Below, in pieces: positions 1-64,000 of a stretch of DNA of 64,000 nucleotides. Made by a program: the position numbers and the translations under genes. Within the stretch, counting starts at the first letter, position 1. Every line of letters begins with the position of its first letter. The stretch covers positions 144,532-208,531 of the forward strand of contig CAILLM010000004.1 in NCBI GenBank assembly GCA_903835075.1. The letters run 5' to 3'. The notes beneath the pieces were generated by a model that ran no database searches, was not told the origin of the DNA, and worked only from the letters and a program-made list of their open reading frames with translations. The stretch is from Candidatus Staskawiczbacteria bacterium. GTDB lineage: Bacteria; Patescibacteriota; Minisyncoccia; Minisyncoccales; Staskawiczbacteraceae.

Positions 1-750
1 TCCGGTAGCATCCATAAGAGGATAGTTGCAAAAGATACCATTTCGCCTTTTAGCTTCAATATCCTTTTTAAAACGCATAATAACGGAATCTTCATGCAGT
101 AATGTTCCCAATAAAACAACTCGTAAATTTTCTAAGTCTCCAGCGGGTATGGCATCTTCAGTCAGCCATGAGTAAGTTTGATTTCGCCCATCAATAGTTC
201 TGACAGAATCACTATCCTCTATGTCGTCAACAATCAACAAATCAGGACGATATTGTTTATACCTCATACCTCTCAAACTTTGTTCTGCTGAAGCAAATGT
301 TATTTGTGCATCATACTTTGAAAGCACAATTGAAGTACCCCATTGAGAATCTTCGGTTTTTAACGGGCCTAAGTCATTTTTGAGAAGAATGTTACTTTCT
401 AACTCTTTTCTCATATTCATAAAATGTTGCTTGGCCTTTAGTTGAGTTCGACTTGCTATAACAACAAATTTCATTTTAGGTTCGCCAAGAACTGACCATA
501 TGGATAGGGCAGTGTTCATAATGGTGGACTTTGCACTATTACGTGCACCCATTATGACAATAGTTTTATTATTCTCATCCTGAGCCAGATTAAACATTTC
601 GAAATGAAAATCTGCAAAAGGATATTTTATATAGTGACCGAGGTAAGCGCCAAAGAACAGTTTAAAGCTTTGAGTAGCCAAAACTTTTCTCACCTTTTGA
701 TCTTTGACCATAATTTCTATGATCGCTTGAATTTCTTTTTCTGTTTCCAT
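1..750 (-). CDS. phage terminase large subunit, N-terminal part only (gene runs off the left edge)
   Basis: Not in the ORF track. My minus-strand translation from ATG at 750-748 gives METEKEIQAIIEIMVKDQ...VIMGARNSAKSTIM (Walker A-like)...RPDLLIVDDIED (Walker B-like)...LLGTLLHEDS. It lies directly downstream of the small HTH gene. Confidence 0.7.
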   Translation of the reverse strand, partial: METEKEIQAIIEIMVKDQKVRKVLATQSFKLFFGAYLGHYIKYPFADFHFEMFNLAQDENNKTIVIMGARNSAKSTIMNTALSIWSVLGEPKMKFVVIASRTQLKAKQHFMNMRKELESNILLKNDLGPLKTEDSQWGTSIVLSKYDAQITFASAEQSLRGMRYKQYRPDLLIVDDIEDSDSVRTIDGRNQTYSWLTEDAIPAGDLENLRVVLLGTLLHEDSVIMRFKKDIEAKRRNGIFCNYPLMDATG

Positions 751-757
751 GTTTTTA

Positions 758-1174
758 TTATTCATTAATATTATTTTTTGATACTAACTCAAGTGCTCGT
801 CGCACTAACGCTTCCTGCTCCGGAGATAGAACCATCTCCTGTTCAACGTGAGCGGTTATCTGAAGCTTGTTTGTATAATCTTCGTGGTGGTTTTCTAACC
901 AAAATTTTATAGCTGTCAGATTTTTATCCTTTATGGCGGAAATAAGCTGGGCGATGGCGATATCGCTGATGAGGCTGTTGCCTTCATCTAAAGATTTTTC
1001 TACGTTTTGTGAAAACTCTTTATCAGCTTCTTTCCAGCGATAAAATGTTGCTTTGCTTATGCCGGAGTGTTCTATGGCAATTTGAATTACCGGATTCTTC
1101 TGCAAAATTTCAAGGAATTTTTGTTTTTCCTTTTTAATCCGCTTATTAACTGTTTTCCTTTGTTGTTCTTTCAT
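758..1174 (-). CDS. small helix-turn-helix protein, terminase small-subunit-like
   Basis: 138 aa; HTH-like segment IAIEHSGISKATFYRWKE; located immediately upstream of TerL and overlapping the methylase gene end. Confidence 0.45.
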   Translation of the reverse strand: MKEQQRKTVNKRIKKEKQKFLEILQKNPVIQIAIEHSGISKATFYRWKEADKEFSQNVEKSLDEGNSLISDIAIAQLISAIKDKNLTAIKFWLENHHEDYTNKLQITAHVEQEMVLSPEQEALVRRALELVSKNNINE

Positions 1175-2483
1175 TGATTTTTGTGGCCTTACAGCCTGTT
1201 AATTTTTCGAGTCTTCGCAACGCAACGGTTGCATATACGTTCGACTTTTCCATTAAATAGCATCTGCGATGCATTTTTATGGCTGCAGCCCCCGTGGATC
1301 CACTACCACAGAAAGGTTCAACTATTAAATCTCCTCGTTTAGTCATCACCTTTATGTATGGAATTAATATTTCTGTGGGCTTGGTTCCGAAGATTATTCC
1401 CTGACCCGAGCTTTTCTTATCTGCCGCCTTATACTCAATAAAATCAGTTGGGCAATATTTTTTACCCTTGCCATAACTTTCCCAGTGCGGAGAACCAGAA
1501 GTCGCGAATAATGCGGTTTCATATTCGCTTTGTAGTAATTCATCTTTTTCTGGTTCGGTATTTAGCGCAATTTCCCCAGAATTACCCACGATAGCGAAGT
1601 CATGTTTATTAAATAGCTTGTACTTTGCTGAAAATCCCTGAACGCGATTTGGAATGTGCCAAATAATTGTATTTCGGTATTTCCAGTGTGCTTCAAGTGC
1701 GTTCCAAATAGTGCGAAGATTTTTTGGATTTTCAAAAATGATAATTGAAAAGTTTGGTTTTTGCACCTTTGCTATATTAGTCATCCATAAACCAGAGAAG
1801 TTATCGGGTAAGGATTCGGTTCCAAGATAAATGCGGTCACGTTTTAATCCAAACCCTTCAGTGACTTTGCCATTCTTTTTTTTCTTCCCCTTTAAATAAT
1901 CTAATATATATGGCGGATCGGTGAAGCACATGTCCGCTTTCTCATTACCCATTAGGGTTAGAACGTCTTCTTCATTGAGACTACTGCCACACATCAAGCG
2001 ATTGTCTCCAATTTGCCAAACGTCACCTTCTTTAATTTCAATTTTCTTGATGTCCAAACTTTTAAGTTCTTTTTCCAGGTCAAACTTTTCAGGGACATCT
2101 TCAATAGCGAAAATATTATCTAATTCCTCGCTTGAGAAGCCGATTTCAGATAAGAATTCTTCTCCAAAATCTTTTAAGATATCCCAGTTCCATTCTCCGT
2201 TTTGACGATTATCTCGGAGCATTATTTCTTTTTGACGTTCTTCGGAGATATCCATAACACAAACAGGAACTTCTTTCATTCCTATTTGTTTGGCGGCAAG
2301 ATATCTTTGGTTTCCTGCGAATATTATTCCTTGCTTATTGCAGAGGATAGGTCTGGTTTCAAAATAATCCGGGTTATTTTTTACTGATTCACAGAGTATT
2401 TTAAACTCGTGGTCTTTAATAAGCCTCGGGTTGTTAGGATGAACCCGCAAATCCTTTACTGACGTGTATTTTATTTTTTGCAT
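1146..2483 (-). CDS. ParB-like nuclease domain fused to an N6-adenine/N4-cytosine DNA methyltransferase
   Basis: 445 aa. The N-terminus is ParB-like (LRVHPNNPRLI...IIFAGNQRYLAAKQIG). Motif IV is FTDPPY and AdoMet motif I is EPFCGSGSTGAAA near the C-terminus (beta-class order). Confidence 0.85.
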   Translation of the reverse strand: MQKIKYTSVKDLRVHPNNPRLIKDHEFKILCESVKNNPDYFETRPILCNKQGIIFAGNQRYLAAKQIGMKEVPVCVMDISEERQKEIMLRDNRQNGEWNWDILKDFGEEFLSEIGFSSEELDNIFAIEDVPEKFDLEKELKSLDIKKIEIKEGDVWQIGDNRLMCGSSLNEEDVLTLMGNEKADMCFTDPPYILDYLKGKKKKNGKVTEGFGLKRDRIYLGTESLPDNFSGLWMTNIAKVQKPNFSIIIFENPKNLRTIWNALEAHWKYRNTIIWHIPNRVQGFSAKYKLFNKHDFAIVGNSGEIALNTEPEKDELLQSEYETALFATSGSPHWESYGKGKKYCPTDFIEYKAADKKSSGQGIIFGTKPTEILIPYIKVMTKRGDLIVEPFCGSGSTGAAAIKMHRRCYLMEKSNVYATVALRRLEKLTGCKATKINERTTKENS

Positions 2484-2510
2484 GGTATCTAAATTATGTT
2501 AATAAAAAAA

Positions 2511-2731
2511 CCAAGCAGTAGTGATATCAGCAACAAAACCTAAGTGACAAATAGTCACACGTTGTTGCTCATACTTTGTTGCTTGGATAACTTAGGTCCG
2601 GTCAGACCCAGATGAAATCCGGTTCAAACATAGACTGATCGGGTTCAGTTGATTTTTAAACCACTTCCTACCCCGGTTTCTATATTTGCAGAATAGATAT
2701 GATTCTCGTTGGTTTTGCCGTCGAGTTTTTT
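2511..2731. ncRNA. candidate structured RNA or regulatory element in a 460-bp divergent intergenic region
   Basis: Nested complementary segments: CCAAGCA 2511-2517/TGCTTGG 2580-2586; AGCAACAA 2529-2536/TTGTTGCT 2562-2569; GTGAC/GTCAC hairpin 2544-2558. A crossing pair ACCTAAGT 2538-2545/ACTTAGGT 2590-2597 is pseudoknot-like. A hairpin plus T6 lies at 2705-2731. Local GC is higher than in the flanks. Confidence 0.3.
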
Positions 2732-2942
2732 GCATCTAATCACGATTGCCTTTACCTTGGCAAGCGGTTATACGTCGCCCAGGATGTTCTAAAGTACCGC
2801 TTTAGAGTTCACCACAAAAGGGGAGTATTAGCTTGATTATAACGTGCTCCAAAATCCGTGTCAAACACCGATTTCATTTTCTTGTCAATACTTATTAATG
2901 CTTGTAACGATTTAGCTCTATTTCTTTAAATTTTTAATTTTT

Positions 2943-3674
2943 ATGATATATAATTTATATATGAGTTATCCACAGGTAATTAAAACTTTAAATAAGCTAC
3001 TACGCAGCAAAAAACCGGAAAAATTTACCAGTTCCTGGATTTTAGAAAATAGCCCGACGGCATATCGGTTTATTTATAAAAATGTCAGAACTGAAAATAA
3101 CCATATTGATTGGGATAAGGTAGTTTCTTCATTAAACAGGAGTCTTCAGAGTAAATGGGTTCCACCAAGGTATAAGCCAAAAGTAATAAATTTCTATAGA
3201 AATAAAAAAGAGGTTGAGGTAATTATTAAAAAATATCAACCCAAGCTCTATGTTTTTATTACTATTCTTAATAAGGAAGACGATATTTTAAGAAACAACA
3301 TTATTGTATCTTTAGTAAGAATTGCTCAAAGAGGAAACCGACGAGCTGAGGAGAAACTTACTTTTTTCTTAAAACAAATAATACAAGAGTGGCTTGAAAA
3401 GTATTCGCGACTGTCAAGATGGGTTGGACATACTGATCAATTAGATTTAAAAATTAAACATTGTATTTATTGGTATAGATTTACGGGCTCGTTCCTTGGC
3501 TATCTTTATAAAACGTTGGAGTATTCTGCATGGGCACTAAAAGATTACCAAGGATTTTCTTTAGATAGCTATATCCCAGGCACTACGCTAACTATGGCCG
3601 ATACCTTAACCAAAGATCCGCAAAGCGGTAGGGTGGTGCGGGCTAGGGATATCGGATTTTACTATTTCCATTAG
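2943..3674 (+). CDS. hypothetical protein (weak resemblance to sigma-70 region 2)
   Basis: 243-aa ORF. The segment RRAEEKLTFFLKQIIQEWLEKYSR...FTGSFLGYLYKTLEYSAW loosely recalls sigma region 2. No firm family assignment. Confidence 0.5.
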   Translation: MIYNLYMSYPQVIKTLNKLLRSKKPEKFTSSWILENSPTAYRFIYKNVRTENNHIDWDKVVSSLNRSLQSKWVPPRYKPKVINFYRNKKEVEVIIKKYQPKLYVFITILNKEDDILRNNIIVSLVRIAQRGNRRAEEKLTFFLKQIIQEWLEKYSRLSRWVGHTDQLDLKIKHCIYWYRFTGSFLGYLYKTLEYSAWALKDYQGFSLDSYIPGTTLTMADTLTKDPQSGRVVRARDIGFYYFH

Positions 3675-3791
3675 ATTTCTTAATATCATCTCTATTTCTG
3701 ACATGATAAAATAAAATTGATAAATGCTTGATTATTTATGGTTTTTGTGTCATAAATAATAATTATAATAATCATTTAAAATAAACAGTAA

Positions 3792-4775
3792 ATGGCATCA
3801 AATTCACGATTTAATGGTTCCAAAGATGATTTATTGCAAGTTTTTAACCTTTATGGGTTGAAAGTTTCAGGTATTCGATGTTTTAAAGATGGAATAATAA
3901 ATACATCTTATTGCCTTGATATAGAAGATGGATCAAAACTAGTGTTAAGAGTATATCAAAACGGTGACAAGAGTAGTGATGCCATTGGAAAAGAGTTGGA
4001 TTTCATGGAAAAAATGAATAATTCCGGCATTCCGGTTCCTTCAGTTATGAATAATGAAAATAGGGGGAAAATGACCATTTTTAGCGACTCTAATGGGAAA
4101 GAATGGCGAGCCATCATTATGACCTTTGCGGATGGGAGACACCTTAAGCCGGATGATCTTGATATTATTCCCGAATTTGCTACTTATCAGGCGAAAATGC
4201 ATTTATGTTCTGCCAAACTCAATAAAAATTCTGATGTGTCAAACTTTAAGGTTATGGTTGATTGGATGGACAAAGAATTTAAGGAGACAAAATCAAAAGG
4301 AATAAGCGAAGAAACATTTATAAAAATAGAAAATATATATACCGAACTAAAACAGGATATAGAATTAAATTACGAAAGTATACTGGAATTACCATTCGGA
4401 GACGTTCACTTGGATTATGATAGCGATAACATTATTGTGAGCGATGGTAAAATAAAGGCCATCTTAGATTTCGATGATATTTCTATGCAACCATTTATTT
4501 TAGATAGCGCAAATTCAATTTGGTGGTGGCTATTTAATAATAAAAAAGAGAAATATAAAGATATATTACAAAGTTATTTTAGCAGTTATAAAACAATAAG
4601 GGAAATTTCGGAAAAAGAATATAAATTATTAGGTTTATTTATGAGAATGAGAAATTTAACTTTAATATGTCTTCTTTATGTAAATATATCCGAAGAAACT
4701 AATTATATGGGAATTAATGAGGGTTTCAATTTGGATCCTTTATTAAAATCATTATATGGATTTTATTCCTTTTAA
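3792..4775 (+). CDS. aminoglycoside/choline-kinase family phosphotransferase (APH-like)
   Basis: 327 aa; catalytic-loop-like VHLDYDSDNIIV (HxDxxxxN) followed by ILDFDD (DFD). Confidence 0.8.
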   Translation: MASNSRFNGSKDDLLQVFNLYGLKVSGIRCFKDGIINTSYCLDIEDGSKLVLRVYQNGDKSSDAIGKELDFMEKMNNSGIPVPSVMNNENRGKMTIFSDSNGKEWRAIIMTFADGRHLKPDDLDIIPEFATYQAKMHLCSAKLNKNSDVSNFKVMVDWMDKEFKETKSKGISEETFIKIENIYTELKQDIELNYESILELPFGDVHLDYDSDNIIVSDGKIKAILDFDDISMQPFILDSANSIWWWLFNNKKEKYKDILQSYFSSYKTIREISEKEYKLLGLFMRMRNLTLICLLYVNISEETNYMGINEGFNLDPLLKSLYGFYSF

Positions 4776-5892
4776 TAAAACTTATGTACCAAGCGAAGCC
4801 AACGATTTAATCGCTGATGTTTTAATGTCCGGATGGATTACTACGGGGCCAAAAACAAAGGAGTTTGAAAAAGAATTTTTAGAAGTTATTGGAAGTAGTA
4901 ATGAGGCAATCGCTGTATCCTCTGGAACAGCTGCCCTACATCTAGCCTATATTGTATCTGGCATAAGGTCTGGAGACGAGGTTATCGTGCCAAGTTTTAC
5001 ATTTTGCTCTACTATAAATATGCTTGTCCATTTGGGCGCTAAGCCAATCTTTTGTGATATATCAGAAAATTCTTTGTGCATAGATCCAAACGATATAAGT
5101 AAAAAGATAACAAGTAAAACGAAGGCTATAGTAGTAGTTCATTATGCAGGATATCCATGCGAAATGGATAAGATTAATAAAATCGCGGAAGAACATAAAT
5201 TAATCGTTATAGAAGATGCCGCACATGCATTTCTTACAAAATATAATGGGAGTTACATAGGTTCAGGGAATAACATCACTTGTTTTAGTTTTTATGCGAC
5301 AAAGAACCTAACAACAGCCGAGGGTGGCATGGTTGTCTGTGCGGACAAGAAAAAGTCAGAAAGGATTAGAATGTTATCTATGCATGGAATTTCTAAAGAT
5401 GGATGGAATAGATATTCTGAAGTAGGAAAATGGAGATATGATGTAATTGAACCAGGCTACAAATATAATATGACTGATGTTCATGCATGTATCGGCCTTT
5501 CTCAATTAAAATATTACAATAAATCTAATTTAAGGAGAGTTGAAATAGCTGCAAAATATAAAGAAATTTTGTCTAGAAATCCATATATCATACTGCCCCC
5601 TGATCCGGTCGATAAAAACAGCAAACATGCATGGCATTTATTCGCGATTAGGGTTAGTGGTAATTCGCCCATTAGTAGGGACAATTTGATTATAAAACTC
5701 AAGGAATTTAATATTGGCACGAGCGTTCATTTTATCCCGAATCATCAGCAAAGCTTTTATAAAGATTCAACAATAATTTTGCCAGTCACAGAAAAAGTCG
5801 GTGATACTATCCTGTCTTTGCCTATGTATGAACTACTAACAGATAAAGAAATTATTTATATATCTGATACTATAAATCAGATTCTAAAATAA
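4756..5892 (+). CDS. DegT/DnrJ/EryC1/StrS-family PLP-dependent sugar aminotransferase
   Basis: 378 aa; SSGTAALHLAY, DAAHAF, and SFYATKNLTTAEGG carrying the PLP lysine; overlaps the upstream gene. Confidence 0.9.
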   Translation: MDFIPFNKTYVPSEANDLIADVLMSGWITTGPKTKEFEKEFLEVIGSSNEAIAVSSGTAALHLAYIVSGIRSGDEVIVPSFTFCSTINMLVHLGAKPIFCDISENSLCIDPNDISKKITSKTKAIVVVHYAGYPCEMDKINKIAEEHKLIVIEDAAHAFLTKYNGSYIGSGNNITCFSFYATKNLTTAEGGMVVCADKKKSERIRMLSMHGISKDGWNRYSEVGKWRYDVIEPGYKYNMTDVHACIGLSQLKYYNKSNLRRVEIAAKYKEILSRNPYIILPPDPVDKNSKHAWHLFAIRVSGNSPISRDNLIIKLKEFNIGTSVHFIPNHQQSFYKDSTIILPVTEKVGDTILSLPMYELLTDKEIIYISDTINQILK

Positions 5893-6878
5893 TGTTTAAA
5901 AAAAGAAAAGAAAAAATATTGATTACCGGCGGTTCTGGCTTTATCGCAACCCATCTGATTAAATATCTGCAAACTTTCGATAAATATGAAATTACTGTTT
6001 TAGATATCGTTCCTCCGAAAACAGAAAATGTAAAATTCATCCAGGCGAGCATTTCAGACCTGTCAAAGATTGAACCAATTTTAAATGACATCGATTATGT
6101 TTTTAATTTTGCCGCGATGATAGGCGTTGATAACTGCGCTAATAACCCGGATGCAGTTATGCAGGTTAATTACGTAGATACTAAAAACCTTTTCGATTTA
6201 TGTGTAAAAAAATGCATAAAAAAGATTATTTTTACTTCCTCCTCGGAAGTATACGGAAATTCAGAAGATATACCATATAAAGAGAACGCTATACTGCAAC
6301 CGATTTCTACTTATGCAAAATGTAAGATGATGATCGAGGGTTATCTGATGGGGATATCCAAGACTACTAAAATAAAAGTTGGAATAGTAAGATTCTTTAA
6401 TGTATATGGTCTTGGTCAGAAAGATGATTTTGTTTCTAGTATTTTCGTAAAAGCTGCTTTGACTAATGAGCCGTTAGTCATATTTGGCGACGGACAGCAA
6501 TCAAGATGTTTTACTTATGTAGACGATGCCGTAAAAGGAGTTTACAGTTTATTTAAATATAATAAATCTCCATACGAAATAGTTAATATTGGTAGTAAAT
6601 TTGAATCTACGATCGAAAATTTAGCAAAAATTGTTTTGAGCTCCATTCCAGAGTCTAAATCAAAAATAGTTTTTAAAAATTATGGTATTGATAACGTTAG
6701 GGAGTCATACCTAGAGATAAAGAGAAGAATACCATTTACTGATAAGGCTAACAGATTACTAGGTTTTGAAGCTGTTACGAGTATAGAGGATGGAGTTAAA
6801 AATATTGCATTTAGTTATGTAAAAGAAATAAATACCCATGATTATTTCGAAGATGGAAGAATATTATCCTCCAATTAA
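5892..6878 (+). CDS. NAD-dependent sugar epimerase/dehydratase (extended SDR)
   Basis: 328 aa; Rossmann motif ITGGSGFIATHL; catalytic YAKCK (YxxxK); start abuts the stop of the upstream gene. Confidence 0.85.
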   Translation: MFKKRKEKILITGGSGFIATHLIKYLQTFDKYEITVLDIVPPKTENVKFIQASISDLSKIEPILNDIDYVFNFAAMIGVDNCANNPDAVMQVNYVDTKNLFDLCVKKCIKKIIFTSSSEVYGNSEDIPYKENAILQPISTYAKCKMMIEGYLMGISKTTKIKVGIVRFFNVYGLGQKDDFVSSIFVKAALTNEPLVIFGDGQQSRCFTYVDDAVKGVYSLFKYNKSPYEIVNIGSKFESTIENLAKIVLSSIPESKSKIVFKNYGIDNVRESYLEIKRRIPFTDKANRLLGFEAVTSIEDGVKNIAFSYVKEINTHDYFEDGRILSSN

Positions 6879-8094
6879 AAAGTATTCTATTAAACAAATT
6901 TATCCGTGGTTGGATTGCTTGATGGATCATCTTTTTTTTATTTTTTTTATATGTACATCACCTGTTACTAAAGAGTATTTTTATGGCTATAGTCAAAAAA
7001 TAAAGAAATATTTTAGAGGCAAAGAAATATTTTTCTTGAATAGTGGAAGGTCTGCTTTAGTATTAGCGTTATCGTCTCTTGGTATAAAAAGAAAAGACAA
7101 GGTTGCTATCACAGCATTCAATTGTCCTGCAGTAATAGATTCAATATTAAATGTTGGGGCCGAGCCCATATTTGTTGATATTAATGATTGTGGTGGTTTT
7201 GATTTGAGCCATCTCAAAAAAAGTATAAGAAAGGGCGTTAAGGCGATCATCATAACTCATGTTTATGGAATAGTGGATAATATTAAAGAGATAGAGAAAA
7301 TTTGCAGAGCAGATAATGTTTTAATAATCAACGATCTTGCTCAAGTCAATTCTTTTTTCTCAAAAGATATAAATGAATTTGGCAGTGTCCAAATATACAG
7401 TTTTGGGCCCGAAAAGCCTATTTTTAGCTTAAATATAGGCATAATAACAACAAAGGAGGAAAACATAGCAACTAAAATATCTGAAAATTACACCCAGAAG
7501 ACAGTATCGTCAGCGGATTTAGCCAGTATATTTATTAATCGATGGAAATATTATTTCACTTTTTTTGTTAATAAATATTTTTTTTCATTAGCCAATCTAT
7601 TTGCTAAATGTAATTTGATTTATTTGTTTAAGGATAAGAAGGAAGATGCTGATATAAATTTATACGAAAATATAATAGTAAAAAAAGCCAATCCATTCCA
7701 AATATTTTTAGCGGTGATAGGGATCGAGAAATATAGAAAAAGAATTATTAAGACCGAAGCAAACTTCATGTTACTAAAAAATAGGCTCAATGCTAAGGTT
7801 AAACTTATCGTGCCTGAGAGCTATAAAAATATCGTGCCTCATTATGCAACAATCAGGGCTGAAAAAGACAGGTTTCTCCTATCAAAATATCTTGCCGAAA
7901 ATGGCATTGCGACAGTTTGGAATTATTATCCATTGTATAAATATGCGGCATATAGTAATGTTGCTGGAAAAGAAAACTTATCTGAAACCGATAAAATTTG
8001 GAGGCAAGTTTTATCTTTACCATTTCGTTATCCGCTATCAGAGAGAAGTATTATTAGAATTGCTTATTTAGTAAATAATTTTTATGGCTATTAA
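6838..8094 (+). CDS. DegT-like aminotransferase-fold protein (divergent)
   Basis: 418 aa; FNCPAVIDSILNVGAEPIFVDIN resembles the DegT fold; YSFGPEKPIF lacks the usual GEGG; the true start may lie downstream of 6838. Confidence 0.55.
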   Translation: MIISKMEEYYPPIKKYSIKQIYPWLDCLMDHLFFIFFICTSPVTKEYFYGYSQKIKKYFRGKEIFFLNSGRSALVLALSSLGIKRKDKVAITAFNCPAVIDSILNVGAEPIFVDINDCGGFDLSHLKKSIRKGVKAIIITHVYGIVDNIKEIEKICRADNVLIINDLAQVNSFFSKDINEFGSVQIYSFGPEKPIFSLNIGIITTKEENIATKISENYTQKTVSSADLASIFINRWKYYFTFFVNKYFFSLANLFAKCNLIYLFKDKKEDADINLYENIIVKKANPFQIFLAVIGIEKYRKRIIKTEANFMLLKNRLNAKVKLIVPESYKNIVPHYATIRAEKDRFLLSKYLAENGIATVWNYYPLYKYAAYSNVAGKENLSETDKIWRQVLSLPFRYPLSERSIIRIAYLVNNFYGY

Positions 8095-8962
8095 AATAAC
8101 AAAAATCGACAATTTGAATAATGTTGATGAAAAAATCAAATCAAATATTAAGAACAACTTTTTTCTCGATCAGGACTGGTTGGAATTAGTCTCAAAAGTA
8201 TTTGATTTAGAAAATGTTTATTTGGAAATTAAATACAACGGTAGTCTTTATTATTTTTTTGCCCACATACAGAGTAGTATAATTTTATCACCTTTTATGG
8301 GTTACGCCGGTATTATTAATCCTTCAAATTTAAGTTACAATGAGTTGTTAGAAATATTTTCAGAAATAGAAGTTTTCACTGGCTCTAAAATAAAAAGGGT
8401 AAAAATGTTCCCGAATGTGAAATCTAGTAATAAGTTTCCTGAAAAGAATACTCACATTACTGTTATGTTAGAAGTATTGAATGACCAGTTAGACCAAGAA
8501 AAAAAATACAAGAAAGTTATCAGAAATTCTATTAATTATGCTAAAAGAAGTGGAATAGAGGTAAAAAATATCAGTAGTTCACAAATAAAAGATTTTTATT
8601 CAATTTACTCTGACACAATGAAAAGAGTGGGAAGCGAGTATATGACTCCATGTAAATTATTTGAAAAAATGAGCGAAATGACAAATGTTCATTTCCTAGG
8701 TGCATATCTCGACAATAAGTTGCTCGCCGGTAGTATTTTTATGATTAGTGGCGATTTTATGTTTTATTGGTGGAATTCTTCCAACGAGAAGGGAAGAGAT
8801 CTGTGTGCCAATTATCTTCTAATAGATAGTGCAATAAAGTTTGCACGAACAAAAGGAGTTAAGTATATCGACATGGCAAGTTCTAACAATGATAGAATAG
8901 AGCGAGGTAAGTTGTTGTGGGGAAGCAATAAAATTCCCTTTTTTTATTTTGATTTTAATTAA
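8084..8962 (+). CDS. FemAB-like / BioF2-like GNAT-fold acyl or aminoacyl transferase
   Basis: 292 aa; the C-terminal half (FLGAYLDNKLLAGSIFMISGDFMFYWWNSS...ANYLLIDSAIKFARTKGVKYIDM) matches the FemAB-like acetyltransferase pattern as I remember it. Confidence 0.55.
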   Translation: MAIKITKIDNLNNVDEKIKSNIKNNFFLDQDWLELVSKVFDLENVYLEIKYNGSLYYFFAHIQSSIILSPFMGYAGIINPSNLSYNELLEIFSEIEVFTGSKIKRVKMFPNVKSSNKFPEKNTHITVMLEVLNDQLDQEKKYKKVIRNSINYAKRSGIEVKNISSSQIKDFYSIYSDTMKRVGSEYMTPCKLFEKMSEMTNVHFLGAYLDNKLLAGSIFMISGDFMFYWWNSSNEKGRDLCANYLLIDSAIKFARTKGVKYIDMASSNNDRIERGKLLWGSNKIPFFYFDFN

Positions 8963-9831
8963 ATGGTTTTGATCCAATCAAGCGTTTTCTTTAGATTTGT
9001 ACGTTTTGTATAGTCTTTCTCTCCTATTTCTAACGTCATATAGATATCGCTCCAACCGGAGTCGATTTTTTTTATAATTTTCCCTAAAGTCTTTTGGTCA
9101 AAAGCACCATACTGGGGACAGACTCCTTCTTGGCAGACATTATTTATTTTTTTAAATGAGCTAAAATGAAAATGAGCAATCTTATTTTTTAGCGAACTGA
9201 AGTCTTCAAACCTTATTCTATCTGTTTTAACCAACGGAGAGATATCACTAAGCGCTTTTATAAAATAAAAAGTATAAGCCCAATGCCCGATGTCCCAAGT
9301 TATTTTAATATTTTTATATTTAAAATCGGAAAAATCTTGTGGAAAAACAAAAATCGAATCAAAATCAGTTCCGTCATTCCCAATGATCGGCATATTTTCA
9401 ATGCAAACAATAGTTTTTTTATCTTCTAAAAATTTATCTAACTTTTTGAAAAAAGTATTGAATTTTTTTCTTATTGATTCCAGTTTAGTCTTATCATATA
9501 CGTCTTCTTTCTGAATGTAATTTGAATGCAACACAACTTTTTCTATTCCAAAGCTATCGGCAACATTAATAAAATCTATAAGTTTTTGCTGAATTATAGG
9601 AGAATTTAAGTAATTGGCATTTTCTGTTGGAAAATGAAGGGCAATCATTTTCCCTTTATATTTGTCATTTACCGCAGACATATTCCTTAATATTAAATCC
9701 CAATTTTTTTTATTTTCCAGTTGCTTACAATCAAAAATAGTGCCTTCTAGAAAAAGATTATTTTTTTTAAGAAGACCAGCCGGAATTTGAGGCAATTCAG
9801 TTATCAAAAAAGGTACGGAGTATTTAATCAT
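8959..9831 (-). CDS. xylose-isomerase-like TIM-barrel protein (sugar phosphate isomerase/epimerase family)
   Basis: 290 aa; VVLHSNY, CIENM and HFHFSS are typical AP-endonuclease-2/TIM-barrel landmarks. Confidence 0.55.
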   Translation of the reverse strand: MIKYSVPFLITELPQIPAGLLKKNNLFLEGTIFDCKQLENKKNWDLILRNMSAVNDKYKGKMIALHFPTENANYLNSPIIQQKLIDFINVADSFGIEKVVLHSNYIQKEDVYDKTKLESIRKKFNTFFKKLDKFLEDKKTIVCIENMPIIGNDGTDFDSIFVFPQDFSDFKYKNIKITWDIGHWAYTFYFIKALSDISPLVKTDRIRFEDFSSLKNKIAHFHFSSFKKINNVCQEGVCPQYGAFDQKTLGKIIKKIDSGWSDIYMTLEIGEKDYTKRTNLKKTLDWIKTI

Positions 9832-10517
9832 AACTCATTTTTTAAGCTACGGTAAGAATAGAAAGCTTCAGCATAGTTTAGGCAATTTTTTGCCCCCCAT
9901 AGTCGGGCATTTATTTTTATGGCTTCTAGTGATCTGGGGTGAGGGAAGTCTTTTAGTTCAGAGGCATAACAAGACATCGCTTTTATTTTTTGGTCTATTT
10001 CGTTTGTTACATCAACAAATATATTAGGTAGGAAAACATTACCGGGAATATTGTTTCCATTTTCTGTTGAAGAAAGAGTCTCAAACATATATATATCTTT
10101 TACACATTTATTTTCTGTAGGTCTGCATGCAATTATTACTGCTTTAGACGTTAAGTGGTGATCAATATTAATGTCTCCAAAATGATGGGTCAGAACTATC
10201 TCAGGTTTTATTCTGTTAATCACGTCGGATACTTTTTTGACTATTTCTAGGAAACTGACTGTGTCGAATTGGTTATCCGGAAAATCTGCCCATTCGTAAG
10301 AAGTAATACCTAAAAGCTTTACTGATTCTTCTAGTTCGGCTCGAGTTTTTTCTTGTACGTGTTCAATATTCGGTTCATTGCGAGATGACCGTCCTTCACT
10401 CAACACAAGAAGGGATACGTTATCTCCATTATTTGTATGTTTTATAATAATTCCGCCTGGGCCGATCACTTCATCATCGGGGTGGGCTACTATAACTAAG
10501 ATATTTTTTTTATTCAT
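9828..10517 (-). CDS. PIG-L/LmbE-family N-acetylglucosaminyl deacetylase
   Basis: 229 aa; ILVIVAHPDDEVIG and HHFGDINIDHH motifs. Confidence 0.85.
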   Translation of the reverse strand: MNKKNILVIVAHPDDEVIGPGGIIIKHTNNGDNVSLLVLSEGRSSRNEPNIEHVQEKTRAELEESVKLLGITSYEWADFPDNQFDTVSFLEIVKKVSDVINRIKPEIVLTHHFGDINIDHHLTSKAVIIACRPTENKCVKDIYMFETLSSTENGNNIPGNVFLPNIFVDVTNEIDQKIKAMSCYASELKDFPHPRSLEAIKINARLWGAKNCLNYAEAFYSYRSLKNEL

Positions 10518-10555
10518 TTCATTTTTGAGTCATAACCTGGCGAGCTAGCCAGGTA

Positions 10556-10584
10556 TTGACTAATTTTGTATATTATAATATAAT
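10556..10584 (+). promoter_or_regulatory. sigma-70-type promoter (TTGACT-17-TATAAT) for the RNHCP gene
   Basis: TTGACT 10556-10561, 17-nt spacer, TATAAT 10579-10584. Confidence 0.6.
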
Positions 10585-10638
10585 AATACATTCTACTGAA
10601 AAATTCAATACCTAGCAACCAACAGAAAGGAGATCGAG

Positions 10639-11145
10639 ATGAAGCATAGTAGAAAGATTGGTGATGGAGATGATGATGATTTTCCTGTCCGAATTGACGG
10701 AAAACGCCTAGACAGGCAAAAAAGGAAACTCATCAAGCAGTCTCGTGGTATATCTTTTCGGTGCGTCCATTGCTCCGTTGAGATTTCCACCAATGCCACT
10801 GCAACGGCCCATCGGAATCATTGTCCGATGTGTCTGTGGTCAAGGCACGTTGATAACTCTGTAGGGGACAGAAGGTCGACTTGTTTGTCAGCTATGAAGC
10901 CATTGGGGCTTTCAATCAAAGAACCTGGCGAAGAGCTAATGATTGTTCACCAATGTGTAGCTTGCGACAAGATTATCAGAAATCGTATCGCAGGCGATGA
11001 CAACAGTTTCGTAATTATGGATCTTCTAGAGAGCAGTTTGCTGCTCCCCGAAGAGAAAGAATGCGAGATCGCCAAGGCTGGCATACAATTATGTGTCGAT
11101 AGGGAACTTGTTTCCCAATGTCTTTGGGGCAAAGCGACGATATGA
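10639..11145 (+). CDS. RNHCP-domain zinc-finger protein
   Basis: 168 aa with the literal AHRNHCPMCLWSRHVD motif plus further CxxC pairs; clearly more GC-rich than its neighbours. Confidence 0.7.
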   Translation: MKHSRKIGDGDDDDFPVRIDGKRLDRQKRKLIKQSRGISFRCVHCSVEISTNATATAHRNHCPMCLWSRHVDNSVGDRRSTCLSAMKPLGLSIKEPGEELMIVHQCVACDKIIRNRIAGDDNSFVIMDLLESSLLLPEEKECEIAKAGIQLCVDRELVSQCLWGKATI

Positions 11146-11184
11146 TGATCTGTCCCCGACCAAAAATGGTAGAGAAATCTGCCG

Positions 11185-11226
11185 GGGGGAGAGGCATTGT
11201 GTCTTTCCCCTTTTTTATTTCTTGAA
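11185..11226 (+). terminator. intrinsic terminator
   Basis: GGGGAGAGgcattgtgtCTTTCCCC followed by TTTTTT. Confidence 0.7.
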
Positions 11227-11276
11227 TAAATTTATATAATATAACAGGCATTAGTATTCAATAATATTTTAAATAT

Positions 11277-12011
11277 ATGAAAAAAAGGATAAATAAACAT
11301 AGAGTTGGTATCCTAGGTTTTGGAGAAGTGGGCTCAGCAATTGCTAAGCTTTACAAAAATCCTAAGATAAAAGACCTGAAAAGAGATGACGGCCTTATGG
11401 GTGTTGATATTTTGAATGTGTGTATACCATGGAGCAAAGATTTTATAACTATAGTAAGAAAAGAAATTCAAATAATTAACCCTAAATTAACTATTATTCA
11501 TTCAACCGTAGAGCCCGGGACTACAAAAAAGTTGGCCGATATTTTCAATGGGATGGTTGTCCATAGTCCTATCCGTGGAACCCATCCTAATCTTTTTAAA
11601 GGATTGAAAACTTTCACAAAATATATCGGCTCAGACAATAAAAGGACTGGACTTTTAGCTAAAAATCATCTAGAGAATATGGGTATAAAAACAAAAGTCT
11701 TTATATCTTCAAAGACCACAGAGATGGGTAAACTTCTTGACACAACTTATTATGGGGTTTGTATAGCCTGGCATGGTGAAATGAAAAAAGTTTGCGATAA
11801 ATTGGGAATAAATTTTGAGCAAGCTGTAAATGATTTTAACGATACCTATAATGACGGGTATACAAAACTAGGTAAAAAATATGTTGTAAGACCAGTTCTT
11901 TACCCACCAACACACGGAATCGGAGGGCACTGCGTTATTCCAAATGCTAAAATTTTAAAAAAATATCTAAAAAGCAATGCCATTGATCTTGTGCTAGGCT
12001 ACGACCTTTAG
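11277..12011 (+). CDS. Rossmann-fold protein, short nucleotide-sugar dehydrogenase-like
   Basis: 244 aa; VGILGFGEVGSAIA dinucleotide-binding motif; HGIGGHCVIPN recalls the catalytic Cys region of UDP-glucose/GDP-mannose dehydrogenases. Confidence 0.4.
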   Translation: MKKRINKHRVGILGFGEVGSAIAKLYKNPKIKDLKRDDGLMGVDILNVCIPWSKDFITIVRKEIQIINPKLTIIHSTVEPGTTKKLADIFNGMVVHSPIRGTHPNLFKGLKTFTKYIGSDNKRTGLLAKNHLENMGIKTKVFISSKTTEMGKLLDTTYYGVCIAWHGEMKKVCDKLGINFEQAVNDFNDTYNDGYTKLGKKYVVRPVLYPPTHGIGGHCVIPNAKILKKYLKSNAIDLVLGYDL

Positions 12012-12075
12012 GGTGTGAATATTTTTTTGTGCATTGTGGTAAGATAAATACAATAAATACTTAAATATAGAAAAA

Positions 12076-12669
12076 TTGGACTATAAAATATTTTTTGTTA
12101 TTTTTTCTGTCGTTGCCGGGTTGGTAGGTTTTTTGCCTTACTTGGGAGATGTTTTCTATCGGAAAACGAAACCGCATGTGTACACTTGGCTTATTTGGGC
12201 GATAACCCAGGGCACTGCAACGCTTGGGATATATTATGGTGGTGGTGGTTGGGGAGGGCTGGAATTGACGATAGGAACTATTTTTGTCATCGTTATATTT
12301 TTATTTTCCTTGAAAGACGGAACTAAAAATATTACAAAATCCGATACGATTATATTGATAATGGCATTTGTGGCAATTTTATTTTGGTGGCAGTTAAAAC
12401 AGCCAGTATTGTCAGTTGTATTAGTTTCTACAATAGATATCTTCGGATATATTCCAACTTTCAGGAAGACATACAAGGATCCTTGGAGTGAAACACTGAC
12501 AACTTGGATTATATTCGCGTTATCTAATATCTTTGCAATATTGGCACTTAGCGAATATAATTTTTTAACAGTGACTTATTTGGCTTCAATCGCTATAGTA
12601 AACGTATTATTTTTTATATTCTGTGCATCGAGACGATATGTTAGTAAGAAAAATATTTTAGTTCAGTAG
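12076..12669 (+). CDS. integral membrane protein with a 3+3 TM internal repeat
   Basis: 197 aa, about 6 hydrophobic helices; repeated motif GFLPYLGDVFYRKTKPHVYTW / GYIPTFRKTYKDPWSETLTTW. Confidence 0.5.
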   Translation: MDYKIFFVIFSVVAGLVGFLPYLGDVFYRKTKPHVYTWLIWAITQGTATLGIYYGGGGWGGLELTIGTIFVIVIFLFSLKDGTKNITKSDTIILIMAFVAILFWWQLKQPVLSVVLVSTIDIFGYIPTFRKTYKDPWSETLTTWIIFALSNIFAILALSEYNFLTVTYLASIAIVNVLFFIFCASRRYVSKKNILVQ

Positions 12670-12691
12670 TTGTAAATAAACTTTTAAAAAT

Positions 12692-13024
12692 ATGGAAAAA
12701 ATAAAATTTAAACAAGATAAATATAAAAAGAATCGTGGCGGATATTCAAGATTTTTAGAAATAAAATGTGAAAGTTGTAGCGCTTTCATCGCCTTGTATC
12801 AGAAAGATGGGCCGGGTCCGCTGAAAAGGATGTATATAGATAGGATATTTTCTCCACAGAACTTAGTGAACTTACAAAAAGTTTCATTTAAAAAAATAAC
12901 CAACCTCACATGTTCTCATTGTAAACATATAATTGGTGTTCCAATTATCTACAAGAAGGAAAGTAGGCCTGCTTTTAGATTATTTGTCGGGGCTATAACC
13001 AAAAAGGTGGCAAAACTAAAATAG
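12692..13024 (+). CDS. 110-aa zinc-ribbon protein, copy 1
   Basis: CESC...CSHC pairs; paralog of 20775-21107 (7 of 110 residues differ). Confidence 0.7.
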   Translation: MEKIKFKQDKYKKNRGGYSRFLEIKCESCSAFIALYQKDGPGPLKRMYIDRIFSPQNLVNLQKVSFKKITNLTCSHCKHIIGVPIIYKKESRPAFRLFVGAITKKVAKLK

Positions 13025-13268
13025 TAAAAAGGTAATATATCTTATTTTCACCTAAAATTACTGGAAATAAGACACTTCCAAGATTTGTTAAAATCAAAAA
13101 CAAATGAGACACTAAAATGGTACGATATTTTGTCTCATTAGTCTCATTTCCCGAATAAAATTATAAGAAGTGAGACTCGGAGAATCTCGCCAATTTTATA
13201 TAAATTTTCTATAATTAAGCCCTACTAGGACACATCAGTTGGAAAACTCAAAAGGGTCTAATTTCCCC

Positions 13269-15023
13269 TTAGGGGATTGGGTTCGCAACTGACTCATTCA
13301 GCCATCGTGGAGAAAACGGCGTAGAAGCGCCGTTTTTAGCTGTAAAATCGGCTAAAATTCCAGGTTCGAGCGTGGCTAAAAGCGCTTTCTGTTCTTTAAG
13401 CTCGTTTTCTATCAACATATAGGGGTGTAGCTTATCGATAGTTAGGATTCCATCTTTTATGATTAGGTTCGAGCCGATAGTAGAAAATATCTCTCTTTTC
13501 TCTCTTAGGTTTGGCGTATTAAATTGTTTTAGTGCAAATGTGCAGAAATTAAAAACACGCTCGGATGTCTCAAGATCTCTGTCTAATTTTTCTTTGCTGC
13601 CTCCCATTTGTTTTTCTAAATTTGTTCTCTCAGAAATTATTTGTTTTTTCTGGGCCATAAAATCTTCGGGCGTGTAAAGCTCATACTTTGAATTAAGAGG
13701 GGAGGTGAACTCTCTGTTTAAATTTACTAATCTTTTTTGACAGTCATCAAATGCGTCTTGCAGAGAAACGCGAATGACTTTTTCTTCATTGCCGGACTCT
13801 TTTTGTTTTTCTTGTAAATAATCTATAGCTATTTTTAGATAACCGTCATCAATAGTTATATCTCCCAATATTTTATTAAACTGATTTTCCAAATCTTTAA
13901 CCTTAATATATTTTTGAGTGCAGTTAAGATTTCTTTTCTTTGTACATCGATAGTATATGTATTCTAAGATTTTGGGGTTTTCCATTAAGGAAATATCTGT
14001 TGAGCATTTTGGGCAAGCGGTGGTATTCACATGAGAAAATTTATGTTTGCATTTAGTGCAGATTATTTGATGTTTCTCTTCGGCCGTGATTGATGAGCCA
14101 CATTCTCCACATTTCATTGTTCCGGTAAAAGCGAATTCTCTTGTTTTTGGTTGTGGTTTGCCTTTTTTACCTAAAAGAATTTGTGCCCTCCTATATTCAT
14201 TCTCGGTGATCATGGGCTTATGATTGCCCTTAATCATAGCGATTTCTCCAGTCTCTGAATCTTTCCACGGATAAAAACCATAGTAAAAAGGACTATTAAA
14301 TATCTTATAAATAAGACTTATCGTTAGGGGATTACCTCCCTGTTTTCTGTGCATTATTGTTCTTAAACCCCATTCTTTATCGCTGATATTTCTAATTTTA
14401 GAAACCGAATAAGTTCCAGTAAGAAATAAATCCCACATTTTGCGGACAAGTTCAAAACGCTCTGGGTCTGGCGCGATAGTCTTGCTGCCTTTTTCTATTT
14501 CTACGTTTATATATCCAATCGGCCCCCCGGACGGTCGCCAGCCACGCATAGCCTTGCTGTTCAATCCGCGCTTCACATTTTTAGAAAGGCGCATTACATA
14601 ATCAGTAGCCCTGCCACCCTCTATGCTCATTAGGAGCCCGGCATCTTCTGGAAAGTACGAACGGCCAGGAGTTTTAATAACCTTAATAACGCCTTTTTGG
14701 AGCATCCATTGTAGCCTGCCATTATCAATCGGGTTGCGCGACAATCTGTCACAATCGTAACAGATTAAAGCGTTGGCCTCCCCATTCTCAATCCTATTCA
14801 ACATATCGTTGAATACAGGCCTTCCTGGGTCTTTGGCGCTCTTTTCTTCGGTGAATGGTGGTTTTACCAAATCCAACTGCTCGCGTTCAACTAAGCGCCT
14901 TAAAACTTCTTTCTGGTCGCCTATAGAAGCGATTTGTCTTTGGGAGGACTCCTCTGAACTTTTTCGGCAATACCCAAAAAATTTTGTTGTATCTTGTATT
15001 TTTTTATTCATATTTTTAAACAT
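13269..15023 (-). CDS. large serine recombinase (resolvase N-domain, recombinase domain, zinc ribbon)
   Basis: 584 aa; FGYCRKSSEESSQRQIASIGDQ (catalytic Ser region), CYDCDRLSRN, Cys-rich MKCGECGS...CTKCKH...CPKC. Confidence 0.9.
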   Translation of the reverse strand: MFKNMNKKIQDTTKFFGYCRKSSEESSQRQIASIGDQKEVLRRLVEREQLDLVKPPFTEEKSAKDPGRPVFNDMLNRIENGEANALICYDCDRLSRNPIDNGRLQWMLQKGVIKVIKTPGRSYFPEDAGLLMSIEGGRATDYVMRLSKNVKRGLNSKAMRGWRPSGGPIGYINVEIEKGSKTIAPDPERFELVRKMWDLFLTGTYSVSKIRNISDKEWGLRTIMHRKQGGNPLTISLIYKIFNSPFYYGFYPWKDSETGEIAMIKGNHKPMITENEYRRAQILLGKKGKPQPKTREFAFTGTMKCGECGSSITAEEKHQIICTKCKHKFSHVNTTACPKCSTDISLMENPKILEYIYYRCTKKRNLNCTQKYIKVKDLENQFNKILGDITIDDGYLKIAIDYLQEKQKESGNEEKVIRVSLQDAFDDCQKRLVNLNREFTSPLNSKYELYTPEDFMAQKKQIISERTNLEKQMGGSKEKLDRDLETSERVFNFCTFALKQFNTPNLREKREIFSTIGSNLIIKDGILTIDKLHPYMLIENELKEQKALLATLEPGILADFTAKNGASTPFSPRWLNESVANPIP

Positions 15024-15170
15024 ACTAAAAGGGACTGGAAAGCAAAAGGTTATTTGTTAAGGACAACCCAGTTTCCAGCCCCTTGTAGTATTCTATTGAT
15101 ATAAATAAAATACCCTTTGCCATGCTGAATTGTCCTTAACGATTTAATTATATAACATTTCTTGGTTTTA

Positions 15171-15449
15171 TCAACGTTTTGCATGTCCGCCACCCCTCAT
15201 TGGCGTTGGGGGCATCCTCCCAATACTATCAATTTCATCGAAAAATTCGATAATTTCTTTCCCATTTACTTCGGAAAATTTTATTTTTTTACTTATTTTT
15301 TTTAGCCTCCAAACATCCCAGTTATCAAAAGAATGAGGGCAGTAAGCATCTTCTCTCCAGCGTTTTTTACAATCACTACAATAGTTCGAATTTTGAATAA
15401 AAAGTGCGTTTATATGAGCCTCAGTTGTTGGTATAAATTTGTTTTGCAT
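15171..15449 (-). CDS. hypothetical small Cys/His-containing protein
   Basis: 92-aa ORF between the recombinase and primase genes; CSDCKKRW...YCPH. Confidence 0.4.
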   Translation of the reverse strand: MQNKFIPTTEAHINALFIQNSNYCSDCKKRWREDAYCPHSFDNWDVWRLKKISKKIKFSEVNGKEIIEFFDEIDSIGRMPPTPMRGGGHAKR

Positions 15450-15613
15450 ATTTTGATTATTTAATTAAACATGTTCTATTTTGCTAGTTCTGCCTAGCAG
15501 ATGACCAGCAACAGGCAACTGATTTAATGTTTTGTATCCACGCATCCCACCGCGTGGATACATATAAATACTGCTGGTTACTAGTTATTACTATATAGAT
15601 AGATATCCTATAA

Positions 15614-17578
15614 CTAGCACGATTCAATCTGTGATATATCGGGAGGATTCAGTCCGCTATCTTTTTCTATAAAATACAAAAGTTCATTGCTCTTTCCTAC
15701 CGGATTAAAAAGTTTAAGCCCTCTTTTTATAGCCTCTGCTCTGGTTATTTCTTTAACGCCTTCTTTCCCATTTGCTAATAATTTAGTTGCCATTTTGATG
15801 GCGGTATCCCCTCCAATTTTTAAATGCTTAAAATCTTTTCTGCCGAGTAATTCATCCCTCCTCTCAAGCTCATAAATGATCCCAGCCACCGCCTCATTTA
15901 AGGCCTGCTCTTTCGGTTTATGATCTCCCAAATATTCAAAATCAATTCCGCTATCGCTGATTTTAATGCTTATATCAAAATCAGAAAGTTTTTTACCAGC
16001 TTTAGTTTTTAAATGTTTAACTATTAAAAATTTTTCTCCATCTTTTTCAAATTCCTCAAGGGCTATGTGTCCGCTTATCGAAGCGTTTATTGCTGATGAA
16101 CCGCGAGACATTTCAGCGTCGTCGGCCCTCATAAAACCATTTTTCTTTTTATTGTGGTGCGTGAAAATAACCGTTATGCCCTCTCGATTGATTCTCTTAA
16201 ATCTGTCTAAAACTTTCTGCATTTCTTGACTGCTATTTTCTTCTGCATCGTGTATTGCCCTTAAACTGTCAAACATAATAACTCCAATATTTTTCTCCTT
16301 AGCTTCTTTAATAAGATTATCAACAAATTCATCTGTGAGTTTTGAGCCTTGAGCGATGCGATAGAAAATAGAAAGCGAGGGATCCGTAAGATTGAGAAGC
16401 TTTAGTCTATCCTGAATTAAGCATGCAATATCTTCTTCATTTACAATCATTACATTGTTTTTCTCTGTCGCGAATTTTCCAAACAAAGAAGTGCCGGTGA
16501 CAATATGTTTAGCATAAAGAAATAGCCACCACGATTTCCATCCGTTTGGCGGTGCCGATATCATATTCATAGCGCCTTTTTCGCACAGTATGTCAATTAC
16601 ATATCGTACCGGAGGAAATATTGTCGCCATAAGTTCAGCGTGGGTCATGGCCGGCAGATAATTATTTACAACATCATTCTCCGGACTGTTTTGATTTTGG
16701 TTGTTCCAATTCATGGTTTCTAGGTGATAACATTTTTCAAACATTCCTTCTCTGTAATCCTTTCTATCCCATTTTTCACGCATCAAGCCGGAGCTTCTAA
16801 ATATCCTATCTGCGACTACTGTATTATTTTGGCAGAAAAACATTAATGATCCCACAAAAGATAAATCGGCTTCGGATTGCGACTTTTTTTCTTCTTTTCT
16901 AAAATACTTCTCCCAATTTCCTTGATATAAGTCTTTTAGTTTTTCTCCGTGTTTGCTTTTGAACATCACCTCTAATATTTTGTTGTCGTCCGGCAAAAGA
17001 GTGGACTGTTGTGTTTGTGGAATTTGTTTTTCTTTTTTAGGATTATCCTTAATAAATGAATTATGCCATTTTAGGAAAAAATCCTGGTCATATTGCTTTA
17101 ATTCTTTATAATCGCCATAAATGTTTCCAGTAACTGTAAAATATCTGCCCCTACAATATCTCTCAATATCGCCGTCTCCAATATAGGTTTTGGCTCCTTT
17201 AAAATCAGCCTCGCATAAAATAAAGATATGAAGACCAGTTCCAGATGGAGAGATTTCTATATAACTTGGAAATAAATCAACAATATCTTTTGCCCATTGT
17301 TTTAAAGTGAATCCGTCTTCTTCAAAACAGTGGTCTAGATCGATCCCGACTACCCCCTGTGTAAAAACATACCCCAATCCATTAAATTGGTTAGTCTCTA
17401 AAAGTTTTTTACAATTTTCAAAACTCAGCCAGTCATTAGGATTTGTACTAGCTGCTTTTTGAGCAGTATTTTTATATGGCACTTTAGTGGGTTTTTCTTT
17501 TCCGGCAACTTTTTCAAATTTCCAAACTATCCACTGTTTTTGCTCTTTTAATATTTGAGGAAATGCATCATATGACAT
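15614..17578 (-). CDS. bifunctional PrimPol-type primase with a RecA/DnaB-like (RepA-type) ATPase
   Basis: 654 aa. The N-terminus has GVVGIDLDHC and SPSGTGLHIFI (PrimPol motifs). The C-terminal half has a P-loop-like SAPPNGWKSWW and a Walker-B-like GVIMFDSL. Confidence 0.8.
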   Translation of the reverse strand: MSYDAFPQILKEQKQWIVWKFEKVAGKEKPTKVPYKNTAQKAASTNPNDWLSFENCKKLLETNQFNGLGYVFTQGVVGIDLDHCFEEDGFTLKQWAKDIVDLFPSYIEISPSGTGLHIFILCEADFKGAKTYIGDGDIERYCRGRYFTVTGNIYGDYKELKQYDQDFFLKWHNSFIKDNPKKEKQIPQTQQSTLLPDDNKILEVMFKSKHGEKLKDLYQGNWEKYFRKEEKKSQSEADLSFVGSLMFFCQNNTVVADRIFRSSGLMREKWDRKDYREGMFEKCYHLETMNWNNQNQNSPENDVVNNYLPAMTHAELMATIFPPVRYVIDILCEKGAMNMISAPPNGWKSWWLFLYAKHIVTGTSLFGKFATEKNNVMIVNEEDIACLIQDRLKLLNLTDPSLSIFYRIAQGSKLTDEFVDNLIKEAKEKNIGVIMFDSLRAIHDAEENSSQEMQKVLDRFKRINREGITVIFTHHNKKKNGFMRADDAEMSRGSSAINASISGHIALEEFEKDGEKFLIVKHLKTKAGKKLSDFDISIKISDSGIDFEYLGDHKPKEQALNEAVAGIIYELERRDELLGRKDFKHLKIGGDTAIKMATKLLANGKEGVKEITRAEAIKRGLKLFNPVGKSNELLYFIEKDSGLNPPDISQIESC

Positions 17579-17583
17579 ATAAT

Positions 17584-17751
17584 TTACTTTTTAATTTTTA
17601 ATTTAGAAATATCAACATTTTTTGTAATGGCCCCGACTAGGCATATAAGATTTTCAAAGTAATTCAAAGCTTCGTCATCTGATATGGTTTTCTTATTTTT
17701 GAGTTCGTATAACTCCTTAAATTTTTGTATATACTTTTGCTTGTCTAACAT
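17584..17751 (-). CDS. possible 55-aa protein upstream of the primase gene
   Basis: Not in the ORF track (under 60 aa). My translation is MLDKQKYIQKFKELYELKNKKTISDDEALNYFENLICLVGAITKNVDISKLKIKK. Its stop lies just upstream of the primase ATG. Confidence 0.3.
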   Translation of the reverse strand: MLDKQKYIQKFKELYELKNKKTISDDEALNYFENLICLVGAITKNVDISKLKIKK

Positions 17752-17752
17752 A

Positions 17753-17982
17753 AAAAAATCCGCTCATCTGCTGGCAGGTTTTCATCCTTTACATGACACC
17801 TGCCCGCAAATAAACGGACTTTCTAAAAGGATGAAATTTATGTCAGCTATTAAAAATTAAAACGTAAAAAGCCGACAGTTTATTCGCTGCCGGCTTAGAG
17901 TATGACTTGATTTTATAAAACGAAAAAGCCAAAACAATAAACGACAGTTTAAAAAAATAAACTGCAATCTATTGTTTTGGCT
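17753..17982 (-). terminator. three tandem stem-loop/U-tract structures (minus-strand sense)
   Basis: Hairpins at about 17753-17818, 17857-17896 and 17916-17982. Each is followed on the minus strand by a T-rich run (TTTTTTT, TTTTTACGTTTT, TTTTTCGTTTT). Confidence 0.5.
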
Positions 17983-18124
17983 CGTATAGCTCACCTCTGT
18001 GAGTTACCTATAGTAAGGAAACAATATTTTTAATGTGTGCATCCCGCACACAAGATGATTTCTGAACTTTAATGAACTCTTTACTCTATTATATAGCGAT
18101 CCCAATTGGTCAGTCAAGCCCTAC

Positions 18125-18430
18125 CTAAAAATAAATTATGCCGTCAGGGGTAAATTTAAAATAATTCATATGTTTGCAAAAGCGGCATTTCCAGTACTTT
18201 CCAATGCTGAAATCTCTCAATAATTTTTTAATTTTATCGGGCGAAGCAGTCGGGTACTCTTTTCCTAAAAAACTACTGCATTTTTTGCATTTCCATTTGA
18301 ACTTCTCATTCATTGTATAAATAAATATTAAAGTTTCAGTATGGTTTAAAATATCATCCACTTCTTGTCTTAAAACCATCAAATTTTCTTTATCCAGGAT
18401 TCGCTCAATTGCTCTCTTTCGGGAAAGCAC
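18125..18430 (-). CDS. zinc-ribbon protein, distantly similar in pattern to the 110-aa paralogs
   Basis: 101 aa; KCKKCSSF...(spacer)...CRFCKH, compared with KCESCSAF...CSHCKH in the 110-aa proteins. Confidence 0.45.
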   Translation of the reverse strand: MLSRKRAIERILDKENLMVLRQEVDDILNHTETLIFIYTMNEKFKWKCKKCSSFLGKEYPTASPDKIKKLLRDFSIGKYWKCRFCKHMNYFKFTPDGIIYF

Positions 18431-19224
18431 ACGGTTTCGAAATATGGATGACCACTAACGGCACTTTCAGTTGTGCAAAGGTGGCTAAGGATGTCGACCA
18501 AATCATTTTCTCGATTCATGGTCTGGCAGAAACTCATGAGGCGATTACTCAGAAACCAGGTTCATTTTTGCTGGCTCGTAGGCACATCGTAGAGGCTTCT
18601 ACGATGACCAGCGTTTCCATCAATATGGTGCTGATTAAGCGTAACTTTCATGAGCTGAATGATGTTTTCGCCTATTTCAGCCAACGATGTGAATTATCTA
18701 CATTCTATTCGCCAATTCCAATTAAATCTAATTCTGGTTTCGACTATAGTGAAGATTCTTTGGAAGTGACCGAGGAACTTCTCGAAGAATATCGGGCGAA
18801 GTTATCTATGATACCTCCTCCAAAACTTGGCTTAAAGCACGGTTACCAGAACATCTATCTTAACGATCCAACTTGTTATACTTCGGCTACAATACCATTG
18901 GCAAACTGCGCCGCTGGCAAGTACAAAATCGTTATTGACTATGATGCCGATGTTTACGCCTGTAACTTTTTCAGAAGTCCGGAATTCTTGTGTGGCAATA
19001 TCCTTTCCGGAGACGCAAAGGAGATATGGCATACCGGAAAAGGCTTTAATCATTTCAGGAGACTGAGCTTGAACGAGTCATTCCCGGATAAATGCAACAA
19101 TTGCATCAAACGCTTTAAATGTGCAGGCGGTTGCCTGGCATGGACAGAAGGATACAGAAATGAAAATTATGAAAACGTCAACGACTTCAGGTGTGAAATT
19201 GGGCATGCATTTGTTGGAGGTTGA
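18409..19224 (+). pseudogene. radical SAM/SPASM enzyme, 5'-truncated (no CxxxCxxC cluster region)
   Basis: The 271-aa frame begins mid-domain (WMTTNGTF...). The C-terminus is SPASM-like (CAAGKYKIVIDYDADVYACNF...CNNC...CAGGC). Upstream in-frame sequence is AT-rich with a stop at 18322. GC-rich. Confidence 0.65.
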
Positions 19225-20160
19225 GATTACCACCAGGTGTAATCTTGACTGTAAACATTGTTATAATCGTAACCGGGTTATGGCGGACATGCCGATGAGT
19301 GAGATCCTCTCGCTATTGGCATTTTCCCAGCAAAACGGAGTTTCTTCGTTTGTGGTTTCGGGCGGAGAGGCATCTTTCATCCGCAATTTGACTATTTGGC
19401 AAATTATTTGCTGGAAACTAAGCCTGACATCAGGACCGTCCTGCAAACAAACGGAATCGTTCGCAGGAAAAATCTTGATATGCTGAAAGGCTTCAAGGTT
19501 GTCCATATAAGCTATGAGCCTGACGATTCTACGGTTAGAAAAATTGTAGGTGCTGACATTATCCGTCTTGCATTGGACTTAAAGGATCGGGGAATATATC
19601 CTTACCTTTTTGTCACAGTTCACCAGGGAAATATCAACAGGATCGATACCATGGTGGATACCGCAAACAGTTTGGGGTTGGATATCGGTTTTAATCTCTG
19701 CATCTCAACGCATGAGAGTCCTGAATTAGTTCTTTCACCCAAGCAAACGATTGAGACCAGTCAAAAACTGCTCGATCTGTATCTTGCTAAAAGAATTCTC
19801 AGGTTCACCTCGCCGTTAGTTGCCGTCATTCAGGATAAGCAATCCGATGGCTATATCGGCAACAGAGGCGGATGCACAGCCGGAATAGCTACATGTTCTG
19901 TGACGGTTGACGGGGATGTTATTCCTTGCCCATTTTTCAGAACAGTTTCAGCAGGGAATATTCACGTGCAAACATTAGAGGATATCTGGCTTGGATCGCC
20001 AATCTTTGATTCGCTGAGGGCCAGAAATAAGTTCGATGAGCCATGTGGTTCTTGTAAGCATCTTTCGTATTGTGGGGGATGCCGTAAAAGGGCGTTAGAC
20101 TCTTCGGGCAAGCTGACGGGAGCAGACCCGGGTTGCTTTTTGGAGCTTTGTAAAGTATAA
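19160..20160 (+). pseudogene. radical SAM/SPASM enzyme disrupted by a frameshift near 19376
   Basis: The N-terminal frame gives LEVEITTRCNLDCKHCYN...VVSGGEASF. The sequence then continues in another frame as HPQFDYLANYLLETKPDIRTVLQTNGI...CTAGIATCSVTVDGDVIPC...CGSCKHLSYCGGC. This is consistent with one missing base in TCTTTCAT. Confidence 0.7.
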
Positions 20161-20190
20161 CGGACAGTGCAATACTGGCCGTTCTTTTTT
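20160..20190 (+). terminator. intrinsic terminator
   Basis: ACGGACAGtgcaataCTGGCCGT followed by TCTTTTTTT. Confidence 0.65.
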
Positions 20191-20241
20191 TAGCATTTTT
20201 CTGTTAAAAGATGTAAAATATAATAAGTTAAATCTAAACAC

Positions 20242-20775
20242 ATGACATTAAGTAAAAATAATATAATAATTACTGAGCCCACGTTGGAAGATGTTTTGGG
20301 ATTAGTTTTTGTACATAAGAAAACATGGTTAGATACGTATCCAAATAAAAAATATAAGATTTTTAAAAAAGATATTTTATTGAAAGATTTCGATAGTGAG
20401 AAAAAAATAAATAAATGGAAAAGAAGAATAAAAAATAACGGCAAAAAAAAGGAATATATTTGTGTTGCTAAAGATAGAGAAAAGGTTGTTGGATTTTGTT
20501 CTATTTCAAAAGGAGAGAAAATAAACGAATTAAAAACTATATATGTTTTGCCGGAATACCAAAGAATGAAAATAGGAAATAAACTATTTAATAAAGCAAT
20601 TAATTGGCTTGGTGACAAGAAAAACATAAAGACATTAGTAGCAATCTATAACGAAAATGCAATCAAGTTTTACAAAAAACATGGCTTTGCCAAAACGACG
20701 GTTACTAAAAGTTATAAATTTCCGAATGGAAAAATTATGCCGGAAATGCAATTAGTATTTAGCCGTAATAAATAA
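20242..20775 (+). CDS. GNAT-family N-acetyltransferase
   Basis: 177 aa; VVGFCSISKG...IYVLPEYQRMKIGNKLFNKAINWL (acetyl-CoA binding region); its stop overlaps the next ATG (TAATG). Confidence 0.8.
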   Translation: MTLSKNNIIITEPTLEDVLGLVFVHKKTWLDTYPNKKYKIFKKDILLKDFDSEKKINKWKRRIKNNGKKKEYICVAKDREKVVGFCSISKGEKINELKTIYVLPEYQRMKIGNKLFNKAINWLGDKKNIKTLVAIYNENAIKFYKKHGFAKTTVTKSYKFPNGKIMPEMQLVFSRNK

Positions 20776-21107
20776 TGGAAAAAATACAATTTAAACAAGA
20801 TAAATACAAAAAGAATCGTGGAGGTTATTCAAGATTTTTAGAAATAAAATGTGAAAGTTGTAGTGCTTTCATCGCTCTGTATCAAAAGGATGGCCCTGGT
20901 CCACTGAAGAGGATGTATATAGATAGAATATTTTCTCCGCAGAACTTAGCAAACTTACAAAAAGTTTCATTTAAAAAAATAGCCAATCTCACGTGTTCTC
21001 ATTGTAAACATATAATTGGTGTTCCAATCATCTACAAAAAAGAAAGTAGGCCTGCTTTTAGGTTATTTGTCGGGGCTGTAATTAAGAAGGTATCAAAAAT
21101 AAAATAA
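20775..21107 (+). CDS. 110-aa zinc-ribbon protein, copy 2
   Basis: By my hand count, about 32 of 333 nt differ from copy 1 and most are third-position changes; 7 aa differ. Confidence 0.7.
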   Translation: MEKIQFKQDKYKKNRGGYSRFLEIKCESCSAFIALYQKDGPGPLKRMYIDRIFSPQNLANLQKVSFKKIANLTCSHCKHIIGVPIIYKKESRPAFRLFVGAVIKKVSKIK

Positions 21108-21132
21108 AAAAAGTTAATGAATAATTTTAATA

Positions 21133-22131
21133 TTGATATATAATATGGAAAAAATATATCCAACTAAATTAAAGAAAGGGGACGAGGTAAGAGTCATTGC
21201 TCCATCTCAATCAATGGCTTTAATTTCAAAAGAAACCAGAGATATTGCAAACGAGAGATTTGCCGAGTTGGGATTGGTTTTAAGTTTTGGTAAACATATT
21301 GAAATTAACGACGAGTTTAATTCTTCTGACATCGAGTCAAGAGTTGAAGATTTGCATGATGCATTTTCTGATAAAAACGTTAAGGCAATTTTGACTGTTA
21401 TAGGGGGATTCAACAGTAACCAACTTTTAAGAGATTTAGATTGGGATTTAATTAAGAACAATCCTAAAATATTTTGCGGTTATTCTGATATCACAGCTTT
21501 AAGTAATTCTATATTTTCTAAGACCGGGTTGGTCACTTACTACGGGCCTCATTATTCGACTTTTGGTCAAGAGTTATATTTTGATTACACTTTAGATTAT
21601 TTCAAAAATTGTTTATTATCAGACGATTCGTTTACTATTAATCCTAGCGACAATTGGAGCGATGACGTTTGGTATAAAAACCAAAAGAAAAGAAATCTTA
21701 TTAAAAATAGTGGCCATTTAGTTATTAACGAAGGTAGCGCCTCTGGCACAATACTTGGAGGCAATCTTTGCACATTTAACCTATTGCAGGGTACAGAATA
21801 TTCCCCAAACTTAAAAGATTCTTTTCTTTTTATTGAGGACGACGATATGTCTCTGCCGATTACTTTTGACAGAGATTTGCAATCACTTATTCACCAACCT
21901 GGTTTTGAAAATGTTAAGGGTATTGTTTTCGGTAGATTCCAAAAGAAGAGCGAGATGTCGGATGATATATTAATTAAAATTATCAAAACCAAAAAAGAAT
22001 TAAATAATTTGCCTATAATTGCAAATGTAGATTTTGGACATACATCTCCAATAATCACTTTTCCGATAGGCGGTGAAGCTAGTTTGGAAATTGCCAATGG
22101 AACGGTGAAGCTGGAAATAGCAAAACACTAA
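21133..22131 (+). CDS. S66-family LD-carboxypeptidase / MccF-like serine peptidase
   Basis: 332 aa; GDEVRVIAPS, ILTVIGGFNSNQLL, FCGYSDITAL (nucleophile Ser), DFGHTSP. Confidence 0.8.
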   Translation: MIYNMEKIYPTKLKKGDEVRVIAPSQSMALISKETRDIANERFAELGLVLSFGKHIEINDEFNSSDIESRVEDLHDAFSDKNVKAILTVIGGFNSNQLLRDLDWDLIKNNPKIFCGYSDITALSNSIFSKTGLVTYYGPHYSTFGQELYFDYTLDYFKNCLLSDDSFTINPSDNWSDDVWYKNQKKRNLIKNSGHLVINEGSASGTILGGNLCTFNLLQGTEYSPNLKDSFLFIEDDDMSLPITFDRDLQSLIHQPGFENVKGIVFGRFQKKSEMSDDILIKIIKTKKELNNLPIIANVDFGHTSPIITFPIGGEASLEIANGTVKLEIAKH

Positions 22132-22244
22132 ATGTTCGAAATTAAAGAGTTTAAATTTGCATCTAAATTTTTGATGAATACGTATTACTTTATGTTGGAG
22201 GGATGGGTCGGTTTCTTCAACATTTTATAAGTAATTAATTAAGC

Positions 22245-22281
22245 GTTCTTCGCGAAGTTTTTTAAAAACTTCGCGAAGAAC
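22245..22281. promoter_or_regulatory. perfect 18-bp-arm inverted repeat holding two CTTCGCGAAG palindromes 21 bp apart; candidate operator or hairpin
   Basis: GTTCTTCGCGAAGTTTTT t AAAAACTTCGCGAAGAAC, ending 8 nt before the ATG at 22290. Confidence 0.5.
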
Positions 22282-22289
22282 AATAACAC

Positions 22290-23027
22290 ATGAATAAACA
22301 AAAATATAGTTTTTTATTAGTAACAGGCTTAATAGCTTTAAGTTTTTTGGTTACAACTTCAGCATTTGCACAAACAAATAGCAATGGAGTAGGCCGTGGA
22401 ATGATGAATAGGGGTGGGCAAGGTCCAGTAATTTCCGGAACGGTTTTAACTGTAAGTGGCAATACCATAACAGTTTCCGCTAAAAGAGGGTTGGGTGATA
22501 AAAATAATTCAACAGTTACAACTTATACGGTTGACGCTACAAATGCCAAAGTAACTAAAAATGGTACAGCTTCAACAGTTTCTGCAATCGTAGTTGGAGA
22601 CAAATTATCAGTCCAAGGAACAATTACAGGGACAAATATTGTAGCAAAAAACATTCGTGATGGTGTGGTTCAGCCACCAATCCGAGGCAATGGTCAGCCA
22701 ATAGTTGCTGGAAAAATCACAGCAATTAGTGGCAACAGTATAACCATTACAAATAGTAGCAATGTAGTTTATACAGTTGATGTGGCAACTGCTAAGTTGG
22801 TTGTAAGAGGGGTGACTAGCCCAACAATTTCAAGTCTTGCAGTTGGTGATAATGTAGTAGTGCAGGGAACAGTTAACGGAAACAACATTACTGCTTCATC
22901 GGTGATTGATCAAAAAGTAAAACAAGCAGTAAGCGATGATAATTCAGGAAATCAAAAGTCAGAAACAGGAATGGGTGGAATGATGAGAGGAATTGGAAAT
23001 TTCTTTAAGCACATGTTTGGTTTTTAG
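22290..23027 (+). CDS. secreted protein with two internal beta-rich repeats
   Basis: The signal-peptide-like N-terminus ends in SAFAQ. Repeated module: ISGTVLTVSGNTITVS...YTVDATNAKV...VGDKLSVQGT versus KITAISGNSITITN...YTVDVATAKL...VGDNVVVQGT. Confidence 0.65.
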   Translation: MNKQKYSFLLVTGLIALSFLVTTSAFAQTNSNGVGRGMMNRGGQGPVISGTVLTVSGNTITVSAKRGLGDKNNSTVTTYTVDATNAKVTKNGTASTVSAIVVGDKLSVQGTITGTNIVAKNIRDGVVQPPIRGNGQPIVAGKITAISGNSITITNSSNVVYTVDVATAKLVVRGVTSPTISSLAVGDNVVVQGTVNGNNITASSVIDQKVKQAVSDDNSGNQKSETGMGGMMRGIGNFFKHMFGF

Positions 23028-23040
23028 AAATTAATAAAAG

Positions 23041-23066
23041 AACCGCCAAGAGGCGGTTTTTTATTT
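23041..23066 (+). terminator. intrinsic terminator
   Basis: AACCGCCaagaGGCGGTT followed by TTTTATTTT. Confidence 0.75.
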
Positions 23067-23197
23067 TAAAAAGTTATACACATGTTAATTGATATTTTAA
23101 TATATGATATAATAAAATAAGTAATTACAATATTGAGTTTATTCAGAAAGGAATATTAGTTAAAGGTCGCAATATTAATCAAAAAAATATCAAAAAC

Positions 23198-23263
23198 ATG
23201 GCAGCAAAAAAGAAAGCAAAGAAAGTAGTAAAGAAAGTAGTAAAGAAAGGAAAAAAGAAATAA
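23198..23263 (+). CDS. possible 21-aa lysine-rich micropeptide
   Basis: Encodes MAAKKKAKKVVKKVVKKGKKK, followed 10 nt later by a strong terminator; not in the ORF track. Confidence 0.3.
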   Translation: MAAKKKAKKVVKKVVKKGKKK

Positions 23264-23274
23264 ATTTTCTTATA

Positions 23275-23301
23275 AAAAACCGCCCATTTGGGCGGTTTTT
23301 G
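23275..23301 (+). terminator. intrinsic terminator
   Basis: AAAAACCGCCCatttGGGCGGTTTTTG. Confidence 0.75.
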
Positions 23302-23363
23302 TTTGCACTGGGCTTGTAAAAGTATTTTGACAAAATTATATTTTTTAGGTAAGGTAATTTATC

Positions 23364-24956
23364 GTGTGCACCTTTAAAATTAAATATGAAAAAATGAGTG
23401 CACATACAATCACAACCACAGCAACCATGAAAAACATACCACGCGCTTGCGACGCTTTTTTTGCTGTAATGGATGCCCAATTTCTGGGTTTGAGTTACGA
23501 TGATGTTTTATTGATTCCGAGATATTCGGACGTTTTGCCATCAGAGATTGATTTGCGCGCCAGAATTTCTCGAAATATTATGATGAACATTCCGGTGGTG
23601 AGTTCACCGATGGACAACGTCACTGAAGAGGATATGGCGATTGTTCTGGCTGAGGAAGGCGGGATGGGAATCATCCATAAGAATCTTTCTCCTGAAGCCC
23701 AAGCTAAGGCGGTTAGGAAGGTAAAGCACCGCATCGCTGCTTTTGTGTCTTCGCCAATTTGTGTGAGAATTAATCAGACAGTGGCAGAAGTTATGGAAGT
23801 TGCAGCGAGGAAAAAATATCCGTTCAGGAGTTATCCCGTAAAAGATGAAGATGGCAAGGTTGTTGGAATTCTTTCAAATAGGGAGGTCGAGTATTGCTCT
23901 GACCATTCTAGAAAGGTCTCCGAAATAATGGTGACAAATATCATCTCTGCACAAGAGTTGGACGACGTGCAAATGGCTTATAATGTCATGAAGGACAAGC
24001 ACATCGGTATTTTACCCAAATTCAATAATTGTGGAGATTTTCTGGGTATCTATACTTGGACCGATGCGAAAAGAATCGTTGAAAAGGGTTCAGCCAATTA
24101 TAATTTGGCGCCTGACGGCACATTGCGTGTTGGAGCTGCTGTGGGGGTTTTGAACAAGAACAACGATGTGACTCAGCGAAGAGTACAACTTCTATCGGAA
24201 GCAGGCGTGGACCTTTTAGTTATTGATACTTCAAAGGGCGATTCCGCCAATGTTGTTGCGATGGTTAAATTCTGCAAAGAGAACTATCCTCACATTGATG
24301 TTGTGGCGGGCAATATTGCAACAGCTGATGCGTCGAGACTCCTTAGAGACGCCGGAGTGAGTGCCGTTAGAGTCGGAGTTGGTCCGGGCTCAATTTGCAC
24401 TACGCGAGTTATTTCTGGCGTTGGCTACCCTCAACTTAGTGCAGTTTATGAGTGTGCCAGAGCCCTGAGAGGATCAGGTGTGGCAGTTTGGGCCGATGGC
24501 GGAATCAGATTTTCTGGTGACATCACTAAAGCCTTGGGAGCTGGAGCTGACGTTGTTATGCTCGGAAGTATTTTGGCCGCAACAACTGAGTCTCCCGGAG
24601 ATGTTATTGAACTCCCAGGAGGTAAAAAATGGAAACTTTATCGTGGAATGGGATCTCTTGGGGCAATGAAGGCTCATCAAGAATCTCGAGATCGTTACAA
24701 ACAAACAGGAACTGCTGGAGACAAACTGGTCCCCGAAGGAGTGGAAGGGAACGTTTTGTATAAAGGCGATGCTGCCGGCGTGCTTTACCAAATGTTGGGA
24801 GGGCTGAGAAGCGGAATGGGCAACTGTGGCGCAGGAACTATTTCTGAATTACAAGAATTAGCAGAATTTGTCAGAATTACGCCGGCTGGTAAAACAGAAT
24901 CGCATCCTGGATCAGGATTGGTGCAATTTGATGGAACAACAAATTATCAAGGATAA
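23364..24956 (+). CDS. guaB: IMP dehydrogenase
   Basis: [13 protein letters not shown], central CBS-pair region, catalytic loop [20 protein letters not shown]. The true start is probably downstream of the GTG at 23364 (for example ATG 23394). Confidence 0.9.
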
Positions 24957-24998
24957 TTACATAGACTGAAAAACAAAACGAAAAAAGAAAACACCGTT

Positions 24999-26519
24999 AT
25001 GAAAACGAATATAAGCATGCATTCGCAATTGATGGACTTGCTTCGCGCCTATTGGAACATCGCCATAAATTGTCTCCAATGGGGAGATACTGGCAAAGGA
25101 AAATTTGTTGATTTAATAACTTATTGGGCAGACGTTATTGTGCGGGGCAGGGGTGGAGCAAATGCCGGTCACTCGGTTTTGTTGGGTGATGAGGAATATG
25201 TATTCCACCTAATCCCGTCCAGTATTTTACATGACATTGATGGCAAAGTTAGCATTATTGGAAACGGAGTTGCCGTTGACCCAAGAATTCTTTGCGACGA
25301 ACTGGCACTTTTGAAAGCCAAGAATCAGTCATATAATAATTTCATGTTGGCACTTAATGCCAAACTCACTTTGCCCACACAAATTGTTCGCGATCGAATT
25401 GTGGACAAAGCGGGTGGCAAGGTGGTAATTGGCACAACTGGCAGAGGGATTGGCCCAACATACAGCGACCACGCTTTACGCATTGGCTTGGAAATTAACG
25501 ACTTGTTAAACCCGGACATACTGGCCAAAAACGTTCGCAATAATGTTACGTATAGTCTGAAGGTTTTGCAGGGTTATGATCCCGAAATTATCAAGGATGT
25601 TATGCATCACGAGCACTTGAGCCGTGGGCTTTACTACCATCCAAAAAAAATATTCGATGTTGATTCCATTATTACTCGGTATTTGCAGTTTGGCGAAGAG
25701 TTGGCTGAATTTATCCAAGACACCGATAGCTTTGTTCAAGCGGCTGTTGGAAGAAGGAAAATCCTGCTTGAGGGCTCGCAAGGCGCATTGCTTGACGTTG
25801 ATAACGGAACTCGTCCCTATGTTACAGGAACAAGTACAATCGTTGACGGCTTGGCAATTGGTGCGGGGTTCAATCTCCATAAGCATCACGTTGACTTGGC
25901 ACTTGGCGTAGTGAAATTCCCCTACATGACGCGAGTTGGTAGCGGGCCATTTCCAACCGAGTTTGGTGATAGAATGTCAGAAGAATGGTGCCGTGACGCC
26001 ACCCAAGAAAAAGATTTGGAACAGTTTGCTACAGCTTCAACTAACGACATCAACGAATTTTCGCAAGGTGGAGCAATTAGACGGCTTGGTCGTGAATTCG
26101 GTGCAACTACTAGAAGGCCTCGTCGTACGGGATGGCTTGATTTACCGCTTTTACGCTATGCAATGCGTTGGGGCAGTGAAAATGTTATCCTAACAAAGCC
26201 CGATGTACTAGACACTTGTGAACAAATAAAGATTTGCACTAGCTATATATACGATGGGCCAGACTATCGTGTTGGGACTCGTGTTTTAACCAAGGGCACG
26301 TCTTTGCGTGAAGCGACCCCCATGGCTTGCGTTTTAGAGCACTGCAAGCCGGTGTACGAAATCCTTCCAGGATGGCAACGGTCAATTCGGGGCATAAGGC
26401 ATTTTCAAGACTTGCCTCCTCAGCTAATTAGCGTTCTAAATTTTGTGGGCGCAGAAGCAGGCATTAAACCGAAAATGATTTCTGTTGGCCCCGCCGCAGA
26501 GGAGACCATCATCGTTTAG
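24999..26519 (+). CDS. purA: adenylosuccinate synthetase
   Basis: QWGDTGKGKFVDL, GGANAGH, GTTGRGIGPTY; at 506 aa it is longer than I remember typical PurA being (~430 aa). Confidence 0.9.
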   Translation: MKTNISMHSQLMDLLRAYWNIAINCLQWGDTGKGKFVDLITYWADVIVRGRGGANAGHSVLLGDEEYVFHLIPSSILHDIDGKVSIIGNGVAVDPRILCDELALLKAKNQSYNNFMLALNAKLTLPTQIVRDRIVDKAGGKVVIGTTGRGIGPTYSDHALRIGLEINDLLNPDILAKNVRNNVTYSLKVLQGYDPEIIKDVMHHEHLSRGLYYHPKKIFDVDSIITRYLQFGEELAEFIQDTDSFVQAAVGRRKILLEGSQGALLDVDNGTRPYVTGTSTIVDGLAIGAGFNLHKHHVDLALGVVKFPYMTRVGSGPFPTEFGDRMSEEWCRDATQEKDLEQFATASTNDINEFSQGGAIRRLGREFGATTRRPRRTGWLDLPLLRYAMRWGSENVILTKPDVLDTCEQIKICTSYIYDGPDYRVGTRVLTKGTSLREATPMACVLEHCKPVYEILPGWQRSIRGIRHFQDLPPQLISVLNFVGAEAGIKPKMISVGPAAEETIIV

Positions 26520-26538
26520 ACGATTTTTTCATTAAATA

Positions 26539-26573
26539 GGCGCGATTTCCTTTGGAAATCGCGCATTTTTTTT
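26539..26573 (+). terminator. intrinsic terminator
   Basis: GCGCGATTTCCtttGGAAATCGCGC followed by ATTTTTTTT. Confidence 0.8.
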
Positions 26574-26628
26574 GCATAGAGTTTATTTTTCTAGTAGAAT
26601 TAAAATATACAAACAAATAATTAAATTT

Positions 26629-27543
26629 ATGTTTTATTGGTTAGTAACAGCAATATTTGCTTATTTATTTTTTGGGTTTGCCTCATTGGCTGATAAGCTT
26701 GTTTTAAATGGAACGCCCGAGGGGATGTCACGCCCAAAAGCATATACTTTTTATGTTGGGATTTTTGGTTTGTTTGCAATTGCATTAATACCATTTATAA
26801 AATTTGTTTTTCCTAGCTCAATGGGGTGGACTTGGATTTTGTTAGATGCTTTGGTTCGCGTGTTTGGTTTGTATGCAATGTATTTAGCTATTTCAAAATT
26901 TGATGTTTCTAAAGTTATTGCAACAATTGGTGCAACCCAGCCAATTTTTATTTTTATTTTAACGTGGATTTTTTGGGGAGCTCAAACTATGCAAGCAACA
27001 GAGATTTTAGCTTTTGCCTTTTTATTTTTAGGAAGTGTTATTATTTCTTTTGAAAAGAACATAAAATTTACAGCTGATTATTTGAAAATTACTATTTTTT
27101 CTTCCCTAATGTTTTCGTTTGATTATATTTTTGCTAAAGAGACCTATTCAAGCATGCCTTTTTTGTCGGGTGTTATTCTTATTCAGTTGGCAATAGCCCT
27201 GTTTGTTTTATTTTTCTTGTTTAGCAGGAAATCTAGACAAGAAATTTTTTCTAAACAAATAGTTTTAGAGAAAAGAAAGCAATGGATTTTTATGTTTGCA
27301 CAAACAATTGGCGGCGCAGGTAATCTTTTGCAAGCTTTTGCTATATCCTTAGCGCCAGTAGTATTTTTAGCAACAATAAATTCATTAAGAGGGGTTCAGT
27401 ACGCGTTTATTTTTATAGTGACTTTATTTACCTCTTATTTTTATCCAAAATTTTTGAAAGAAGATATATCTAAAAAAATAATTTTCCAAAAAGTTTTCTC
27501 TATTATATTAATTATTGCTGGCCTGGCGCTGCTAGCAGTTTAA
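26629..27543 (+). CDS. EamA/DMT-type multi-pass membrane transporter
   Basis: About 10 hydrophobic helices in two halves. The ORF-track start at 26572 overlaps the purA terminator, so ATG 26629 (MFYWLVTAIF) is preferred. Confidence 0.6.
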   Translation: MFYWLVTAIFAYLFFGFASLADKLVLNGTPEGMSRPKAYTFYVGIFGLFAIALIPFIKFVFPSSMGWTWILLDALVRVFGLYAMYLAISKFDVSKVIATIGATQPIFIFILTWIFWGAQTMQATEILAFAFLFLGSVIISFEKNIKFTADYLKITIFSSLMFSFDYIFAKETYSSMPFLSGVILIQLAIALFVLFFLFSRKSRQEIFSKQIVLEKRKQWIFMFAQTIGGAGNLLQAFAISLAPVVFLATINSLRGVQYAFIFIVTLFTSYFYPKFLKEDISKKIIFQKVFSIILIIAGLALLAV

Positions 27544-27551
27544 TTTTGTTT

Positions 27552-27586
27552 AAAAAAATCCCCCCGTTTTGCGGAGGGATTTTTAT
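27552..27586. terminator. bidirectional terminator between convergent genes
   Basis: AAAAAAATCCCCCCGttttGCGGAGGGATTTTTAT. Confidence 0.7.
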
Positions 27587-27598
27587 TTGAATGCGATA

Positions 27599-27853
27599 TT
27601 ATGACAAGTGTTTTGAAACTAACTTTGTCATTTCAAACATATTTACTTCTGCTTTGCCAAAAACTGGTTTTAGTTTGTCGTCAGCAAAAATGTTTCTTTT
27701 GTTTTTTGGGTTTTGAAGATCATTCTTCTTAATGTAGGCCCAAAGTTTTTTTACAACTTCACTCCTTGGCATAGGACCTTTTCCTACGACTGCTTCTAAT
27801 TCAGCAGTAAGTTTTAACGGCTTCATGAAAGCCGAATTTGCTTTTCCTGGCAT
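27599..27853 (-). CDS. SWIB/MDM2-domain protein
   Basis: 84 aa; LTAELEAVVGKGPMPRSEVVKKLWAYIKKNDLQNPKNKRNIFADDKLKPVFG matches the SWIB pattern. Confidence 0.8.
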   Translation of the reverse strand: MPGKANSAFMKPLKLTAELEAVVGKGPMPRSEVVKKLWAYIKKNDLQNPKNKRNIFADDKLKPVFGKAEVNMFEMTKLVSKHLS

Positions 27854-28046
27854 TTGATTTAAGAAACATTAAACATGAAATATGAAACTAATGTGTCAGA
27901 TTTCAAGTTGTATGTTTCAATTAATTATCCTGATAGTTCAAGATAAATGTTTAATTATTAAGTGCCTATACTATAATGATTGCACATCTTCCCTTGTAAA
28001 GCAAGCGTGTCAATGATTTTTTGCGCATACTGAGCTTGCAAAAGCA

Positions 28047-28095
28047 AAAAAACTGCCCCGGAGAGAAGATTAGATGCAAGCATCTTTTCTTCTTC
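28047..28095 (-). terminator. intrinsic terminator of the small membrane-protein cassette
   Basis: Minus strand: CCCCGGAAGAAGAAAAGA...TCTTCTCTCCGGGG followed by cagTTTTTTTGCTTTT. Confidence 0.65.
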
Positions 28096-28118
28096 CGGGG
28101 CCTGGCGGCGGTTTCGGC

Positions 28119-28262
28119 TTATTGGCCGAAGAGCATTGCCACCCAAATTGGTCCTCCGCCAAAAACAGCAGAGATACCCACGACTAGTATGGCCATCACG
28201 AAGACGGCCTTCCAGTCGGTTTTTTTCCATTCGGGTTTGACGGCGGTGTGTGTGTTTTTCAT
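28119..28262 (-). CDS. 47-aa single-TM membrane protein (GC-rich cassette)
   Basis: MKNTHTAVKPEWKKTDWKAVFVMAILVVGISAVFGGGPIWVAMLFGQ; has its own consensus promoter, CA-rich leader and terminator. Confidence 0.5.
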   Translation of the reverse strand: MKNTHTAVKPEWKKTDWKAVFVMAILVVGISAVFGGGPIWVAMLFGQ

Positions 28263-28315
28263 GGTGGTTTGGTTGGTGGTTGGGGTGAGAACAGATGTCA
28301 ATGTTCTACATATTA

Positions 28316-28344
28316 ATTATAGCATAATAATAAACCGTTGTCAA
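28316..28344 (-). promoter_or_regulatory. perfect TTGACA-17-TATAAT promoter (minus strand)
   Basis: Reverse complement reads TTGACAacggtttattattatgcTATAAT. Confidence 0.65.
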
Positions 28345-28416
28345 TAGCAGGGCATCTTGAGCTGATATTTTAGGTCTTGCACCCGCCTTTAAAAAGTAGT
28401 AAAATAAGGTAATAAT

Positions 28417-29562
28417 ATGAATAAGAATATTGTAATAAATGACCCTAATGAGGGCGTTTTAATTAAGGCGTTAGAAGAAAGAACTGACATTAAGGCTGAA
28501 AGAATAAAAAGGCTTTTGACTTTGCCTGATTTAACTAAAAAGGATAATTCTCCTGTGAAGATTTTGGTTGACCGCATTTTAGAACTGCCAAGGTTTGCTG
28601 ATTTTGATTTAATTGAAATTCCCAAAATAGCAACCGTAGAAAAAGAATTTGATATTCTTAATTCTCCTAAAGACCACCCAACCAGAAGAGAAACCGACAC
28701 ATTTTTTATAGACAATACCAACCACTTACGTACACAAATGACAGTAATGTGGTCTTATTATTTGAAAAATCCTGAAATTTTAGAAAAACTGGAAAAAGAA
28801 GGAGAAGTAAAAGCATTGTCTACGGGAATAGTTTTTAGAAAAGATGAAATTGATAGAAAACATTTTCCTGCTTTTCACCAAATTGACGGATTGTTAATTT
28901 GTAAAAAAGAAAAGAAAATTATAACGCTAGATGACTTGAAGGAGGTTGAGAAAGACATGACAGAAAGCATTTTTGGAAAAGATATAGAGTACAGATTTTT
29001 GGTTGATTCATTCCCTTTTACAGACCCTTCGGTGCAAATTGAAATTATGTCTAATGGGGATTGGATGGAAGTTGTTGGTTCAGGTTTGGTGCATCCGCAA
29101 GTTTTAATAAATTTGGGCTTAGACCCAGAAGTTTATAATGGTTGGGCATTTGGTTTTGGAATTGAACGTTTGGCTATGGTAAAAATGGGGATTCCTGATA
29201 TTAGAATTTTATGGTCTGGCGACGAAAGAATCACAAGTCAATTTAAAGACATAAATAGTAAATTTGCCCCAGTAAGTAAATTTCCATCAACTTCACGTGA
29301 CATATCTTTTATAATTGATAAAAACATAAACTTAAATAATTATTACGAGATTGTGCGCGACTTCGCTGAAAACTTAATTGAAGAAGTAAAATTAGTTGAT
29401 GAATTTGAAGATGACGCAAAATTTGGAGCAGATAAGAAGAGCTATACTTTTAGAATTGTTTACTGCTCGCCAGAAAAAACTTTAACCAATGAAGAAGTAA
29501 ATAAAATTCAAGACGAAATTCGCGCAGAAACAGTTAAGGAATTAAATGCAGTATTAAGATAA
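28417..29562 (+). CDS. pheS: phenylalanine-tRNA ligase, single-chain form (alpha catalytic core plus C-terminal FDX-ACB-like domain)
   Basis: DHPTRRETDTFF, motif 2 GIVFRKDEIDRKHFPAFHQIDG, motif 3 GWAFGFGIERLAM. A ~95-aa tail follows (SKFPSTSRDISFII...KKSYTFRIVYCSPEKTLTNEEVN), like the ferredoxin-fold anticodon-binding domain. Confidence 0.8.
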   Translation: MNKNIVINDPNEGVLIKALEERTDIKAERIKRLLTLPDLTKKDNSPVKILVDRILELPRFADFDLIEIPKIATVEKEFDILNSPKDHPTRRETDTFFIDNTNHLRTQMTVMWSYYLKNPEILEKLEKEGEVKALSTGIVFRKDEIDRKHFPAFHQIDGLLICKKEKKIITLDDLKEVEKDMTESIFGKDIEYRFLVDSFPFTDPSVQIEIMSNGDWMEVVGSGLVHPQVLINLGLDPEVYNGWAFGFGIERLAMVKMGIPDIRILWSGDERITSQFKDINSKFAPVSKFPSTSRDISFIIDKNINLNNYYEIVRDFAENLIEEVKLVDEFEDDAKFGADKKSYTFRIVYCSPEKTLTNEEVNKIQDEIRAETVKELNAVLR

Positions 29563-29565
29563 AAT

Positions 29566-30084
29566 ATGCCTTACAAAGAAGATATATTAGAAAAAGAGGG
29601 CGAAGCAGTTGAAGGAACTGTTGAAATTTGGAAACACGAATTGCCCGAAACGATTAGGGATGTTTCAGGAAAAATGATTTTAAAAGAAGAAAAATTTAAA
29701 CAGTATGATGGAGAAATAATAAGACTGGCCGAAATTGATGGTTGGGAAGAGGAAGTTATTAAGGGGCTAAAAGACAAAAAAGAATCTAATAATTTTTGGG
29801 TAATGTTTTCGTCAACCGAAGCTGAGGCGGCCTTTAACGGTGGCGATGGAATGGTTATGACTTCGGGTTTTAAACCATTCTATATTAATGCACGATATGA
29901 TAATGCTTGGAGTCGCATGTGCGAACAGTTTCCCGAAGATATCAAAAGATCTGTAGAGCTTACTGATGGTCAATTTGATAGGGAAGACCGCCAAATGTCA
30001 GAAGAAGAAAAAGAATCATTCAGCAGGTTGGCACTTTATTTGAATGAACAAGAAAAAATTTCAGCAGCGTTTCTTTGGCAATAA
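29566..30084 (+). CDS. hypothetical acidic protein
   Basis: 172-aa ORF starting 4 nt after pheS; no motif recognised. Confidence 0.5.
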   Translation: MPYKEDILEKEGEAVEGTVEIWKHELPETIRDVSGKMILKEEKFKQYDGEIIRLAEIDGWEEEVIKGLKDKKESNNFWVMFSSTEAEAAFNGGDGMVMTSGFKPFYINARYDNAWSRMCEQFPEDIKRSVELTDGQFDREDRQMSEEEKESFSRLALYLNEQEKISAAFLWQ

Positions 30085-30113
30085 TTTAAATTTAAAAAAT
30101 AGTAAAAGATAAT

Positions 30114-32261
30114 ATGAAACTAAACATAAAATCCCACGAGGACGAGGTGGAGAAAAAAACAATAGCAAAGTCGGAAAAAAATCTGGCGACAAAAAAAGTA
30201 GAAACAAAAAAAGCAGAAAAACCTGCTAAGGTTTTAGCCGAAAAGAAAGAAAAAGCAGAAGCAAAAAAGGATGAGCGAAAAACAGAAGTCGAAGACAAAA
30301 AAGTTTCATCGGTTTTGTCTAAAGAAGAACCTAAAATTGAAGCTAAGAAAGTTAGGAAAGAAGGGGAATATACTGCCAAAGATATTTATGTCTTAAAGGG
30401 TTTAGAGCCTGTTAGATTGCGTCCTGGAATGTATATTGGTTCAACTGGTGTTGATGGTTTGCATCACTTAATTTGGGAGGTTGTAGACAACTGTTTAGAT
30501 GAAGCAATGGCTGGATATGCAAAAAATATTGAAGTAACTTTATTGCCAGAAAATAGAGTAAGTATTTCAGATGATGGTAGGGGAATTCCAGTTGAAAAAC
30601 ACCCAGACACAGGCAAATCTACATTAGAAACAGTTTTAACAACCTTGCATGCGGGCGGAAAATTTGGAGGAGAAGCTTATAAGGTTTCAGGAGGTTTGCA
30701 TGGAGTTGGTATTTCAGTTGTTTGTGCGTTGTCTAATTATATGCAAGCTGAAGTTCGTAGAGATGGCGGAGTTTACCAACAAGAATATTATAGGGGAGTA
30801 CCAAAAGGCCCAGTAAAAAAAGTTGGTGAATCAAAAACATCGGGAACAACTCAAACTTTTGAAGCAGATGATACAATTTTTTCAAAAATAGAATACAATC
30901 CAAAAACAATTTTAAACCACTTAAGGCAACAAGCTTATTTAACAAAAGGAGTTAGAATCACCTTTAACGACAAAAGGAAAAAGGACGAAGAATCAAGTTA
31001 CACTTTTTATTTTGAGGGAGGTGTTGGTTCTTATGTAAAATATTTGCTTGGTGGGAATACTGCAAGGCACTCAAACATATTTTCAGTGGCGGGAGAAAAA
31101 GACGGCATTGCTGTTGAAGTAGCCTTTCAATACACGCAAGAAATGGAATGCACAGAAGAATCTTTTGCAAATAATATTTATACAGTAGAAGGAGGAACGC
31201 ACGTTTCTGGTTTTAGAACTGCGCTAACAAGGTCTTTAAACGATTATGCTAGACGTGAAGGCTTCTTAAAAGAAAAAGATGAAAACTTTTCTGGAGATGA
31301 TGTGCGTGAAGGTTTAACCGCCGTTGTATCTGTAAAAATACGTACGCCTCAATTTGAAGGACAAACAAAAGCTAAATTAGGAAACCCAGAAGCAAAAGCC
31401 GCAGTTGAAGCTGCAACATCAGAAGGACTGTCTGACTATTTGGAAAGAAATCCCTCAGACGCCAAGGCAATTATAGAAAATTGTTTGTTGGCAACGAAGG
31501 CAAGATTGGCCGCAAAAGCTGCCAGACAAACAGTGCTAAGAAAGGGAGCTTTGGAGGGATTGGCATTGCCAGGAAAATTGGCAGATTGCTTATCCCGCAA
31601 ACCAGAAGAATCAGAAATTTATATTGTTGAGGGAGATTCTGCTGGAGGCAGTTCAAAACAGGCTAGAGATAGAAGATTTCAAGCAATTTTACCTTTGCGT
31701 GGAAAGATTTTGAATGTAGAAAGGGCAAGATTAGATAAAATGTTAGCCTCAAAAGAAATTAAGGCCTTAATTATTGCCATGGGAACTGGAATTGGTGAAG
31801 ACTTTGATATTGAAAAATTAAGATATCACCGCATTGTTATTATGACTGATGCTGACGTTGACGGCGCTCACATTAGAACTTTGCTTTTAACATTCTTTTA
31901 TAGACACTTTAAGCCAGTTGTTGAAGCAGGCCACATTTATATTGCTCAACCACCGCTATATAAAGTTTCATTTGGAAAAAATTCTCAGTATGCCTATACC
32001 GATGAACAGCGTGATAAAATTTTAAAAGACATGGGAAAAACAACAGCTACAATTCAACGATACAAGGGTTTAGGAGAAATGAATCCCGAACAACTTTGGG
32101 AAACAACAATGAATCCCGAAAACAGAACTTTATTGCAAGTTGCAGTTGAAGAACCACGTGACGCAGATAAAACTTTGGATATATTAATGGGTGAGGAAGT
32201 TGAACCAAGAAAGAAATTTATTCAAACCCACGCTAAGGCAGCTAAAAACATAGACACTTAG
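30114..32261 (+). CDS. gyrB: DNA gyrase subunit B with a ~85-aa Lys/Glu-rich N-terminal extension
   Basis: LEPVRLRPGMYIGS, HHLIWEVVDNCLDEA, GGLHGVG, EGDSAGG, PLRGKILNVE, IMTDADVDGAHI. Confidence 0.95.
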   Translation: MKLNIKSHEDEVEKKTIAKSEKNLATKKVETKKAEKPAKVLAEKKEKAEAKKDERKTEVEDKKVSSVLSKEEPKIEAKKVRKEGEYTAKDIYVLKGLEPVRLRPGMYIGSTGVDGLHHLIWEVVDNCLDEAMAGYAKNIEVTLLPENRVSISDDGRGIPVEKHPDTGKSTLETVLTTLHAGGKFGGEAYKVSGGLHGVGISVVCALSNYMQAEVRRDGGVYQQEYYRGVPKGPVKKVGESKTSGTTQTFEADDTIFSKIEYNPKTILNHLRQQAYLTKGVRITFNDKRKKDEESSYTFYFEGGVGSYVKYLLGGNTARHSNIFSVAGEKDGIAVEVAFQYTQEMECTEESFANNIYTVEGGTHVSGFRTALTRSLNDYARREGFLKEKDENFSGDDVREGLTAVVSVKIRTPQFEGQTKAKLGNPEAKAAVEAATSEGLSDYLERNPSDAKAIIENCLLATKARLAAKAARQTVLRKGALEGLALPGKLADCLSRKPEESEIYIVEGDSAGGSSKQARDRRFQAILPLRGKILNVERARLDKMLASKEIKALIIAMGTGIGEDFDIEKLRYHRIVIMTDADVDGAHIRTLLLTFFYRHFKPVVEAGHIYIAQPPLYKVSFGKNSQYAYTDEQRDKILKDMGKTTATIQRYKGLGEMNPEQLWETTMNPENRTLLQVAVEEPRDADKTLDILMGEEVEPRKKFIQTHAKAAKNIDT

Positions 32262-32280
32262 AAATTAAAAATTATTACTT

Positions 32281-32538
32281 ATGGTATTTGATCAATTTAA
32301 AAAAATGGCGGAGTTAAAAAAACTCCAAGACAGTTTTAAAAAAGAAAAAGAAGTTGTTGAACGAGATGGAATTTCTGTTGAGATCAATGGGGGTTTTGAA
32401 ATAGAAAATATAAAGTTAAATCCCGAATTAAGCACGGAAAAACAGCAGGAAATTTTGAAAAGGTGCTTGAATGAAGCTAGGGAAACTATACAAAAGCGTT
32501 TGGCTAAAATGATGATGGCCTCGGGGATAGGTTTCTAA
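32281..32538 (+). CDS. YbaB/EbfC-family nucleoid-associated protein
   Basis: 85 aa; the size and the MAELKKLQ...VEINGGFEIENIKLNPEL pattern fit this family. Confidence 0.6.
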   Translation: MVFDQFKKMAELKKLQDSFKKEKEVVERDGISVEINGGFEIENIKLNPELSTEKQQEILKRCLNEARETIQKRLAKMMMASGIGF

Positions 32539-32541
32539 TTC

Positions 32542-32570
32542 TTGACAACAAAAGTAAAATCGGCTATTAT
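32542..32570 (+). promoter_or_regulatory. TTGACA-17-TATTAT promoter-like site upstream of secE
   Basis: TTGACA 32542-32547; TATTAT 32565-32570. Confidence 0.45.
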
Positions 32571-32615
32571 TACCATGTAAACATAAATAGCCGCCTTGGG
32601 GCGGTTTTAAAAACC

Positions 32616-32810
32616 ATGACAATTACGCAAAAAATAAATGTATTTTTTAAAGAAGTATGGGTTGAAATGAAAAGGGTCAGTTGGCTTTCTAATAAAGATG
32701 TTTTAAAGTATACAGGAATTGTATTCGCAGTAGTAATAATTTCAGCTGCCTTTTTGGGCGGTTTAGATTATATTTTTACAGAAATTATTAAGATTTTAAT
32801 TTTAAGGTAA
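32616..32810 (+). CDS. secE: preprotein translocase subunit SecE
   Basis: 64 aa, single C-terminal TM, EVWVEMKRVSW motif, directly upstream of nusG. Confidence 0.8.
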   Translation: MTITQKINVFFKEVWVEMKRVSWLSNKDVLKYTGIVFAVVIISAAFLGGLDYIFTEIIKILILR

Positions 32811-32811
32811 T

Positions 32812-33360
32812 ATGCCAAAACAAGTCATAGAACAAGAGAAAAATTGGTACGTTATTCATACCTATTCAGGATATGAAGATGCTGTTGCAAAAAATCTTAA
32901 ACAAAGAATTGAGAGTTTGGGCATGGAAGATCAAATTTTCAATGTTATAGTTCCAAAAGAAAAAAAGATTAAAATAAAAAACGGAAAAAGAAAAACCATT
33001 GAAGAAAAAATTTATCCAGGATATGTTTTGGTTCAAATGGTAGTTAATGATGAATCTTGGTATGTTGTTAGAAACACTCCAAGAGTCACAGGATTTTTGG
33101 GAGCAGGAACAACCCCAATTCCAGTTTCAAAAGTTGAAATGGATGATTTAATGAAAAGAATGGAAGTTGGCGAACCAGAATTTACAATTGACTTTGAAGT
33201 TGGAGGAATGGTTAAAATTGTTGATGGACCATTTAAAGGTTTTGAAGCAAAAGTTTCAGAAGTTGATAGAGAAAGAGGCAAAATCAAAGTATTGGTAAAT
33301 ATGTTTGGAAGAGACACATCGGTAGAGTTAGATTCATTACAAATAAAAAAATCAGAATAA
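32812..33360 (+). CDS. nusG: transcription termination/antitermination factor NusG
   Basis: NWYVIHTYSGYE (NGN domain) and KOW motif GMVKIVDGPFKGFEAKV. Confidence 0.95.
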   Translation: MPKQVIEQEKNWYVIHTYSGYEDAVAKNLKQRIESLGMEDQIFNVIVPKEKKIKIKNGKRKTIEEKIYPGYVLVQMVVNDESWYVVRNTPRVTGFLGAGTTPIPVSKVEMDDLMKRMEVGEPEFTIDFEVGGMVKIVDGPFKGFEAKVSEVDRERGKIKVLVNMFGRDTSVELDSLQIKKSE

Positions 33361-33441
33361 TCGATAGCTAATTAACACATTGCCTTGGCTTATCCAATAT
33401 TTATTGTATCTGTCACTACATAGTGTGTAATTAAAAAAAAT

Positions 33442-33867
33442 ATGGCAAAAGAAATTAAAGCCGTAGTAAAGGTACAAATTCAAGCCGGCAAAGCAACACC
33501 AGCACCTCCAATTGGACCAGCATTGGCTCCTCATGGATTAAACATTGCAGAGTTCTGTCAAAAGTTTAATGCAGCAACTCAAGAAATGTCTGGTTACACA
33601 ATTCCAGCTGAAGTGACAATTTTTAAAGATAGAAGTTTTTCTTTCATATTAAAAACACCTTTGGCCGCAGAATTAATTAGAAAAGCAATTGGAATTGAAA
33701 AGGGTTCAGGAACTCCAAATAAAACAAAAGTTGGAAAAATTACCAAAGCTCAATTAGCAGAAATAGCAAAGAAAAAAATGCCTGATTTAAACACTACAGA
33801 CATAGAACAAGCAATTAAAATAATTGCCGGCACAGCTAAAAATATGGGAGTTGAAGTAAAAGACTAG
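33442..33867 (+). CDS. rplK: 50S ribosomal protein L11
   Basis: [23 protein letters not shown]... Confidence 0.95.
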
Positions 33868-33884
33868 CGCAAGCTAGTTTTTTA

Positions 33885-35237
33885 TTGATTAGTAAAATAA
33901 TTTTTAAAACAATGGATAATGAGCCAAAATTAGACAATAGGCCCGATGACGAATTAAAGAAATTTACTAAGGATTATTCTTCTTGGGGTAGAGATGAACT
34001 TACTGAAAAAATTAGATTTTATAGGGAAAAAGGCGAGCAATTAAGTCCTGAACAGAAAAAATCTAAAATTGATGAAGAAAGAAGAAAGTTTTTTGGGGAA
34101 CAGCAGGAACTTTACAATGAATTTAAGTCTGATTTAGAAAATGGCGCCCGATCAGTTAAGGGGCTGTCAGAAAAATATCATGCTTTTTTTGTGCATGCTA
34201 TGCCTGTGGTTGAGCATCTTAAGGCAAATACAGGCATGAATAATAATGTTTCTCCAGAACAAATGACAGTAGAGGAAAAAATCGATGCTCTTATAAATAT
34301 ATCTCCAACGGTTTCTGCTTCAGCTATTAAGCCAGAGGAAGGAAAAATAGCAACCATGTATCCTTTTGGACTATTGATCAGGGAAGGAGTTATTTTGAGT
34401 GCTTATAGGAATGATGCAGGAACTTTTGCGGAAGATGTTACTAAAAGAAAATCTAAGCATGACCCAGAAGCTCAAGTTACCTCTGTACAAAGAAACATAG
34501 AAAGAAAGATAGACATAGCCATTGGAGATGCTAACCCAGAGCATGATGAGTATGTTGGATTCGGTGCTAAAGATGGAATAAATGAATTTGTAGTTGAGCA
34601 ACCAGTTTTTGATGCTTTTTACATAAATCTTGATTCTGCACAGATTGGAAACGACGAGAGGGAAGAAGTAAAAAAAATTATTTTTGAAAAATATCCGAAT
34701 ATTCCAGTGGTATTGGTTGGAGGGGGCGGAAAAATTATCTCATTTGAAGCAGAAAAAAGAAATGGAGTTTTTGAACAACATAAAAAAAATGAATATGAAT
34801 TACCTAAAAAAGAAAATTCTATGGCTGTGGACAAGGCAGTTGGAACGTCGTATTTTTTATGTGATTTGGAAAAAATTGCCTCTGTTTTTCCCACAATAGA
34901 GGGCATTCTTAAAAAAAGAGATGCACTCAGTTTCTCTTTTTTGGGTAAAGAAGGTTTCCAGACTATTAAAGATGGATTAACTAATAATGAGGCCGGGAAA
35001 CATGAGTTTATTGCATTTATTGAAAAATATGCCGAAGATGCTAAGGGCCAGTATAAATCTCGTCGTGTTAAAACCGCAAGGAGCGACGACTTTGCCACGT
35101 TTTCCATTCTAAAAAAAGACTATGAAGAATGGAGAAATAATTTTAAAGATGGAATTCGTGGTCTTTCCAGCGCTGCCATTGAGGCGGGTGATTTAAATTT
35201 TGCGGCAAATTTATTGGAAGTGGTAGACGAGTTATAA
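33885..35237 (+). CDS. hypothetical protein occupying the position where rplA usually follows rplK
   Basis: 450-aa ORF (likely start ATG 33912, MDNEPK); no motif recognised. Confidence 0.5.
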   Translation: MISKIIFKTMDNEPKLDNRPDDELKKFTKDYSSWGRDELTEKIRFYREKGEQLSPEQKKSKIDEERRKFFGEQQELYNEFKSDLENGARSVKGLSEKYHAFFVHAMPVVEHLKANTGMNNNVSPEQMTVEEKIDALINISPTVSASAIKPEEGKIATMYPFGLLIREGVILSAYRNDAGTFAEDVTKRKSKHDPEAQVTSVQRNIERKIDIAIGDANPEHDEYVGFGAKDGINEFVVEQPVFDAFYINLDSAQIGNDEREEVKKIIFEKYPNIPVVLVGGGGKIISFEAEKRNGVFEQHKKNEYELPKKENSMAVDKAVGTSYFLCDLEKIASVFPTIEGILKKRDALSFSFLGKEGFQTIKDGLTNNEAGKHEFIAFIEKYAEDAKGQYKSRRVKTARSDDFATFSILKKDYEEWRNNFKDGIRGLSSAAIEAGDLNFAANLLEVVDEL

Positions 35238-35248
35238 TTTTAGACATT

Positions 35249-35278
35249 CAACAATCTCATAAGTGAGATTGTTTTTTT
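35249..35278. terminator. terminator between convergent genes
   Basis: CAACAATCTCAtaagTGAGATTGTTTTTTT. Confidence 0.7.
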
Positions 35279-35316
35279 GTAAAAAAAGATTCCCAGTGCA
35301 GGGCAAAGGGAATTGC

Positions 35317-36651
35317 TTAAGATGTAAAATCTTTGTAGATTGCGCGGACTGCCTCCTCGTAATCTTTTTCATTCACTCCAATGATGATGCTAATAGCGCT
35401 GGCGCCTTGATTAATCATCCGGATATTAATTTTTGCATTTGATAGCGATTGGCACAGGCGGGCTGCAACTCCGGGAGTTTCAACCATATCATGGATTGCT
35501 ACGCAAATTAGCGCCATGACCTCAACGGTTATTAGGTCGGGTTTGCATGCGAGGCCAATCTTTTCGATGACGGACTTTCGGGATGCTTCGAAATCTTTGT
35601 TCGCAACAATCACGCTAAGAGTGTCGATACCACCAGGAACGTGCTCCACATTGATGCCATGATTTTCCATAATTTGGCAGGTCGACCTTAGAAAGCCAAC
35701 CTCGTTATTCATGCCGGCTTTTTCAAGCCTAATGACCGAGAAGCCTTTCTTCCCGGCGATTCCGATTAAAGATCCCGGCACTCTCGTGTCGTTATCAATC
35801 TTGCAAGAGATGAGAGTCCCTTTGTCGTCGGGCTCGTTTGTATTCCGCACATTGATTGGAATATTGCCCATGCGAGCCGGCAAGATAGCTTCGTCGTGAA
35901 GCACTTTGGCACCCATATAAGCAAGCTCTCGCAATTCTGGAAAGGTTAGTGCATCAATTTTGCGTGGATTCTCTACAATCCTTGGATCTGCCATCATTAC
36001 TCCTGATACGTCCTTCCAATTTTCGTAGATATCAGCGTCAATGCAGAAAGCTACTGCTGCTCCGCTAATATCAGATCCATCGCGCGGGAAGGTTATAACC
36101 CCTCCGTATCGTATGCTTGTTCCATAGAATCCGGGCACAACAATACCTTCTGCTTCGGCAAGTTTCCTTTTAAGACTAGTAGCACGCGCCCATTTTTTTG
36201 ATTCGTTTAAGTCGAATATGCCATTTCCGTCAAAGACAACAAAACTGGTAGCATCGACAAAGCGGTATCCAAGGGCCTCGGCCAAAATCTGTGCCATCCA
36301 GTATTCTCCACGGCTTGCAAGGAAGTCTTTTCTGCGATCAGCTTTTATATGCTTGAGAGACTCTATTGCTTCATTAAACCAAAGACGAAAAGCTATTTTT
36401 AAACCAAGTCCGTTTATTATGGCCTGGTACCTGGAGATTATTGTGGCTGCCGCTTCTCTTCGTGTAGTTTCACACGGAGGATTAACCAAGGTGTAAAGTA
36501 AATCTGTTATCTTTTGATCGGTAGGGCTGGCTATGCCAGGCGCAGAAACTACTATACAGCGGCGTTCTTTGTCTGCCCTAATTATTTCAAGAACTTTTGC
36601 AATTTGCGCAGCGTTGGCGAGGGGACCCCCTCCAAATTTGCATGTTTTCAT
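35317..36651 (-). CDS. aspartate kinase with C-terminal ACT domains
   Basis: CKFGGGPLANAAQI, IVVSAPG, ACT-like tail ...PGVAARLCQSLSNAKINIRMINQGAS; GC-richer than the flanks. Confidence 0.85.
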   Translation of the reverse strand: MKTCKFGGGPLANAAQIAKVLEIIRADKERRCIVVSAPGIASPTDQKITDLLYTLVNPPCETTRREAAATIISRYQAIINGLGLKIAFRLWFNEAIESLKHIKADRRKDFLASRGEYWMAQILAEALGYRFVDATSFVVFDGNGIFDLNESKKWARATSLKRKLAEAEGIVVPGFYGTSIRYGGVITFPRDGSDISGAAVAFCIDADIYENWKDVSGVMMADPRIVENPRKIDALTFPELRELAYMGAKVLHDEAILPARMGNIPINVRNTNEPDDKGTLISCKIDNDTRVPGSLIGIAGKKGFSVIRLEKAGMNNEVGFLRSTCQIMENHGINVEHVPGGIDTLSVIVANKDFEASRKSVIEKIGLACKPDLITVEVMALICVAIHDMVETPGVAARLCQSLSNAKINIRMINQGASAISIIIGVNEKDYEEAVRAIYKDFTS

Positions 36652-36886
36652 TGGTGTATTTTTATCTGGTTGTGAAGGTTCATTTAATTAACTAGTATAA
36701 AAATTTTACAACATAGACTTGTTTTTGTAAAGGATTGCCCCCCATAATTAATTTTGGTAGAATTATAAAACATTAATCAATTAAACTGCAAGCGAATAAT
36801 GTGTTCAGCGTAAATGAGGCCTAAATGTATAAGATATACCATAGCCTCATTTCCGAAGCAACCTTGTTCGCCTCGCTCACAAGGCC

Positions 36887-37426
36887 GTGGAAGAAGTAAA
36901 ACAAACGCCACAAGATGTAAAAAATACTGATACTAAAGAAGAAAAACGTGTCCGGCCTTCTTGGGATGAGTATTTTTTGGGTTTACTGGAGCCATTAAGT
37001 AAAAGGGGTAGCTGTGATAGGGGCAGTCAGTCTGCAATGATAGTAAGCCCTGGACATACAATCATTGCCACTGGTTATGCGGGCTCACCTCCAGGAATGC
37101 CTCATTGCGATGAAGTAGGTCACATGATGAATACGGTAATTCATGAAGACGGCACTCAATCTCAACACTGCGTCAGGACAATCCACGGTGAGGAAAATGC
37201 AATTTTGCAATGCGCTAAAGATGGAGTGAAAATTGAGGGCGGTACTATGTATATGCGTATGTCGCCTTGTTATAATTGTGCAATGAGAATTATTAGGGTG
37301 GGCATAAAAAGAGTGGTGTCTCAAAAAAAATATCATGCAGGTCAAAAATCAATTGATATGTTAGAGAAATGTGGCGTAAAAGTTGATATTATGGAGAATG
37401 AGGTAATGCAATATAAAAATCAATAG
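36887..37426 (+). CDS. dCMP deaminase (CMP/dCMP-type zinc deaminase)
   Basis: GTG start; HGEENAI and PCYNCAMRI zinc motifs. Confidence 0.8.
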   Translation: MEEVKQTPQDVKNTDTKEEKRVRPSWDEYFLGLLEPLSKRGSCDRGSQSAMIVSPGHTIIATGYAGSPPGMPHCDEVGHMMNTVIHEDGTQSQHCVRTIHGEENAILQCAKDGVKIEGGTMYMRMSPCYNCAMRIIRVGIKRVVSQKKYHAGQKSIDMLEKCGVKVDIMENEVMQYKNQ

Positions 37427-37427
37427 C

Positions 37428-38060
37428 ATGAATAAAGATGACGAGCAAATTTTAGTGGTAAAAGCTGATATTATATTTGCGAAAGGTAAATGGCAAGGAT
37501 TACGGGTTGATAATTTGGATTATTATGTTGATTTGATAAAAAATAATTGTGAATTTAAGAGAAGGGGAGATATGGAAAATGATTCTTCTTGGCAACAAAT
37601 AATTCCTTATATTATTTTTTCCGCCGAAGGTAAATTTTTTCTTTATAATTATTTAAAACAAGCCGGTGAGCAAAGATTAAGAAATGATTATATTATTGGA
37701 GTGGGTGGTCATATAAATGAAGATGATGTGGGGGATGGAGCCGCCTTCGCCGAAGGCTCCGGCGAGCCGAAGAAAGATGTGTTGGAAGCCGGGCGCGACA
37801 GAGAGTGGGATGAAGAGGTTAGTTTTAATGGAAATTTAGATAAAAAATTAGTTGGCATTTTAAATGATGACAGGCGGCCCGTTGAAGCAGTACATTTAGG
37901 ATTAGTTTATTTATTTAAAGGCGACAGCCCAGACATTTCAGTAAAAGAAACTGACAAAATGAAAGGTGAAATGTTTACCTTAAAAGAATTAGGAGAAAAA
38001 GTTGTCGGCACCGAAGGTTGGGCTCCAATAATTTACGAAGAATATTTAAGCAAATTATAA
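37428..38060 (+). CDS. hypothetical protein (possibly Nudix-fold-like) with an internal GC-rich insertion
   Basis: 210 aa; WQQIIPYIIF...EQRLRNDYIIGVGGHI; GC-rich block 37729-37772 encodes GDGAAFAEGSGEPK. Confidence 0.5.
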   Translation: MNKDDEQILVVKADIIFAKGKWQGLRVDNLDYYVDLIKNNCEFKRRGDMENDSSWQQIIPYIIFSAEGKFFLYNYLKQAGEQRLRNDYIIGVGGHINEDDVGDGAAFAEGSGEPKKDVLEAGRDREWDEEVSFNGNLDKKLVGILNDDRRPVEAVHLGLVYLFKGDSPDISVKETDKMKGEMFTLKELGEKVVGTEGWAPIIYEEYLSKL

Positions 38061-38063
38061 GAT

Positions 38064-38771
38064 ATGGCAAAAAAAGGAAAATTTTTTGTATTTGAGGGAA
38101 TAGACGGGTGTGGAAAATCAACGCAAACAAAGTTGCTTGCAGATTTTTTTATAAAAAAAGGATATAAAGTAGAAAAAATTGATTTTCCTCAGCACGGCGA
38201 AAAAGCTTCGGGCTTGGTAGACGAATATTTAACCGGAAAATATGGGGAGGCAAAAGATGTTGGGCCATATGTAGCCTCAATTTTCTATGCTTGCGACAGG
38301 TATGATGCTAGTTTTAAAATTAGAAAATGGTTAGACGAAGGCAAAATTGTAATTTCAGATAGATATTTGGTTTCTAACATTGGCCACCAAGGCGGAAAAA
38401 TAAACAACAAATTAGCTTGGAAAAAATATATTAATTGGTTGTATGATTTAGAATATAAATTGTTTAAAATTCCAAAACCAGATTACACTTTTATTTTAAA
38501 AACATCACCTGAATTTTCTTTGAAAATGGCAAACAAAATAACAGACAAAACAAAGCAAGCCAGAAGAAAAGCATATTTGGGAAGTTCTAAAAAACAAGAC
38601 ATCCACGAGAAAGATAAAAATCATTTAAAAAATGCTTTAAATTCATATTTAATGGCTGCAAAAGAGTTTCCAAGAGATTTTAAAGTAATAGAATGTTTGG
38701 ATAAAAATGAATTGCTACCACCCGAAACAATAAATCAAAAAATAATTAAAGAGGTTTCTAAAAAGATATGA
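38064..38771 (+). CDS. tmk: thymidylate kinase
   Basis: P-loop FEGIDGCGKSTQ; DRY motif SDRYLVSN. Confidence 0.9.
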   Translation: MAKKGKFFVFEGIDGCGKSTQTKLLADFFIKKGYKVEKIDFPQHGEKASGLVDEYLTGKYGEAKDVGPYVASIFYACDRYDASFKIRKWLDEGKIVISDRYLVSNIGHQGGKINNKLAWKKYINWLYDLEYKLFKIPKPDYTFILKTSPEFSLKMANKITDKTKQARRKAYLGSSKKQDIHEKDKNHLKNALNSYLMAAKEFPRDFKVIECLDKNELLPPETINQKIIKEVSKKI

Positions 38772-39592
38772 AACAGTATTTAGATTTATTAAAAAAAATA
38801 ATGGATGAGGGCACGGACAGACCCGACAGAACAGGTGTTGGTTCGCGTGCAATCTTTGGGCAACAAATGAGGTTTGATATGAAAGATGGGTTTCCCGCAA
38901 TGACAACAAAAAAGTTGGCTTTTGAAACAATGAAAGCAGAGTTATTGTGGTTTTTATCGGGTAGTTCAGACAATAAAATTTTACAACAAATGGGTTGCCA
39001 CATTTGGGATGGCAATGCTGAGGCCGATTATTGGAAGCCAAAAGCAAAATTTGAGGGGGATTTGGGCAGAGTTTATGGTGTACAATGGAGAAGCTGGAAA
39101 TCGCCATACACCGACGTGCCAATAGACCAGATTACAAACGCCATAGAACAATTAAAGAAAAACCCACAAGACCGCAGAATTATTGTAACAGCTTGGAATC
39201 CGGCAGAATTAGATATGATGGCCTTGCCACCATGTCATATGTTTTTTCACTTTTTTTCAGTAAACGGAAAACTATCTTTGTTGATGTATCAGCGTAGTTG
39301 TGATACATTTTTGGGCGTGCCATTTAACATTGCTTCTTATTCTTTACTTTTACATATGGTGGCTCAAGTTACGGGATTGGAGCCTTGGGAATTTGTGCAC
39401 ATTTTGGGTGACACTCACATTTATTTAAATCATTTTGAACAAGTAAAAGAGCAAATTGCCCGTGAACCATATTCCTTGCCAAAAATTTGGTTAAACCCAG
39501 AGATTAAAAACATTTTTGATTTTAAAATGGAAGACATTAAATTAATAGATTATAAATATCATCCAACAATTAAAGCCCCAATGGCTGTGTAA
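38768..39592 (+). CDS. thyA: thymidylate synthase (ThyA type)
   Basis: DRTGVGSRAIFG, WNPAELDMMALPPCH, DTHIYLNH. Confidence 0.95.
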   Translation: MKQYLDLLKKIMDEGTDRPDRTGVGSRAIFGQQMRFDMKDGFPAMTTKKLAFETMKAELLWFLSGSSDNKILQQMGCHIWDGNAEADYWKPKAKFEGDLGRVYGVQWRSWKSPYTDVPIDQITNAIEQLKKNPQDRRIIVTAWNPAELDMMALPPCHMFFHFFSVNGKLSLLMYQRSCDTFLGVPFNIASYSLLLHMVAQVTGLEPWEFVHILGDTHIYLNHFEQVKEQIAREPYSLPKIWLNPEIKNIFDFKMEDIKLIDYKYHPTIKAPMAV

Positions 39593-39595
39593 AAT

Positions 39596-40144
39596 ATGAT
39601 AATTTCAATGATAGCGGCCGTGGCCGAAAACCGCGTAATAGGAAATAAAAATACAATACCGTGGAATTTTCCGCCATACAAAATGGCTGCTGATTTTAAA
39701 TATTTTAAAGAAACAACTTTTGGCAAAACAATTGTAATGGGTTTAAATACTTTTAATTCAATTGGGGGCAAGCCCTTGCCTGGTAGAAAACACATAATTC
39801 TAAATAACGATTTAAATTATGTTGCGCCAGAAGATTGTGTTATAGCTCATTCAATTGAAGAAGTTTTAGAATTAGGAAAAGACCTGACTGCGCAGGCAGG
39901 CGTGGACGAGTTAATGATTTGTGGAGGGGCTTCGGTTTATAAACAATTTTTACCATTATCGCGAAAGCTTTATTTGACTTATGTGCATGTAAGTCCCGAG
40001 GGTGACACTTATTTCCCGGAAGTTAATTTGGCCGAATGGAAAGAGATGAGTAGGGAAGACTTTAAAGCCGACGACCCTTCGACAGACTCAGGGCAGGTAA
40101 ATAATTCATTTGATTATTCATTTGTAATATTAGAAAGAATATGA
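39596..40144 (+). CDS. folA: dihydrofolate reductase carrying two short GC-rich insertions
   Basis: MIISMIAAVAENRVIGNKNTIPW, PLPGRKHIIL, C-terminal YSFVILERI. Confidence 0.9.
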   Translation: MIISMIAAVAENRVIGNKNTIPWNFPPYKMAADFKYFKETTFGKTIVMGLNTFNSIGGKPLPGRKHIILNNDLNYVAPEDCVIAHSIEEVLELGKDLTAQAGVDELMICGGASVYKQFLPLSRKLYLTYVHVSPEGDTYFPEVNLAEWKEMSREDFKADDPSTDSGQVNNSFDYSFVILERI

Positions 40145-40383
40145 TTACGCTAGATCAAATTTCGCAAATAGGAATTGCTATCTTGGGATTGTCAGCTACA
40201 TTTTTAGTTGCAAGAAAAAACAAATGGGGCTTTGTTTTGGGCTTGGCTTCTGAACCATTTTGGATTCTAACTGCTTATTATAACCATCAGTGGGGCATTC
40301 AACTGTTGAATGTTGTTTATGTGTGCACTTGGTCTTATGGTATTTATGTATGGTTTTTTAAAGACAAAAAATATGATAAATAA
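40141..40383 (+). CDS. 80-aa three-TM protein with PnuC-like motifs
   Basis: LVARKNKWGFVLGL...YNHQWG...TWSYGIYVWF; its start overlaps the folA stop (ATGA). Confidence 0.45.
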   Translation: MITLDQISQIGIAILGLSATFLVARKNKWGFVLGLASEPFWILTAYYNHQWGIQLLNVVYVCTWSYGIYVWFFKDKKYDK

Positions 40384-41152
40384 AGAATACGAAGATATAA
40401 TAAAAGCAGCGGTGGCAGGGGGCGAAGTTTTGGAAAAATACTTTGGGGAAATTTTAGATATAACTGTAAAATCTAGGCCCTCCGATGTGCGAACCCAGGC
40501 TGATTTGGGTTCTGAAAAAGCTATTTTGGAAATTTTGTCTGAGAAATTTCCTACTTATAATATTTTTGCAGAAGAATCTGGCGAGAATAATAAAAATTCA
40601 GAATATACTTTTGTTATAGACCCCTTAGACGGAACAAATAATTTTGTTTTGGGAATTCCTTATTTTTCAGTTGGGATTGGACTGATAAAAGAAGACAAAA
40701 TTATTTTTGGCGTTGTTTATAATCCTATATTGAAAAATTTATATGTTGCACAAGAGGGTAGAGGCGCGTTCCTAAATGACAAAAAAATATGCGTTAATAC
40801 AGAAGCGTCTATGGAAAATTCTAGTGTTTCTTTGGTGGTGGAATATGGAGACTTAATTAAATTACAAGAAAGATTGACAGAGACATTAAATCGAATGGGA
40901 GTTAAAAGGTGTTTAACTAATTGGTCTTGCTTGTTGGATTTTTGTCTTTTAGCTTCGGGGAAAATAGAGGCAATAGTTTTCCACGACTGCCCTTTGCATG
41001 ATTTTGTTCCAGGAAAATTAATTGCCAAAGAAGCCGGGGCGATGATTACTGACTTTAATGGTAATATGGAAAAAGATGAAAAGAGTAATACTTTTCTGAC
41101 AACAAACGGAACAAAAATTCATAAAGAATTATTGGAAATTTTGAAGAAATAG
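40373..41152 (+). CDS. inositol monophosphatase-family phosphatase (SuhB/CysQ-like)
   Basis: FVIDPLDGTNNF motif. I prefer ATG 40373 (MINKEYEDII) over the ORF-track start at 40310, which lies inside the preceding gene. Confidence 0.8.
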   Translation: MINKEYEDIIKAAVAGGEVLEKYFGEILDITVKSRPSDVRTQADLGSEKAILEILSEKFPTYNIFAEESGENNKNSEYTFVIDPLDGTNNFVLGIPYFSVGIGLIKEDKIIFGVVYNPILKNLYVAQEGRGAFLNDKKICVNTEASMENSSVSLVVEYGDLIKLQERLTETLNRMGVKRCLTNWSCLLDFCLLASGKIEAIVFHDCPLHDFVPGKLIAKEAGAMITDFNGNMEKDEKSNTFLTTNGTKIHKELLEILKK

Positions 41153-41168
41153 ATTAATATAAAATATT

Positions 41169-42644
41169 ATGGCATATAAACCAACAATAGGGCTCGAGAT
41201 TCATGTCGAGCTAAAAACTAATTCTAAGATGTTTTGCGGGTGTAAAAATGACCCCGATGAAAAAAGGCCAAATTATAATATTTGTCCTGTTTGCACAGCA
41301 CAACCAGGAACCTTGCCCGTTGCTAACGAAGAAGCAATTAAAAAGGTTATAAAAACTGGGCTGGCTTTAAATTGTAAAATTGCTGAAGATTCTAAATTTG
41401 ATAGAAAAAATTATTTTTATCCAGATTTGCCAAAAGGTTACCAGATTTCACAGTATGATCAACCTTTGTGCGAGGGTGGCCACTTAAATATTGGCGGAAG
41501 CCCTTCGACAGGCTCAGGACGCAGAAAAATTAGAATAACTAGGATTCACTTAGAGGAAGATACCGGAAGCTTAGTACATCCAGAAGGCGCGGATTACTCT
41601 TTAGTTAACTTAAATAGAGCAGGGGTGCCATTAATGGAGCTTGTAACCGAGCCCGACATAACTTCGGGTAGAGAAGCGCGCGAATTTGCGGAAGAGTTGC
41701 AGAGGATTTTTAGATATTTAGGCGTTTCTGATGCTGATATGGAAAAGGGGCAAATGAGAGTTGAGCTTAACATAAGCATAAGTAAAGGGAAAACATTTGG
41801 TACAAAAGTTGAAATTAAAAATTTGAATTCTTTTAAGGTGGTTGAGAAAGCTGCAGATTTTGAAATTAAAAGACAGGAAGAAGTTTTAGAGTCTGGCGAA
41901 AAAGTTGTTCAGGAAACACGAGGCTGGCACGACAAAAAAGAAATTACATTCTCACAAAGAGAAAAAGAAGAGGCTCATGACTATAGATATTTTCCAGAAC
42001 CAGACTTGCCACCAATGCATTTTGATAAGGATTATGTAAGAGGGGTGCAATCAACAATGCCCGAATTGCCACAAGAAAAAAGAGAAAGATTTAAAAAAGA
42101 ATTTAAGATAGATGAAAGTTCAATAGAATTTTTTGTTACTAATAAAGAGCTAAGTGAATATTACGAAAAAGTAATTTCGGAATTTAAAGAATGGCTAAGC
42201 GTAGACAAAATTAAAGATAGCGATAAGTTGTATAAGTTAGTAGCTAATTATTTAATTTCTGATGTGCAGGGATTATTGGGTGGTAAAATTTTTGTAGAGA
42301 GTGAGTTTAAGATTACTGCTGAAAACTTTGCAGAGTTTGTAAAGATGATTTATAAAGACGAAATATCTAGCAAGGTTGCAAAAATGGTTGTATTGGAAAT
42401 GTTTAATACTGGCGGAGACCCTTCAGACATTGTAGATCAAAATAATTGGCGACAAATGTCTGATGATGATGGTTTAGAAAAAATTATTAAAGATATTATA
42501 GATAAAAATCCAAAGGCGGTAGGAGACTATAAGGCGGGCAAACAAAATTCTCTACAGTTTATGGCAGGTCAAGTAATGAAAGAGACTAGGGGCACAGCTA
42601 AGCCAGAGAAAGTATTGGAGATATTAAAAAAACTACTGAGTTAA
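41169..42644 (+). CDS. gatB: Asp/Glu-tRNA amidotransferase subunit B
   Basis: YKPTIGLEIHVELKT, CPVCTAQPGTLP, IHLEEDTG, C-terminal YqeY-like tail. Confidence 0.9.
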   Translation: MAYKPTIGLEIHVELKTNSKMFCGCKNDPDEKRPNYNICPVCTAQPGTLPVANEEAIKKVIKTGLALNCKIAEDSKFDRKNYFYPDLPKGYQISQYDQPLCEGGHLNIGGSPSTGSGRRKIRITRIHLEEDTGSLVHPEGADYSLVNLNRAGVPLMELVTEPDITSGREAREFAEELQRIFRYLGVSDADMEKGQMRVELNISISKGKTFGTKVEIKNLNSFKVVEKAADFEIKRQEEVLESGEKVVQETRGWHDKKEITFSQREKEEAHDYRYFPEPDLPPMHFDKDYVRGVQSTMPELPQEKRERFKKEFKIDESSIEFFVTNKELSEYYEKVISEFKEWLSVDKIKDSDKLYKLVANYLISDVQGLLGGKIFVESEFKITAENFAEFVKMIYKDEISSKVAKMVVLEMFNTGGDPSDIVDQNNWRQMSDDDGLEKIIKDIIDKNPKAVGDYKAGKQNSLQFMAGQVMKETRGTAKPEKVLEILKKLLS

Positions 42645-43553
42645 TCAGTAGTTTTTTATTAATTTTTCTGCTTCTTTATAATTTTTAATCCAGTTAATTT
42701 TTTTATCTCTTTTGAACCAAGTTATTTGACGTTTGGCATAATGTTCAGATTCGATTTGTATTTTTTCTATCATTTCTTGTTTGGTAATTTTGTCCTGTAG
42801 ATATTGTGCGACAAAGCGATACTCTAATCCAAATTCTTCAAGTCGTTTCCAAGAAACGCCATTTTTACCGTGCCTGCCGGCAGGCAGGTGAAGTTTTTTT
42901 ACTTCATTAATCATGGCATTATTTTTTAGCCTTTTTATGAGGCGTTTATGAATTAGGTTTTTTAGCTCTTCGGGGGACTTGGTGACACCAATCTGTAGGG
43001 TAATAAAACTCGATTCTTTTGAACCAAGTGTTGGCACGGGCTTGCCCAGCTTAAGGATAACCTCTAGTGCCCTTACAACGCGTCGGGGGTTATTTGGGTC
43101 TATATTACCGGCCCGTACAGGATCAAGCTTTTTGAGCTGTTTTACGAGCTCTGGGAGGGACTTTTTGCTCAATTTCTCTCTAAGGGCCCAGTCGGGCTTA
43201 ACTTCGGGGATAACAATTCCATTAACTATAGATTGAATATAAAAGCCAGTGCCTCCAACTAGGATCGGCAATTTATTGCGTTTTTGAATATCTTTTATGG
43301 CTTTTAGTGCCAGTCTTTGATATTGTACTACCGAAAATCTATTTTTAGGATTTGCAACATCTAGTAAATGGTGAGGAATGCCAGCCATTTCTTTTTTTGT
43401 AACTTTGCCAGAGCCAATGTCCATTCCTTTGTAAATTTGTCTTGAATCAGCTGAAACAATTTCGCCATTGAATTTTTTGGCCAATTTAATAGACAAATCG
43501 GTTTTTCCCGAAGCCGTTGGCCCTAAAATTACTAAAAGTTTATTTTGTATCAT
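42645..43553 (-). CDS. miaA: tRNA dimethylallyltransferase
   Basis: LVILGPTASGKTDLS, SADSRQIYKGMDIGS. Confidence 0.9.
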   Translation of the reverse strand: MIQNKLLVILGPTASGKTDLSIKLAKKFNGEIVSADSRQIYKGMDIGSGKVTKKEMAGIPHHLLDVANPKNRFSVVQYQRLALKAIKDIQKRNKLPILVGGTGFYIQSIVNGIVIPEVKPDWALREKLSKKSLPELVKQLKKLDPVRAGNIDPNNPRRVVRALEVILKLGKPVPTLGSKESSFITLQIGVTKSPEELKNLIHKRLIKRLKNNAMINEVKKLHLPAGRHGKNGVSWKRLEEFGLEYRFVAQYLQDKITKQEMIEKIQIESEHYAKRQITWFKRDKKINWIKNYKEAEKLIKNY

Positions 43554-43700
43554 AACTTTCGCTCGGCAGTGAATTCTCCGCTAGCGTTCGTTGCGCCAGC
43601 GCGCAACTCACTCAGGCTTCGGCAATTTTTCGCCTTCGGCGAATCTTGCAAAATTGCCTGCAGGGTACGCTACGAATTCACTGCCTCGCTACATTTCTTC
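43554..43700. repeat. ~145-bp GC-rich element bounded by an imperfect inverted repeat, between miaB and miaA
   Basis: CGCTCGGCAGTGAATTC ... GAATTCACTGCCTCGCT arms. Internal hairpins: GTTGCGCcagcGCGCAAC, GGCAATTTT...AAAATTGCC, and the CCTGCAGG palindrome. Confidence 0.6.
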
Positions 43701-44999
43701 AGCACTAAGTGTAAATGGAGTAACTGCAATTATTTTGGATTTTATAAATTGTCCAATTTTTATTTTGCTTGATGGGCTTTTTGGGTAAACTTTTATTGTT
43801 CTGTAATGCTGGTCTTTTCCTAGCCAAAAATCATTTTTAGGCTCATTTATTAATACAGTAGTTTCAGTGTCTATTAATTTTTTGTTTTTTTCTAGGGCGG
43901 TTTGTTTTAAAACATCTGTTAAAACTTTTTCTCGTCTCTTTTTTTCTTCTGTAGATATATTGTCTTTTAATTTTGCTGCTGTGGTTCCTGCTCGTGGAGA
44001 GTATTTGCTTATATAGCCCAAATCATATTTTATGTCACGAAAAAGTTTAACAGTGTTGTTGAATTGAGTTTTTGTTTCTCCGGGAAAGCCAACAATTATA
44101 TCAGTTGATAAAGCAATATCAGGTATTTTTTTTCTTAGTTTTTTGATTTTATTTTTGTAAGATTCTACGGTGTAGTGCCTGTTCATTGCTTTTATAACCT
44201 TGTCGTCACCAGATTGTATTGGCAAATTGAGGTAGGGCTTAACTTTCTCGCAGATTGCCATGGCTTCAATTAATTCTTCTGAAAAGTCTTTTGGGTGGCT
44301 TGAAGTAAACCTAATCCAAAAGTTTCCAGGAATATTATTAACCATTTTTAAAAGTTTTGGAAAAGTGTTGGCTTGCTCTGAGCCCGTCGAAGTATCTTTA
44401 TAGCTGTTAACGTTTTGCCCCAAAAGCCAAATTTCTTTGTAGCCACCTTTTACAAGTTTTTTTATTTCTAAAATAATATCTTTTGCAGGTCTTGAAATTT
44501 CTCTTTCCCTAACATATGGCACAACGCAATATGAGCAAAAATTATTACAACCGGTCATTATAGGAACATTCGCAGAAAATTTGTTTTCGTATTTTGGGGT
44601 AATATCTAAATAATCAGTTTGATTTTTTCCCTGCCCTGAGCGTAGCCGAAGGGTTTTTTTGACGCCTAAAAGTTCTGGAATTCTTTTTATATCTTTTATG
44701 TCTAAAACATAATCAAATCCTTCTACAAATATTTTTTTGTCTCTTTTTAAAACACAACCAGTTAAAATTGTTTTTAGCTTTGGCTTGGACTTTTTAATGA
44801 CGTCAAATTTATCAACAAGTCCATGGATTCTATCAACAGCTGATTGGCGTATAGAGCACATTGTAACCAAAATTAAATCAGCTTCATTTATGTTAAGGGT
44901 GCGCTTGTAATTTAACTGCTCTAAAACAGCGGCTGCTCTTTCAGCATCTGATATATTCATTTGGCAACCATATATTCCTAAATAGTATTTCATGCCCAT
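43689..44999 (-). CDS. miaB: MiaB-family radical SAM methylthiotransferase
   Basis: IYGCQMNISDAE, GCNNFCSYCVVPYVRE, C-terminal TRAM-like segment. Confidence 0.85.
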   Translation of the reverse strand: MGMKYYLGIYGCQMNISDAERAAAVLEQLNYKRTLNINEADLILVTMCSIRQSAVDRIHGLVDKFDVIKKSKPKLKTILTGCVLKRDKKIFVEGFDYVLDIKDIKRIPELLGVKKTLRLRSGQGKNQTDYLDITPKYENKFSANVPIMTGCNNFCSYCVVPYVREREISRPAKDIILEIKKLVKGGYKEIWLLGQNVNSYKDTSTGSEQANTFPKLLKMVNNIPGNFWIRFTSSHPKDFSEELIEAMAICEKVKPYLNLPIQSGDDKVIKAMNRHYTVESYKNKIKKLRKKIPDIALSTDIIVGFPGETKTQFNNTVKLFRDIKYDLGYISKYSPRAGTTAAKLKDNISTEEKKRREKVLTDVLKQTALEKNKKLIDTETTVLINEPKNDFWLGKDQHYRTIKVYPKSPSSKIKIGQFIKSKIIAVTPFTLSAEEM

Positions 45000-45092
45000 T
45001 ATTTTACAACATTTTCTTAATTTTGGAAAGCATTGTATATTTATTATAGCGGGTTTAAAATAGCCATATATACTTAAAAAAATATAAATATT

Positions 45093-46913
45093 ATGTGTGG
45101 AATAATAGCTTATTTTGGTAATACCCCTCGGGGCACAGGTAAAAATGTGGCGCCTATCTTAATAGACGGGTTAAAAAAACTTGAATATAGAGGATATGAC
45201 TCGGCAGGGATTTGTTTGCTTAATAATGGTGAACTCTATTCGGCAAAAGTTAAAGGCAGGGTATCTGAGCTAGAAAAACTTGCATTAGATTTAAAGCAGT
45301 CAAATATTGGGATTGCTCATACAAGATGGGCAACTCATGGCGAACCAAATGAAATTAATGCTCATCCGCATTTTGATTGTAAAAATGAAATTGCAGTGGT
45401 CCATAACGGAATTATTGAAAATTACACAACTTTAAAAGAAATTCTTGAAAAAGAGGGCCATAAGTTTGTTTCTAAAACAGACACTGAAGTTTTAAGCCAT
45501 TTAATAGAAAAATTTTACAACGGCAACCTAGAAGAAGCTGTTATGAAAACATTAGAATTAGTAGTTGGAACTTTTGGGATAGCGGTTTTGCACAAGAATG
45601 AAAATAAAATTGTTGTAGCCAGAAGAGGTTCTCCAATTATTTTAGGGGTTGGTGAAAACGAAAATATTATTGCCTCAGACGCCGTTGCTGTTTTGCCTTA
45701 TACAAAGAAAGTTGTTTATTTAAATGACAATGAAATGGTTATATTAACAGACGGGAAATATGAAATTAGGAATTTTGATGGCCAAGTTTTAGAAAAAGAA
45801 ATTGATGAAATAAAATGGACAGCCAGCCAAATTGAAAAAAAGGGTTATGAACATTTTATGCTAAAAGAAATTTTTGAACAACCAGAAGCAATTGAAAATA
45901 CTTTACGAGGTAGGATAGACGAAGATTTAAATGTAAGGCTAAGTATAGATAAAATAGATTTTAATTTAGTTGAAAGAATTTTAATTGTTGCTTGTGGTAC
46001 AGCTTGGCATTCTGGCTTAGTAGCTAAATATTTGATTGAGAAAATTGCAAAGATTCCTGTTGAGGTTGATTATGGATCAGAATTTAGATATAGAGATCCA
46101 ATTGTTAGTAAAAAAGACTTGCTAGTAGTTATTTCTCAGTCTGGAGAGACAGCTGATTCATTAGCTGCGCTTAGAGAGGCGAAAAATAAAGGGGCTCAAA
46201 CTTTGGGGATAATAAATGTAGTTGGCTCTACTGTTTCTAGAGAAGTCGATGCAGGCATATATTTGCATGCGGGACCTGAAATTGGGGTTGCCTCAACAAA
46301 AGCTTTCACCTGTATGTTAACTGCTGTTACATTGTTGTCTTTGTTTTTAGCACAGCATAAAAAAATTATAATTGAAAAAGAATTTTTTAATGATATAAAA
46401 TTATTGCCAGGTAAAGTTGATGAAGTTTTGAAACAGTCGGAAAAAATATTAGAAATTGCTGAAAAATTTAAAGACACGAAAAACTTTTTCTTCTTGGGTA
46501 GGGGTTTGAGTTTTCCAATTGCTCTAGAAGGGGCTTTAAAGGTCAAAGAAACTTCTTACATCCACGCAGAAGGATATCCAGCAGGTGAGATGAAGCACGG
46601 ACATATTGCTTTAATAGATGATGAATTAATCTCAGTTTTTATTGCAACAAAAGATCATACCTATACTAAAATATTGAGTAATATGGAGGAGGTTCATGCT
46701 AGGGGCGGAAAAGTAATAGCTGTAGTAAATGGGGATGACAACGCAGTACTCAATTTAACAAAAGACATCATAAGAGTGCCCGAATGTAGAGAAGAATTGA
46801 TGCCAATTATAAATACTGTGGCACTCCAATTATTGGCTTATTACATTGCTAACTTTAAAGGAATTGACGTTGATAAACCAAAAAATCTTGCTAAATCAGT
46901 AACTGTAGAATAA
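45093..46913 (+). CDS. glmS: glutamine-fructose-6-phosphate aminotransferase
   Basis: N-terminal MCGII, two SIS domains, C-terminal KSVTVE. Confidence 0.95.
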   Translation: MCGIIAYFGNTPRGTGKNVAPILIDGLKKLEYRGYDSAGICLLNNGELYSAKVKGRVSELEKLALDLKQSNIGIAHTRWATHGEPNEINAHPHFDCKNEIAVVHNGIIENYTTLKEILEKEGHKFVSKTDTEVLSHLIEKFYNGNLEEAVMKTLELVVGTFGIAVLHKNENKIVVARRGSPIILGVGENENIIASDAVAVLPYTKKVVYLNDNEMVILTDGKYEIRNFDGQVLEKEIDEIKWTASQIEKKGYEHFMLKEIFEQPEAIENTLRGRIDEDLNVRLSIDKIDFNLVERILIVACGTAWHSGLVAKYLIEKIAKIPVEVDYGSEFRYRDPIVSKKDLLVVISQSGETADSLAALREAKNKGAQTLGIINVVGSTVSREVDAGIYLHAGPEIGVASTKAFTCMLTAVTLLSLFLAQHKKIIIEKEFFNDIKLLPGKVDEVLKQSEKILEIAEKFKDTKNFFFLGRGLSFPIALEGALKVKETSYIHAEGYPAGEMKHGHIALIDDELISVFIATKDHTYTKILSNMEEVHARGGKVIAVVNGDDNAVLNLTKDIIRVPECREELMPIINTVALQLLAYYIANFKGIDVDKPKNLAKSVTVE

Positions 46914-46923
46914 ATAGTAATTT

Positions 46924-46947
46924 AAAAGCCCCTTCCGGGGCTTTTTG
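46924..46947 (+). terminator. intrinsic terminator
   Basis: AAAAGCCCCttccGGGGCTTTTTG. Confidence 0.8.
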
Positions 46948-47055
46948 TTTTATCTGATATCTTCTTTACGCTCCTTTACACCCTTCTATATATTTTTAAA
47001 TGAGGGGTGCGAGATGTGGGTTTTATTAGAATGTGTTATTTTCGGACACTGTCAA

Positions 47056-48690
47056 CTATCTTATGTCCTCCTTACGTTCCTTTATAAAATAGCGCCATTT
47101 TTCTATAAATTCTACAAAAGCTGAAAATGGCATGTCTATTAAAGCGTTGAAAAAAGAGGTAATAAAATTATATCTTTTCCATTTGTTGGAAAGCCATCTG
47201 CCCAAGCCCTGTATGGGTAAAAAGAAGATGTCGGAAATAAAGCTAAAAAAGCTTTCTTTGTCTTCTTCCATGGTAAGTTCTTGCGCTCTTTTGGCTACAG
47301 CTGTGCCGGCAAAAAGAATTAAGGCAATAAATATTATATCTATGGCAATAGAAGGTATGGGGAATCCAAAATAATGTAAAATCCATGATATTGCTCCAAA
47401 AGTTACAAAAGCTGATAAAACATATACCATAGATAAAACAACCTTTATTGTGAGCCCCTTTTTTCTACTCATTTTTATTTCATAAATATCAGGGACTTCT
47501 TTTTTGTAGGCTATTTTCATGACCTCCATTGTGACAATGTTTAAATTTTTCTTAGAAGGTTTTTTAACATTTGCCACAATTAAAAACATTAGAAGAGTAG
47601 GAATCAGCACATCAGCTCCCAGCACAGCCATATCAACCTTACTTCCAATGGCCTTTTCAATTAAAACCTCTAACAAAACTAAAGACAAAACCTTTGTTAT
47701 AAAAATTGAAATTGTAGAATAAACAGCTGCCCTAGAAATTCTTGATTTTAGGGTGGATAATCTTTTTAAGTAAGCTTTTTTTATAAAATTTTCTAAAATA
47801 GAAGGTTCAGCAATTTCTTTTTCAATACTTGCAGTGTTAAGAGATTCTTCCATTTCTGATAAAATATCTCCCATTAATAAATATGGTGTGTCATATTTTT
47901 CGCATATTGCATGAAATTTGTTTGCCATGGGGTTTGTTAGATTTCTTTCTGTTTCACGCCAAATTTTAAATGCATTTTGGGATATTTTTGATATCAATTG
48001 CTCGTCGGCTCTTTGCCAACCAGGGTATTTGTATCTTAATAAGTTGTATACAATCATTGGTTTGTCTAACTTAAAAAGTGTTAAACAAACAGCAACGTAA
48101 ATTTGAGTGCCTACGTCTTCTTTCTGCAATAAACCAGACTCAAAGACCTTTTCAGAGACTTTGATTTTTTCTTTCATGTAGGCAAACATATAATCAATCA
48201 AGGCCATTTCTTTTATTGATGGCGATAAAGTCTCTTCTATTTCGCAAGCAGTTATTTCAATCAACCAGTTGTAAAAATTAATCCCTGTTTTCCCTTCTTT
48301 GTTTTCGGGATTATTTTTTAATATAAAAACATATTTATCAATAATTCTTTGAACATCATTGATTTTTGTTTCTTCAATTTTGTCATTTGAAAACAAGCCA
48401 CCCCTGATCAGCTCTAAAACCAAAGACTCTGCAGCATCTTGTGTTTCTGAAAAATTATTTAATTCTAAATCAAAAAATTTTCTTTTTAGTTTTCTGATAA
48501 TTGCCGCCCTGCGCATTAAATGCTCTTCTTTCCAATCAACAATTGTTCTTATGTGCTCATAAAATTCAGCTACTTTTTTAGCAACCTCGTCAACGTGGAT
48601 TGTTGCCACGCCATCTTTTGATAGGCCCTGTTTTTTTGCTAGACTATATTGGAAAATTAATTTCTTTGTTTTATCAGAAAGTTCATTCAT
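47056..48690 (-). CDS. large membrane protein of unknown function (soluble N-terminal ~320 aa plus C-terminal TM bundle)
   Basis: 544-aa ORF with several hydrophobic helices in the C-terminal 220 aa; no catalytic motif recognised. Confidence 0.55.
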   Translation of the reverse strand: MNELSDKTKKLIFQYSLAKKQGLSKDGVATIHVDEVAKKVAEFYEHIRTIVDWKEEHLMRRAAIIRKLKRKFFDLELNNFSETQDAAESLVLELIRGGLFSNDKIEETKINDVQRIIDKYVFILKNNPENKEGKTGINFYNWLIEITACEIEETLSPSIKEMALIDYMFAYMKEKIKVSEKVFESGLLQKEDVGTQIYVAVCLTLFKLDKPMIVYNLLRYKYPGWQRADEQLISKISQNAFKIWRETERNLTNPMANKFHAICEKYDTPYLLMGDILSEMEESLNTASIEKEIAEPSILENFIKKAYLKRLSTLKSRISRAAVYSTISIFITKVLSLVLLEVLIEKAIGSKVDMAVLGADVLIPTLLMFLIVANVKKPSKKNLNIVTMEVMKIAYKKEVPDIYEIKMSRKKGLTIKVVLSMVYVLSAFVTFGAISWILHYFGFPIPSIAIDIIFIALILFAGTAVAKRAQELTMEEDKESFFSFISDIFFLPIQGLGRWLSNKWKRYNFITSFFNALIDMPFSAFVEFIEKWRYFIKERKEDIR

Positions 48691-48701
48691 AATTTTAAAA
48701 A

Positions 48702-50429
48702 TTATTTTTTATTAATAATTTTTTCTTTAACTTCATCAATTAATTTCGCTAAATTAATTTGTCCTTTGTCACCTTGTCCACGCTCTCTGACGCTAACAGT
48801 CAAGGCTTCAATTTCTTTGTCTCCAATAACCAACAAGTATGGAATTTTTTGCATTTCAGCACTTCTGATTTTTTTGCCCAAAGTTTCGTTTTCATCTCTT
48901 AATTCAGCGCGAATATTATTTTCTTTAAGTTGGTGCACGATTTTTTTTGCATATTCAAATTGTTTTTCTCCAATTGGTATCACCGAAACCTGAATTGGTG
49001 ACAACCAAACAGGGAACGCTCCGGCATAGTGTTCTATCATCACGCCAATAAATCTTTCCAAAGAACCTGATACCGCGCGATGAATTACGACCGGTCTTTC
49101 ATTTTCTCCTTTTTCGTTTACAAACGACAAGTCAAATCTTTCCGGTAGATTAAAATCACATTGTATTGTTGCTAATTGCCATTCTCTTCCAATTGCGTCT
49201 TTAAACATAAAGTCTAATTTGGGCCCATAAAATGCAGCCTCGCCCTCAACTCTTTTGTAATTTAAATGGTTTTCTTTTGCTGCATTGTCTAAAGCTAGCT
49301 CTGCTTTTTTCCAGACTTCATCTTTGCCAAGATACAAGCTTTTATCTTTGCCTCTTACGGAAAGTCTTACCCAATATCCGTCCATCATGCCCATGGTTGT
49401 GTAAAATTCTTTGATAATACCCACAATTGTGCTTACTTCTTGACCGATTTGCGAAACTCTGCAAAACAAGTGTCCGTCATCTTGAGTAATTGCCCTAACT
49501 CTTGTCAGTCCAGATAACTGCCCGGCTTTTTCATATCGGTAAACCGTAGCTGGCTCAAAATATCGAACAGGCATGTCTCTGTATGAAAACTGGTTATCAC
49601 AGAAAAGTTGCATGTGGTGAGGGCAATTCATTGGTTTCATAAAAAAATCTTCTGTCCCACCTTTTACTTTAAAAATTTCTTCGCCAAATTTTGTTGCGTG
49701 ACCGGAAGTTTCATATAAGCCCTTTTTAGTAATATGAGGAGTCCAAACTCGGTCATATCCTTTATCTTTGTGTAATTGCCACAAATAATCTTCTATTTCT
49801 TTTCGAAGAACCATCCCTTTTGGCTGTAGCATTGGAAGGCCAGCGCCAACTAAATCTGAAATGGTAAACAATTTTAATTCTTTTCCAAGTTTTCTGTGGT
49901 CTCTTTTTTCAGCTTCTGCTAACATTGCTAAATAATCTTGTAATCCTTTTTCAGTTTCAAAAGCCAAGCCATAAATTCTGGTTAGCATTTTATTTTTTTC
50001 ATCGCCCTTCCAATATGCTCCAGCAATTTTAGCTAATTTAAAAGAATTTGGAGTAATTTCTTTAGTAGATTTTATGTGAGGCCCCCTGCATAAATCAACA
50101 AACTCGCCACTTGTGTATGTGGACACTGTGTCTCCAGGCAGTTCTTTTATGAGTTCTAATTTGTACGGCTGAATTGCGAACAGTTTCTTAGCTGTTCTTT
50201 TATTTATATTCTTTTTTTCAAATTTTATTTTTTGAGCAATTAATTCCTTCATTCGTTTTTCAATTTTTTCTAAATCAGTTTCTTCTAAAGGTTTTTGTAG
50301 TTGAAAATCATAATAAAAGCCGTTTTCAATTGCAGGCCCCATGCCCAGTTTTGTTTTTGGCCACAACTCCAAAACAACTGAAGCCATTATATGTGCCAAT
50401 GAATGTCTAATTTTGTCTACGTTTTCCAT
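48702..50429 (-). CDS. thrS: threonine-tRNA ligase lacking the N-terminal TGS domain
   Basis: Starts at the second additional domain (IRHSLAHIMA); class II core ...FMKPMNCPHH..., HRAVSGSLERF; anticodon-binding tail. Confidence 0.9.
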   Translation of the reverse strand: MENVDKIRHSLAHIMASVVLELWPKTKLGMGPAIENGFYYDFQLQKPLEETDLEKIEKRMKELIAQKIKFEKKNINKRTAKKLFAIQPYKLELIKELPGDTVSTYTSGEFVDLCRGPHIKSTKEITPNSFKLAKIAGAYWKGDEKNKMLTRIYGLAFETEKGLQDYLAMLAEAEKRDHRKLGKELKLFTISDLVGAGLPMLQPKGMVLRKEIEDYLWQLHKDKGYDRVWTPHITKKGLYETSGHATKFGEEIFKVKGGTEDFFMKPMNCPHHMQLFCDNQFSYRDMPVRYFEPATVYRYEKAGQLSGLTRVRAITQDDGHLFCRVSQIGQEVSTIVGIIKEFYTTMGMMDGYWVRLSVRGKDKSLYLGKDEVWKKAELALDNAAKENHLNYKRVEGEAAFYGPKLDFMFKDAIGREWQLATIQCDFNLPERFDLSFVNEKGENERPVVIHRAVSGSLERFIGVMIEHYAGAFPVWLSPIQVSVIPIGEKQFEYAKKIVHQLKENNIRAELRDENETLGKKIRSAEMQKIPYLLVIGDKEIEALTVSVRERGQGDKGQINLAKLIDEVKEKIINKK

Positions 50430-50459
50430 AATAATATTTTTTACTTTTTATAATTTAAT

Positions 50460-53400
50460 TTAAGATTCGCGGTTAACTAAAATTTCTTGGACGTCGTCGG
50501 CAACTATTTTTATTTCGCCGTTTCGGTCATCAACTCGGCCGGCCACAAAAACAATTTTATTTTCTTGCAAGGCGTTGGGGTTTCTTTCAAGTAAATTTGG
50601 AAAAATAACAACCTCTGTTTTTCCTGTTAAATCTTCAAGTTTCATAAACAACATTGGTTGGCCTTTTTTTGTAATAATTTTTTTCACGTTAGAAATTAAT
50701 CCGCCAACAACTAATTTTTTGTCCACAAAAGTTTCGTCAATTTTTGCAATGGGAGTTGTGCGCGTAGCAAAAAGTTTTTTGAATTCATTTAAAGGGTGCG
50801 AGCTAACATAAAGTCCAAGCAGTTCTTTTTCCCAGCCAAGTTTTTCAAAATTGCTGGCTGGCTTAGCAGGTTCAAGCTTTATTTCATTATTACTTATTTT
50901 CACGCTGGCGAAAAGACCCATTTGGTTACTATTGCCATTTTTATTATTTTCACGAGCAATTTCAAGCATTCTTTCAAGGTTGCTTAAAAGTTGATTTCTT
51001 TCTGCAAACTCATCAAAAGACCCAGACTTAATTAAAGCCTCCATAGACTTTTTATTTAAATCTTTTGATTTTACACGGTAAATAAAGTCACCAATTGAGG
51101 AAAACTTTCCATTATTTTTTCTTTCTTCAACAATTGCATCAATAATGTTTATGCCAACGTTTTTTATTGCCAACATGCCAAATCGAATTTGGCTCTTTCC
51201 ATCAACAACTGTAAAGTTTTTCAAACTTTCATTTATATTTGGAGCTAAAACTTCCACTTCCATTTTTTTGCATTCGTCAATCAAAAAAGAAATTCTATCA
51301 ACATCATTTCTTTCAGAAGTTAAAACTGAAGCCATAAACTCAACAGGATAGTGAGCTTTTAAGTATGCTGTTTGATAAGCAATTGTGGCGTAGGCTGCTG
51401 AGTGAGACTTGTTGAAACCATAAGAAGCAAAAGGCAAAACCCATTGCCATAATTGTTTGGCAATTTTATTTGAAACTCCATTTTTTATAGCTCCACTAAT
51501 AAACTTTGCTTCTTGAGCATCAAGCAAATCTTTAATTTTTTTACCAACAGCTTTTCTTAAAACATCGGCCTCGCCCAAAGTAAAGCCAGAAATTTCTTGA
51601 GCAATTTTCATTAACTGCTCTTGGTAAATACAAATGCCATATGTGTCTTTAAGAATTGGTTCTAGCTTTGGGTGCAAATATTCAATTTTTTGTTTTCCAA
51701 ATTTTCTTTCAATGTAGTCTGGGATAAATTGCATAGGGCCCGGACGGTACAAAGCAACCATAGCGGTGATATCATTAAATGTGTTTGGTTTTAATTCTTT
51801 TAGATATCTTTTCATTCCATCAGATTCTAATTGGAAAACAGAAGTTGTCAGGGCATCACGTAAAAGTTGAAAAGTTTTGTCGTCGTCATATGGAATTTTA
51901 TCTAAATCAATGGAAAGTTTATCGTGTATAACATAAATACGGGCTAAAGTATCTTCTATTATAGTGAGGTTTTTTAAGCCCAAAAAGTCCATTTTCAAAA
52001 GTCCTAAATCTTCAATGCTGTGGCCTTCAAATTGGGTAATAACTCCAACATCGCTATCTTTTGGCCTTTGCAATGGCACAGAGTCAGTTAAAGGATCAGC
52101 TGAAATCACAACCCCGCAAGCGTGAGTTGAAGCGTGGCGTGCAACGCCTTCAAGTTTTTTACCCAAATTAATAAGTCTGGTGGCCAGTGGGTCAGTTTCA
52201 TATTTTTCTCTAAATTCATCAACTTTTTCCAATGTTTCATTTAAGTCCATTCCCATAGGAACCATTTTTGCCATTTGGTCGCAGTACGAATAGGTATATT
52301 GCAAAGACCGTCCCACATCACGAATAACAGCCCTGGCGGCCATTGTTCCAAAAGTTATAATTTGGGCAACGTGGTCAGCTCCATATTTTTCAGCAACATA
52401 TTTTATAACTTCATCTCTTCTTCTGTCGGCAAAATCCATATCAATATCGGGCATAGAAATTCTTTCGGGGTTTAGGAATCTTTCAAATAGTAAATCGTGT
52501 TTTATTGGGTCAACGTTTGTAATTCCGGTTAAATAAGCAATAATAGACCCACCTGCAGAGCCCCTGCCTGGGCCCACAACAATTCTGTTTTGTTTTGCCC
52601 AATTCACAAAATCTTGAACAATTAAAAAATATCCTGCAAAACCAGTTTTTGCTACAACCGAAATTTCATATTTTAGTCTTTCGGCAACCTTTTCATCTGG
52701 GGCTTCTCCGTAACGGGTTGGTATCCCTTGCCAACAAAGTTCTTCTAAAAATTGTTCAGCTGTTTTGCCTTCTGGTAATGGAAAAGTAGGAAGTTTGGTT
52801 TTTCCAAGTTCAATTTCTAAATTGCACATTTGTGCAATTTTCTGAGTGTTTGTAATTGCCTCGGGGACATCTTTAAAGTATTCTGCCATTTCTTCTGGGG
52901 GAATCATTGAAAAATTATCTTTAGTCATAGATAATCTTTCTGGGTCGTTTATGTCGGCTCCCGTATTTATCAACATTAAAATGTCTTGAGCTTCGGCGTC
53001 ATCTTTTCTTAAATAGTGAATGTCATTTGTTGCTACCAACGGTATGCCAGTTTTTTTTGAAAGTTCAATTAACCTTTTGTTTGCGGTAATTTGTTCGGGA
53101 ATATTAGCATGATGTTGAAGTTCTAAATAAAAGTTTCCTTTGCCAAAAAACTTTTCATACTTTAATGCAGTTTCTTCAGCTTCGTCTAATTTATTTGCTA
53201 AAAGCAATCTTGGAATTTTTCCTTGTATGCAAGCTGAGAGCCCAATTAAGCCTTCTGCGTATTTCTCTAAAACCTCTTCGTCTATTCTTGGTTTGTAATA
53301 ATACCCCTCAAGATTGGCAATTGTAACAAGTTTTAGTAAGTTTTTATAACCTTCTGCATTTTTAGCTAACAAAATTAAGTGATTTCTTTTAGCGTCAATT

Positions 53401-53642
53401 CCAGATCTTTTATCTGTAAGTTTTTCAAAGGCAGTATAAACTTCGCAACCAATAATTGGCTTTATACCCTTGGATTTTGCTTTTTTGTAAAACTCAATTG
53501 CACCGTACATGACTCCGTGATCTGTAAGAGCAACAGAATCCATGCCCAGTTCTTTAACGCAATCTAAAAGCTCATCTATTTTTGGCAGACCGTCTAAAAG
53601 AGAGTAGTGGGAGTGAACGTGTAAGTGTGTAAATTTTGTCAT
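50460..53642 (-). CDS. dnaE: DNA polymerase III alpha subunit
   Basis: PHP N-terminus FTHLHVHSHYSLLDG, ...PDIDMDF..., FNKSHSAAYA. Confidence 0.95.
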   Translation of the reverse strand: MTKFTHLHVHSHYSLLDGLPKIDELLDCVKELGMDSVALTDHGVMYGAIEFYKKAKSKGIKPIIGCEVYTAFEKLTDKRSGIDAKRNHLILLAKNAEGYKNLLKLVTIANLEGYYYKPRIDEEVLEKYAEGLIGLSACIQGKIPRLLLANKLDEAEETALKYEKFFGKGNFYLELQHHANIPEQITANKRLIELSKKTGIPLVATNDIHYLRKDDAEAQDILMLINTGADINDPERLSMTKDNFSMIPPEEMAEYFKDVPEAITNTQKIAQMCNLEIELGKTKLPTFPLPEGKTAEQFLEELCWQGIPTRYGEAPDEKVAERLKYEISVVAKTGFAGYFLIVQDFVNWAKQNRIVVGPGRGSAGGSIIAYLTGITNVDPIKHDLLFERFLNPERISMPDIDMDFADRRRDEVIKYVAEKYGADHVAQIITFGTMAARAVIRDVGRSLQYTYSYCDQMAKMVPMGMDLNETLEKVDEFREKYETDPLATRLINLGKKLEGVARHASTHACGVVISADPLTDSVPLQRPKDSDVGVITQFEGHSIEDLGLLKMDFLGLKNLTIIEDTLARIYVIHDKLSIDLDKIPYDDDKTFQLLRDALTTSVFQLESDGMKRYLKELKPNTFNDITAMVALYRPGPMQFIPDYIERKFGKQKIEYLHPKLEPILKDTYGICIYQEQLMKIAQEISGFTLGEADVLRKAVGKKIKDLLDAQEAKFISGAIKNGVSNKIAKQLWQWVLPFASYGFNKSHSAAYATIAYQTAYLKAHYPVEFMASVLTSERNDVDRISFLIDECKKMEVEVLAPNINESLKNFTVVDGKSQIRFGMLAIKNVGINIIDAIVEERKNNGKFSSIGDFIYRVKSKDLNKKSMEALIKSGSFDEFAERNQLLSNLERMLEIARENNKNGNSNQMGLFASVKISNNEIKLEPAKPASNFEKLGWEKELLGLYVSSHPLNEFKKLFATRTTPIAKIDETFVDKKLVVGGLISNVKKIITKKGQPMLFMKLEDLTGKTEVVIFPNLLERNPNALQENKIVFVAGRVDDRNGEIKIVADDVQEILVNRES

Positions 53643-53778
53643 AATTAACGTAATATACCATTTTACCTTTTGTGGGTTATTTTACAACTATTGCAAATAT
53701 TTTTATTCGTGGTATATTTCAAATGCTATTTGGGTTGCTTAAAAATGCAAATTGAAAACCAAACGAAAGGACATCTTT

Positions 53779-54003
53779 ATGAGCGTGATTTTGAATGAAA
53801 ATACCGTTAAATCGATTGAAGAGGGAGAAGTCAGTATTTTAATTCCGGTGAATGTCGGCAGATTCAAGGGTATATTTGCTCACAAAACAGACGGCATAAA
53901 AGTCGGTGATGTTATCCTCTATGAGCGTTTCGACGAAGGCGGGAAAAATTTTTCTCCATATGCAATATTCGTTGGCTTTCTCGAGAGAGCAGAATGCGAA
54001 TAA
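53779..54003 (+). CDS. hypothetical 74-aa protein
   Basis: MSVILNENTVKSIEEGEVSIL...; preceded by AAACGAAAGGAcatcttt, a leader of the same style as other cassette genes. Confidence 0.4.
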   Translation: MSVILNENTVKSIEEGEVSILIPVNVGRFKGIFAHKTDGIKVGDVILYERFDEGGKNFSPYAIFVGFLERAECE

Positions 54004-54074
54004 GCTGGCCTTGAATGAAAATTTTGCAGAAGTTTTTTTGCAGTTCTTCACTCAGGGTTCTTTTTTTATACCAG

Positions 54075-54108
54075 CATCATATTTTACGCTACCGCTGAAA
54101 ATATGATG
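54075..54108. repeat. 34-nt hairpin repeat, copy A
   Basis: CATCATATTTTacgctaccgctgAAAATATGATG (11-bp perfect stem). Confidence 0.8.
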
Positions 54109-54177
54109 TAAGTATTTTGTAGCGTATTTGCAATGGAGTGGTATAATTAAATAATAAATAAAATTAAGTTTATTTCT

Positions 54178-54717
54178 ATGAATAAATTTAAAGAAAATGT
54201 ATTATTGCTGATAATGGGTGGGTTAGCTTTTGGATATAGCTATACTCCAACAATGCAGAGTAGGGTGCTGAAAGCGTTTGCCAAAGAATGGAAGAAAATA
54301 AATGGTAAAGATCTTAAAAGGGCGGTAGATTATTTATATAGGTTAAAATATATTGATAAACAAGGTGCGGGGTACGATATTGGTCAGTTGACTATAACCG
54401 AAAGGGGTAGGTTAAAGTCGCTAGATTGCCGTCTTGATAATTTAAAAAGTAAAAAAGATAAGTGGGATGGTAAGTGGCGAATGGTCAGTTTTGATATTCC
54501 AGAAAAATACAAACAAGGAAGGGACGCCCTGCGCAATAAATTGAAAAGTATTGGGTTTAGGGAATTACAGAAAAGCATCTTTATTACACCATATAATTGC
54601 AAAGAAGAGGTGGCACTTTTAGTGGGATTATTTAAATTGGAAAAGTTTGTTCGTTTTGGAATTTTAGAATATATTGATAACGAGGATTATTTTAAAAAAA
54701 TATATAAAATAAGCTAA
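54178..54717 (+). CDS. PaaX-like / Cas2-fold-containing putative transcriptional regulator
   Basis: 179 aa; WDGKWRMVSFDIPEKYKQGRDALRNKLKSIGFRELQKSIFITPYN resembles the PaaX C-terminal pattern. Confidence 0.55.
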   Translation: MNKFKENVLLLIMGGLAFGYSYTPTMQSRVLKAFAKEWKKINGKDLKRAVDYLYRLKYIDKQGAGYDIGQLTITERGRLKSLDCRLDNLKSKKDKWDGKWRMVSFDIPEKYKQGRDALRNKLKSIGFRELQKSIFITPYNCKEEVALLVGLFKLEKFVRFGILEYIDNEDYFKKIYKIS

Positions 54718-54726
54718 AAATACTTG

Positions 54727-54760
54727 CATCATAATTTACGCTATCGCTGAAAATATGATG
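54727..54760. repeat. 34-nt hairpin repeat, copy B
   Basis: CATCATAATTTacgctatcgctgAAAATATGATG; 2 mismatches to copy A; 12 nt upstream of rnhB. Confidence 0.8.
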
Positions 54761-54771
54761 CTGGGGGAATT

Positions 54772-55413
54772 ATGCAAAGTCCGAATTTTAGTGAAGAAAA
54801 AAAGTTATGGAAAAAAGGTTTTAAATGTATTGCAGGGCTAGATGAAGTGGGGCGCGGACCTTTGGCGGGACCAGTGGTGGCTTGTGCTGTTTTTGTGAAG
54901 CCATATGCAAAAATATTAGTAACAGGAATTAATGATTCAAAAAAACTTTCTGAAAAACAGAGAGAAGTTTTATATAAGAACTTAATTAATCACAAAGATA
55001 TAAAGTGGGAAATTGGAATTGTTTCAGAAAAAGTCATTGATAAAATAAATATATTAGAAGCAACAAAACTGGCAATGAAAAAAGCCGTTAAAAACATGAA
55101 CCCCGATTATTTATTGATTGACGGCAATTTCGGGTTAAATATGAATATTTCTGAAAAATATATTGTTAAAGGCGATCAGAAAGTTTTATCAATTTCTATT
55201 GCCAGCATAATTGCTAAGGTGACACGGGATAGAATTATGGAAAAATTTCATAAAAAATATCCTCAGTATGGGTTTAACAAGCATAAAGGTTATGGGACTG
55301 CATTTCATATGGCAATGATTAAGAAGTTTGGGCCGTGTAAAATTCATAGGGCATCTTTTTACCCGGTTTCTCAATTTAGTGGCTTTAGAGGGGCAACTAT
55401 TGCAAGTTTTTAA
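54772..55413 (+). CDS. rnhB: ribonuclease HII
   Basis: AGLDEVGRGPLAGPVV, LIDGN, KGYGT. Confidence 0.9.
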   Translation: MQSPNFSEEKKLWKKGFKCIAGLDEVGRGPLAGPVVACAVFVKPYAKILVTGINDSKKLSEKQREVLYKNLINHKDIKWEIGIVSEKVIDKINILEATKLAMKKAVKNMNPDYLLIDGNFGLNMNISEKYIVKGDQKVLSISIASIIAKVTRDRIMEKFHKKYPQYGFNKHKGYGTAFHMAMIKKFGPCKIHRASFYPVSQFSGFRGATIASF

Positions 55414-55461
55414 TATTTGTTATACAATAAGAAATAATTAAAAATAATTTATTGAAATCAA

Positions 55462-55710
55462 ATGGCAGTACCAAGACATAGTCATACGAGAGGAAAAGTG
55501 GGCAGAAGCAGAATGCACAAATATATAAAGAATGTGCAATTAAATGTTTGCCCAAAATGCAAAAAACCAATTTTGTCCCATACGGTTTGTTTAAATTGTG
55601 GACATTATAAAGGGACAGAAGTTATAAATGTTTTAGGCAAGCTTACAAAGAAAGACAAGAAAGCAAGAGAAAAAGAAATCAAGGACGTTGAGAAATCCGA
55701 TACAAAATAA
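55462..55710 (+). CDS. rpmF: 50S ribosomal protein L32 with a Lys-rich C-terminal tail
   Basis: MAVPRHSHTRGKVGRSR, CPKC...CLNCG. Confidence 0.9.
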   Translation: MAVPRHSHTRGKVGRSRMHKYIKNVQLNVCPKCKKPILSHTVCLNCGHYKGTEVINVLGKLTKKDKKAREKEIKDVEKSDTK

Positions 55711-55723
55711 ATAAATTTAAATT

Positions 55724-56167
55724 ATGGCAAGTCGTCATTTATCGCGTTCAATTGTTTTGCAATCACTTTATGAGTGGGATTTTTATGACAAAAAGCCTAA
55801 TTTGAAAGAAATTACTGAAAGAAATATTAAGGATTTTGGGCCTGGGCTAGAAGAACTGGATTTTATTTGGAATTTAATTGATGGCGTTGAAAAACATTTA
55901 GTTGAGCTTGATAAAATAATTGAAAAAGCAGCGCCAGAGTGGCCAATTGCTCAAATTGCAATGATTGATAGAAATGTCTTAAGAATTGGTTTGTTGGAAT
56001 TGCTGTATTCAAATAAAGAAGAAGTACCACCAAAAGTTGCCATAAATGAAGCAATAGAATTGGCAAAAACATTTTCAGGGACAACTTCTGGAAAATTTAT
56101 TAATGGAGTTTTGGGAACAGTTTACAAACAATTAGACCCGCCTGCACAGGCAGGAGAAAAAGTATAG
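55724..56167 (+). CDS. nusB: transcription antitermination factor NusB
   Basis: [14 protein letters not shown]..., [22 protein letters not shown]. Confidence 0.85.
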
Positions 56168-56860
56168 ATGATGGATTTCGAAATTTTAGAAAAAAAATTA
56201 GGAGTAGAATTCAAGGATAAGAATCTTTTAAAACATGCTTTCACGCACAGGTCTTATTTAAATGAAAACCCAGAATTAAAATTAGAGCATAATGAAAGAT
56301 TAGAATTTTTAGGAGATGCGGTTATGGAATTAATTGTGACAGAACATCTTTATAAAGAATATCCAGAAAAAGCAGAAGGAGACTTAACTAATTGGAGAGC
56401 TGCCCTAGTTAACGCAAAAATGTTAACCAGCGTTGCAAAAGAATTAGAGTTTAATGATTTTCTTTTGCTTTCTAAGGGTGAGTCGAAGGAAATGGGCAAA
56501 GCAAGAGATTATATTTTAGCTAATTCCTTTGAAGCATTTTTAGGGGCATATTACTTAGATTCTGGTTTTGATGCATGTGATGAATTTATAAAAAAGAATT
56601 TATTAAAAAATTTAGCAGAAATAATAAGAGACGGTTCGTATAAAGATGCAAAGTCAAAATTTCAGGAAGAGGCGCAAGAAAGAGTTTCTATTACGCCAAA
56701 TTATAAAGTAATCAGTGAGTCAGGTCCAGACCACGAAAAAAGTTTTGTGGTGGGAGTATACTTAAATGATGAGCTTGTTGCCGAAGGTAAGGGTTTGTCA
56801 AAACGTGAAGCAGAATCAGCAGCAGCCGAGCTGGCACTTGGTGTTAAAAAATGGAATTAA
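56168..56860 (+). CDS. rnc: ribonuclease III
   Basis: NERLEFLGDAV signature; C-terminal dsRBD ...GKGLSKREAESAAA. Confidence 0.95.
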   Translation: MMDFEILEKKLGVEFKDKNLLKHAFTHRSYLNENPELKLEHNERLEFLGDAVMELIVTEHLYKEYPEKAEGDLTNWRAALVNAKMLTSVAKELEFNDFLLLSKGESKEMGKARDYILANSFEAFLGAYYLDSGFDACDEFIKKNLLKNLAEIIRDGSYKDAKSKFQEEAQERVSITPNYKVISESGPDHEKSFVVGVYLNDELVAEGKGLSKREAESAAAELALGVKKWN

Positions 56861-56890
56861 TAAAAATTTAAAAAATAATTTTAAACAAAA

Positions 56891-57334
56891 ATGTTAACTA
56901 TTAGACTAACAAGAAAAGGAAAAAAGAATCAGCCATTTTTTAGAGTGGTTGTAATTGATAAAAGAAGTTCAACAAGAGGTGGAAGATCTGTTGAAGATTT
57001 GGGTTATGTTGACCCATTGAAAAAAAGAAAGAGCCTTAATGCAGAAAGAATAAAATATTGGCTTTCAAAAGGAGCACAAGCTTCAGATACAATGCACAAC
57101 CTTTTAGTTGCAGAAAAAATTATTGAAGCAGATAAAGTTCACGTTTCTAAATTGAGCAAAAAAGCAAAAGAAAAAATGAAAGCAACAGCTGAAGCAAAAG
57201 TTGCAGCAGAAGAGACAGCAAAAGCTAAGGCACCCGCCTCCGCCGAAGGCTCCGTCGAGGCAAAGGAAAAAGAAGAAGTTATACCAGAAGAGGCAGCACC
57301 AGAAGCTACCGAAGAGCCACCCGCCTCCGCATAA
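56891..57334 (+). CDS. rpsP: 30S ribosomal protein S16 with an Ala/Lys/Glu-rich C-terminal tail
   Basis: MLTIRLTRKGKKNQPFFRVVV. Confidence 0.95.
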   Translation: MLTIRLTRKGKKNQPFFRVVVIDKRSSTRGGRSVEDLGYVDPLKKRKSLNAERIKYWLSKGAQASDTMHNLLVAEKIIEADKVHVSKLSKKAKEKMKATAEAKVAAEETAKAKAPASAEGSVEAKEKEEVIPEEAAPEATEEPPASA

Positions 57335-57375
57335 ATCTACCGCGAGGCAACGACGGAATAAGATTTTATAAAAAC

Positions 57376-57401
57376 AAAAATCCGTTGAAAGGCGGATTTT
57401 T
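57376..57401 (+). terminator. terminator-like hairpin after rpsP
   Basis: AAAAATCCGttgaaaggCGGATTTTT. Confidence 0.55.
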
Positions 57402-57429
57402 AGATATATAGGGAAGAATGGAATGTCTA

Positions 57430-57458
57430 TTGACAAGGTTCTTTAAAAGTGCTATAAT
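57430..57458 (+). promoter_or_regulatory. perfect TTGACA-17-TATAAT promoter
   Basis: TTGACA 57430-57435; TATAAT 57453-57458. Confidence 0.7.
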
Positions 57459-57464
57459 TAGAAT

Positions 57465-57608
57465 ATAGAGGGCGTTTAGGAGATTTCTCTTTGTTGACCG
57501 ATTTTGTGGCTCCGGCTGCGAAACTCGAGATATAAAGTTCGGCAATGGAAAATTTTTATAATTTTTCGCAAGTATCGGACAGGAGAGATCTCCCAAGCGC
57601 CCTTTTCT
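57465..57608 (+). ncRNA. candidate ~145-nt rod-like RNA (sRNA or terminating leader)
   Basis: GGGCGTTTAGGAGATTTCTCT (57470-) pairs with AGGAGAGATCTCCCAAGCGCCC (-57602): about 20 bp with 1 mismatch, several G-U pairs valid only for the plus strand. The stem extends through TTGACCGAT/ATCGGACAG and GCGAAA/TTTCGC. A TTTTCT tract follows. Confidence 0.45.
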
Positions 57609-57661
57609 ATTCCAATATTCCGCGGAATAACGGAATAGCAGATGGTAGCACTTTAAAAGAG

Positions 57662-57714
57662 GTGGTTGCAGACATAAGTTACTAAAATCATTAGTATTTT
57701 CTGTCTGTGACTAC
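57662..57714 (+). promoter_or_regulatory. conserved 5'-UTR stem-loop, copy 1
   Basis: GTGGTTGCAGACA...TGTCTGTGACTAC, a 13-bp stem including G-U pairs. Confidence 0.6.
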
Positions 57715-57750
57715 TAAACAACAATAACAACGAACCGAAAGGAAAAAGAC

Positions 57751-58131
57751 ATGACACTGAAAAGAGCACAGGAAATCCTAACAAAAATCAACTGTTGGGA
57801 ATTGGATGGCAAGGGGGACTTTGCTGAAATCCAAACCGACCAAGAAGGTTGGCAGGCGTTCGCCGATGAAATTGGGATTACCCTAGATGAGCTTGACGAA
57901 TTCGTCACTCTCCATCTGATGGGTTGTCTTGATTCCGATGATGATTGGCCTGGTGACGACGAGGATGACTTCGAGCCGGCGATGCCTGAATTCGATGCGG
58001 AGGCATGGGAAGAGGAGAGCGGCACAAGTTGCCAAGTTTCCGATTCCAGGTCGTACAGCCCGCTGTCCACGGGCGATTGGTTTTCCGATGCCAACCAAGC
58101 CGCTTGTGACAGGGGTGGCGACGATGACTAG
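57751..58131 (+). CDS. very acidic 126-aa protein, paralog 1
   Basis: MTLKRAQEILTKINCWELDG... with long D/E runs; AAAGGAAAAAGAC precedes the ATG; GC-rich. Confidence 0.65.
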   Translation: MTLKRAQEILTKINCWELDGKGDFAEIQTDQEGWQAFADEIGITLDELDEFVTLHLMGCLDSDDDWPGDDEDDFEPAMPEFDAEAWEEESGTSCQVSDSRSYSPLSTGDWFSDANQAACDRGGDDD

Positions 58132-58152
58132 GACTCCCGCTAATCGTGGCTC

Positions 58153-58203
58153 GCAAGTGCCTATAAACTTGCAATGGACCTGCGGTTTTACCAAGGGTCC
58201 TTT
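58153..58203 (+). terminator. 3'-UTR hairpin (loop GCCTATAA) plus an intrinsic terminator
   Basis: GCAAGTgcctataaACTTGC, then GGACCtgcggttttaccaaGGGTCC followed by TTT. Confidence 0.6.
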
Positions 58204-58216
58204 AAATTGTTTAATA

Positions 58217-58245
58217 TTGACATTAATATTTTAAAGTGATATAAT
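58217..58245 (+). promoter_or_regulatory. perfect TTGACA-17-TATAAT promoter
   Basis: TTGACA 58217-58222; TATAAT 58240-58245. Confidence 0.7.
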
Positions 58246-58282
58246 CAAAACGAAAATTACAGAGGTTAGTTCTTTCAAAAAA

Positions 58283-58335
58283 GTGGTTGCAGGCAAAAGA
58301 TACAGATATTCTCGGTATTTTCTGTCTGCAACTAC
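58283..58335 (+). promoter_or_regulatory. conserved 5'-UTR stem-loop, copy 2
   Basis: GTGGTTGCAGGCA...TGTCTGCAACTAC. Differences from copy 1 keep pairing (T-G/G-T become T-A/G-C; A-T becomes G-T). Confidence 0.6.
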
Positions 58336-58365
58336 AAACAAAAAACTGAATTGAAAGGAAAAGAC

Positions 58366-58743
58366 ATGACACTTAAGAGAGCAAGAGAAATAGCCGATAA
58401 GGTCTTCGACTGGGAACAGAAAGCTGATGAAGGCACTTTTGGAGATGTTGTCGCCGGTGACAACTATCGGAACCTGTCAGTATTCACTGATATTCCAGAG
58501 CAGGAACTCAGGGAGTTTGAGGAGTACTGGGGATCCAACCGTTACTGTCGGGATGTCGAAGAGGATGCCGCTTGCGACCATAACCCGCAACGCTCGGTAA
58601 ACGAGGACCTTCTAACGGAGCTCGCCGACGGCGACGACGACGATGAAGCCGATTATGAGGCACTTCGCTATGCTGAGATGGAGCGCATCCTCGAAGAGGA
58701 CGGACTCCCCCTTCTCAACTCCTGGGACTATCGCTGGGCTTGA
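58366..58743 (+). CDS. very acidic 125-aa protein, paralog 2
   Basis: MTLKRAREIADKVFDWEQK...; shares the N-terminal ~55-aa pattern with paralog 1. ATG 58366 is preferred over the TTG at 58351. Confidence 0.65.
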   Translation: MTLKRAREIADKVFDWEQKADEGTFGDVVAGDNYRNLSVFTDIPEQELREFEEYWGSNRYCRDVEEDAACDHNPQRSVNEDLLTELADGDDDDEADYEALRYAEMERILEEDGLPLLNSWDYRWA

Positions 58744-58753
58744 ATTCGTGGCT

Positions 58754-58808
58754 ACAACGTGCCAATAAACGTTGTAAATGGACCCCTGGTAACTCTTGGG
58801 TCCTTTTT
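58754..58808 (+). terminator. 3'-UTR hairpin (loop TGCCAATAAA) plus an intrinsic terminator
   Basis: ACAACGtgccaataaaCGTTGT, then GGACCCctggtaactcttGGGTCC followed by TTTTT. Confidence 0.65.
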
Positions 58809-58850
58809 ATTGCATAATATTGACTCCTCACCATTTAATATGGTGAAGAG

Positions 58851-58879
58851 TTGACACCTTTTGCCAAAAGGAGTAAAAT
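58851..58879 (+). promoter_or_regulatory. TTGACA-17-TAAAAT promoter for the KH-trmD genes
   Basis: TTGACA 58851-58856; TAAAAT 58874-58879. Confidence 0.6.
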
Positions 58880-58901
58880 TAAATAAATTAAAGGTCGCAG
58901 G

Positions 58902-59249
58902 ATGAATATTAGTTTAAATGAAAGTACCATGACACAAGAAAACGATAAAGAGTTTCTTGAGTACATTGTTAAGGAATTAGTTGATAATCCTAAAGACGTC
59001 AAAGTAGAAAGAAAAGTTGACGAAATGGGAGTATTGCTTTCATTGAAAGTAAACCCAGCAGATATGGGTCAAATCATTGGAAGAGAAGGATCAACAGCCA
59101 AAGCAATCAGAAACTTGGTCCGAATTGTCGGATTAAAGAATCACGCCAGAGTGAACCTCAAAATTGAGGAACCAGAAGGCGGACGTGCTCCAAGACCAGA
59201 AGCAAAACAAGAAGTCACAGCAGACGACTTAGATAATATTTCTTTGTAA
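58902..59249 (+). CDS. KH-domain RNA-binding protein (YlqC-like) with a C-terminal extension
   Basis: ADMGQIIGREGSTAKAIRNLV (GxxG KH motif); usual position between rpsP and trmD. Confidence 0.85.
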   Translation: MNISLNESTMTQENDKEFLEYIVKELVDNPKDVKVERKVDEMGVLLSLKVNPADMGQIIGREGSTAKAIRNLVRIVGLKNHARVNLKIEEPEGGRAPRPEAKQEVTADDLDNISL

Positions 59250-59263
59250 TTTAAAGAAAAACA

Positions 59264-59288
59264 AAAAACGCATTCGTGCGTTTTTTGT
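59264..59288 (+). terminator. terminator-like hairpin
   Basis: AAAAAACGCAttcgTGCGTTTTTTG. Confidence 0.65.
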
Positions 59289-59310
59289 TTTTCTGTGTTA
59301 TAATCGTTAC

Positions 59311-60009
59311 ATGATTAAATTTGATGTAATTACAATTTTTCCAGAAATGTTTAGTTCTTATTTAAAAGAGAGCTTGATTTCGCGTGCACAGCAAAAAAAG
59401 TTTATAAAAATAAATTTACATAATTTAAGAAAGTGGACAACTGATAATCATAAAACAGTTGATGGTAGGCCATTTGGAGGTGGATTGGGAATGGTTTTAA
59501 AAGTGGAACCAATTTATAAAGCTGTGAAGTTTATAAAGTCAAAAGTTAAAGGTAAAAAGTCTAAGGTTATACTTTTCACGCCACGTGGACAAAAATTTAA
59601 TCAAAAGTTAGCCAACAAATTATCTAAGCTAAATCAAATTATTTTTATTTGTGGGCGGTATGAAGGCGTTGATGAAAGAGTTGGAGAAAAAATTGCTGAC
59701 ATGGAAATTTCAATTGGTGAGTATGACTTAATGGGTGGGGAATTGCCAGCAATGGTTGCCATTGAAACTATTTCAAGATTAGTGCCGGGAGTTATTGGCA
59801 AGGAACAATTGTTAAAAGAAAGGGTTTCAAAAACAGGAGGATTTTTAGAATATGCACAATACACCCGCCCTGAAATATTCAGGGCGAGGCTCGCCAAAGG
59901 CGGCAAGGCCAAGGTTGAAAGTTGGCGTGTGCCCGAGGTATTATTGTCGGGGAATCATAAAAAAATAGACGAGTGGAAAAAATTACACGGCAAGGTTATT
60001 GAAGAATAA
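59311..60009 (+). CDS. trmD: tRNA (guanine37-N1)-methyltransferase
   Basis: FDVITIFPEMF, DGRPFGGG, CGRYEGVDERV, VLLSGNH. Confidence 0.95.
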   Translation: MIKFDVITIFPEMFSSYLKESLISRAQQKKFIKINLHNLRKWTTDNHKTVDGRPFGGGLGMVLKVEPIYKAVKFIKSKVKGKKSKVILFTPRGQKFNQKLANKLSKLNQIIFICGRYEGVDERVGEKIADMEISIGEYDLMGGELPAMVAIETISRLVPGVIGKEQLLKERVSKTGGFLEYAQYTRPEIFRARLAKGGKAKVESWRVPEVLLSGNHKKIDEWKKLHGKVIEE

Positions 60010-60037
60010 TAATTTTTGTGATATAAGTATTTATATT

Positions 60038-60120
60038 GGGCGTGTGGCTGAGCAGCAAAGGCAACAGACTGTAAATCTGTCGGGTTCTACCCTTCGCAGG
60101 TGCAAGTCCTGCCGCGCCCA
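60038..60120 (+). tRNA. tRNA-Tyr (GTA), class II with a long variable arm, no encoded CCA
   Basis: Hand-folded. Acceptor GGGCGTG/CGCGCCC, anticodon arm ACAGA-CTGTAAA-TCTGT, T arm GCAGG-TGCAAGT-CCTGC. Confidence 0.85.
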
Positions 60121-60135
60121 CTTTGCAAAGCAAGG

Positions 60136-60158
60136 TGTCCCGAGCTTGTCGAAGGGCA
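60136..60158 (-). repeat. intergenic copy of the GC-rich CCCTTCGAC..CTC.GG repeat
   Basis: Reverse complement reads CCCTTCGACAAGCTCGGGACAC. Confidence 0.6.
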
Positions 60159-60165
60159 CAAACCC

Positions 60166-60238
60166 GCCGATGTAGCTCAGTTAGCAGAGCATTTCCATGG
60201 TAAGGAAAAGGTCCGCAGTGCAAATCTGCGCATCGGCT
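60166..60238 (+). tRNA. tRNA-Thr (GGT), no encoded CCA
   Basis: Hand-folded. GCCGATG-TA-GCTC-AGTTAGCA-GAGC-A-TTTCC-ATGGTAA-GGAAA-AGGTC-CGCAG-TGCAAAT-CTGCG-CATCGGC-T. Confidence 0.85.
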
Positions 60239-60343
60239 CAGAAATATAGAAATTTCTAAAGAAATTTATATAATTACGTCGCTCGGTCGTAATGAAAATA
60301 AATCTTCATTCCTCCCTCGCTAGTAATTATTAAAAACAAACTT

Positions 60344-60505
60344 ATGGCAGTTAAAAAACCGTTTTTAAAAATTCAATGTACTGTTTGCAAAACTACAAAC
60401 TATTTTGCAAAAAAAACAAAAGCAATGGCCGAGAAAAAACTCGAGCTTAAAAAATATTGCTCAAAATGCAGAAAAACTACACCTCATAAAGAAACTAAGA
60501 AATAG
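60344..60505 (+). CDS. rpmG: 50S ribosomal protein L33
   Basis: Not in the ORF track (53 aa). MAVKKPFLKIQCTVCKTTNYFAKKTKAMAEKKLELKKYCSKCRKTTPHKETKK, with two CxxC pairs. Confidence 0.85.
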   Translation: MAVKKPFLKIQCTVCKTTNYFAKKTKAMAEKKLELKKYCSKCRKTTPHKETKK

Positions 60506-60511
60506 AATTAA

Positions 60512-60536
60512 GAGCCCCGCAATGCGGGGTTTTTTG
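60512..60536 (+). terminator. intrinsic terminator
   Basis: GAGCCCCGCaatGCGGGGTTTTTTG. Confidence 0.8.
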
Positions 60537-60625
60537 TTAGAAAAAATTTTGACAAAAGAAAAAGATTATTTTAAGGTTAGTTATTCAATAAGACCTTTTA
60601 CAACTAAATATGGAAAGACAAAATT

Positions 60626-62233
60626 ATGATACACACATTGGGAAATGTTGATAAGCAAGTTCTTTTGGAAATTGCCAGTGAGAAACAGATTCGTAAAACA
60701 AGCGAACTTTTTTTGTTATTTTCTTTGGGTAGTCAATTTGACCATTTAATTAAGCAGGCCGTAGATAGGCTGGGGGTGTTTTGTTTGGTGGCAGATCCAA
60801 ACAAAATTACAGCAGAAGACGTGAGGAAAATTAAACCTAAGGGAATAATTGTTTCTGGCGGACCAGCCTCTGTTTATGAAGGCACCTTGTCATTTGACTG
60901 TAAAATCTTTGACTTGGGAATACCTGTGATGGGTATTTGTTTGGGCTTTCAACTGTGGGCTCAGCACATTGGGTGTAGTGTTGAGAAATCTCCAAAAAGA
61001 GAATTTGGTACACACCATCTTAGCATATTTGAAAATACAATTCTTTTTAGTGGGTGTCACAGTGGTTGCAATGTTTTAATGAGTCACGGTGATAATGTTT
61101 TGAAAACCACTAACTCTAAAATTAGGGTTTTAGCATATACTGATAATTGTCCAATAGCTGCTGGTAATTACAAGCATCTTTGGGGCGTGCAATTCCACCC
61201 AGAAGTTACAGAAACAACAATTGGCCCCCAAATTTTCTGGAGTTTTTGTTTTTTGATTTGTAAAGCAAAAAACAAATATCCGGCCAAAGATGTGGCAAGG
61301 GAGAAAATATTGTCCCTGCGAGAAACAATTGGTAACAAGAATGTTTTGCTAGCACTTTCAGGTGGCTCGGACTCCTCAACAGTTGCTTATTTGTTGCGTG
61401 ATGCTTTAATTCACGGGCAATATGAAACTACGGACCAGTTGAGGGGAGTATATATTCGCGGAATTGACAGACCCGATGACGAAGATCATGTTCGCAAATA
61501 TTTTGACTGGATTGATTTAAAAATTGTTGATGCTACGGATCGCTTTTTGAAAGCCTTGCGTGGCAAAAAAACAATGCCTGAAAAACGGTTGGCAATGAGG
61601 GGAGTCTATAAGGCTGTGCTTGAAAAAGAGGCCATAGAATTTGGTGCTAATTTTATTGCGCAAGGAACGCTTTTTACTGATATTTCAGAAAGTGGTGGGG
61701 GGTATGAGGGTGAAAAAAAGGCTCAAATAAAACTTCACCATAATGTGGAGTTGGGATTTTCATTCCCAGAGCTTACTCCGCTTGACGACTGTGTGAAAGA
61801 CACTGGGCGTAGCATTGGTAGAGAAATTGGTGTTCCCGAAGATTTACTTGTTCGGCAACCTTTTCCTGGCCCTGGTTTGATTGTTAGGATTGAAGGAGAA
61901 ATTACTGGTGACAAGTTGAAAATTGCTCGTCAAGTGGACGACATTTATATTCATGAATTGCGAAACGCGGGTCTTTATGAAGGCGTTTGGCAAGCAGGCG
62001 CGGTAATTACGCAATCTGTTACAACTTGCACCAAAGGCGACGGCGCTGCTAGTGGAATTGTTGTTGCTTTGTGGGCAGTTTGGAGTGTAAATGGTTTTAC
62101 TGCTCAAGCTGCAGAATTGCCTTGGGATTTCATAAAACTTGTTTCACAAAGAATTACCAATAATGTGCCCGAAGTTGGTGCTGTGGTTTACAGAACTTCT
62201 GACAAACCACCTGCCACCATAGAGTGGGGTTAA
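60626..62233 (+). CDS. guaA: GMP synthase (glutamine-hydrolysing)
   Basis: GATase GICLGFQ...VQFHPE; ATP-PPase LALSGGSDSS; C-terminal ...KPPATIEWG. Confidence 0.9.
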   Translation: MIHTLGNVDKQVLLEIASEKQIRKTSELFLLFSLGSQFDHLIKQAVDRLGVFCLVADPNKITAEDVRKIKPKGIIVSGGPASVYEGTLSFDCKIFDLGIPVMGICLGFQLWAQHIGCSVEKSPKREFGTHHLSIFENTILFSGCHSGCNVLMSHGDNVLKTTNSKIRVLAYTDNCPIAAGNYKHLWGVQFHPEVTETTIGPQIFWSFCFLICKAKNKYPAKDVAREKILSLRETIGNKNVLLALSGGSDSSTVAYLLRDALIHGQYETTDQLRGVYIRGIDRPDDEDHVRKYFDWIDLKIVDATDRFLKALRGKKTMPEKRLAMRGVYKAVLEKEAIEFGANFIAQGTLFTDISESGGGYEGEKKAQIKLHHNVELGFSFPELTPLDDCVKDTGRSIGREIGVPEDLLVRQPFPGPGLIVRIEGEITGDKLKIARQVDDIYIHELRNAGLYEGVWQAGAVITQSVTTCTKGDGAASGIVVALWAVWSVNGFTAQAAELPWDFIKLVSQRITNNVPEVGAVVYRTSDKPPATIEWG

Positions 62234-62254
62234 CTCACAAAACAATTTGTATTG

Positions 62255-62286
62255 CTCTGCGACCAATAGGACGCGGAGTTTTTTTT
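62255..62286 (+). terminator. intrinsic terminator (loop ACCAATAGGA)
   Basis: CTCTGCGaccaataggaCGCGGAG followed by TTTTTTTT. Confidence 0.75.
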
Positions 62287-62299
62287 GGTTATTTAACGG

Positions 62300-62327
62300 T
62301 TGACAAAATGGCAAAAATGAGTAGAAT
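62300..62327 (+). promoter_or_regulatory. TTGACA-16-TAGAAT promoter
   Basis: TTGACA 62300-62305; TAGAAT 62322-62327. Confidence 0.55.
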
Positions 62328-62433
62328 ATATTTATTCGTCCTTTCACATTTTCAAATTGATTTATCTTGGTGGATAGAACCAACGACTGTGCAAGTGCGA
62401 CCAACCAACAACCACAACAACCATAATAACCGT

Positions 62434-63588
62434 ATGAAAGCAAAACGATTGATGTTCAACGTAGGCCCAGTCACTCAGCGTTCAATGCCGTACTGGCCGC
62501 TTCAAAACCCCGGCGCCGACCCGTTTGGTGGACCCATTTATGGCCCGACAGGGTCAATGGCAACTACTGACATCCTCTGCTGGGCCGCCGGCGAGGGACT
62601 GATTGAGCGTACGACAGCCCATGACGATGACCTCGTCCCATGGGATCCCGATAACCTCGAAGACGACATCGATCAGGATGGTCCGGTGTACAAACACATT
62701 ATGGAAATCAAGGCAAAACTCGATGCCGCCGGCCTCGAATTCCATGCCATTACGTGTAACCTCCATTCGCACCCGATGTTCCGTCGCGGTGGCTTGACCA
62801 ACCCCACTCCGGAAATCCGCGAATTGGCCAGGCAGAAGGTTTGGCGGGCGTTGCGCATTGGCGCTTTGCTTGGTGCGACGGCCTTCATTTATTGGATTGC
62901 AAGGGACGGATCCGAAGTCCCCATTGTTGTGCCGCCGCAAGCGATGCAATGGATCGAAGACGGCCTCAACGATGTGACCGATTACATCGAAGAAATGGGG
63001 TTCACCAACTACAAAATGGCGAGCATCGAGGACAAGCCCAACGAACCACGTGGGCATATGTTTTTGCCAACTGCCGGTCACGCCGCGGCATTCACTTACA
63101 AACTCAAGCGGCCTGACTTTTGGAAGGTCAATCCCGAGCTGTTGCAACACGAAGCGATGATTTGCCTCGATGCCGATACATGCGTTCGCTTCTTGGTTCA
63201 TCTCGGGAAGCTGGGCTTCTTGCACTTCGGATGCCAAATCAAGGGGCAATTCGACAGCGACTTCCCGCCGCTTGTTGGACCGGAAGGGTTGAAGGAAACC
63301 GTCAATATGTTCCGCGTGCTCGCACAGCTCGGATGGAGTGGCATCGTTGAATACGATTGCCATCCGTTGCCAACGGAAATGTTTGGTGTCGATCCCACCG
63401 ACTGCCGTAAGCAATTTATCCGTAATTGCAGCGACGGTCTCGGTATCGCGTTGGCCCTGGCCGCACACCTTGAGAAATACAAGGTCGGAGACTTGGGTGA
63501 CAGCGGGGAAGATTTATTGTCCATCCGCGTGATGTGCAGGCTTGGTGACGACGAACTCCTCGGCTTTGTGTCGCGGGATGTCAACTAA
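62434..63588 (+). CDS. divergent class-I (actinobacterial-type) xylose-isomerase-like protein, strongly GC-rich
   Basis: TTAHDDDLVPW (compare FHDDDLIPF), TCNLHSHPMF, IEDKPNEPRGHMFLPT (compare EPKPNEPRG), NPELLQHEAM, FDSDF. Start ATG 62434 (MKAKRLMF). The upstream part of the ORF-track frame is promoter and leader. Confidence 0.7.
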   Translation: MKAKRLMFNVGPVTQRSMPYWPLQNPGADPFGGPIYGPTGSMATTDILCWAAGEGLIERTTAHDDDLVPWDPDNLEDDIDQDGPVYKHIMEIKAKLDAAGLEFHAITCNLHSHPMFRRGGLTNPTPEIRELARQKVWRALRIGALLGATAFIYWIARDGSEVPIVVPPQAMQWIEDGLNDVTDYIEEMGFTNYKMASIEDKPNEPRGHMFLPTAGHAAAFTYKLKRPDFWKVNPELLQHEAMICLDADTCVRFLVHLGKLGFLHFGCQIKGQFDSDFPPLVGPEGLKETVNMFRVLAQLGWSGIVEYDCHPLPTEMFGVDPTDCRKQFIRNCSDGLGIALALAAHLEKYKVGDLGDSGEDLLSIRVMCRLGDDELLGFVSRDVN

Positions 63589-63617
63589 CCGGTAACACGT
63601 CGAATAAACCCAACAAT

Positions 63618-63664
63618 GCCTTTGCGCGAAACTTTCTAAGTTTTGTGCAAAGGCTTCTTTTTTT
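63618..63664 (+). terminator. intrinsic terminator
   Basis: GCCTTTGCgcgaaactttctaagttttgtGCAAAGGC followed by TTCTTTTTTT. Confidence 0.7.
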
Positions 63665-63730
63665 GTGTAAAATAATTTTAGGATTGAAAAAATAATTTTT
63701 TATGGTATATTTATATTAAGTTTGAAAACT

Positions 63731-63804
63731 AGGGGCGTAGTGAAATGGTATCATATCGGTCTCCAAAACCGCTGGTCTGGGTTCGATTCCCAGCGCCCCT
63801 GCCA
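63731..63804 (+). tRNA. tRNA-Trp (CCA) with encoded CCA end
   Basis: Hand-folded. Acceptor AGGGGCG/CGCCCCT, anticodon loop CTCCAAA, canonical T arm CTGGG-TTCGATT-CCCAG, 3' GCCA. Confidence 0.85.
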
Positions 63805-64000
63805 GTTCGGTGTTAATATAATTTTTCCTTCTATTTCAAGATTTTTTACCAATTTTGTAGGCTCAGTTCGGACAATTTTTCGGTCTTTTATCCAAAACCC
63901 ATCCCAGAATAGGGACAAGTAAAGCCTCTTTATATGATAGGGGGCTTTTTTGTATGCTTCATAAACATTCCTTGCCATCATTAAAACCTCTCTTAACAAA
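63751..64000 (-). CDS. 3' end of a second serine-recombinase-like gene (gene starts beyond the right edge); its last ~18 codons overlap tRNA-Trp antisense
   Basis: IKRLYLSLFWDGFWIKDRKIVRT parallels KREIFSTIGSNLIIKDGILTI in the 13269-15023 recombinase. The tails RWESNP and RWLNESVANP are also similar. Confidence 0.5.
   Translation of the reverse strand, partial: LLREVLMMARNVYEAYKKAPYHIKRLYLSLFWDGFWIKDRKIVRTEPTKLVKNLEIEGKIILTPNWQGRWESNPDQRFWRPI

Follow-up and report, generated by a model that had tools for sequence, protein, structure and literature searches.

What is transcribed from the consensus promoter that lies between rpsP and khpA in this Candidatus Staskawiczbacteria genome: a structured RNA in its own right and, if so, one of a known kind, or the leader of the acidic gene behind it? 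To our knowledge, almost nothing is known of the regulatory RNAs of the CPR (Patescibacteria), uncultivated bacteria with very small genomes. Throughout, the window is the whole 64-kb stretch of DNA analysed. A first reading of its sequence (hereafter the sequence-only reading) had proposed that the promoter drives a rod-like RNA resembling 6S or a protein-sponge RNA or, alternatively, a terminating leader of the first acidic gene. We find that the locus very probably encodes a conserved structured RNA on the + strand, that the 6S analogy is to be dropped and that the leader idea is only half right.

A consensus promoter and a folded sequence between rpsP and khpA

The window comes from a bacterium of low GC content (~31%), and the nearest relatives of its S16, RNase III, KhpA and TrmD proteins are found in Candidatus Staskawiczbacteria (Parcubacteria/Patescibacteria, CPR). 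The gene order is rnhB, rpmF, nusB, rnc (RNase III, 56168-56860), rpsP (56891-57334) and a terminator hairpin, then the promoter, the folded RNA and two tandem acidic modules and, past a third promoter, khpA, trmD, two tRNAs and rpmG. The features of the spacer are:

57375-57402, + strand: rpsP terminator hairpin (AAAAAUCCG...CGGAUUUUU), which parts rpsP from the RNA gene
57430-57458, + strand: sigma-70-type promoter (-35 TTGACA 57430-57435, TG 57451-57452, -10 TATAAT 57453-57458)
57467-57608, + strand: structured RNA, named P1-box RNA, type A (covariance model, full length, 119.6 bits, E = 1e-26)
57602-57611, + strand: weak U-tract (CUUUUCUAUU) that immediately follows the GC-rich base of helix P1, candidate partial intrinsic terminator
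57607-57638, + strand: hairpin with the palindrome TATTCCGCGGAATA (57616-57629), window-specific and not kept by relatives
57662-58131, + strand: cargo module 1, with a UTR hairpin (57662-57714) and a promoterless acidic orphan ORF (57751-58131)
58217-58743, + strand: cargo module 2, a tandem paralogue that lacks the RNA, with a 12/12 promoter (58217-58245), a UTR hairpin (58283-58335) and an acidic ORF (58366-58743)
58823-58851, + strand: hairpin remnant touching the khpA promoter
58851-58879, + strand: khpA promoter (11/12)
58929-59249, + strand: khpA

The RNA had been described as lying inside the rpsP-trmD operon, and its position is indeed there, but rpsP has its own terminator hairpin and khpA-trmD its own promoter. 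An equivalent of the rpsP terminator hairpin is also found after rpsP in four related loci (L009, L010, L144 and L042).

The promoter at 57430-57458 matches the consensus at 12 of 12 positions, with a 17-nt spacer and a TG-extended -10, and both the perfect TTGACA-17-TATAAT arrangement and its spacing to the folded RNA are as had been described. Four 12/12 sites occur on the two strands of the window, two of them in this locus. From promoter geometry only, transcription is predicted to start at ~57465-57467. As for the other end, the sequence-only reading had the rod finish in a U-tract; the tract is present but weak (CUUUUCUAUU), and many homologs do not keep it. Termination would take place at CUUUUCUAUU; note that a closing helix spanning ~100 nt is unusual for an intrinsic terminator.

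The palindrome reported after the RNA is also present, but at 57616-57629, 2 nt away from the position given for it. It is not found in the closest relatives, and by simple calculation a 64-kb sequence should contain about four perfect 14-nt palindromes by chance. The hairpin that contains it, 57607-57638, stands where the similarity to locus L010 stops, which is the left edge of the cargo. Another repeat, a 15-nt inverted repeat with 93% complementarity (57440-57454 / 57646-57660), consists of the promoter spacer and an inverted copy of it, and flanks the whole RNA gene. An invertible-promoter switch based on this repeat was set aside: the repeat is window-specific and an invertase is absent nearby.

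The RNA in the window folds as a three-way junction

The + strand of 57464-57612 folds with -57.8 kcal/mol (z = -6.58), an energy that none of 200 shuffles equals, as compared to -45.4 kcal/mol (z = -5.2) for the - strand. The covariance model described below scores the window at 119.6 bits on the + strand vs 33.9 bits on the - strand. The two ends form a terminal helix (57468-57491 with 57581-57604) of 24 positions with a single A.C mismatch (57478/57594), in which several G.U pairs are possible on the + strand only. Two features read from the letters, namely ends that pair with one mismatch and G-U pairs that work for the plus strand only, are thus both recovered, and the folding energy is better than that of the shuffled controls.

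The continuous rod with two further helices that had been drawn above this terminal helix is replaced by a different architecture: in the fold supported by covariation, P1 meets a PA-CG-P2 arm and a P3 arm at a three-way junction, P3 being the extra hairpin of type A copies that turns the RNA into a junction. An unbranched rod is real in some relatives, not in the window copy. The structural elements, on which RNAalifold and manual reading agree, are:

57468-57491, + strand: P1 5' strand, with the conserved box GGCGUUUAGGAGAUUUCU at 57471-57488
57581-57604, + strand: P1 3' strand, with the conserved box AGAGAUCUCCCAAGCGCC at 57584-57601
57490-57494, + strand: PA 5' strand UUUGU, paired with AUAAA (57532-57536) and sharing nucleotides with the two uppermost P1 pairs
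57499-57527, + strand: apical arm, with C57499-G57527 and G57500-C57526 nearly invariant
57502-57510 with 57515-57523, + strand: P2, 9 bp, closed by a UCCG tetraloop (UNCG-type, 57511-57514)
57537-57580, + strand: P3 arm, with a lower stem of GUUCG (57537-57541) and CGGAC (57576-57580)

The upper stem of P3 is formed by 57547-57554 with 57560-57567 around a UUUAU loop. Between the CG/CG pairs of the apical arm and P2, A57501.C57524 is a wobble-type pair, seen as A.C or G.U in relatives. The P1-box RNA contains no conserved ORF, and a reading of the element as a small ORF is out, since several copies are without any ATG-initiated ORF.

Homologous copies occupy the same spacer in related genomes

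With the RNA sequence as query, nhmmer was run on 80 rpsP loci of GTDB genomes, and the RNA was found downstream of rpsP and on the same strand in 12 of them. A covariance model was made from ten of these sequences; on rescoring, the building sequences reached 110-139 bits and shorter relatives 48-59 bits, and extra local copies were recovered. A metagenome collection was then scanned, blind to gene context, with an 18-nt pattern from the P1 3' strand box, which after re-scoring with the model gave 13 further copies in 11 metagenome loci. The total is about 28 copies in 23 loci, from Staskawiczbacteria genomes and metagenomes, with one to three local copies per locus; full-length and type B copies score about 48-139 bits, and type C and miniature forms less. 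The eight strain contigs of the window are 100% identical to it over 57340-58900 and therefore carry no covariation information.

All full-length and near-full copies lie in the interval from rpsP to khpA-trmD and have the orientation of these genes. Each of the 11 metagenome loci found without regard to context adjoins khpA-trmD and, where the sequence extends far enough upstream, the RNA is preceded by rpsP. At every locus the - strand scores far below the + strand. The P1-box pattern has no match in the viral contigs scanned. One further match at 36 bits, in a Yanofskybacteria locus (L052), is a perfect 21-bp hairpin with a U-tract ~4 kb from rpsP, and was rejected as a terminator with chance similarity. 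From this distribution, the P1-box RNA appears as a conserved resident of the rpsP-khpA spacer in one Staskawiczbacteria subclade. It is absent from the rpsP-khpA site in several close relatives (L020, L023 and L037, with gaps of ~220 nt), so that in those genomes it is either dispensable or located elsewhere. Its restriction to a small clade and its dispensability in close relatives make a universal housekeeping role unlikely.

The promoter accompanies the RNA. The module TATTGACAAGG..TGNTATAAT also precedes it in relatives, and a site of at least 10/12 lies within 90 nt upstream in 21 of the 28 copies (12/12 in 15 of these 21); in the other seven a promoter is not recognisable within 90 nt.

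The copies fall into length classes. Type B relatives miss P3 and are true rods, their two helical arms being separated by an A/U-rich internal loop of ~7x7. In type C copies the 5' side bears a GC-rich hairpin, and miniature forms consist of the lower P1 box only; two of the latter have a 12/12 promoter on one side and an orphan ORF on the other (L026, 5638-5698; L144, about 1624-1666). In L134 (4550-4720), a self-contained ~170-nt rod with the closing helix CCCUGAGUUAAGAAAUG / CAUUUUUUAACUCAGGG is inserted in the P3 arm, with the remaining fold intact, which hints at mobile hairpin insertions in these genomes.

Every helix shows compensatory changes

Covariation was analysed in two alignments. 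The first (A4) joins the ten model-building sequences with three type B copies (13 in total): 93.4% of cells are paired and 22 of 49 pairs are changed on both sides. None of 500 shuffles did as well on four of the five measures, against 61 of 500 for pair types, and the best slid control gave 56%. The second (A5) holds 13 sequences outside model building, with 93.9% of cells paired and both-side changes at 25 of 49 pairs; here no shuffle out of 500 did as well on any of the five measures, and the best slid control gave 52%.

The check on homologous loci that had been called for thus finds compensatory changes, with every helix contributing. P1 is 95-97% paired across homologs, with both-side changes at 5-7 pairs. 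PA covaries in relatives (CUAU/AUAG, UUCAU/AUGAG and CUUCAU/AUGAAG), two of the four pairs of helix 2 being changed on both sides. P2 is 92% paired with 6 of 11 pairs changed on both sides, the CG/CG pairs of the apical arm are invariant or nearly so, and the P3 helices (4 and 5) are 89-96% paired with 7-11 such pairs. Overall, these data give very high confidence that this is a real and conserved structured RNA of the + strand, and the promoter-driven RNA gene of the sequence-only reading is in this respect genuine.

The lower part of P1 is almost fixed in sequence (GGCGUUUAGGNGAUUUCU with AGAAAUCNCCCAAGCGCC), whereas the arms vary freely. Within P1, 23 of 26 sequences keep the wobble U57475.G57597; the position 57478/57594, A.C in the window, is A.C or G-C in relatives; and 57481/57591, A-U in the window, corresponds to A.C or C.A in most relatives. 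Such a conserved geometry of wobble and A.C pairs is meaningful for RNA only, and suggests that something recognises the P1 helix.

A small RNA gene whose closing helix may be recognised by a protein

Our favoured reading, held tentatively and at slightly under an even chance, is that of a small structured RNA gene of an undescribed family, in which P1 would be the recognition or processing site of an RNA-binding protein and whose product would serve either as a free small RNA or as a leader. Transcription would start from the consensus promoter a few bases before the 24-bp helix that joins the ends, and the irregular conserved P1 helix would be the site recognised by the protein. The most plausible candidate would be a double-strand-specific factor, RNase III, which is encoded two genes upstream; this candidate role is proposed because of helix length, conserved irregularities and gene proximity only, and the rnc-rpsP adjacency is general in these bacteria. 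With P1 as a putative recognition site, the RNA would serve for protein binding or processing: once released it would persist as a stable small RNA, and as part of a longer transcript it would determine the stability or processing of the mRNA that it heads. In the window, the weak terminator CUUUUCUAUU would yield mostly a ~140-nt RNA, and read-through would be the sole visible source of transcription for acidic ORF 1.

Stand-alone RNA or leader of orphan genes

What follows the RNA differs between copies, and the 3' flank sequence correlates with it:

L121a, L042a, L019, L144, L136 and L014: next promoter within ~20 nt, U-rich flank in five of the six; stand-alone small RNA
L010: next promoter 95 nt away, flank CUUUUAAAUUUU; stand-alone
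Ten copies including L025, L015, L016 and L155: terminator-free, UUGAAAU-like flank, with a ribosome-binding site and an orphan ORF following within 22-70 nt; 5' leader

The flank of L014 after P1 is UUAAACA, and the next promoter begins 7 nt past P1. U-tracts are found in only about half of the copies, and the flank in the window is intermediate (CUUUUCUAUU). Copies in relatives are thus predicted to be of two sorts, stand-alone small RNAs with a terminator and 5' leaders to unrelated orphan genes; the window copy probably combines the two.

The alternative of a cis-acting 5' leader or attenuator only, whose promoter would serve the downstream genes (here acidic ORF 1) and whose structure would tune termination, stability or processing of the mRNA with no function as a free RNA, is unlikely but deserves serious weight. 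Acidic ORF 1 has no promoter of its own, as had been noted: none lies between it and the RNA. A Shine-Dalgarno sequence and ATG lie within 22-70 nt, with no terminator between, in at least ten copies; miniature forms are known as leaders only, and the same promoter module drives other types of leaders in relatives without the P1-box RNA. On the other hand, at least seven copies lead nothing (L010, L136, L019, L121a, L144, L042a and L014), with the next promoter within ~20 nt (95 nt in L010) and, in most, a U-tract. Moreover, PA, P2 and P3 covary far more than a stabilising 5' hairpin would require, the genes that follow are unrelated orphans that share no function, and a search for an antiterminator gave no conserved alternative pairing beyond the 2-3-bp overlap of P1 and PA.

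For acidic gene 1 itself, the proposal of a terminating leader is half retained. The gene is promoterless and relatives do use the RNA as the 5' leader of orphan genes; but the RNA is conserved without the acidic gene and stands alone before the khpA promoter in several genomes, so that it is not there to control acidic gene 1. In the 22 other loci, cargo is either absent or unrelated. The acidic genes are lineage-specific cargo, on which the P1-box RNA does not depend.

Comparison with known RNA families

In Rfam 15, the best match of the isolated RNA is a plant miRNA-precursor model, with 19 bits vs a threshold of 180. The whole window searched at the gathering threshold, and the locus and the isolated RNA searched at E<=10, returned only tRNAs and meaningless miRNA-hairpin matches. 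The 6S and SRP models have no match at E<=10 in 55000-61000, nor in 57455-57625 alone with lax filters. The Rfam scan suggested by the sequence-only reading, for 6S and others, hence places the RNA in no family at E<=10. The P1-box RNA is likewise not described in the literature searched on 6S or structured RNAs of CPR or Patescibacteria, and appears to represent a family not described before and new to the databases searched.

With 6S RNA (Rfam RF00013 and relatives), the P1-box RNA shares the nature of a promoter-driven small RNA whose ends join in a long closing helix with small irregularities and, in its type B relatives, an elongated overall shape. It differs in its patchy distribution, its use as an mRNA leader and its shorter length, and conservation lies in the closing helix and not, as in 6S, in the bubble. 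A divergent 6S-like RNA, which would mimic an open promoter and sequester the RNA polymerase holoenzyme, would account for the strong promoter, the long irregular helix that pairs the ends and the ~7x7 A/U-rich loop between the two arms of type B, and a canonical 6S was not seen in the 64 kb searched. We nevertheless consider it very unlikely. No 6S model matches at E<=10 even on the isolated 171 nt; in type A the would-be bubble has 0-2 unpaired nt on the 5' side, where P1 enters PA, and the flanking PA covaries, the ~7x7 loop being found in type B only; the length is 120-145 nt vs the usual 150-200 nt; the conserved sequence is in the closing stem; and close relatives lack the RNA at the site, while others use it as an mRNA leader. 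The resemblance to 6S or protein-sponge RNAs is abandoned on these grounds: no Rfam match, no large central bubble, conservation in the closing helix and absence in close relatives.

Bacterial SRP (4.5S) RNA was rejected, with no Rfam match and an apical UCCG loop on a 9-bp variable stem. SRP domain IV has a GNRA tetraloop and conserved symmetric and asymmetric loops (..GGAA..AGCA..), and these defining apical motifs are missing in the P1-box RNA. A riboswitch was set aside as well, given the high stability of the 24-bp P1, the lack of a conserved partner for switching and the absence of a functional relation among the downstream genes.

The E. coli rpsO-pnp intergenic leader and the R1.1-type sites of phage T7 are leader hairpins processed by RNase III. 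Like them, the P1-box RNA has a long irregular helix in which non-Watson-Crick positions are conserved, follows a ribosomal-protein gene and opens the next transcript; in relatives it leads downstream ORFs. Unlike them, it has covarying side arms, a near-invariant helix and a stand-alone form, and there is no sequence similarity; cleavage is putative here.

TIGR-Tas systems with stem-loop tigRNAs are known from Staskawiczbacteria, and are recognised by an adjacent tas (Nop-domain) gene and by tandem units with two hypervariable 8-12-nt spacers, a box C (CCA) and a box D (UG) (PMC12045711; 10.64898/2026.09.09.750476). The P1-box RNA resembles these stem-loop tigRNAs in its lineage, in a terminal stem around single-stranded segments, in the inner hairpin seen in CPR clades and in CUU at the 3' base of the stem. 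It differs in being a single unit, with no array and no CCA / UG box C/D anchors. We ruled out a tigRNA: tas is absent from 40.3 kb to the window end, and the would-be spacer positions are conserved or paired. The genes in 40.3-63.6 kb are housekeeping genes (gatB, miaA, miaB-like, glmS, thrS, dnaE, rnhB, rpmF, nusB, rnc, rpsP, khpA, trmD and guaA). A retron msr-msd RNA was rejected because a reverse transcriptase is missing downstream, where orphan ORFs, khpA and trmD are found instead, and a bridge RNA because the partner gene is missing.

A DNA-level element

Correia/NEMIS and ERIC are miniature inverted-repeat elements with tens to hundreds of dispersed copies, the transcripts of which fold into hairpins. 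The P1-box RNA has in common with them conserved terminal inverted repeats of ~20-25 nt, a variable interior and discrete length classes, and they too are co-transcribed with neighbouring genes and can adjoin promoters. It differs by its single syntenic spacer and orientation, its strand-specific wobbles and the compensatory changes in its interior. Of two traits of such elements, conserved terminal repeats around a variable interior are found here (the P1 box, in types A, B, C and miniature); many dispersed copies are not, with one copy in the 64-kb window, 11 of 11 context-blind loci syntenic and no viral matches.

The alternative of a DNA element of the MITE or Correia type, or of a hairpin recombination site marking a cargo hotspot, with the RNA fold as a by-product, draws on these repeats and length classes, on the one to three local copies per locus, on the hypervariability of the spacer with its turnover of unrelated high-GC orphan genes and on the rod inserted inside the RNA in L134. 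It is highly improbable in our view: the copy is single in 64 kb, all copies share locus and orientation and viral contigs are without matches; strand-specific wobbles and conserved wobble and A.C positions are meaningless in duplex DNA; interior helices are changed on both sides; the distance to the promoter is fixed and short; and from 40.3 kb to the window end transposase, integrase, reverse transcriptase and Nop/Tas genes are all absent. The small RNA gene with a putative recognition helix is the reading that we tentatively favour.

Cargo and other RNAs of the rpsP-khpA spacer

The cargo of the window extends over ~57626-58831, by comparison with L010, and comprises two modules of ~600 nt each. 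Their acidic ORFs (125-126 aa) have homologs only in their own cluster, none outside the species, and belong to no Pfam family. With a GC content of 52-57% vs ~31% for the surroundings, the modules look like recently acquired or rapidly evolving cargo. Cargo ORFs of different genomes are unrelated, often membrane or acidic proteins and of higher GC; a Pfam search of ten of them gave zero families.

The 5'-UTR hairpin of both modules (57662-57714 and 58283-58335) has the form GGUUGYAGNCA...UGNCURYAACC, with G.U pairs valid on the + strand only, and is shared with the closest relative L009 (5721-5768), where it precedes a different (membrane) ORF. A loose regular-expression search for it over all loci returned mostly noise, true matches being those of the window and L009 only.

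A second rod-like RNA, absent from Rfam, was observed in the same spacer of other loci (L011 5994-6097, L017 about 5806-5990, L111, L024 and L121), with variants in L033 and L044. Its closing helix is of ~20 bp (CCYUUGUUUCAAAUCAUUAG / UUAGUGAUUUGAAACAAGGG); in L011 the fold has z = -7.4 and is preceded by its own 12/12 promoter, and in some loci this RNA stands directly behind the P1-box RNA. The promoter module, TATTGACAAGG-N-TGNTATAAT with a AAATATATAGGGTAAA-like initial sequence (57428-57466 and 58215-58250 in the window), recurs before varied leaders and orphan genes, and is found throughout the rpsP-khpA spacer of Staskawiczbacteria in many loci.

A wider and distinctly speculative idea, to which we give little probability, is that the rpsP-khpA spacer is an expression hotspot, in which a shared strong promoter module and interchangeable structured RNAs launch orphan genes, with the stand-alone P1-box RNA acting as a regulator decoy. 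The interchangeable RNAs would then be the P1-box RNA, the second rod-like RNA (CCUUUUUUCAAAUCAUUAG / UAGUGGUUUGAAAAAAGGG closing helix) and others, and the orphan genes launched would be of high GC and rapidly exchanged. A dedicated RNA-binding regulator would dock at the P1-box helix, and the decoy copy would titrate it off the leader-bearing mRNAs, as CsrB does with CsrA. A spacer between two core genes with quick turnover of orphan genes under a shared promoter module may help to explain how reduced genomes acquire and express genes. With its strong promoter, good covariation, lack of any Rfam match and defined conserved helix, the P1-box RNA would offer a concrete entry point to RNA regulation in the CPR.

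Further observations at the locus

A long, Ala/Glu/Lys/Pro-rich C-terminal extension of S16 (57200-57334), locally of ~50% GC, varies in length among relatives. Just upstream of rnhB, a 179-aa protein (54178-54717) contains a PaaX central (Cas2-like) domain. In the strain contigs, substitutions relative to the window are found only in tight clusters, within rnc (56392-56656) and at the khpA-trmD junction (59059-59328), which look like recombination patches or a chimeric strain assembly.

On the khpA side, the hairpin at the promoter abuts the -35 (CUCUUCACC...GGUGAAGAG-TTGACA), and only its base is left in the window; longer versions occupy the same position in L010 (~5755-5835) and L035 (~3900-3990). 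The khpA leader carries the motif AAAGGUCGCAGRAUGA (58890-58907 in the window), which is conserved in nearly all Staskawiczbacteria loci examined.

Follow-up and report, generated by a model that had tools for sequence, protein, structure and literature searches.

Two probable tandem accessory-gene cassettes on a shared promoter and leader module in a gene-turnover hotspot of a Candidatus Staskawiczbacteria ribosomal-protein operon

The genomes of Patescibacteria (CPR) are tiny, metagenomes are almost the sole source of knowledge about them, and the acquisition and expression of accessory genes in this group are poorly understood. Several described systems resemble parts of the locus reported here. 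Phage morons, known from the work of Hendrix and colleagues, are autonomous promoter-gene-terminator units of deviant base composition that are inserted between other genes. Leader hairpins at the 5′ end that are processed by RNase III, or that stabilise the transcript, are found in the T7 early mRNAs and in ompA. On a larger scale, Oliveira, Touchon and Rocha reportedly described in 2017 how horizontal gene transfer concentrates in chromosomal hotspots that lie between core genes. Promoters may propagate as well, as described for putative mobile promoters (Matus-Garcia et al. 2012; PMC3488235). Finally, the hairpin located downstream of VR in diversity-generating retroelements (DGRs) requires its stem structure and not its stem sequence, while its loop is sequence-specific (Guo et al. 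2011; PMC3240598).

Two tandem units occupy the 57,662-58,808 region of the window, that is, the whole 64-kb stretch of DNA that was analysed, in a Candidatus Staskawiczbacteria genome. They lie between rpsP on one side and the KH-domain gene and trmD on the other. We consider that they probably represent two self-contained, moron-like accessory-gene cassettes, which use a reusable promoter/leader module and occupy a gene-turnover hotspot specific to the lineage. The features of the locus are, in genomic order:

56891..57334, + strand: rpsP, encoding ribosomal protein S16 with a long extension at its C-terminus; it bounds the variable slot upstream (Pfam Ribosomal_S16, E 1.2e-18)
57375..57402, + strand: rpsP terminator hairpin, AAAAAUCCG...CGGAUUUUU (terminator scan; inverted repeat)
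57430..57458, + strand: promoter P1, TTGACA-17-TGCTATAAT (consensus match 12/12)
57466..57607, + strand: structured, conserved small RNA whose family is unclassified, ~140 nt (conservation; covariation; covariance model R2)
57600..57645, + strand: short hairpin separating the small RNA from the cassette leader, CUAUUCC..UUCCG/CGGAA..GGAAUAG (inverted repeat; fold)
57646..57660, + strand: leader box UAGCACUUUAAAAGA, matching the UAGCACAUUUA box of other hairpin cassettes
57662..57714, + strand: 5′ leader stem-loop of unit 1 (covariance model R1, 81.4 bits; covariation)
57715..57750, + strand: CA/A-rich leader of unit 1 with an AAAGGA Shine-Dalgarno-like site (sequence repeats)
57751..58131, + strand: ORF1, a 126-aa orphan acidic protein with 36 D+E and 6 K+R (ORF list; composition)
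58153..58172, + strand: 3′ hairpin H1 of unit 1, GCAAGU / ACUUGC with loop GCCUAUAA (unit comparison; fold)
58176..58209, + strand: terminator hairpin of unit 1, GGACCU...AGGGUCC plus a weak U-tract (fold)
58217..58245, + strand: promoter of unit 2, TTGACA-17-TGATATAAT (consensus match 12/12 to TTGACA-17-TGnTATAAT)
58283..58335, + strand: 5′ leader stem-loop of unit 2 (covariance model R1, 81.5 bits; covariation)
58336..58365, + strand: A-rich leader of unit 2 with an AAAGGA site (sequence)
58366..58743, + strand: ORF2, a 125-aa orphan acidic protein with 36 D+E and 13 K+R (ORF list; composition)
58753..58776, + strand: 3′ hairpin H1 of unit 2, UACAACGU / ACGUUGUA with loop GCCAAUAA (unit comparison; fold)
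58780..58811, + strand: terminator hairpin of unit 2, GGACCC...UGGGUCC plus UUUUUAUU (fold)
58851..58879, + strand: promoter P2 of the KH-domain gene, closing the slot on its downstream side (consensus match 11/12; conserved in related loci)
58902..59249, + strand: KhpA-like KH-domain protein gene (Pfam KH_KhpA-B, E 1.8e-21)
59311..60009, + strand: trmD (Pfam tRNA_m1G_MT, E 7.5e-48)

Both units indeed show the anatomy given by the original prediction: a stem-loop at the 5′ end, a Shine-Dalgarno-like site within an A/CA-rich leader, then a GC-rich ORF, which is followed on its 3′ side by a hairpin and a terminator. The units have a GC content of 0.52-0.57 versus ~0.33 for the host, and their earlier description as insertions in the rpsP/KH/trmD operon is supported; the units are autonomous and of foreign composition. 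They resemble morons in several respects: unit 2 has its own strong promoter, terminators are present, GC and codon usage deviate, the insertion lies between functionally unrelated genes, and units are present or absent among close relatives. Unlike morons, however, the units interrupt a ribosomal-protein operon on the chromosome of a CPR bacterium and not a prophage, they share a conserved structured leader, and unit 1 seems to lack a promoter of its own. Their neighbours are housekeeping genes, and no IMG/VR or PHROG matches were obtained.

Comparison of the two units separates a shared frame from its contents. The leader and start context, AAAGGAAAAGAC-ATG, is common to both, and unit boundaries recur at the direct repeat AATATTGAC. 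DNA identity between the units amounts to 77% in the hairpin, 78% over codons 1-9 and 64% in the 3′ UTR, versus 37-40% in the remaining CDS. The shared parts (box, hairpin, leader, first 9 codons and 3′ UTR) form an expression module, and homology of the cargo is undetectable. It would be this module, not the cargo, that was duplicated or exchanged between the units. Each cassette would combine a cargo ORF of foreign composition, encoding a species-specific and highly acidic protein, with a reusable module. This module starts from a strong sigma-70-type promoter and the leader box, continues with the 5′ stem-loop of 23 bp, an A/CA-rich leader that is unstructured and contains the Shine-Dalgarno-like site, and the first 9 codons, and includes the 3′ hairpin and the terminator. 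No recombinase or transposase adjoins the cassettes, nor is there a clear target-site duplication.

A promoter had been claimed for each unit, which proved correct for unit 2 (58217-58245) and apparently incorrect for unit 1. The promoter assigned to the latter precedes a small RNA that had been missed by the earlier reader: this nearest upstream promoter lies 203 nt before the hairpin, the small RNA (57466-57607) is located directly 3′ of it, and the promoter scan revealed no further promoter-like site between the small RNA and ORF1. Unit 1 therefore seems to lack a promoter of its own. Its transcripts would come from read-through, with P1 here driving the small RNA and, by inference, ORF1. 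The leader box at 57646-57660 is a 14/15 inverted repeat of the P1 spacer (57440-57454).

The small RNA consists of a long, sequence-conserved closing stem (GGGCGUUUAGGAGAUUUCUC / GAGAGAUCUCCCAAGCGCCC) and an internal hairpin with a UCCG loop, followed by a U-run. In 13 related loci it is present in 15 copies; 13 of its 32 consensus pairs show compensatory changes, and covariance model R2 scores 126 bits on the + strand and 38 on the − strand. SRP RNA, 6S RNA, 5S rRNA and riboswitches were rejected as identities, since there is no Rfam match and the architecture differs. At the gathering threshold, Rfam 15 recognised only three tRNAs in the window; in a permissive search of 57330-58900, which covers the hairpins and the small RNA, the best match had an E value of 1.8 and every match stayed far below its gathering score.

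The 5′ stem-loop had been described as a 13-bp element. The hairpin itself was confirmed, but its length was underestimated, as it comprises 23 pairs with one conserved 1x1 mismatch. The 5′ UTRs of both units fold at z of about −6.4 to −6.8. At least 18 copies of this stem-loop family, which is absent from Rfam, were identified. Across 14 copies, 97.8% of the cells pair and 11/23 pairs carry compensatory (double) changes, values of pairing and covariation that were matched by 0/500 shuffles. Conserved G.U pairs are found on the + strand only, and the covariance model scores the + strand far above the − strand. Covariation that extends beyond the two window copies, together with this strand asymmetry, sustains the original prediction that the hairpin is selected as an RNA structure. 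It presumably acts in the mRNA and not in DNA. For the 11 metagenome members, the pattern search partly imposed the outer stem and did not impose the inner stem; members found by covariance model or by protein look-ups are free of this bias towards the outer stem, and members L007 and L050 were found with covariance model R1.

In each of the 11 metagenome loci a strong promoter lies upstream of the hairpin and an unrelated GC-rich ORF downstream. The same leader precedes unrelated genes of other CPR genomes, among them genes for DGR variable proteins, for a membrane protein and for further orphans. The hairpin pattern gave 0 matches in viral contigs. As with mobile promoters, homologous promoter and leader regions recur before genes that are not homologous, be it in the same genome or in different ones. 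The module described here differs in that it adds a covarying 23-bp RNA stem-loop and, in the window, also the first 9 codons and the 3′ UTR. What is really new about the two genes is this conserved mRNA leader hairpin, which many unrelated genes of related bacteria, DGR targets included, also possess.

The 5′ stem-loop could function as a processing and/or stabilising element, or as the binding site of a shared regulator. Because its helix of about two turns has one internal mismatch, it takes the form of an RNase III substrate; its 23 pairs compare with a length of at least about 20 bp for such leaders, a strong promoter lies upstream and, in unit 1, the hairpin is situated between the upstream RNA and the coding region. 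On the other hand, distant CPR lineages share its stem sequence, the predicted transcription start is 38-55 nt away (~38 nt in unit 2, 45-55 nt in other members), and cleavage is putative. Given this distance, it is no classical 5′-terminal stabiliser unless the RNA is processed. The unit 1 mRNA would be produced by read-through from the small-RNA promoter, followed by release or stabilisation at the stem-loop; promoter use, read-through and processing are all steps that we infer. The rnc gene (56168-56860) lies 0.8 kb upstream. The strong conservation of the stem sequence, including the 1x1 mismatch, hints at a putative specific binding partner.

A further candidate for the stem-loop, the tigRNA, was discarded. 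According to its published description, Box C/D motifs flank two unpaired ~14-nt spacers inside the stem and a tas gene is adjacent; the hairpin described here is a continuous 23-bp helix of conserved sequence without an unpaired spacer pair, and no tas gene adjoins it. Staskawiczbacteria TIGR-Tas systems are the subject of a 2026 preprint.

At the 3′ end of the units the earlier observations were reproduced: the stems of the H1 hairpins are wholly different between the units, pair perfectly and enclose a retained GCCWAUAA loop, and GGACC...GGGUCC terminators come next. The stems are perfect Watson-Crick palindromes, and the stem-swap pattern is known from two copies in one species.

The slot between rpsP and the KH-domain gene had been said usually to hold rimM or nothing, which is not true of this clade. 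The gap measures 198-5563 nt in Staskawiczbacteria-like loci, and its cargo across Staskawiczbacteria consists of GC-rich, orphan genes; in many cases a structured leader RNA, of which there are several kinds, stands at the head of the slot. P1 is retained after rpsP in nearly all Staskawiczbacteria loci, the P1/P2 promoter pair was found in 27/29 surveyed gaps, and promoter density is 1.12 per kb within the gaps versus 0.04 per kb outside. One locus (L008) is 'empty', P1, the small RNA and P2 being all that it contains. A sister lineage with 89% nucleotide identity in trmD (L006) carries the identical cassette pair and one more cassette. Mosaic tracts with up to 19% divergence occur within 1 kb of the otherwise identical island. 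These features recall hotspots of horizontal gene transfer: throughout a clade, highly variable content lies between one and the same pair of core genes, mobility genes are absent, and the flanks contain recombination tracts. The difference is that the slot described here is bounded by two conserved consensus promoters and often headed by a structured leader RNA.

The wider relevance of the locus would lie in three elements. The first is a reusable expression module (consensus promoter, box and covarying 23-bp stem-loop), absent from Rfam, that precedes unrelated genes of foreign composition, including those for DGR variable proteins. The second is a clade-specific hotspot within a ribosomal-protein operon, framed by two conserved promoters, and the third a small RNA that is supported by covariation and was previously unclassified. 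With the two covariance models, for the 5′ hairpin and the small RNA, CPR metagenomes can be searched for DGR targets and accessory genes. For the leader RNA, a handle is now at hand for seeking its regulator or processing enzyme. The acidic proteins remain orphans, and their importance may be purely local.

The original prediction had itself seen the units as a candidate for an undescribed, dedicated two-gene system of paralogous hyper-acidic proteins, with the composition of DNA mimics, anti-restriction factors or chaperones; on this view the UTR hairpins would be gene-specific riboregulators. Its account of the protein composition is accurate: the proteins count 126 and 125 aa, each with 29% Asp+Glu, and carry net charges of about −30 (ORF1) and −23 (ORF2). 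The common N-terminal MTLKRAxEI, the UTR elements present in both units and the 3′ hairpins that swap stems and keep loops also argue for such a system, as do the AlphaFold2 single-sequence models, which suggest short N-terminal helices followed by low-confidence acidic tails (pLDDT 55.3 for ORF1 and 44.8 for ORF2, both low). However, the shared N-terminal domain of ~55 aa that had been reported shrinks to the first 9 residues. Without these, the local alignment score of the two proteins is 37, compared with 36.2 +/- 6.6 for shuffled sequences, and 820/2000 shuffles score as high or higher, so that the supposed paralogues have no detectable homology beyond residue 9. Moreover, the 5′ hairpin, presumed to be dedicated to the pair, also precedes the unrelated CPR genes mentioned above, and a phage context is lacking. 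Overall, a dedicated two-gene system appears unlikely.

Searches for relatives of the two proteins retrieved self-matches only among 1.8 billion representatives (word-indexed search; HMMER with a two-sequence profile), nothing usable from Pfam, PHROGs, PADLOC, NCBIfam or PDB sequences, and no match in a protein-based scan of IMG/VR. This agrees with the earlier statement that no known family is recognisable, which extends to Rfam for the RNA elements. That both cargos are acidic could stem from a common function beyond the reach of sequence comparison. With Ocr and ArdA the proteins share small size, very high negative charge and strong (predicted) expression; they differ in having no sequence or profile similarity to them, in models that are of low confidence and largely disordered, and in a setting that is neither phage nor plasmid. 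The cargos are perhaps best viewed as accessory, probably conflict-related factors that would bind basic or nucleic-acid-binding partners, which is the weakest step of our interpretation. A role as DNA mimic or in anti-restriction is a candidate idea suggested by composition alone.

A different possibility is that ORF1 and ORF2 are DGR target genes, either targeted in trans or retired, that their leader stems from DGR variable-protein loci and that H1 is a DGR target-recognition hairpin or cruciform. The 5′ leader hairpin is common before DGR variable-protein genes in CPR. Genes of the P0005 family, which were sampled independently of the hairpin, carry it upstream in L102, L103 (two copies), L100 and L101; this family has VR/TR pairs with mismatches at TR adenines, and RT/bAvd genes as neighbours. 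Furthermore, in their two copies the palindromic H1 stems, free in sequence around a kept loop, would fit the rule established for the DGR hairpin (Guo et al. 2011). Yet tblastn with CPR DGR queries found no RT, Avd or variable protein in the 64-kb window or in 80 rpsP loci, and self-comparison of the window revealed no VR/TR-type repeat. Nor do the acidic cargos resemble the P0005 variable proteins or end in a C-type-lectin-like C-terminus, and the CPR DGR targets in this survey have a different post-stop element, a 4-5-bp stem with a UUU loop. VR variability is absent too: over 23 contigs that come from many samples neither ORF1 nor ORF2 changes in protein sequence, the sole cluster variants being one I-to-L change and one stop-codon read-through. 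We therefore regard it as very unlikely that the two genes are DGR targets. A broader proposal, in which leader and 3′ hairpin mark a CPR-wide, DGR-tied class of cassettes, with ORF1 and ORF2 as trans-targeted or retired targets and the slot as a capture-and-expression platform headed by the novel small RNA, is quite unlikely as well. A 350-nt repeat in the window (12688-13036 / 20770-21118) was dismissed as a VR/TR pair, since its two copies simply reflect the duplication of a gene for 110 aa.

The slot might also be an integron-like platform for gene capture and expression, with site-specific insertion or exchange of cassettes at the conserved hairpins or at the small RNA gene. Foreign genes in variable arrays come after the conserved P1 in almost all Staskawiczbacteria loci, the boundary repeat between units recurs, the small RNA is duplicated together with cargo in loci L022 and L040, and in L087, L094 and L097 different cargos stand under the same leader at one orthologous site, beside a DGR template-repeat leader. 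Nevertheless, neither an integrase (of the IntI type or otherwise) nor a transposase is encoded beside the slot, where nusB, rnc, rpsP, the KH-domain gene, trmD, rpmG and guaA are found, and the 3′ hairpins (GCAAGT..ACTTGC and ACAACGT..ACGTTGT) lack the attC-type R''/R' core boxes (RYYYAAC / GTTRRRY), by which an integron gene cassette was rejected. The many one-strand-only G.U pairs of the 5′ hairpin point to RNA and not to duplex DNA, and homologous recombination in the conserved flanking genes, as visible in the mosaic tracts, suffices to explain turnover. Site-specific capture is accordingly a highly improbable reading. The 9-nt direct repeat 'AATAGGCGA' around the L094 and L097 cassettes was rejected as a target-site duplication, since its downstream copy lies inside the conserved DGR template-repeat leader RNA.

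GC3 of the ORFs is 0.55-0.57, versus 0.22-0.33 in flanking genes, and leucine is encoded by CTN and not by TTR codons. In the annotated frame GC1 > GC3 > GC2 (0.61/0.41/0.55 for GC1/2/3 of ORF1), and among the 4 codon differences between ORF1 and ORF2 in codons 1-9, 3/4 are synonymous. Because of this GC3, leucine codon usage, codon-position GC pattern and synonymous change, the ORFs look foreign but coding-like. Least probable of all is that the GC-rich segments are non-coding, as structured RNAs or decaying foreign DNA with chance open frames: the ORF1 region does have long open frames in four other frames and an unusually stable fold (z −5.2), homologs are absent, and same-species contigs are all identical over the whole island and so offer no population variation for a selection test, but the codon-level signals, the exact span of each ORF from SD-ATG to the conserved 3′ module, and an ORF2 region with one long frame only and ordinary folding (z −1.5) speak against it.

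Cassettes of similar design are present elsewhere in the window, at 10556, 28344 (− strand) and 62303.

The rpsP gene of the window has its nearest relatives in Candidatus Staskawiczbacteria (Parcubacteria / Patescibacteria, candidate phyla radiation, CPR). In AT-rich surroundings (window GC ~33%), two GC-rich units lie between rpsP and a KH-domain gene, as originally predicted, with ORFs of 0.52-0.57 GC and a shared leader and 3' UTR:

56891-57334, rpsP, upstream border of the two-unit interval
57430-57458, promoter-like site P1, 12/12 consensus positions, extended -10
57466-57607 (+), structured RNA of ~140 nt
57662-57714, 5' stem-loop of unit 1
57751-58131, ORF1, 126 aa
58153-58172, first 3' hairpin of unit 1
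58217-58245, promoter-like site of unit 2, 12/12 consensus positions, extended -10
58283-58335, 5' stem-loop of unit 2
58366-58743, ORF2, 125 aa
58753-58776, first 3' hairpin of unit 2
58851-58879, promoter-like site P2 ahead of the KH gene, 11/12
58902-59249, KhpA-like KH-domain gene, downstream border
59311-60009, trmD, after the KH gene

Leader, initial codons and 3' UTR can be aligned between the units. DNA identity is 77-78% in the hairpin and codons 1-9, 64% in the 3' UTR and 37-40% in the remaining coding sequence. Folding of the 5' UTRs against shuffles gives z-scores of -6.8 and -6.4. Each 3' region contains two hairpins, in agreement with the structures first described: one with a GCCWAUAA loop and a perfectly paired stem whose sequence is wholly different between the units, and one of the form GGACC...GGGUCC, followed by a U-rich tract. 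BLASTP aligns the two proteins at 33% identity over 54 residues, a signal due to MTLKRAxEI. Once these nine residues are left out, the top local alignment scores 37, no better than shuffled sequences (36.2 +/- 6.6; at least 37 in 820 of 2000); the ~55-aa N-terminal domain once proposed is not supported, and the proteins are not demonstrably paralogous. What the two units have in common is therefore an expression module, which carries different cargo in each.

Both ORFs show GC1 > GC3 > GC2 in the annotated frame. Their composition is foreign to that of neighboring genes, with a GC3 of 0.55-0.57 against 0.22-0.33 and CTN leucine codons where the host uses TTR. Among the nine shared codons there are four differences, three of them synonymous at the third position (CTG/CTT, AAA/AAG, ATC/ATA), and each ORF exactly fills the interval between SD-ATG and 3' module, both of them conserved. 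Based on these features, ORF1 and ORF2 are probably translated and, by composition, of foreign origin. As a caveat, the ORF1 region (57751-58131) contains several other long open frames and folds far better than shuffles (z -5.2), while folding of the ORF2 region is ordinary (z -1.5).

The predicted acidity of the proteins is borne out by 36 Asp+Glu residues in each, with six Lys+Arg in ORF1 and 13 in ORF2. No relatives were found in a word-indexed search of 5.8 billion clusters or an exhaustive HMMER search of 1.84 billion representatives, nor was there a match in IMG/VR or a meaningful one in Pfam, PHROGs, PADLOC, NCBIfam or PDB sequences; they are orphans, in line with the original prediction, which recognized no family. 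AlphaFold2 models show a small number of helices, and acidic tails of low confidence (mean pLDDT 55 for ORF1 and 45 for ORF2). Since no homolog, profile match or confident structure was obtained, charge is the sole basis for the idea that they might mimic DNA. Twenty-three contigs from many samples encode identical copies of the proteins; variation is limited to a single I-to-L change and a single read-through of a stop codon.

In the 5' stem-loop, the helix measures 23 bp, with a single conserved 1x1 mismatch, instead of the 13 bp first described. A covariance model seeded with the two window copies and that of the related rpsP locus L007 was searched against 80 rpsP loci and recovered copies in L007 and in L050, from a Yanofskybacteria genome, each ahead of a GC-rich ORF unrelated to ORF1/ORF2. 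A pattern scan of metagenome contigs added 11 loci with one common layout: a consensus promoter 45-55 nt upstream, a conserved box, the stem-loop, an SD and a GC-rich ORF of 60-217 aa without Pfam family. The box reads UAGCACAUUUA or UAGUUCUUUUAAA in the metagenome loci and UAGCACUUUA and UAGUUCUUUCAAA in the window units. Across 14 copies, 97.8% of cells pair and 11 of the 23 pairs show two-sided changes, values reached by none of 500 shuffles; shifting the 3' partners by 1-3 columns reduces pairing to 35-51%. For the 11 metagenome loci, the outer stem was in part prescribed by the scan pattern; covariation is strongest in the inner stem, on which the pattern set no constraint. Covariation of this 5' helix extends beyond the two copies from which selection on the structure had been proposed. 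Conservation of several G.U pairs, together with scores that are always far higher on the + than on the - strand, points to a function in RNA. This leader family appears to be undescribed.

The leader recurs at diversity-generating retroelements (DGRs). The cargo of hairpin loci L093, L094 and L095 belongs to one very large Patescibacteria-specific family of 2506 clusters, which without exception carry a hypothetical-protein annotation; members of this family were sampled independently of the hairpin. Accessory (bAvd) and/or reverse transcriptase (RT) genes adjoin a family member in L099, L102, L104 and L105. The 3' end of the family gene recurs 330-460 nt downstream, and mismatches between the repeats lie at adenines of the downstream copy (all in L099, L101 and L102; 15/17 in L095), a hallmark of DGRs. 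Between the variable gene and the template repeat, eight loci carry a conserved non-coding leader of ~200 nt, which probably forms the structured 5' portion of the DGR RNA:

L087 2251-2404; L094 1547-1748; L095 940-1116; L097 1227-1428
L099 3152-3324; L100 63-259; L101 3135-3332; L102 946-1149

Upstream of the family gene, the 5' stem-loop model matches in L102 (E 4e-11), L103 (2e-11), L100 (4e-6) and L101 (9e-4), weakly in L099 and L104, and not in L105. In L103, hairpins at 2376-2435 and 3780-3838 precede two adjacent genes, a family member and a 205-aa orphan, inserted between two Peptidase_M24 ORFs of a secY-adk-map cluster that lacks a nearby RT. The pair resembles the tandem cassettes of the window. 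As judged from these loci, the leader is common at CPR DGR variable genes yet, being found elsewhere, not restricted to them. In the 64-kb window, nothing indicates a DGR: searches found no RT, Avd, family member or repeat resembling a variable/template pair, and ORF1/ORF2 are invariant from contig to contig. Experimentally, the DGR target hairpin downstream of the variable repeat tolerates any stem sequence provided that pairing is kept, with a conserved loop (Guo et al. 2011, PMC3240598). The window 3' hairpins, in two copies, obey the same rule, whereas the CPR targets seen here carry short stems and UUU loops after the stop codon, unlike the window motif; the analogy may be taken as a lead.

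A promoter had been assigned to each unit. That of unit 2 stands; the one credited to unit 1 instead heads the ~140-nt structured RNA, after which the cassette leader follows. Two related genomes (L007, L008) have this small RNA at 90-91% identity, and it belongs to a family of 15 copies in 13 loci (~115-145 nt), downstream of rpsP in Staskawiczbacteria and with its own consensus promoter, including:

L007 6549-6690; L008 6605-6747
L022 793-927 and 1775-1896; L040 6353-6474 and 6529-6677

The consensus structure has 32 pairs, 13 with compensatory changes, a closing stem strongly kept in sequence and an inner hairpin with a UCCG loop. The covariance model scores 126 bits on the + strand and 38 on the - strand. 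No match to Rfam families was found, and the RNA appears to be undescribed. L008 carries it as the only element in the rpsP-KH interval, complete with a promoter of its own and, past the closing stem, a U-run; L022 and L040 each have two copies, duplicated along with cargo genes. As a promoter scan found no promoter-like site between the small RNA and ORF1, unit 1 would most simply be transcribed by read-through. More generally, P1 is followed by this RNA or by one of at least two other conserved leader types, a long hairpin (CCCUUGUUUCAAAUCAUUAG...UAGUGRUUUGAAACAAGGG) and one ending in CCUUUCUUUCAGGUCACCGUUGG. Further such leaders are:

L009 ~6965-7080; L017 ~4670-4790; L007 7100-7185; L022 1895-2015
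L031, L037, L042, L043 and L047, downstream of P1

Flanking the small RNA on both sides are the arms of a 15-nt inverted repeat (14/15), in the P1 spacer/extended -10 (57440-57454, TCTTTAAAAGTGCTA) and the leader box (57646-57660, TAGCACTTTAAAAGA), which could be an operator pair, a rearrangement relic or chance.

Among Staskawiczbacteria-like loci, the rpsP-to-KH distance ranges from 198 to 5563 nt. Small GC-rich ORFs (0.42-0.58), of many types unrelated to one another, occupy the gaps, nearly all of which are framed by P1, right after the rpsP terminator, and P2, right before the KH gene. Promoters with at least 11/12 positions occur at 1.12 per kb inside gaps and 0.04 per kb outside. In same-species contigs the island 56657-59058 is identical, while adjoining tracts differ by up to 19%, with 51 differences within 56392-56656 (rnc, 265 nt) and dense ones at 59174-59328 (KH gene 3' end to trmD start), in patches that include indel-rich tracts. 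This pattern suggests recombination break-points close to the hotspot. The sister lineage L006 carries the same cassette pair despite only 89% nucleotide identity in trmD. It also has a further cassette, likewise GC-rich, that separates the KH gene from trmD (2040-2530, -), with a TTGACA-17-TATAAT promoter, a small hairpin, a CA-rich leader (ACCGCCAACCCCACCAACG) and a ~120-aa ORF with a hydrophobic N-terminus. These comparisons fit turnover of the slot by homologous recombination in conserved flanks. In the window, trmD is seemingly almost leaderless, a TATAAT hexamer ending 6 nt ahead of its ATG (gttataatcgttacATG; 59290-59313). Other window cassettes combine a consensus or near-consensus promoter, a short hairpin and/or CA-rich leader without clear SD, a GC-rich ORF and a strong terminator:

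10556-11220 (+), RNHCP-domain protein
28344-28050 (-), 46-aa membrane peptide
62303-63660 (+), sugar-phosphate-isomerase/endonuclease-like protein (precomputed Pfam AP_endonuc_2 match)

What the analysis establishes is the anatomy, the foreign composition, the orphan status, the hotspot, and a leader that is conserved as RNA and reused. By inference, P1 would transcribe the small RNA and read on into unit 1, with unit 2 using its own promoter. The 5' stem-loop, about two helical turns with one mismatch, has the form of an RNase III substrate, with rnc just upstream; it may set the 5' end of the mRNA or shield it, or serve as the binding site of a regulator that these units have in common with other cassettes and with DGR targets. 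The unstructured A/CA-rich leader would favor efficient initiation, and the two 3' hairpins would stabilize and terminate the transcript. The proteins are presumably accessory factors; a role in conflict, through binding of basic or nucleic-acid-binding proteins, is a tentative best guess. In design the units resemble phage morons, and in distribution promoter propagation (PMC3488235) and core-gene-flanked transfer hotspots. On the features testable here, membership of the units in integrons, TIGR arrays or any Rfam or Pfam family, and of ORF1/ORF2 among DGR targets, was rejected. The importance of the finding lies in the RNA module, the DGR association and the hotspot architecture more than in the acidic proteins, which had originally drawn attention.

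Elsewhere in the window, 12688-13036 and 20770-21118 are the copies of a 350-nt duplication (90% identity). The two copies follow different genes and each encode a Cys-rich protein of 110 aa; the proteins share 94% identity and have a weak RIG-I C-terminal-domain-like match.
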